Of a stretch of 22,883 nucleotides of DNA, positions 1-22,883 are shown one piece after another. Source of the DNA: a virus (lineage: Duplodnaviria; Heunggongvirae; Uroviricota; Caudoviricetes). The notes under the pieces are model-generated. The model worked only from the letters and a program-made list of their open reading frames with translations. It searched no databases and was not told the DNA's origin. Each line of letters begins with the position of its first letter. Position 1 is the first letter of the stretch. The DNA lies in the IMG/VR virus record IMGVR_UViG_3300043406_000147. One strand, 5' to 3'. Both the position numbers and the translations under genes were made by a program.

Positions 1-1098
1 AAACCGATGATCCCAATTTGGCTGGAATTCGCTCACTACACCAAGGGTGAAACTGGGCGTGGGTCGCGGGAAAGTTATGCATGGGGGTTGTTGAACCTCA
101 CGTATGTGCCTGATCTACCTGGGGTGACAAAGTTAAAGGAGTACATCCAGTGCTTCTTGCAGAAAACACCTTCATCGTTATCAGTGATGGTCACAGGCGT
201 AGGGACCGAAGACTACCCTGAACTGCTGCTGGCCAACGTGATGGTCAACCGTGTTGCGTATATTGACGCACTGAAAGCGAACGTCAATAGCAACGGAAAA
301 GAAAGCAATGTCATCACCGGCATCTACTACTATATCCGCGGTGCGGCGGAAGGTGGTGGCGCGCAACGAACCGGGGCCAGCGTCAAAGAAAAGCGCCCAC
401 CGACAGACTCGGACACGGGCGATAATCGAGGCTCTGTTCTTGAATCTTACAAGATGCAAGAAACCCTTGATCCTGGCATGGTCACGGCTTTGAGAGTGGA
501 AGCTGATAACCTGGAGCTGATCTCCAGGCGTTTGTTTGGGGAGCTGGATGCCCACAAACAAAAGCTGCTTGACATCTTCTTGGAACGAGCGGGCGAGCAC
601 GTCAACAGACACAAGCATGATTGCCAGACAATCATTGCGCAGTATGTGCTGGCTGGCCTGATCCCGTGCCGCGCTTGGTCAAATTACACAGAACCGCAAA
701 CTTGCAATCTGATCGCGATTGCACAGACATGGCTGTGGGTTGAGAACTTTCAGGTGCTGGCTGCGCTGATAGGCGCATCTGCACTTGGAGATAATCACTC
801 CACCTACATCAGTGGCATGACTTCCAGAACGCGGATACCGCAAACCCATTTGGATGAGATCGAGAAGATCTTCCCGATGGCATTCGCTGAGAATGCTCAG
901 CGTGTGCGTCAAGTCAATCCCATCACGAAAGCGATCGACGCCTTGAACGACGGCCTCAGCGCTTGTGATTGGGAGATTCATTTAACCCCACAAATGACGG
1001 AGTTGCTAACCGGACATCCACAAATCACCACTTTGCAAACCCCAAGCGACATCAAGAAAACACTGGCGGAACTCATCATTCGCCTGAACAAACCCTGA
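1..1098 (+). CDS. Putative nvRNAP promoter-specificity (sigma-like) subunit, phiKZ gp68-like; probably 5'-truncated
   Basis: Frame is open from base 1 (AAA CCG ATG...), so the gene probably starts upstream of the window. It is first in the run gp68-gp69-gp70-beta-beta'-helicase known from phiKZ-like phages. The segments 'EDYPELLLANVMVNRV...NVITGIYYYI' and 'SVLESYKMQE' resemble that family as recalled. Family call is by synteny plus memory. Confidence 0.6.
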   Translation, partial: KPMIPIWLEFAHYTKGETGRGSRESYAWGLLNLTYVPDLPGVTKLKEYIQCFLQKTPSSLSVMVTGVGTEDYPELLLANVMVNRVAYIDALKANVNSNGKESNVITGIYYYIRGAAEGGGAQRTGASVKEKRPPTDSDTGDNRGSVLESYKMQETLDPGMVTALRVEADNLELISRRLFGELDAHKQKLLDIFLERAGEHVNRHKHDCQTIIAQYVLAGLIPCRAWSNYTEPQTCNLIAIAQTWLWVENFQVLAALIGASALGDNHSTYISGMTSRTRIPQTHLDEIEKIFPMAFAENAQRVRQVNPITKAIDALNDGLSACDWEIHLTPQMTELLTGHPQITTLQTPSDIKKTLAELIIRLNKP

Positions 1099-1123
1099 CC
1101 CACTCAAAAAGAGAACCCGCAAC

Positions 1124-2506
1124 ATGTATCCTATCGCCAACCACGCCATGTACTCCGTCAACGGTGTCGAGATCGTTCGAATCCTGATCCAGACAGCCAC
1201 GGAGATGGCGCCCTCGTACACGCGGCCCTATGTGGCCAATGTCACCGACGATGCTCTCCAGGTGCTGATGTCGGACATCAATGGCAGCTCGGCCATCGTG
1301 CCGGGTACGGTCGCCACGGCGGCCGGCATGATTCTGCAACCGAGCACTGTCGCAACAGGCGAAGTCCAGATCCCTCACGGCTGGCACACCCCGCGGTATC
1401 GCTTCGTGTTGTTTGCGCGGCTGCACAAGCACAACGCACCACCCGTGATGCAGGTGGTGAGTGGCTACACCGAGTACAAAGGCGTCTCGCATACTGGACG
1501 CCTTGACCCGGAGATGTGTTTCTTTGTCAATGGGACTGACGTGTACACCGACACATCGTCGGGAGCGCATTCGCGCGCACTGGAATCCAGTCAAGTCTTG
1601 TACAGCTTGTCCGGACAAGGTGTCGGTGATCCGAGCCGTGAGTGCCTCCAGCGACCGCAAGATGTGCTGATGTACTTCAGCAGCGATCTCGACCCGACCA
1701 TGGACTTTACCGGAAACACCACGAAGTTCCTGGGAACAGTGCCGATCAAGAACCACACGCGCCACAACTCTCCGGCACGTTACATGGCCGATTTGCTCTC
1801 GACAGCCAGGGCGGTTTCGAGCGAAGATGCGCTCTATGGCGCACGTGAGCAAATCAGCGCAACCATGCATGCCAATCCGCTGATCCGAAACACGGCAGTC
1901 AGTCGTGACGGACTGATCGCAACGATCGCGGCGAAGAACGGCACCAACATGATGCGCGGTTACTTCACCATGAACGATCTCATGTTGTTGGACCCCAATG
2001 CACCCAACGTGGTGCATCCAATGACCATGGAGATGAGTGGTGCAGGTGGACGAGATGGCATCGACTGGCGCTCCGAAGATCCCAGCACGGTGTTCGCCAC
2101 GGTGATGGCTTCGGGCATTTCCTCCTACATGCGCGACATGGGTGTTCACCAAATGCACTTTGTCGTGGCAACAGGAGCAGAGCCGAACATCGTCACCTGC
2201 AACAGCTTGATGGCGCAATACGACTACTCCACTCAGCTGGATCGTTGGAAGTTCATCGTGAATACTGAGCTGCTCACCGCTGCATCTCAGTGCTACCCGT
2301 ACGGAACCTATGTGCGGGTGGATATGGCGGTGGATCTGTTTGGCATCACCACGATTCGCATGTGGGTGGACGGTATTGCAGGCGAGATGATCTACAGCTG
2401 GCCTTCGTTCTGCGACTCACTGAACTCGTTGGCCATCAGCCGTGACCACTCTGGTGTGCAGAATCTGTACAACCAGATCGGCATTTGTTTGTCACAGGTT
2501 TCCTAA
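1124..2506 (+). CDS. picA: PicA/Imp1-like phage-nucleus protein import factor (phiKZ gp69-like)
   Basis: 460 aa with strong coding bias. Motifs 'RPY', 'IPHGWHTPRYRFVL' and 'SGYTEYKGVSHTGRLDPEMCFFVN' match the recalled gp69 core family. It occupies the syntenic slot between gp68-like and gp70-like genes. Alternative start at ATG 1148. Confidence 0.65.
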   Translation: MYPIANHAMYSVNGVEIVRILIQTATEMAPSYTRPYVANVTDDALQVLMSDINGSSAIVPGTVATAAGMILQPSTVATGEVQIPHGWHTPRYRFVLFARLHKHNAPPVMQVVSGYTEYKGVSHTGRLDPEMCFFVNGTDVYTDTSSGAHSRALESSQVLYSLSGQGVGDPSRECLQRPQDVLMYFSSDLDPTMDFTGNTTKFLGTVPIKNHTRHNSPARYMADLLSTARAVSSEDALYGAREQISATMHANPLIRNTAVSRDGLIATIAAKNGTNMMRGYFTMNDLMLLDPNAPNVVHPMTMEMSGAGGRDGIDWRSEDPSTVFATVMASGISSYMRDMGVHQMHFVVATGAEPNIVTCNSLMAQYDYSTQLDRWKFIVNTELLTAASQCYPYGTYVRVDMAVDLFGITTIRMWVDGIAGEMIYSWPSFCDSLNSLAISRDHSGVQNLYNQIGICLSQVS

Positions 2507-2516
2507 ATCGTGACCA

Positions 2517-2534
2517 GGGGTGCTGAGGCACCCC
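2517..2534 (+). promoter_or_regulatory. GC-rich intergenic hairpin without U-tract (GGGGTGC-TGAG-GCACCCC)
   Basis: Perfect 7-bp inverted repeat with a 4-nt loop between two co-directional genes. It covers the ORF-track GTG at 2520. Confidence 0.5.
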
Positions 2535-2558
2535 GTTCCCCTTCTCTCGAAAGCATCT

Positions 2559-4229
2559 ATGGAACAGACTACCAATCCAACACGTGAAATCCCGCCTGGT
2601 GATGAACCTCTGACGAAAAACAAGGTATGGCTGGCACTGGATGACATGCTGGCACAATGCTCTTTCTTCAGGAAGGAGTCCAAGCTGGTGTATCATCCCA
2701 GCGAGCAGCGTCCGTACGAGATCGACGACAAGGCGCTGGTGATCCCTACGCTGAATCCGAAGATTCGCAATGATGCCAACTTCATGATGTTCAACCCGCT
2801 GATCGACGGTGGTGGTGGCGTCAACAAGTGTGTGGACTTGCTCATGACCAACATGGGAAAGACGCTGCATGTGCGCATGCTCCAGTTCATCAGCGAGTGC
2901 ATCAGTCTGGGTGTGAACACGGGTAGTCATGCGCAATTCGTGTCTACCCAATACGACATCCTGCAAATCCTGAAAGATGTCGACCAGACTCTGATGGACA
3001 ACTGGCTGAAGGTTTTGCAAAAGCGCACCTTCAGTCAAGAAGCGGCGTGTGTGTCTTTCCATCTGCGTCGCAATGGAAACGTGCGTGGGAAAAACTACGG
3101 CCGAGTTTGCGTGGCCAGGTTTCCGTTTTACGAGGTGTGTGCCAAGGGTGAGCGGCGCATCGCTGGAGTTTCTTTTCGCAAGAAGGATTTCGAGACCTTC
3201 AAGAAGCTCTTCGAGTACGTCTTCCCTGGCCTGAACGATTTGGAACGATGGTCGTTTGGGATGAACGGCATGAGCAGTGTGCAAGCCAAGGCACTGACTG
3301 TCGGCTTCCGTGAAGTGGCCACTGCCATCAACGAAGTCACCACGATGCTGGCTGATCGAATGACGATGCCCGAGAAGTGTCTGACCAATCTGGATTGGGT
3401 GGACACCATTCTGAACATCGAAAGCCCAGACCTGCTGGCTGATTTGCACGCACTGCCAACCATGCTGGTCTCAAAAGAAACAACAGCAGTGACACCAGTT
3501 GCAGCTCCGGCGATTATTCCGCCGAAGCGCATGGGTGAAATCCCCCCTGCTCCCGCAATCATTCCACCGCCTGAAAAGAAATTCATCAATCAACAAGCAG
3601 CACGCGCGCCTGCGCCGTCGACTCCGGTACGAGCGGCGACACCCATGACTGAGACGGCCAGTTCGCCGGCTGAGAAAACCGAGGGGATCAGTCTGACCGA
3701 GCTTCTGAAGAAACGGGCAGCAACTGCAGCGGTGGCTCCCTCGGCCTACCCACAATCGACACCTGGTGCTGCACGGATGATTGTCGATGCATCGGGACAA
3801 AGCTGGGTGGTGCATCCAGATGGTCGGATGGTGGCACTGGTTGGGGGCGCTGTGAATTTACCCGCTGCTGCTCCCCAAGTTCCTGTGATTGACGCCACAA
3901 CGCCGGTCGACCAAGGCCCGGACGGGCGACATTATTTCCGGACGAACATGGGACCCGTTCCTGCGCGATGGGAAGGCAATCGCTGGGTTCCAGCCGGGCC
4001 TCCGGTCCAGAACACGCTGCCGCAAAATGGATCACTCCCGCCGGCCCATCAGGTCCTGCAACGCCCTGCTTGGGCGACGACAAATAGCGTCACGACGCTT
4101 GGGTCATCACTGCCGCCGGCTTCTACAGGCTGGGGTGCTCCTGTGAATCCGAACGTGTCAACTGGCTGGCTGCCTTCGGCTCCAGCTGCTGCAGTCAACC
4201 GAGGTGGATCGGGCTGGTACAACCAGTAA
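2559..4229 (+). CDS. Conserved chimallivirus core protein (phiKZ gp70-like): folded N-terminal domain plus Pro/Ala/Gly-rich disordered C-terminal region
   Basis: Long ORF in the syntenic position before RNAP beta. GTG 2520 lies inside a hairpin, so in-frame ATG 2559 (MEQTTNP) is preferred. The last ~250 aa are low complexity. Confidence 0.65.
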   Translation: MEQTTNPTREIPPGDEPLTKNKVWLALDDMLAQCSFFRKESKLVYHPSEQRPYEIDDKALVIPTLNPKIRNDANFMMFNPLIDGGGGVNKCVDLLMTNMGKTLHVRMLQFISECISLGVNTGSHAQFVSTQYDILQILKDVDQTLMDNWLKVLQKRTFSQEAACVSFHLRRNGNVRGKNYGRVCVARFPFYEVCAKGERRIAGVSFRKKDFETFKKLFEYVFPGLNDLERWSFGMNGMSSVQAKALTVGFREVATAINEVTTMLADRMTMPEKCLTNLDWVDTILNIESPDLLADLHALPTMLVSKETTAVTPVAAPAIIPPKRMGEIPPAPAIIPPPEKKFINQQAARAPAPSTPVRAATPMTETASSPAEKTEGISLTELLKKRAATAAVAPSAYPQSTPGAARMIVDASGQSWVVHPDGRMVALVGGAVNLPAAAPQVPVIDATTPVDQGPDGRHYFRTNMGPVPARWEGNRWVPAGPPVQNTLPQNGSLPPAHQVLQRPAWATTNSVTTLGSSLPPASTGWGAPVNPNVSTGWLPSAPAAAVNRGGSGWYNQ

Positions 4230-4261
4230 CCGTGTAGCGACTTCCTCATAAGGGAAGTGCA

Positions 4262-4294
4262 TCATAAATGGGAGGCCGGGCCTCCCATTTATGC
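4262..4294. terminator. Palindromic (bidirectional) terminator-like element, copy 1
   Basis: CATAAATGGGAGGC-CGG-GCCTCCCATTTATG is a 14-bp perfect stem between convergent genes. A T-rich tract follows at 4301-4312, and a second small hairpin (ACTTCC...GGAAGT, 4240-4258) precedes it. Confidence 0.8.
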
Positions 4295-4310
4295 CTCACC
4301 TTTCTTTTTT

Positions 4311-4658
4311 TTACACAATGAAACCTTCTTGAGAATACTGCTGAAGGATACGAATTTTATTGATGGCGCCCTCACTGGGGAGGTACAGCATCAATTTATC
4401 AGGGGTGAATTCACTTGGGTGAAGCATGGAATTCACACGCATGATGATCCAATGGAATTTGACCGCCACACCTATCTGTAAGAGGTATCTGTAAAAGTCC
4501 CCGTAGTGTGGGTGGGCTTTTTCTTTGTCAATCGCCACCACTTTTGTGTCTGGGTGGGCTCGAAGGAACTCCAGGTGTGCACTCAAGACATCGAAGAACT
4601 CTTTTTTGAAGAAGATATCATCGTCTACCGCAGCCATCATACTGTCAATCTTCATCAC
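4311..4658 (-). CDS. Small conserved jumbo-phage protein, possibly LysM-like/gp53-gpX-type baseplate component
   Basis: 115 aa, preceded by SD TAGGAG about 5 nt before GTG/ATG (4658/4655). 'HYGDFYRYL...HWIIMRVNSMLHPSEF...LYLP' resembles the YG..W.I...N...P....L.IP pattern of phage tail LysM-like proteins. The gene is solid; the function is inference. Confidence 0.65.
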   Translation of the reverse strand: MMKIDSMMAAVDDDIFFKKEFFDVLSAHLEFLRAHPDTKVVAIDKEKAHPHYGDFYRYLLQIGVAVKFHWIIMRVNSMLHPSEFTPDKLMLYLPSEGAINKIRILQQYSQEGFIV

Positions 4659-4779
4659 AAAACTCCTAAAATTTGCCGCAAGATCATTATGATTGGAAAA
4701 ATATACAGGCGTGTACTATAGAGATGAACGCATGTTCACTTTGTCTTACTCCACTGGCTGGGAATACGGAAGAAACCGC

Positions 4780-6981
4780 ATGGTAAAGCAAGACTATACA
4801 CCTAAGAAGACGCACACCGCAGAAGAGCTTGAGAATTACTACAAAAGCCCGGACGGCGAGAAAGTTCAGCTGCACCCGTCGCTGCTGAGTATCACCAGCA
4901 TGACTCCGATTCCGCGAGCACTGAGTTCCAGTCGGGCTCAGATGTTCAATGCGCACATCGGCGCATGCGCGGTTGTGAAAGGTGCCAACGTCCGCACCCT
5001 CCAAACGGGTGTCGAAATGGATGTGGGGAAGTACACATTCAACATTAAGATGCCTTTCGACGGCATCGTGCTGGCTGTACTGGAGCGTTACAGCAAACAA
5101 ACACTCGCAAAAGATCGAATCGAGGAGTCCCCTGAGATTGTGGTGGTGGTGGAGAATGCAGAGACCGGTGAGGTTGATGCAATCGTTCTGCCGAAGTATT
5201 GCAGCCATCACACTTACTTCGGGTTCAAGTACCGCCATGGACCAGGCATGAGCATGCTGGTCCCCAAGATGGGTATCCCGAAAGGGACCGTCTTCTTGGA
5301 GTCGCCGAACGTGACGGAAGAAGGCGACTACATGTTTGGTGCTGAGGTGAATGTTGCTTTGGCAACGCTGCCTGCTGGTGCTGAGGATTCGGTTTTGTTT
5401 CGGCGAGGAGCGCTGAAGAAATTCACGTACAACGTCTACTACAGTGTGGTAGTGGAATACGGTCGTGACGACTACCCGCTCAACTGCTACGGGAATGACG
5501 AAGTCTACAAACCTCACCCGGACATTGGTGAGTACATTCGGCCAGACGGCTTGCTCATGGCCACACGCTCGTTTGAGCCGAGCATCCTTGCGCCAGCGCT
5601 GATGAGTGTGAAAGCTTGTCAGAAAGTTGATCCAATATTCGACAACACGATCTACGTTCAAGGCCATGGTGGTAAGGTGATTGACATCATCGTCCACCAC
5701 GATCAAGACACGGTTAGTCGTGCTCCCTTTGTTGAACAACAAGGGATGAAATACCACAACAGTCGTTTACAGTTCTGTGAGAAACTGATTGCGTTGGATG
5801 AAGAACTCACCCGGCGAATCGGCACGAACCTCAAGCGCCTGCCAAAGTACCATTCGCTGGTGGTGGAAGCCATCAGTGTCGCGAACCCCAGACGAACCGA
5901 ACGAGAAGGCGCTGGTCGCACTGGTGCACGTGTTCGAAAGATTCACCGGCAAGACAGGATTGCTCGGTTCTTCACGGAATTCATCATCGAGTATGAACTG
6001 ACACCTGGAATCGGATCAAAGGTCACTGGTGCACACGGTGACAAAGGTGTGAATTGCCAGATCGCTGAAGATCACGAAATGCCCATGGATAGCGATGGAA
6101 ACATTGCAGACGTGGTGTTCGATCCGGCTGGCACCGCAAACCGAATGAATCCGTCCCGCACCTACGAGCAGTATTTCACTGGTGCTTCTCGTGATGCTCG
6201 GAAACATATTTGCAAGGAACTTGGAATTCCTGTTGACGAAAAGAAGCATGTTGCTGCGTCGAAGCTGATGCGCATGCCAATTGAAAAGGTCCGGTGGGCG
6301 CTCGACTACTGCATGGGGCTGCACCGAATCATCAACCCAACCATTGGCAAGTGGTATGACGAAGGGGTCATTGGAAAAGACCCGGTGGACTATGTTGCCA
6401 CCATCATTTCGTCCGGATTGACAATCCACATGCCAACGGACAATCAAAAGGAAATCACGGACACAGTCCTTGAAATTGAAAAGACATGCTATCGCCCGGT
6501 GTATGGTCCGATCACGTACATCGGTAACAGTGGCAAGCGTGTGACCACTAAGCGACCTGTTCGGATTGGGGGCATCTACCTGATGCTGCTCGACAAAGAC
6601 GGTCGGGACGGCAATGCGTGCGGTATCAGTCGGCGTAACCATTCAGGTGTGCCGGCCCAGATGCGCAAAGACATGAAGCGCAGTTCTCCCACACGCGAGC
6701 AAGCGGTGCGCTGCTGGGACGAAGCTGGTATCCGCGTGGTGTCCAGTTACTGCGGTGGGGATGTAGCCGCTGAAGTGATCGACCGCAATAACAGCTACCA
6801 GTCAACTCTGGCGCTGGCGCTGAACATCATCAAGGCAGACAAGCCGAGTTACATCCAACGTGTGGTAGATCGGAGTGTAGTTCCGATTGGTGGTGCTGCG
6901 CCACTTCAATTGGTGAAACACATTTGTGAGTGTGCAGGCTTCGAGTTTGCCTACATCCCACACAACTACCAAACGAAATAA
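4780..6981 (+). CDS. rpoB: Non-virion RNA polymerase beta subunit, C-terminal half (phiKZ gp71/73-like)
   Basis: Beta motifs: 'SSSRAQMFNAHIG', 'AEDS', 'KPHPDIGEYIRPDG', 'KVTGAHGDKGV' (cf. bacterial KMAGRHGNKGV), 'DVVFDPAGTANRMNPSRTYE' (cf. DIVLNPLGVPSRMN), 'GGIYLMLLDK'. Start uncertain: ATG 4780 preferred; ATG 4732 or TTG 4693 possible. Confidence 0.92.
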   Translation: MVKQDYTPKKTHTAEELENYYKSPDGEKVQLHPSLLSITSMTPIPRALSSSRAQMFNAHIGACAVVKGANVRTLQTGVEMDVGKYTFNIKMPFDGIVLAVLERYSKQTLAKDRIEESPEIVVVVENAETGEVDAIVLPKYCSHHTYFGFKYRHGPGMSMLVPKMGIPKGTVFLESPNVTEEGDYMFGAEVNVALATLPAGAEDSVLFRRGALKKFTYNVYYSVVVEYGRDDYPLNCYGNDEVYKPHPDIGEYIRPDGLLMATRSFEPSILAPALMSVKACQKVDPIFDNTIYVQGHGGKVIDIIVHHDQDTVSRAPFVEQQGMKYHNSRLQFCEKLIALDEELTRRIGTNLKRLPKYHSLVVEAISVANPRRTEREGAGRTGARVRKIHRQDRIARFFTEFIIEYELTPGIGSKVTGAHGDKGVNCQIAEDHEMPMDSDGNIADVVFDPAGTANRMNPSRTYEQYFTGASRDARKHICKELGIPVDEKKHVAASKLMRMPIEKVRWALDYCMGLHRIINPTIGKWYDEGVIGKDPVDYVATIISSGLTIHMPTDNQKEITDTVLEIEKTCYRPVYGPITYIGNSGKRVTTKRPVRIGGIYLMLLDKDGRDGNACGISRRNHSGVPAQMRKDMKRSSPTREQAVRCWDEAGIRVVSSYCGGDVAAEVIDRNNSYQSTLALALNIIKADKPSYIQRVVDRSVVPIGGAAPLQLVKHICECAGFEFAYIPHNYQTK

Positions 6982-6993
6982 AAGGAGCATCAC

Positions 6994-9012
6994 ATGTTTC
7001 GCCAACGCCTGTCTGCTCGTAAGCTCCTGAACGCTGACATTGAAAACCTTTGGAGAAATCTGAAGGGTAATTTCACCGTGGTCTTTGATGACGGTGAAGT
7101 GGACTGTAACGAAAAAGGCATCCAGTTCAGTCATTACATCTGGGAATATCACCGGCAGTACCCGAGGACGCCTCTGCTGATGAAGCATTTCTTACCGAAG
7201 CTGCTGAAAAGCAACACGGTGAATGCGGATGCGCACATCAGCTTACTTCGGGAGGCTGTGTTTGATACCTACGATGCATACAAGGATTCAGTTGAAGACC
7301 CTCACGTCTTCCTGGATCAACTGGCAGAGCTGACCTACCGGATCGCAAACAAACTCTACAACGAGCTGAGCTACCGACTGGAAGAGTACGTCAGCTCAAT
7401 CGACATTCTGGACTTCTTGGAGTTGGCATGTCATCCAGAAATCAAGAAGGCAGTTGCCGAAGCACCGCATAACCAAACAGGCATTGACCAGCTGTACAAG
7501 TTCGCAAAAGAACTCATGGTCACTGACGCGGGGCTGCGTGAAAACAACCTGGTGTGCTGTGCAACCGCTGGCATCATCAAAATGCCTCAGGTGCTTCAAT
7601 GCTGCGTGGTACGCGGCTACCTGACGGACATTAATTCGAGAATCTATCCCGTCCCCATCATGCGTGGTTTTGTGCATGGTCTGGTATCTCTGCCGGACTA
7701 TGCCATGGAAAGCCGTTCTGCTGCCAAAGCACTGGCGTTCTCGGAAGAGCCATTACAAAATGCGGAATTCTTCTCAAGACGCCAGCAGCTGATCTGCATG
7801 AAGATCGAGCGGCTGCACCGGGGGGATTGTGGATCACAAAGCTATCTGACTTGGCGTGTTCAAGACGCCGTGGTCATCGATGGCATCAAGCTCTCCAACT
7901 GCGATCTGGAAACCATCGTCGGGAAATACTACCTGGGCGATGATGGCAGATTGCATGTCATTAAACTGACCGACCGGCATTTGATCGGAAAGACGCTCAA
8001 GCTTCGCTCAGTCATGGCGGGTTGCAGGCATCCTGATCCCTATGGGATTTGTGAGACTTGCTTTGGGCAACTCGGAGAGACCATTCCTCCGGAAACAAAC
8101 ATTGGTCACCACTGCTGTGTTACCGAAAAGGAACTGGTGGTTCAAAACGTGCTGAGCACCAAACACTACGACGGCTCGTCAGTGGTGGAAGGTATTCGCC
8201 TACAAAGCAGGGCACGCAAGTACCTGTGGTCGCGAACAAACGGTAGCGAGTACCACATCAACCGCTCCTTGAAGTACAAGAAGTTGGTCCTTCTGGTGAA
8301 AACAGAACAGGCACCTTCTCTTACTGACTTGGAAAAAGTGGATGACTGTGGTATTCTGAACATCGAGCGCATCAGCTCGTTCGAAACGGTTCACTTCATC
8401 ATCACTTGGGAAAACGGCAAGACCGAAGAAGTCGAGCTGCAACTGGTGCTCAACAAACGCTGTGCCAGCATGACGCACGATTTCCTGGCGTACGTGAAGC
8501 AAAAGGGCTGGCGCGTGGGTGAGGACCGGAACTACCGGATCGACATCAGCGACTGGACGCCAGAAAAGCCAATGTTCTCGCTGCCGATCCGTCACTTCAA
8601 CATGGCGGATCACCAAAAGGCCATGGAGGACTTCCTTGAAAAAGAAGACCCCATCAAGGTCAGTGAAGGCAAGAGCCAAAGTCAGCTGGTGCGGGAATAC
8701 CACGATCTGGTGAATCGCAAGATTCCGGTGAATCTGGCCGTGCTCGAAGTCATTTTGCTTGCCAACCTGGTGACTGACGCCGGTAATCAAGCTGGCCTCT
8801 TTAAGGAGGGTATGCAGGTCGCCAAGGGGGTCTTGAGAGAAATCTACGAGACAGGCAGCGTGAGCGCTCTGATGGCCTTCCAGGGCCATAAGCGCGCACT
8901 GACCTCGGCCAGACAAATGATCATGACTCAAAGGCCCGATCATATCTTCGATGATCTGATCATGCCGTACGAATGCAGCGTCTGGCGATCGGATCGGATC
9001 GTCTACGCCTGA
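6994..9012 (+). CDS. rpoC: Non-virion RNA polymerase beta' subunit, C-terminal part (phiKZ gp74-like)
   Basis: SD AAGGAG before ATG 6994. Bridge-helix-like 'ESRSAAKALAFSEEPLQNAEFFSRR', Zn site 'GDCGS...RSVMAGCRHPDPYGICETCFG', trigger-loop-like 'NVLSTKHYDGS'. No DxDGD here, as expected for the split enzyme. Confidence 0.92.
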   Translation: MFRQRLSARKLLNADIENLWRNLKGNFTVVFDDGEVDCNEKGIQFSHYIWEYHRQYPRTPLLMKHFLPKLLKSNTVNADAHISLLREAVFDTYDAYKDSVEDPHVFLDQLAELTYRIANKLYNELSYRLEEYVSSIDILDFLELACHPEIKKAVAEAPHNQTGIDQLYKFAKELMVTDAGLRENNLVCCATAGIIKMPQVLQCCVVRGYLTDINSRIYPVPIMRGFVHGLVSLPDYAMESRSAAKALAFSEEPLQNAEFFSRRQQLICMKIERLHRGDCGSQSYLTWRVQDAVVIDGIKLSNCDLETIVGKYYLGDDGRLHVIKLTDRHLIGKTLKLRSVMAGCRHPDPYGICETCFGQLGETIPPETNIGHHCCVTEKELVVQNVLSTKHYDGSSVVEGIRLQSRARKYLWSRTNGSEYHINRSLKYKKLVLLVKTEQAPSLTDLEKVDDCGILNIERISSFETVHFIITWENGKTEEVELQLVLNKRCASMTHDFLAYVKQKGWRVGEDRNYRIDISDWTPEKPMFSLPIRHFNMADHQKAMEDFLEKEDPIKVSEGKSQSQLVREYHDLVNRKIPVNLAVLEVILLANLVTDAGNQAGLFKEGMQVAKGVLREIYETGSVSALMAFQGHKRALTSARQMIMTQRPDHIFDDLIMPYECSVWRSDRIVYA

Positions 9013-9028
9013 CACCTAGGGTGCTGAA

Positions 9029-9088
9029 ATTCGTCAGTGGGGTGCGTGCAGTTGAGGCTGCATTCACTTCACTGACGAATCTTTTTCT
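9029..9088 (+). terminator. Long (23-bp arm) hairpin followed by a T-tract
   Basis: ATTCGTCAGTGGGGTGCGTGCAG (9029-9051) pairs with CTGCATTCACTTCACTGACGAAT (9058-9080): 19 Watson-Crick pairs, 3 G-U and 1 mismatch. CTTTTTCT follows. Confidence 0.75.
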
Positions 9089-9235
9089 ATGCCGCAAATA
9101 ACAAAGGAGCACTAAAAACTTAAAGATACAACTCATAACTTGATGAACAGCTCATACCCTCGATAAAGAGAGTATCTTTTAAGAGGTATGATCTCTACTT
9201 CATCTTCAATACTCACCCACCCAGAGGAGAAATCA

Positions 9236-10765
9236 ATGAAACACATGCGAATCCGCATCTATTCACATCACTTTGTGGTGGATCAACTCAGCTACCATGG
9301 CAAAAATGCATGCATTGCCATGAAAAACACGACCGTCCAATGGGGGATGGTCCCTGAACGCGGGGGGATGGTTAGAAAACCACTGCGTGAATTCTGTACG
9401 ACAAATGAGCCAAAGACTGAGTGGAGATTTCACATCAACCACTTGGAGAAATTCAAGACAATTCTGCTGAAGTTCAGCATACATGAAAACCTGATCGATG
9501 TCGCCAAGGTGGAGTTGTACACACCTACAAAGACAGAGCTGGTTATACGTGACGGATGGGTGTCACATGACTATCAAATCCCCATCATTGAGTATTTGAT
9601 TCGAGAAGTCCCCCTGAATAAGTTCTTGTCTCTACAGACAGGCAAGGGAAAGTCGTATTGCGCCGCAAGGGCAGTATCGATGCTAGGAACTCGATTTGTT
9701 GTTCTTGTTCGTTCAGGTTACGTCTCTAAGTGGGTGGAGGATCTGGAGCGGATGTTCTGGTTTGGTCGAAAAGAAATGACGATCATTCAAGGCAGTGATG
9801 CTCTCAAGAAGGCCCTCAAGAGCGCCCAGGAGCCTGGTTACGACATGAAGTGTGTGGTGCTGTCGATTGACACTTACAAGGGCTTTGTGAAGCTCTATGA
9901 GCAGTTTGGCAGCAAGGTATTAGGACTTGGGTACGCATGTCTTCCGCATGAAATCTATCAGCACTTCGGTGCAGGCGTGCGCATCATCGATGAGGTGCAT
10001 CAGCACTTCCACGCGTGCTTCAAGGCAGATCTCTACACCCATGTACCCAGTGCAATTGGTTTGTCAGCGACGTTGTTCAATCGCGACCCGACACTGGCAG
10101 AAATGTACAGGACGATGTACCCTGTGCAAGATCGCTACAAGTCACCCGAGCTTGACAAGTATGCACTGGTGAAAGCTGTGCTCTACAACTTCCGAAACCC
10201 TGAATTGATTCGAACCAGTGAGTTTGGATCAAACATGTTCTCAAACAACGCAGTGGAGCAGTCCATTCTGCGCAGACCGTGGGTGCTTCGGAATTACTTG
10301 GAACTCATCAATCATTGCGTGACTGATCCGAACGGCGGATACCTCAGTGTAAAACGTGAGAAGAAGAAGCTATTGATCTTGGCGTATCGCGCCGACATGA
10401 TCGAGAAGATCGTGGCTTTCTTAAAGAGCATCTATCCTACACTGGACATTCGCAGCTATGTGGGTGATAGCGAATGGGAAAACCTGATCGAGCCTGATAT
10501 CACCGTGTCCACGTACGGTAGCTCAGGAACTGCGGTGGACATTCCAAATCTGACCAACCTGATCTTGACACTGAACATACAGTCAGATCAGGCAAACGTG
10601 CAAATACTGGGTCGATTAAGAAAGATGCCAGATCACGATGTGCTTATGCACTACCTTGTTGCGGAAAACATGGCTACAAGCATGAAGTACCATAAGGCAA
10701 AGGTAGCGCTATTCGAAGAACGTGTCAAATCCCAGAAGACTTTGAACTCCGGGATCTACGTTTAA
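9236..10765 (+). CDS. Superfamily 2 (DExH) helicase, phiKZ gp75/UvsW-like
   Basis: Walker A 'LQTGKGKS', motif II 'DEVH', motif III 'GLSAT', motif V 'STYGSSGTAVDIPNL', motif VI 'QILGRLR'. SD GAGGAG 6 nt before ATG 9236; alternative ATG 9188. Confidence 0.9.
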   Translation: MKHMRIRIYSHHFVVDQLSYHGKNACIAMKNTTVQWGMVPERGGMVRKPLREFCTTNEPKTEWRFHINHLEKFKTILLKFSIHENLIDVAKVELYTPTKTELVIRDGWVSHDYQIPIIEYLIREVPLNKFLSLQTGKGKSYCAARAVSMLGTRFVVLVRSGYVSKWVEDLERMFWFGRKEMTIIQGSDALKKALKSAQEPGYDMKCVVLSIDTYKGFVKLYEQFGSKVLGLGYACLPHEIYQHFGAGVRIIDEVHQHFHACFKADLYTHVPSAIGLSATLFNRDPTLAEMYRTMYPVQDRYKSPELDKYALVKAVLYNFRNPELIRTSEFGSNMFSNNAVEQSILRRPWVLRNYLELINHCVTDPNGGYLSVKREKKKLLILAYRADMIEKIVAFLKSIYPTLDIRSYVGDSEWENLIEPDITVSTYGSSGTAVDIPNLTNLILTLNIQSDQANVQILGRLRKMPDHDVLMHYLVAENMATSMKYHKAKVALFEERVKSQKTLNSGIYV

Positions 10766-10807
10766 TTCGATTGCAAAAAGGATGTTCTCACCTTTGGGAC
10801 GGGTGGC

Positions 10808-11137
10808 ATGGGCAACCATGCCACGTTCGTGCTCAAAGGCACGACCCCGCGCAATCGCGCCCTGCTCCGTGAAGGGCTGACGCGGCCTGAGGCGGAAATG
10901 CTGTTCACTGTACAAGCGCAGTACAAGCACGAGCTGATCGCAGTGATCTGCGAAGTGCTGAACGATCAAGGCGCCACTGCCGCAATGGCAGCGCACCCCG
11001 GCGTGTACGGCGCGGGTTCGGGTCGCAGCCAGTGGCGCGCTGCGTGGGGAGACGTGATCCCCGCCAGTGTGACAGAGCTGAGTGCGCCGCGTGAAGCAGC
11101 GATGGCCATCATCATCAAGGAACTGCAAAACACATAA
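10808..11137 (+). CDS. Hypothetical protein (109 aa)
   Basis: GC-rich, C/G-ending codon bias. Fills the space between the helicase stop and a strong terminator. No recognisable motif. Confidence 0.65.
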   Translation: MGNHATFVLKGTTPRNRALLREGLTRPEAEMLFTVQAQYKHELIAVICEVLNDQGATAAMAAHPGVYGAGSGRSQWRAAWGDVIPASVTELSAPREAAMAIIIKELQNT

Positions 11138-11143
11138 GCGTAG

Positions 11144-11200
11144 TAGGTGGTCGTCGGGCTTTCGGGCTCGACGACCACCTATGCCGTACGTTTCTTTTTT
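11144..11200 (+). terminator. Intrinsic terminator-like hairpin with TTCG loop
   Basis: TAGGTGGTCGTCG (11144-11156) pairs with CGACGACCACCTA (11169-11181), extended to a TTCG tetraloop. TTTCTTTTTT follows at 11191-11200. Confidence 0.85.
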
Positions 11201-11285
11201 CTCAATTCCAGATATTTACAATCACATATAACCAATGCGAGACAAAGACAATAAAGTCTACGTCAAAAGCTTTTAGGAGGCTTAT
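11201..11285 (+). promoter_or_regulatory. AT-rich candidate phage (early-type) promoter/leader with strong SD
   Basis: AT-rich 'AGATATTTACAATCACATATAACC' right after a terminator, so the downstream operon needs its own promoter. SD TAGGAGG at 11274-11280. TTTACA-TATAAC spacing (6 nt) does not fit sigma70. Confidence 0.45.
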
Positions 11286-11747
11286 ATGCTGACCATGGAA
11301 CAAATCAAGGGCATGACACATGTCCCAGTTTACTTCGCCCGAATGATGCCTCAGGCAGCAGCTGTGTGCTGCCTGATTCAAGGCTCGTTGATCGAGCAGT
11401 CGCCCCCGGAAGTCCGGGAGATGTTCATCACCTACCCTACCGTCGATGAAATTGCAGTCGTCGTCGACTATGAGAGTCTAAAGAACCTCACCGCTGATGA
11501 AGCATGGGCGGCCATGCAGCATGAAACCGCGCACTACGTGCTCGGACATATTGAGGCCAACCTGGCCGCAGGTGCTGGGAACGAAATCGTTATCTGTGAG
11601 GATAACGAATTCGCAGCAGATGCTTACGCTGCACAAAAGGTCAGTGCTGCCGCGATGCGGTCGGCGCTTGAGAAAATGGCAGCACTCCTAGGCGAGTCCG
11701 TCGAACAGAACGACCTGCTGGCTGAGCGCCTGAGGAGACTGGCGTGA
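11286..11747 (+). CDS. Zincin metallopeptidase, M48/M56-like (HExxH)
   Basis: 'AMQHETAHYVLGH' (HExxH...GH) plus the downstream third-ligand motif 'NEFAADAYA' (E-x-x-A-D). Strong SD. Confidence 0.75.
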   Translation: MLTMEQIKGMTHVPVYFARMMPQAAAVCCLIQGSLIEQSPPEVREMFITYPTVDEIAVVVDYESLKNLTADEAWAAMQHETAHYVLGHIEANLAAGAGNEIVICEDNEFAADAYAAQKVSAAAMRSALEKMAALLGESVEQNDLLAERLRRLA

Positions 11748-11866
11748 GGAGAAGGATCGCACTAACGCTGGTGCAGAAGCGTGCATCAGCGATGGACCGG
11801 CTGGCGGAGAACTTGCTTCTCTTGCTAGTAATTGTCTATTTCATCAACCACTGGACAACACCATGA
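11744..11866 (+). CDS. Small hydrophobic protein (40 aa), not in ORF track
   Basis: SD GAGGAG (11732-11737) 6 nt before GTG 11744. GTGA overlap with the upstream stop and ATGA overlap with the downstream start. Translation MRRRIALTLVQKRASAMDRLAENLLLLLVIVYFINHWTTP. Confidence 0.6.
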   Translation: MRRRIALTLVQKRASAMDRLAENLLLLLVIVYFINHWTTP

Positions 11867-12084
11867 CTTCGATCGAGATAAAGGACGCGATCATCGCTGA
11901 TCTGCGCGCACTGGCGATCAGTTCTGGCTCACTCCCAGAGCTGGCTTATATCAGCGTGCGGGCCGTGATGGCCAGCAAGAACCCTCAGTGGACAACTGAG
12001 GACAGTGCGGAAATCTCCGCACTGATCATCGAGATCAGCGAGAAACTGATCTCCTCCGGAGAGGTGATTCAACGTGGCGTTTGA
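11863..12084 (+). CDS. Hypothetical protein (73 aa)
   Basis: ATGA-coupled to the preceding small ORF. Amphipathic helical sequence with host-like codon use. Confidence 0.7.
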   Translation: MTSIEIKDAIIADLRALAISSGSLPELAYISVRAVMASKNPQWTTEDSAEISALIIEISEKLISSGEVIQRGV

Positions 12085-12316
12085 TCATTTCACCGAGGCC
12101 GAGAGGGTGATTGCCATTTTGCGCGGCCCTGTCACCGATGAGGCGGCGCATGACACTCTTGTCAGCGCACACAGCACATACACCCATGTGCTGCAGAAGA
12201 CAAACCTGCTCGAACGAGCAGGCAGCGCTGACCCCAGCCTGCCGGCGCTGATCGATCTTCGTCGGAGCTTGTACATGGAGATGTCCATGTTCCAGCAGCG
12301 ACACCCGAACGCCTGA
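12074..12316 (+). CDS. Hypothetical protein (80 aa)
   Basis: SD GAGGTGA at 12061-12067, 6 nt before GTG 12074. Overlaps the upstream gene by 11 nt and ends at a terminator. Confidence 0.7.
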   Translation: MAFDHFTEAERVIAILRGPVTDEAAHDTLVSAHSTYTHVLQKTNLLERAGSADPSLPALIDLRRSLYMEMSMFQQRHPNA

Positions 12317-12330
12317 TTTGAATCAGGCGT
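12309..12330. repeat. 22-bp palindrome ACGCCTGATT-TG-AATCAGGCGT
   Basis: Perfect 10-bp arms with a 2-nt spacer, overlapping the TGA stop at 12314-12316. Confidence 0.7.
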
Positions 12331-12331
12331 C

Positions 12332-12364
12332 AAAAAAGCCGCCCTTTCGAGCGGCTTTTTTTTT
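12332..12364. terminator. Canonical bidirectional rho-independent terminator
   Basis: AAAAAAGCCGC-CCTTTCGA-GCGGC followed by 9 T, between convergent genes. Confidence 0.9.
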
Positions 12365-12366
12365 CG

Positions 12367-14853
12367 TTACGTGATGGTAACGTGCTCGTTAAATCCCCTC
12401 ACCTGTGCGGTGTCCGGTGCACATAAAGTCACGAGCTGAGCATTCAGAGCGTTGTATTGGTGTTTATCATGAGAGACCATGAAGATCTGATCAAACGATT
12501 TTTGCTCAATCAGTAGCTTGAGAAGAACGGTCAAGGCGTCCTTATGTTCCTCATCGAAAGCACTGCCGATCTCGTCCAGAATGAGAGCGTTCTTAGATGC
12601 ACCCAGATAACTCATGGCTGTCACTAAGAATGCCATGTCAATGATTTCTTTCTGGCCTTCTGAAGTCTTTGAGACATCCGGACGAGGCTTCTTTGTATCA
12701 CCCTTGATGACCACAGGGAAGAGGTAATCCAAGTCGATTTCTTCGCCTGCAAGCATGCACGGCTGGATCGCCATTTCGTACGTCCATGTTTTTCGGATAA
12801 TGGCATTCATTTTTTTGACGAATGTCTTGATAAATCCAAACAAGCCCTCTGCAATCAGACCTTCGTTGGGTGAGAGGACTTTGGATAAAGCACTGAATGC
12901 TTGCTCTTCTTTTTCCAACTCTGCGATTTGGTCAGACAGCATTTGGATCACAGCTTTCTGTGACCTAGATTGGCTCAGCAAGTGCTCTTTGGTTGCCAGC
13001 GTGGATTGAACCGTACGCACCACATCGTTGTAGATGGTTCTACGAATAGCTTCGATGTGAGTTGTCAGTAGGTCCATTTTGGCCTGACTGAGCTGCTCTA
13101 GCCTTTGTTGTGTGTTGTCTAAAAACCTCTTTTGGGTTTGCAATTCAGCATAGTGTTGTTTGCGAATCTGCAGCATCGTGACCATTTCGATACTGGCCTG
13201 TATTTCTTGCTCTAGTGCTTCATTTGCTTTCGTAAGCGTCTTGAGGTCACCAGTGACTTGTTCCGCACTAATAACAGTTTGGAGCAACTTGCTTTTTTCT
13301 TTCTCTACCTGCTGTAGTTTTTGTAGCTGGCATTGCAAGCTCAGGTCGCGCTCAATGGCGTTGATAGCGTTGATGCCTGATTTGGGATCAGTAGCGAATA
13401 GATCAAGCCCCTGTAGATAGTCCCAGTAAGAAGTGAGCTTTGGAGCGGAGTTGATCAATTGAATATACTGTCGATAAAGACGGGCATACTCACTGCACGA
13501 TGCCTCGTATTCCTGACTCTGTTCTCTTTGGGCTTTGAGCTTTTCTATCTCGACTCTAGTCACAGCCAGGTCTCTGGTGTGATTATTCAACGCGTTTTCG
13601 TCAAACTGAAGTGAGAACTCAAAAGCACAGTTCACACACTTGATGTCTTTCTTGTGCCGATGCGCTTCGAGATGTTTGATTCTCTCTTCCAGATGGGCTT
13701 GCTTTCTGTTCGCATTCTCAATCAGAGTAGATAGCTTGGCGATTTCATTTCTGATATCGTTGAGTTTCTTACTGCTGTACTTGCCGTCTGTGTTGGTGGG
13801 GATTTCTGAATAGATATCGGCCAATGTGTTCTTTGCGGAAAGAAACACTTCTTGTGCATGTTCCGCATTCTCCCCATCGAGAGAAACGATCAGCTTGTTC
13901 GAGACAATAGTAGCCTCGAACCGAATGTTCAGAATCTCTTGTCTCAATGTTTCTGCGGTTTGTGCTTCTGCGATTTTGAGCAGGTCGATTCTTTTTTTGT
14001 TGTTGTCGTATTCTTGAGAGGCTCTGGACATCAGTGCTTGTTGAACACTGATTCTTGAGGAAAGCTTTTGCACAATTCGCGCATACTGCTCTTCACTCAG
14101 AAGAACCCATTCCCCAATACTGGCAAGCACACTTTTGTACTTTGAGTGGGTTTGCTTTATCTTGAGTTCAATCGCTTGTTTGTCTTCTTCTATGTCTGAG
14201 ACGGATCGATCCAGTGGCTTTCTTGTTTCGATCAGCACGTTAACACAAGTGTGCAGCTCTTCCACGTCACGAATGAGTGCTTGTTCTTCATCCGACTTGA
14301 GTTGTTTTTCAGTCTCAACTGTGATCTTCTTCTTCGCAGTTTTGAGAGCACCCTGCACGTCCCTCAGTCGTTCACGCACACGGTTATAAACACTGATGGC
14401 ATAATCGTAGTTTGTTTCACACAAAGCAACGAGCCATTCTTTTCTTCTCATTGGTTTCATTTGGTGAAACCGCTCGTTACCAATGGACAAGCTGTGAGTG
14501 TTGGCGTTGATCCCAAAGTGGGCCGTTACCAGTTCCTTTTGGATGGCCATGGTGCCCCAGTTGTTGAGGACCTTTCCGTCTACTTCAAAGTAGTATTTTG
14601 CACTGGGTGAGAATACAGCTTTGAGAACATACTGCTTTCCATTGTGGGTGTGCTCGGTGTGCTTCTCACCAGTCTTGAGGAAATCCTGCTGAGAAGGCGG
14701 CCACGAGGTGAGCTGCTCAAGCAAGCTACTTTTACCTGCGCCGTTCTTGCCGATCAAAATAACGATGTCCGAGACGATTCGCATCTCAAACACATCGATT
14801 TCGTTCAAAGAGAATCTTGTGAAACCCTTGAGTCGAATGTAATCAAGTGACAT
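12367..14853 (-). CDS. sbcC: SbcC/Rad50-like SMC-family ATPase
   Basis: N-terminal Walker A 'GKNGAGKS', long coiled coils, central zinc hook 'CVNC', signature variant 'TSEGQKE', Walker B/D-loop 'LILDEIGSAFD', H-loop 'MVSH'. Confidence 0.92.
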   Translation of the reverse strand: MSLDYIRLKGFTRFSLNEIDVFEMRIVSDIVILIGKNGAGKSSLLEQLTSWPPSQQDFLKTGEKHTEHTHNGKQYVLKAVFSPSAKYYFEVDGKVLNNWGTMAIQKELVTAHFGINANTHSLSIGNERFHQMKPMRRKEWLVALCETNYDYAISVYNRVRERLRDVQGALKTAKKKITVETEKQLKSDEEQALIRDVEELHTCVNVLIETRKPLDRSVSDIEEDKQAIELKIKQTHSKYKSVLASIGEWVLLSEEQYARIVQKLSSRISVQQALMSRASQEYDNNKKRIDLLKIAEAQTAETLRQEILNIRFEATIVSNKLIVSLDGENAEHAQEVFLSAKNTLADIYSEIPTNTDGKYSSKKLNDIRNEIAKLSTLIENANRKQAHLEERIKHLEAHRHKKDIKCVNCAFEFSLQFDENALNNHTRDLAVTRVEIEKLKAQREQSQEYEASCSEYARLYRQYIQLINSAPKLTSYWDYLQGLDLFATDPKSGINAINAIERDLSLQCQLQKLQQVEKEKSKLLQTVISAEQVTGDLKTLTKANEALEQEIQASIEMVTMLQIRKQHYAELQTQKRFLDNTQQRLEQLSQAKMDLLTTHIEAIRRTIYNDVVRTVQSTLATKEHLLSQSRSQKAVIQMLSDQIAELEKEEQAFSALSKVLSPNEGLIAEGLFGFIKTFVKKMNAIIRKTWTYEMAIQPCMLAGEEIDLDYLFPVVIKGDTKKPRPDVSKTSEGQKEIIDMAFLVTAMSYLGASKNALILDEIGSAFDEEHKDALTVLLKLLIEQKSFDQIFMVSHDKHQYNALNAQLVTLCAPDTAQVRGFNEHVTIT

Positions 14854-14952
14854 AGTCTTCTCTTTTCGTTTTCTGATGTATGCTGGGGGCTTTTTGCCCT
14901 ACATTGGATTACACGCTTTTATCTTTTTTTGGTCAGGAGTGGTGCAGTGTTA

Positions 14953-15891
14953 ATGTCTGAATTAGGGGGGATGACCCTCTCGAAACTGCGATTTTATTCG
15001 ATTGGTGTCGTCGCTCAAAATAAGGCTCTGGGTAGTCATTTGATCGAGGTTACACCAATCGAAGAAGTTCCGTTTGCGGATGGTGAAATCACGGCTAAGC
15101 TGGAAAGGACAAACGTCGTAGGCACAGACGCAAATGGCGCCAGCTACAGCGCCAACATGACGGGGTCACTTGCGATCAGTGCAAACTGGTTGAGGCTGGC
15201 TGGTGGGAATCGCTTAACAGCTCCAGATGTGAGGCGGGGCGAGACGGTTGTGATTTATCAGTTTGGTGATACGGATAAATACTACTGGACCACGCTTCGA
15301 GATGATCACAGTTTACGGCGATTGGAGACTGCTATTTACGGCTGGAGTGGCTCTCCTGTTGAGGACACCCCTGTCGGTAAAGACACGATGTATTGGTTGG
15401 AGATTTCCACTCATCGAAAAGTCGTGCATTTTCACACGTCAAAAGCCAATGGGGAACCATTTGCATACGACATCCAACTCAACACCAAAGACGGTGCCTT
15501 GGTCATTCAGGATGACATCGGTAACTACATTCATTTGGATTCTAGGCAACGGCGTATCGAGCTGAAAAACACGGATGGCTCACACTACGACATGTTGCAA
15601 GAAAACCTGACGGTCACCATCCCTAAGAAAACAAGGTTCGTGACGACTGACTTTGTCGTGGAGGCAAGCAACACAGCTTCGATCACCGCTACGAATGCAT
15701 TCAGTGTAGCCACCAAGGTCAGCGACATCAATGCGTCTGAAGCTGCTGCGATGAAATCTAAGGACACGACTATCATTGGTTCTTCGAAACTCAGTCAGAC
15801 GGGCGACTCCGTCAGCGTCAGTGGTAGCACCATCGACGTTTCGGGTGGGGACTCTATCTCCATCATCTCTCCTGCAACGACGATCATTTAA
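14953..15891 (+). CDS. Baseplate central spike (gp5/gpV/VgrG-like: OB-fold plus beta-helix)
   Basis: N-terminal 'FYSIGVVAQNK...A.WL...NRLTAPDVRRGETVVIYQFGDTDKYYW' is OB-fold-like. The C-terminus is Ser/Thr/Ile/Val-rich with beta-helix-like periodicity. PAAR gene follows directly. Start ATG 14953 or 14971 (ORF track TTG 14929). Confidence 0.75.
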   Translation: MSELGGMTLSKLRFYSIGVVAQNKALGSHLIEVTPIEEVPFADGEITAKLERTNVVGTDANGASYSANMTGSLAISANWLRLAGGNRLTAPDVRRGETVVIYQFGDTDKYYWTTLRDDHSLRRLETAIYGWSGSPVEDTPVGKDTMYWLEISTHRKVVHFHTSKANGEPFAYDIQLNTKDGALVIQDDIGNYIHLDSRQRRIELKNTDGSHYDMLQENLTVTIPKKTRFVTTDFVVEASNTASITATNAFSVATKVSDINASEAAAMKSKDTTIIGSSKLSQTGDSVSVSGSTIDVSGGDSISIISPATTII

Positions 15892-15892
15892 A

Positions 15893-16171
15893 ATGGACAG
15901 AACTTATAAACGATTGGTGCTTCTTGGTACTAAAACTGATCATGGCGGTTGCGTGATCTCGGTCAGTTCCACATTCAAAACAGGTGGTGGTCGAGTGGCT
16001 CTGGATGGGGACCTCGCTACATGCCCTCAAAAAGGACACGGTGGGGTGGTGCAAATCATCTCTAAACGTTCTTCCAGGAACAGGGACCGCTCAATCGCTA
16101 TCACGGGAGATGTCACCACTTGTGGTGCGGTGCTGATCGACGGGGCTGGCTCCGCCAGAGTGGCTGAGTAA
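15893..16171 (+). CDS. PAAR-domain spike tip protein (92 aa)
   Basis: Starts 1 nt after the spike stop. 'LGTKTDHGG', 'ALDGDLATCPQKGHG' and 'AITGDVTTCGAVLI' are the three PAAR repeats with His/Cys metal ligands. Confidence 0.88.
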   Translation: MDRTYKRLVLLGTKTDHGGCVISVSSTFKTGGGRVALDGDLATCPQKGHGGVVQIISKRSSRNRDRSIAITGDVTTCGAVLIDGAGSARVAE

Positions 16172-16178
16172 CCACACG

Positions 16179-16211
16179 TCATAAATGGGAGGCCGGGCCT
16201 CCCATTTATGC
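16179..16211. terminator. Palindromic terminator-like element, copy 2 (identical to 4262-4294)
   Basis: TCATAAATGGGAGGCCGGGCCTCCCATTTATGC between convergent genes. No flanking U-tract here. Confidence 0.75.
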
Positions 16212-16224
16212 TGCACCAACCGAA

Positions 16225-17496
16225 TCACTCGGTCATGTCAATTCCAATTTCAAGGAAGTAACCGGCACCAAGAACCTCAGGGTCCACGCAGAAGTTATCC
16301 CCAGTGACGCTGCGCTGTGCATAAGGGTCGAGCGTTTTGTACACTTTCCGATCTCTGATCGATTCATGCACGGTCACGCTCCACTGACCATCCTCGTGTG
16401 TACTCCAGTATTCAGGCATCCTACCGACGCCAGTCACCAGGGGAAACTTCGGCTCCGTGTAAGAGACGTACATTCCTGGCATGTTGGTTCGCTTGATATA
16501 CTGTCGCGCAGTATAAGCCACCTTGGTATCCAGCACCACAAAGAACGTCTGAGGATGAGTCAGGTATTTCTTCAGGGCGTCATCACTCAACAACTCGGCG
16601 ACGGCGACTTGTGTTGGGTTTCTAATGTCCGTACTCAAGCCAAGGCTGGACATGTCGAGAAAACGATTGGATTCGAAGTACCGGTCGAGTAGTGGGTAGT
16701 TCAGGAAATCAATCTTGAACTCATCGTCGGACACACGCTTGACCAATTCCGAATCGTGCGTGTGCAAATACCCACCAATGACCAAGAAGACGGTTTTGTT
16801 CTGAAGATCACGCCCAACCTTCAAGTAACCAGAAACACTGAACGGTTCTTGAAGAGCAGTCCCAGAAATCATCTCCGGCGTCAATCGCGTCTTGCACATT
16901 GTGGGTGTGACCGGAATGTATTCGATGTCGCACACATTGGCAAAGCTGAGCAGACCAATGTTGGCTTGCTTGCTCTTTTTGACATTCCGCATGGCGTCAT
17001 GAACCACGATACCGTCACGACCGTTGGTATCGATCATGTGGTAAAATCCATTCACACTGACCATGCCTCTTTTCTTGAAGTAGTTGTAATCGGTAACAGG
17101 CAAGGCCCTGGTGAGCAGCGCATCCCCCCGGTCATCCGGATGGACATTCTCACCATAAGTGCGGTTCCATGGTTTAGCCTTGTAAGAGGCTAAACGAGCG
17201 TCACTGTAAAGGGCGGACTTCGGATGAATGACGGGTCGCGTCAGTGAAGTTATCAGAGCGGTGTCACCGTTATCAATCAGCATGTCGGAGAGGTGTCCTT
17301 CAAACTGACTGTACCGGCTCGCCAATTGCGAAAGCTCTGCGTACTCGTTTGGAGAATCTCCAGTTTGAACGACAGTTAAGATGACTTTCCTATAGTCTTG
17401 AAACAAATCCTTGACTTTTTCAGTCAAGTGGTTCACGGTAATCCAGCGCTGATTGATGCCTTTTTTGATACCGATAGCAGCAGTGATGTGATACAT
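16225..17496 (-). CDS. Conserved jumbo-phage protein, probable virion structural (tail/baseplate) protein
   Basis: 423-aa ORF with normal protein composition, embedded among tail genes. Function inferred from context only. Confidence 0.6.
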   Translation of the reverse strand: MYHITAAIGIKKGINQRWITVNHLTEKVKDLFQDYRKVILTVVQTGDSPNEYAELSQLASRYSQFEGHLSDMLIDNGDTALITSLTRPVIHPKSALYSDARLASYKAKPWNRTYGENVHPDDRGDALLTRALPVTDYNYFKKRGMVSVNGFYHMIDTNGRDGIVVHDAMRNVKKSKQANIGLLSFANVCDIEYIPVTPTMCKTRLTPEMISGTALQEPFSVSGYLKVGRDLQNKTVFLVIGGYLHTHDSELVKRVSDDEFKIDFLNYPLLDRYFESNRFLDMSSLGLSTDIRNPTQVAVAELLSDDALKKYLTHPQTFFVVLDTKVAYTARQYIKRTNMPGMYVSYTEPKFPLVTGVGRMPEYWSTHEDGQWSVTVHESIRDRKVYKTLDPYAQRSVTGDNFCVDPEVLGAGYFLEIGIDMTE

Positions 17497-17602
17497 GTTC
17501 AGTCTCGACGGAGTTGATGGTGTTGGAATTATCTGACCTCTTAGGGGCGATCAGCATCGCTCTACTAAGCTCAAACGATTTCACCAATAGAAGGAGCCTT
17601 TC

Positions 17603-18535
17603 GTGGCATATACATACGCTTTTGACCCGTCTGGGGTTAGTCTGGCCAACAAGGTCACGGGTGAGACGCACGTCCTCACAGCGGTCAACTCAAGGGCTTA
17701 TCACTACATCGTACCGACCTTTGCTCCGTTCTTCGGTGCGGGGTTGGTGGTTGTCTTCAAGGATACAACAAACGCCATTCGTCCTCTGGTTGAGGGCTTG
17801 GATTATTTGCTGAGTTACCAGTTCATTGGGGCGTCACGTGCTACAGCAAAGCCGATCTATGGTGGCATCAGCCTGATCAACACCGAACTCAGTGGCGTGA
17901 TCACACTGAGCTATCAGACACTTGGTGGCGAGTGGACACTCGACACAGCAGCCATCAGTCAGATGCTGAGTGATACACTTCGCAATCCACGAACGACATC
18001 GTGGGAGCAAATCGCTGGTGTGCCGAAAGTATTCCCACCGATCGACCACGCGTGGAATCTGATCGATCTGGTCGGCATGGCCGAAGTGCGCGATGCTTTG
18101 GTGGACATCAGTGACGAAATCGCAAAGTTAGCGAATCGCACTACTGAAGACATTCCTCAACTGTATCAGACCAAGCAACAACTCGGCCTGGCGTTCGTTC
18201 AGAACTACAAGATCGCTACCGATTTAGAAGCAACTGCGGGTGTAAGCTCGACTCGGTACATGACGCCTCGGGCAAGTCGTTTGCTGGCAGAGCGACTCCT
18301 GGCAAGTTACGCTGAACAATATCTCAAGAAGTACAAGTCGAATGTGGCGCCGGCTGCTGGAACCTGGAACCCAGGAGATTATGTTGAGAACACCGCGCCC
18401 ATCGTAGCCACCTGGGTCGGTGGTAAACTGGACGGTGTGAAATACGTCATCAAGGGGTGGAAGCGCATCACGGGCGGGAGTACGAACATCATGGGAACGG
18501 ACTGGGTCGAAGACCGGATCATCACGGTTGCCTGA
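17603..18535 (+). CDS. Virion tail/baseplate-associated fibre-like protein
   Basis: SD AGGAG before GTG 17603. N-terminus 'YAFDPSG...GETH...PFF...GLDY...IYGGI...YQTLGGEW' and 'TTSWEQIAGVPKVFPPIDH' are typical of phiKZ-like fibre anchors. Fibre repeat 'TKQQLGLAFVQNY..AT..EATAG.S.TRYMTP'. C-terminal 'P..GTW.PGD.V.N..P...GW' motif. Confidence 0.65.
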   Translation: MAYTYAFDPSGVSLANKVTGETHVLTAVNSRAYHYIVPTFAPFFGAGLVVVFKDTTNAIRPLVEGLDYLLSYQFIGASRATAKPIYGGISLINTELSGVITLSYQTLGGEWTLDTAAISQMLSDTLRNPRTTSWEQIAGVPKVFPPIDHAWNLIDLVGMAEVRDALVDISDEIAKLANRTTEDIPQLYQTKQQLGLAFVQNYKIATDLEATAGVSSTRYMTPRASRLLAERLLASYAEQYLKKYKSNVAPAAGTWNPGDYVENTAPIVATWVGGKLDGVKYVIKGWKRITGGSTNIMGTDWVEDRIITVA

Positions 18536-18544
18536 TTTATCAGA

Positions 18545-18582
18545 CGGCATAGAAGCCCGGCTTCCGCCGGGCCAATATGCCG
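18545..18582. terminator. Bipartite hairpin between convergent genes
   Basis: CGGCATA-GAA-GCCCGGC-TTCC-GCCGGGC-CAA-TATGCCG: 7 bp, a 3x3 internal loop, then 7 bp. Confidence 0.75.
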
Positions 18583-18588
18583 CACGTT

Positions 18589-19053
18589 TCACGGTACAAT
18601 TTTTGGAGGACCTTGGCTGGCCTCCAGTTGCTTTTTGATTTCAGCGGCTCTCTTGTTGTCTTCTTCCAAGAGAGCTTCTGCAATGCTGAATAACATCATC
18701 ACGTGTTCATGCGGCAGTTTTATAAACTGCGGTAACGTGACGTTGAATTTTTGCCCGATTTCTAGTTTTGCAAACCGCTTGTACAAGTATTGGAAACGTG
18801 AGGACTTTGAGAGGTCTTCAGCATGGTGTATCGCAACACTTGATAGAGGCCGTGCTAGTTCCGGGTTTTTGTTTTGTTGCTCGTTTTCGAATTGCTGAAT
18901 GTGGTCATGAATCCCAAAAGTGACTTCATATGCCTGCCTTAGATATTGCACCCCAGTGAGGTAATCGGTCTTTGGGGCCGATCGCATCACGTTGACCAAG
19001 AACGAGTCTTCGTCAATTTCTACGGGGAAATCCAAGTCAGTCACATGTCTCAA
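18589..19053 (-). CDS. Conserved protein (phiKZ gp76-like position); C-terminus resembles T4 gp51 / tail-chaperone 'T' domain; may be expressed as a frameshift extension of the upstream gene
   Basis: The frame is open from 19173, but there is no ATG with a good SD near the upstream stop (only TTG 19053 or GTG 19044). C-terminal 'KFNVTLPQFIKLPHEHVMMLFSIAEALLEEDNKR'. Confidence 0.65.
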   Translation of the reverse strand: MRHVTDLDFPVEIDEDSFLVNVMRSAPKTDYLTGVQYLRQAYEVTFGIHDHIQQFENEQQNKNPELARPLSSVAIHHAEDLSKSSRFQYLYKRFAKLEIGQKFNVTLPQFIKLPHEHVMMLFSIAEALLEEDNKRAAEIKKQLEASQGPPKIVP

Positions 19054-20672
19054 CCCCGCTTGGCGATCTTCATCAGCTTTTGGGGAGCCAGGGTAAAAAA
19101 AAGCGAGTACACATCCAACGGAAGCAGGCCGGGGAATTTCTTGCCAGGGCCGGCAGATTGCTCTTGATTGCACTTGGGGCAGGTGTAGGTCGGCAGTGCG
19201 ATCAGAGAGATCACGCTGTCTTCCAGGTACTTGCCGACCGCCTTGACGAACGCATCGCGCAGGTCGTCGTTGGCCGACATGTCCGTCAGGATGGCGTTGA
19301 TGGCTGGTCGGGAGGTCACCAGTTCGCCGCCGTAGAGTCGAATGCCTTCGACAAAGTGCGCGTACTGCCGACAGATGCTGGCGTACCCGTGCATCAGCAG
19401 TGACTGGTTTCGCTTGTTCTCGTCCGCCATCATGGCTTTGCCATAGGCTTCCTCGATCTCACTCACCCAGAGCTGGCCAGCGTTGATGTGAGCTTCGACC
19501 GATTCGATCGACAGCATGATCTCGACATCCGGCGAAAGAATCACTGAGCGACGCTGCCCCTTGATGAAGTCTTCCTTGTACGCCTTCACCGCTTCGACGG
19601 AAACCGAGCTGGCACGGCGCTGAGCCATGTGCTTGACTTGTGCCTTGGTGAGTTCGGCGATGTTGGTGAACTGCAGCTTGCTGAGGTCCAGGCGTTCCTT
19701 GACTTCATGGGTGCACTTGGGCTCATCGCCCTTGGGCAGCGCCACACACGAACGGATGTAGTTGAAACCATTCGGCCAGATCGCGCACGCCATGGCCCAG
19801 ATGACCACCGGCAGATCCAGGACGCTGATGTGGTCGCGGATGTTGTCCGTTTCCTTCAGGATCAGGTTCGTGCCTTGGATGTGCTCCACGACGAAGTCCA
19901 TCAGGGTACTCGACGTGTAGCTCGACCAGTTCGAGAGCAGCAGGCCGTACGTTTGACGACCCAGGGTCACCCGGTCACGGGCGATCTGGTTGTAGACCTC
20001 GATCAGGGCGCTTTCTTCAGGAGCGGTCAAGCGCAGCCAGATGCCGCTGTGCCAGAGACCCACTTGGAAAAGACCGCCAAGGCCAAACGCCTTGCGCGCC
20101 ATGATGCGCGCGGTGTTCACGTCCAGCTCTTGCCCTGGTTTGCGGGAGAGCGCCGTCGGTGCTCGGCTAATCAGCTCACCGGCTTCGCTTTGGACAGACT
20201 GGCGGAACATCGCCGTCTCGTCCATGACGGTGCCGTGCAGGGCATTGTCCTTGAGTCCCTTGTTGACGGACTGCATGTGGTTGTCTTTCCAACGCTCGCC
20301 GTTGGCAGCCGCTTCGATGTCCGCCGCCGGGATCTTGCTGAAGACTTCGTCGATGTCGCCGCTGTTGATCGACGGCAGCTGGATCACCTCGGTCCGGTCG
20401 TCGGCGAGTGCCGGGTAAGACCACTGGTGCGTGTCCGAATAGTTTCGAACAAGCCCACTCGGACTCGGGGTCGTCGGGGGTGCGAACTGCGGTGGGATGT
20501 CGTTCCAGTCTTCCTCTTCGAAAAGCTCGACCGGATCAGCCACGACCATCTGAGCAGTGGGTGGAATAGGTGCTGGCTCAACTGCCACGGGTTTGGGTTC
20601 CGAGGCACGCAGCTGTTCGAGCGCTGTGAACTGCTCGCTCGATAGGTTGCCGAAAGTTTGGAAGTCGTCCAT
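19050..20672 (-). CDS. Conserved protein (phiKZ gp77-like position), T4 gp26-like baseplate hub/tail assembly chaperone
   Basis: SD AGGAG 6 nt before ATG 20672. Pro/acidic N-terminal extension. 'DLPVVIWAMACAIWPNG...C...C.....LDL' and C-terminal 'TCPKC...LFF' parallel the recalled T4 gp26 pattern (C-terminal CPxC...FF). Confidence 0.7.
   Translation of the reverse strand: MDDFQTFGNLSSEQFTALEQLRASEPKPVAVEPAPIPPTAQMVVADPVELFEEEDWNDIPPQFAPPTTPSPSGLVRNYSDTHQWSYPALADDRTEVIQLPSINSGDIDEVFSKIPAADIEAAANGERWKDNHMQSVNKGLKDNALHGTVMDETAMFRQSVQSEAGELISRAPTALSRKPGQELDVNTARIMARKAFGLGGLFQVGLWHSGIWLRLTAPEESALIEVYNQIARDRVTLGRQTYGLLLSNWSSYTSSTLMDFVVEHIQGTNLILKETDNIRDHISVLDLPVVIWAMACAIWPNGFNYIRSCVALPKGDEPKCTHEVKERLDLSKLQFTNIAELTKAQVKHMAQRRASSVSVEAVKAYKEDFIKGQRRSVILSPDVEIMLSIESVEAHINAGQLWVSEIEEAYGKAMMADENKRNQSLLMHGYASICRQYAHFVEGIRLYGGELVTSRPAINAILTDMSANDDLRDAFVKAVGKYLEDSVISLIALPTYTCPKCNQEQSAGPGKKFPGLLPLDVYSLFFTLAPQKLMKIAKRG
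19095..19102 (-). other. U8 slippery sequence (U UUU UUU), candidate -1 programmed ribosomal frameshift site
   Basis: Minus-strand TCG CTT TTT TTT ACC in the upstream frame equals GCT TTT TTT TAC in the -1 frame, which is the downstream ORF. Confidence 0.55.
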
Positions 20673-20696
20673 GTGTTTCTCCTGCAATCCGATGGA

Positions 20697-21269
20697 TTAG
20701 GCTTTGTCAGCAGCGGACTTCGAATCGGCCGTGGTGAAGTCGATGTCCGTGACCATTTCAGCAGCAGGCGCTGCAGCGGCGTTCTCGACGATTGCCATGG
20801 CGTTTTCCAGACGGTCCTTGTGCCGGCGCAGTTCTTCTTCAGCACCCAGGGAGTTCATCACAGCAGTGACCGTGTGGGAGATGGTCGTGGTGTAGAACTC
20901 CGCTGCATCGGTGTAGGCACCTTGGGCTTGCAGAACCACCAGTGCATCGCCTTCAGACTTGATCGAACCTTTCTTGCCGGCGTGGATGTCATGGATTTCA
21001 CTGAGACGACCAGCATGCGCAGCGAGATCACGGGTGAGCAGCTCGACATCATGGATGAGCTTTTCAGGCTCTTTGATCAAGCTGTAGGCCACCGGATCAG
21101 AGGCTGCGGCCTCCAGCAGGTCGACGACGACTGCCTGGACGCTCGTGATGCCTTCCATGGAAACGGTGTACGTGTCTTCCAGCTTGTCCCACAGTCGGTT
21201 GTTGCGACGTTCTTCGGCAGCCTTGGCGGCCTGACGAACACGAAGACTCATTTTGCTATTGACGGGCAT
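20697..21269 (-). CDS. Conserved hypothetical helical protein (190 aa)
   Basis: SD AGGAG 8 nt before ATG 21269. Co-directional with and directly upstream of the gp26-like gene. Confidence 0.75.
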   Translation of the reverse strand: MPVNSKMSLRVRQAAKAAEERRNNRLWDKLEDTYTVSMEGITSVQAVVVDLLEAAASDPVAYSLIKEPEKLIHDVELLTRDLAAHAGRLSEIHDIHAGKKGSIKSEGDALVVLQAQGAYTDAAEFYTTTISHTVTAVMNSLGAEEELRRHKDRLENAMAIVENAAAAPAAEMVTDIDFTTADSKSAADKA

Positions 21270-21391
21270 CGAAAAAGCTCCTGGAATGTTTTGACTAGAT
21301 CAGCAGCTGGATTAGTGCTGACAAGGGGTGGCGATGTGTGCACATTATGCATTGTCGTTATTCTTTTTTTACCCATTTAGGAGAGAACTAC

Positions 21392-22252
21392 ATGCTTGAA
21401 TACGCAGAAATGCGAAATCACATCCAAGCCGTACAGGGCGACGATACGATCGAACTCTTCGATGAAGCCATCAAAGTGTTTGATCTCTATCAAACACCAG
21501 GCTACATGGAGATCTTCGAGACGACTTTCGCAAACCTGGTTGACCCTTCGGATGTCGAAGTCATTCTAGCTTGGCAGAAGAATCTGCGTGAGATCCTGAC
21601 ATCGCTGATGAATTACCAGGGCGTGGTTCTGGTTGATGACATTTTGATCAGTGACCTTTTGGAAATTGCACGGGCCAGTTTCGAGTTCATTTTCAACGAA
21701 GACAAGCAAACTCTGTTTCGTCAAATCGAGTCAATCGAAAACGAGTCTGAGTTGTACGCCGAGATTATCTCAAACAACTCTTCACTTGGGGTAGAGTTCG
21801 TCTTATCCCAGCTCCTGAGTGTTCCTGATAATTTGGGTGGGATCATCAAGGGGCGATTGTTGGAGTTGCAAGAAGAGCAAACGCATGCCAAGGAACTGGC
21901 GAAAATACTGAAGAGGTATGCTGCGTTCAAGAAAACAACGCATGGTCAGACCTACCTGTTTGCTGATCAGCTGATCAATAACCCGCGCGTTCTGGGTCTG
22001 CCGATGGAGAACTATGTTTCAATGTTTCTCGCAGGCCAACATCGCCCATCTGAGACAGATCAAGAAACATACAAGCGAGTCTCAAAAGAGTTGTTTGCTC
22101 TGGCATGCCTGAGCTGTGATGGTTTTTCAAACCCAGTGCACTGCGTACGGCAATTCGTATCGCAGGTCTATAGCGACGTACAGGCATGTACAGTCGTCAT
22201 CACACAACTGAACGGTTTCAATTCCGAGATGCTCAATCATGAACAAGTATGA
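21392..22252 (+). CDS. Conserved hypothetical/virion protein (phiKZ gp79-like position)
   Basis: SD TAGGAG 8 nt before ATG 21392 (better than ORF-track start 21338). Acidic helical protein overlapping the next gene by 14 nt. Confidence 0.7.
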   Translation: MLEYAEMRNHIQAVQGDDTIELFDEAIKVFDLYQTPGYMEIFETTFANLVDPSDVEVILAWQKNLREILTSLMNYQGVVLVDDILISDLLEIARASFEFIFNEDKQTLFRQIESIENESELYAEIISNNSSLGVEFVLSQLLSVPDNLGGIIKGRLLELQEEQTHAKELAKILKRYAAFKKTTHGQTYLFADQLINNPRVLGLPMENYVSMFLAGQHRPSETDQETYKRVSKELFALACLSCDGFSNPVHCVRQFVSQVYSDVQACTVVITQLNGFNSEMLNHEQV

Positions 22253-22883
22253 CCTTTTCACGAAAGCGATGCAGGCTGGTCTTTTCAACAAACTAGACTG
22301 GCTGGTCAGCGGATTTGCTCTGAGTCGAGACAACAACGACGCTGAGCACTACAGCTGGAAAATCACCAGCACTCCGATCGGCTACACCACTGTTGACGAT
22401 CAAGGCGGGGTGCATCAAATCGATGACTCTTTACCTGGTGTGCCTGTTTTCAGGTTCAAGGAAAAAGTGATCGTGAAGGTGGGGGATATCCCAAACTGCG
22501 TACAAGATACTGAGACCACGTACGGCGAGATCCTGGTGAATTGGATTTTGCTCGTGCAGTGTTTTGGCAGCAAGATCCCCTACATCGCCGGGGCGCTTAA
22601 GATCTCCAAGATCGAGAACATCATTGTTTCGAAGTTCGAGGCTACTCCTGCAAAAATCGAGGATAAGAAAGCAGACACTTTCTACGTCGATGAATACCTC
22701 AAGTTTGGTAAGGCATGTTTCAGTCTGACATCCCTGATGAAACTCTCGGTATGGGCGCTGACAGAGAAGAACATGTTGCCCCCTGAAGGACTTAAAGAGT
22801 ACAAAGCAAAGCTTCTCAAGGAAAATGCTGGGCATTTGGACGACCCTCGTGTCATCTCTAAGATCAGCTCACAGCTGGTGGAG
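22239..22883 (+). CDS. Virion RNA polymerase beta'-like subunit (phiKZ gp80-like), 3'-truncated; not in ORF track
   Basis: Open from ATG 22239 to the window end (215 codons): MNKYDLFTKAMQAGLFNKLDWLVSGF...TTYGEILVNW...FGSKIPY...YVDEYLKF...PPEGLKEYKAKLLKENAGHLDDPRVISKI, matching the recalled gp80-family N-terminus. Confidence 0.75.
   Translation, partial: MNKYDLFTKAMQAGLFNKLDWLVSGFALSRDNNDAEHYSWKITSTPIGYTTVDDQGGVHQIDDSLPGVPVFRFKEKVIVKVGDIPNCVQDTETTYGEILVNWILLVQCFGSKIPYIAGALKISKIENIIVSKFEATPAKIEDKKADTFYVDEYLKFGKACFSLTSLMKLSVWALTEKNMLPPEGLKEYKAKLLKENAGHLDDPRVISKISSQLVE

Follow-up and report, generated by a model that had tools for sequence, protein, structure and literature searches.

The phiKZ gp77-like gene in the window, by which we mean the whole 22,883-nucleotide stretch of viral DNA analyzed here, probably gives rise to two isoforms, one short and one long, by −1 programmed ribosomal frameshifting, a reading that we base on comparative sequence analysis. 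A slippery heptamer lies in phase near the end of the gene, the −1 frame is open across it and leads into an ORF without a start of its own, and this arrangement is conserved across lineages; a stimulatory element, which is a common but not obligatory part of frameshift sites, was not found. The literature and database records that we searched contain no description of a frameshift in the gp77 family, in agreement with the first-pass annotation, which knew of none for phiKZ-like phages.

Layout of the gp77-like locus

The features of the locus, in the order in which they would be transcribed, are as follows.

20697..21269, minus strand: upstream co-oriented gene of 190 aa, sitting where phiKZ has gp78
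19050..20672, minus strand: zero-frame gene, 540 aa plus stop, phiKZ gp77 family
19095..19101, minus strand: in-phase slippery heptamer T_TTT_TTT, inside the T8 run 19095-19102, at the invariant Phe525-Phe526 codons
19050..19094, minus strand: overlap region, encoding the conserved 14-residue tail TLAPQKLMKIAKRG and the stop in the zero frame and the linker YPGSPKADEDRQAG in the −1 frame
18589..19101, minus strand: −1-frame extension of 170 codons counted from the FF codons, stop at 18589-18591; phrog_12109, phiKZ PHIKZ076.4 family
18555..18572, minus strand: GC-rich hairpin GCCCGGC GGAA GCCGGGC, 17 nt 3' of the extension stop and followed by TTCTATGCCG

The zero-frame gene begins at ATG 20672, 6 nt after the Shine-Dalgarno sequence AGGAG (20683-20679), and ends in a TGA at 19052-19050. 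Its product is identical to the database protein P0004, is modeled by AF2 with a pLDDT of 83, and belongs to phrog_4585, which is both the phiKZ gp77 family and Chimalliviridae core gene cg18. As the first-pass annotation had described, the T8 run at 19102-19095 is read in the zero frame as TCG CTT TTT TTT ACC, with 14 sense codons between the T-run codons and the TGA, and the ORF 18589-19173 is already open there in the −1 frame, where it reads ...AFFYPGSPKADEDRQAGLRHVTDLDF... across the run. The overlap region also contains C_CAA_AAG, a possible secondary slip site.

Upstream, the TAA of the 190-aa gene lies 24 nt before the start of the gp77-like gene, and downstream the locus is bordered by a convergent gene for a tail or virion protein; PAAR and baseplate genes are found within 3 kb. 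The phiKZ locus is flanked by gp78 on one side and, on the other, by small ORFs adjoining the helicase gp75. No sigma-70-like site was detected in 18300-21500, and the region between the two ORFs contains neither a promoter-like site nor a convincing terminator. The hairpin beyond the extension likely marks the end of the transcription unit.

The extension matches phrog_12109 (E 1.8e-16) and otherwise only jumbo-phage orthologues; nothing was found in Pfam, and the VIA wide structure search returned only generic helix-loop-helix and zipper matches (Z of at most 5.1). Its AF2 model is all helical, with a pLDDT of 79 overall and above 90 for residues 101-160. The earlier suggestion that it represents a gp51/T-like domain is not borne out by these matches. 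Base composition changes between the two ORFs in the window, with GC falling from ~0.59-0.62 in the main gene to 0.42-0.48 in the extension and GC3 from 0.77 to 0.51, as might be expected if the extension were a decaying or non-functional ORF, or if the frame difference were a sequencing or assembly artefact. This possibility is effectively refuted by the conservation of the extension as a family that reaches 1721 representative clusters at E<=1e-3, by its confidently predicted fold, and by the presence of the same layout in 51 independent assemblies. The GC drop itself, which the first-pass annotation had attributed to weak translation, is real in the window, and GC is lower in the extension than in the main gene in 47 of the 51 loci compared, with GC3 dropping in GC-rich phages. 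Because the drop recurs so widely, lower translation of the extension is a plausible explanation for it.

Conservation of the site and the question of a separate start

A search of GenBank phages gave no DNA-level relatives, and an IMG/VR search with the protein gave no close relative, so that all comparisons are made at 23-44% amino-acid identity to the window. The comparative set consists of 51 loci, representing 27 lineages at 50% identity; heptamer counts were taken over 52 loci and frame and start-codon counts over 51. Across this set the downstream ORF is invariably in the −1 frame (51/51 loci, 27/27 lineages). Read from the T-run, this frame has no stop for 157-194 codons, compared with a median of 13 codons before the +1 frame closes. 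In about 20 loci, the −1 frame has a stop 0-4 codons before the T-run, which pins the window within which the shift would occur. An in-phase heptamer of the form T_TTT_TTN is present in 43 of 52 loci, as T_TTT_TTT in 33, T_TTT_TTC in 8 and T_TTT_TTG/A in 2. The remaining nine have G_TTT_TTY or only T5 and keep the same layout, which calls for a less canonical mechanism in these loci.

The site is also constrained at synonymous positions. In 48 of 52 loci the codon preceding FF has T as its last base, over 10 different amino acids, and T is retained as the third base at −1 in 24 of the 27 lineages and at +2 in every one. Third-position information amounts to 1.5, 2.0, 0.81 and 1.54 bits at −1, +2, +5 and +8, compared with 0.05-0.6 elsewhere. 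Phenylalanine is otherwise encoded more often by TTC than by TTT, both in the rest of the window gene (TTT 2, TTC 14) and family-wide (TTT 303, TTC 447), and GC-rich genomes that use TTC nevertheless retain TTT at the site, one of them (L020) having 0 TTT and 11 TTC codons elsewhere. At the site, all 51 loci have TTT as the first Phe codon, a use of TTT against codon preference that is far beyond chance. The proposal of a short and a long form made by −1 frameshifting is supported by this comparison, in which heptamer, overlap and open frame hold together in all 51 loci apart from the nine heptamer variants. Of the contrary outcomes named by the first-pass annotation, a different relative frame was not seen in the homologs, and the first Phe of FF is never encoded by TTC.

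If the T-run merely encoded Phe-Phe, the extension would be a separate gene, started at GTG 19044 or TTG 19053, at some weak or non-canonical start, or by termination-reinitiation. The window offers these two in-frame codons around the zero-frame stop, preceded only by a weak GAG, and two genes are annotated at the locus in all six database records that we examined. In the phiKZ record the extension appears only as the 80-aa fragment PHIKZ076.4. The relatives give a different picture. The GTG of the window aligns with the Val of a conserved extension block, HV..p.FG, and we rejected it as an initiator on codon usage: this Val is encoded by GTC in 17 loci, GTG in 7, GTA in 6 and GTT in 5, with ATH and others in the rest, and codons so varied indicate that it is not a start. 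No ATG, GTG or TTG occurs between the slip site and the block in 42 of 51 loci, nor anywhere from the block back to the previous −1 stop in 38 of 51. Furthermore, while most loci have the start of the block 5-32 nt beyond the zero-frame stop, in three (L047-49) it precedes that stop by up to 55 nt, where it is out of reach for reinitiation. When 150 of the 1721 clusters found with the extension profile were inspected, those being the best matches, the called proteins started anywhere from profile position 1 to 58, and thus show no conserved start. Together with the constancy of the −1 frame in 27 of 27 lineages and the synonymous T's retained against codon bias, this makes two independently started genes a quite improbable explanation. 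A point against the frameshift reading is that natural in-frame fusions of body and extension were absent among these 150.

The first-pass annotation had also proposed a stimulatory stem or pseudoknot 3' of the site, which our analysis did not recover. The 75 nt 3' of the heptamer, folded in 51 loci, are no more stable than the gene body (mean z −0.42), and the 65 nt downstream of the site in the window fold no better than shuffles (z +1.26), pseudoknots being outside this folding. The family alignment contains no conserved SD-like block 5' of the site. We rejected a recurrent 4-bp hairpin, CUGC-N4-GCAG, located 3 nt after the site, because it reflects conserved Leu-Leu-x-Gln codons and is too close to the site.

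The lack of an RNA stimulator in the folded regions is also what might be seen if the slip were made in transcription, by an RNA polymerase (phage-encoded and multisubunit) that adds one U in the T7-T8 run of some transcripts to give the same 694-aa fusion. Most loci have 7-8 consecutive T's at the site, and slippage of polymerase and of ribosome would yield an identical protein, so that comparative genomics cannot separate the two. Efficient polymerase slippage, however, usually needs a run of at least nine bases, whereas the T-runs here are never longer than eight and are only 5-6 long in 9 of 52 loci. Moreover, in no lineage is the seventh T found 3' of the other six; in 24 of the 27 it lies on the 5' side, as the X of X_XXY_YYZ, and the variants T_TTT_TTC/G/A match tandem tRNA slippage. 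We thus consider transcriptional slippage unlikely, and infer that the slip is ribosomal.

Predicted products and their relation to T4 gp26 and gp51

In −1 programmed ribosomal frameshifting at this site, a ribosome on the gp77-like mRNA would arrive at U_UUU_UUU with tRNA-Phe in both the P and A sites, and a minority of ribosomes would slip back one base and continue with UAC CCU... The slip would exchange the last 14 residues for a 168-residue helical extension, and one mRNA would thereby yield two proteins, a short form of 540 aa and a long form of 694 aa (524 + 170 residues). The efficiency of the slip, and with it the ratio of short to long form, may be set by the slippery sequence, as no other stimulator was found. 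The fusion junction is predicted to read ...DVYSLFF followed by YPGSPK in this phage and ...STFF followed by YFGGLEVKPDGVVNDLR in phiKZ. With regard to function, if the kinship with T4 gp26 and gp51 described below holds, both forms could serve as an assembly factor outside the virion, the long one carrying an additional domain for binding a partner. The hints at such a role are indirect: the Goslar orthologue, gp81 (as mapped by the supplement of PMC10299810), is nowhere mentioned in the Goslar virion structure preprint, and PAAR and baseplate genes lie close to the locus in the window.

On the basis of several weak matches, we regard the gp77 body as a probable distant relative, much enlarged, of gp26 and gp51, the assembly proteins of the T4 baseplate hub, with the likely homology lying in its C-terminal half. 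All structures compared for this fold are predicted models. Among them, Foldseek hits in BFVD annotated as 'Baseplate hub subunit', 'assembly protein' or 'chaperone' (~250 aa) were obtained with E of 1.2e-3 to 4e-2, TM by target of 0.5-0.58 and probability of 0.97-1.0, the BFVD matches as a whole extending to E ~1e-1; a 'Baseplate protein' in AFDB matched with E 9e-3 and TM by hit of 0.53, and a PF12322 cluster in the Atlas with TM 0.57 on residues 360-495. The corresponding searches against experimental structures in the PDB gave no Foldseek match at E<=0.001 and nothing by hmmsearch at E<=10, and VIA wide reached a Z of 6.0 at best. At the sequence level, neither P0001 nor P0004 gives a hit to PF12322 (T4_baseplate; the NCBI name for the family is 'gp26 family baseplate hub assembly chaperone'). 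Below its gathering score, two of 41 relatives match, with a best E of 0.0078, and one fragment gives E 0.057. An hhalign comparison of the gp77-family and T4 gp26-family profiles aligned 58 columns at the C-terminus, containing an '...AIPt.CPxCG' segment, with a probability of 34% and E 4.3e-4, and a similar result was obtained against the single T4 gp26 sequence.

The pattern of conserved residues is consistent with this relationship. T4 gp26 has four invariant cysteines, C82, C84, C187 and C190, and conservation of at least 90% at F204 and F205; in the gp77 family, 28 of 41 relatives have C309, C320, C498 and C501 (numbering of the window's protein) together, and F525 and F526 never vary. 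Both families thus have a co-linear Cys pair, CPxC and FF near the C-terminus, and the CPxC...FF ending that the first-pass annotation had given for T4 gp26 is correct. Its description of the gene as T4 gp26-like is weakly supported by the fold matches, this pattern and the sub-threshold PF12322 score.

Among nucleus-forming jumbo phages, phiKZ and its relatives serve as the models, and they are also candidates for phage therapy. If the frameshift takes place, none of the records that we examined includes this core protein of ~690 aa, and PHIKZ076.4 and its equivalents are mis-annotated fragments, with no separate small gene at this position. Knock-out, transposon-sequencing and proteomic results on both ORFs would then need to be re-read. 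A frameshift here would also mean that a further gene family carries a recoding signal of deep conservation, and heptamer mutants would provide a handle on the poorly understood hub assembly step of the T4 gp26/gp51 type. The core gene itself, cg18, is given as "hypothetical protein" in the 68-gene core catalogue (supplement of PMC10299810), with no further name.

Comparison with known systems

T4 gene 26 also has two products, but they arise through internal initiation (gene 26'). A frameshift in T4 gene 26 was considered and rejected: gene 25 is in the −1 frame, with a TAATG overlap, but the T4 FF is encoded TTC TTT, with the stop three codons later, and hence provides no slippery site. The gp77 body is also 2.5 times larger than T4 gp26 and gp51, with an extra N-terminal half, and its 168-aa extension has no T4 counterpart.

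A parallel for the recoding itself is T7 gene 10A/10B, in which a −1 frameshift at the U-rich G_GUU_UUC adds a 53-residue extension to the capsid protein and needs a distal 3' element. In both cases a U-rich heptamer near the end of the gene leads to a minor, C-terminally extended isoform, predicted in the case of gp77, where a 168-residue folded domain would be placed on a probable assembly factor rather than 53 residues on a capsid protein.

Frameshifts in tail assembly chaperone genes are known for lambda G/GT and P2 E/E+E' (Xu, Hendrix and Duda 2004, cited in PMC9024508; Levin et al. 1993, cited in PMC8570332). The G/GT type resembles what we propose for gp77, where the frameshift is a comparative inference and the morphogenesis role a prediction: a morphogenesis gene carries a conserved −1 slip close to its 3' end, so that a single mRNA yields both a short product and one extended at the C-terminus; strong RNA stimulators are lacking; and the extension ORF, which lacks its own start, often escapes annotators. 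The gp77 body is much larger (540 aa compared with ~100-150 aa) and the heptamers differ (U_UUU_UUU compared with G_GGA_AAG). Gene placement differs as well, as the gp77 locus lies between its gp78-like and convergent tail or virion neighbors and not, as G/GT does, between tube and tape-measure genes.

The gp77 body has no match in the TAC Pfam families, nor do residues ~355-495 of ten members match TAC families by sequence. Residues 370-486 do give weak, non-significant TAC-like fold matches, to an AFDB 'Tail assembly chaperone' (E ~1) and to PDB 3klu (Z 4.6, rmsd 4.3 over 83 residues). A speculative and rather doubtful extrapolation is that the gp77 family is the jumbo-phage, or more widely the T4-type, functional counterpart of the G/GT chaperones: a gp26/gp51-like hub chaperone whose short-to-long ratio is set by frameshifting and whose long form uses its helical domain to recruit a hub, tube-initiator or tape-measure partner. 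If so, the chaperone systems of contractile and non-contractile tails would be linked, possibly via a shared TAC-like domain at residues 370-486.

Layout and conservation of the overlap

The locus comprises a zero-frame gene of the phiKZ gp77 family (the body), a T-run at its Phe525-Phe526 codons, and an ORF in another frame beyond it (the extension):

19050-20672, minus strand: body, with ATG at 20672 and AGGAG upstream at a 6-nt spacer; the 540-aa product is identical to database protein P0004
19102-19095, minus strand: T8 run within TCG CTT TTT TTT ACC, followed by 14 sense codons and TGA at 19052-19050
18589-19173, minus strand: extension ORF, -1 relative to the body and open across the T8 run

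A -1 slip at T_TTT_TTT translates as ...DVYSLFF-YPGSPKADEDRQAGLRHVTDLDF..., giving a predicted product of 694 aa (524 residues plus a 170-codon stretch starting at the FF codons). The first-pass annotation had proposed such a shift, and comparison with relatives supports it. Across 51 loci (the window, five GenBank records and 45 IMG/VR contigs), the compared loci being 23-44% identical to the window and forming 27 clusters at 50% identity, the extension is always in the -1 frame, which is open for 157-194 codons from the T-run; the median open length of the +1 frame in the compared loci is 13 codons. With a second phiKZ-type record added (L050, 97.5% identical; n=52), the in-phase heptamer reads T_TTT_TTT in 33 loci, T_TTT_TTC in eight and T_TTT_TTG/A in two, so that 43 of 52 carry T_TTT_TTN; four have G_TTT_TTY and five are degenerate (T5).

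Synonymous positions are constrained at the site. Of the 52 loci, 48 have T as the third base of the codon preceding Phe-Phe, although ten different amino acids are encoded there, and among 27 lineage representatives third-position information reaches 1.5, 2.0, 0.81 and 1.54 bits at -1, +2, +5 and +8, against 0.05-0.6 bits at the remaining third positions. Phe codons elsewhere in these genes are TTT less often than TTC (303 vs 447), yet at the site the first of the two Phe codons is TTT in 51/51 loci, including genomes with no TTT and 11 TTC elsewhere. At +8 (window 19092), the third base of the codon that follows Phe-Phe, 25/27 lineages have C; either the 3' context of a slip site or selection to keep Pro in trans-frame FFYP could account for this.

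The extension also appears to lack a start of its own. Its alignment opens with a variable linker, and its first conserved block, HV..p.FG, mostly lies 5-32 nt past the zero-frame stop, and in three loci (L047-49) 55 nt ahead of it. No ATG, GTG or TTG occurs between the T-run and this block in 42/51 loci, nor from the block back to the preceding -1-frame stop in 38/51. We considered the conserved Val as a GTG initiator and rejected it, because its codons vary (GTC 17, GTG 7, GTA 6, GTT 5, also ATH and others), as expected of an amino acid rather than an initiator. Called extension proteins begin at any of profile positions 1 to 58 (gene-caller starts, best 150 of 1721 representatives). In about 20 loci the preceding -1-frame stop is 0-4 codons 5' of the T-run, and it abuts the run in L010; the shift must thus fall between the T-run and the zero-frame stop.

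Candidate mechanism of the shift

Comparative genomics supports a putative ribosomal frameshift well, and the heptamer would fit tandem -1 slippage, in which two tRNA-Phe would slip together on U_UUU_UUN. Polymerase slippage on the T-run would yield the same protein, but we consider it improbable: the runs never exceed eight T, variants with five or six occur, and the seventh T is always at the X position, although coding constraints explain part of that regularity.

Neither 3' folding nor an upstream search for SD-like sequences found a conserved stimulator of ribosomal slippage. In folding without pseudoknots, the 75 nt 3' of the site show no extra stability (mean z -0.42) over shuffled sequences or gene-body controls, and the window's own segment scores z +1.26, leaving the previously proposed TGGC/GCCA and CCCC/GGGG pairing unsupported. 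No SD-like block precedes the site among the 27 lineage representatives.

The heptamer has been lost, with the layout kept and no start codon for the extension, in a small clade (L029, L031, L032) and in L034/L035:

L029 ~3786, L031 ~4029, L032 ~3933, L034/L035 ~3867: decayed heptamers, T_TTT_TCC, T_TTT_ACC, T_TTT_ATC or T_TTT_ATT

All five members of the L029/L031/L032 clade carry C_CAA_AAG/A at a conserved Gln-Lys five codons 3', a possible alternative slip site there; the window likewise has C_CAA_AAG (~19085-19079).

Recomputed GC confirms the fall across the junction noted earlier, with GC3 in the window dropping from 0.77 in the body (19103-20672) to 0.51 in the extension (18592-19049). 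Extension GC is below body GC in 47/51 loci and GC3 falls in 42/51, most strongly in GC-rich phages, where the lower GC3 is consistent with a minority of ribosomes reading the extension.

Past the extension stop by 17 nt is a hairpin, followed by TTCTATGCCG (TATGCYG motif); the consensus terminator scan did not call it:

18555-18572, minus strand: 7-bp GC hairpin with GGAA loop

Relationships of the two domains

Body and extension correspond to phrog_4585 and phrog_12109, both of unknown function, and a Pfam search gave no significant match for either. The predicted body model is confident (pLDDT 83, pTM 0.82); Foldseek against PDB, VIA wide and hmmsearch of PDB found no solved-structure relative. 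Beyond jumbo-phage orthologues, BFVD next gives ~250-aa models of T4-type proteins named "baseplate hub subunit / assembly protein / chaperone" (E ~1e-3 to 1e-1, TM by target 0.5-0.58), AFDB gives a "Baseplate protein" (E 9e-3), and Atlas aligns residues 360-495 with a PF12322 cluster (TM 0.57). T4 gp26 reads ...WKCTCG...VPIKCPECGKTHAHVIRGLKEFFELL*, and the body C309...C320...C498-P-K-C501...F525-F526:

Window ~19748, 19715, 19181, 19172, minus strand: Cys 309, 320, 498 and 501 of P0004

These cysteines, a probable zinc site, occur together in 28/41 relatives and are jointly lost in 13, for example in the relative's protein P0044. Fold matches and the shared Cys, CPxC and FF features favor the suggested T4 gp26 likeness, and two profile comparisons point weakly the same way: PF12322 scores in 2/41 relatives, both below threshold, and hhalign with an alignment of the T4 gp26 family yields E 4e-4, at a probability of only 34%. 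Probably, then, the body is related to gp26/gp51, distantly and in enlarged form; by the Pfam threshold it falls outside that family.

Residues 370-486 of P0004, the region that Atlas also matches to PF12322, show weak, non-significant fold matches to small "Tail assembly chaperone" (TAC) proteins (AFDB, E ~1) and to YqbN (PDB 3klu, Z 4.6), a hint at a domain that may be common to TACs and gp26/gp51-type proteins.

In the extension model, which is all helical, a very confident helical unit (residues 101-162) follows a disordered, Pro-rich linker. Structure and sequence searches matched it to jumbo-phage orthologues only and found no likeness to gp51 or the lambda T domain, contrary to the first-pass annotation. 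Because the frames part at the start of the body's last predicted helix (H521-539), the long form would trade a conserved 14-residue helix for this new domain.

Genome setting and known systems

The window corresponds to phiKZ gp69-gp80 in a GC-rich, uncultured relative; among its products are RNA polymerase subunits, an SbcC-like protein and a helicase. By tblastn the body is found in 207 jumbo-phage records (hosts Pseudomonas, Erwinia, Salmonella, Serratia, Ralstonia, Vibrio, Klebsiella, Burkholderia, Xanthomonas and Bacillus), with the extension adjoining it downstream. The phiKZ counterparts are PHIKZ077 and PHIKZ076.4, the latter annotated as 80 aa from an internal ATG only, and in the six database records examined the two are never annotated as a joined CDS. 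In Prichard et al. 2023 (PMC10299810, supplement), phiKZ gp077, equivalent to Goslar gp081, RAY gp267 and core gene cg18, appears as a "hypothetical protein". According to the preprint on the Goslar virion structure, the density of the hub and inner baseplate is fully assigned; gp81, the body orthologue, is not mentioned there, which fits, if weakly, a non-virion assembly factor.

No more than 3 kb from the locus, the window encodes a baseplate-assembly family member, a PAAR protein and a tail protein:

14929-16171, plus strand: phrog_3216 "baseplate assembly protein" ORF and PAAR-motif protein ORF, overlapping by 116 nt

The PAAR match (PF05488, E 1e-13) begins at residue 51, and the real start is probably downstream of the listed TTG. 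These ORFs place spike-tip and baseplate genes close to the gp77-like locus, an arrangement that phiKZ does not share.

A literature search, covering sources outside subscription journals, found no published description of a gp77 frameshift in phiKZ, jumbo phages or Chimalliviridae. In T4, the homologous FF is TTC TTT with a stop three codons on; T4 gene 26 thus has no slippery site, and a frameshift there is ruled out. Gene 26 has an annotated internal-start product, 26', and gene 25 (L052, the T4 26/25 locus, 7760-7880) lies in the -1 frame relative to it, with a TAATG stop-start overlap five codons past the homologous FF. By position and by family, the gp77 locus is distinct from the G/GT tail assembly chaperone; in logic, its putative recoding resembles that of lambda G/GT or of T7 10A/10B.
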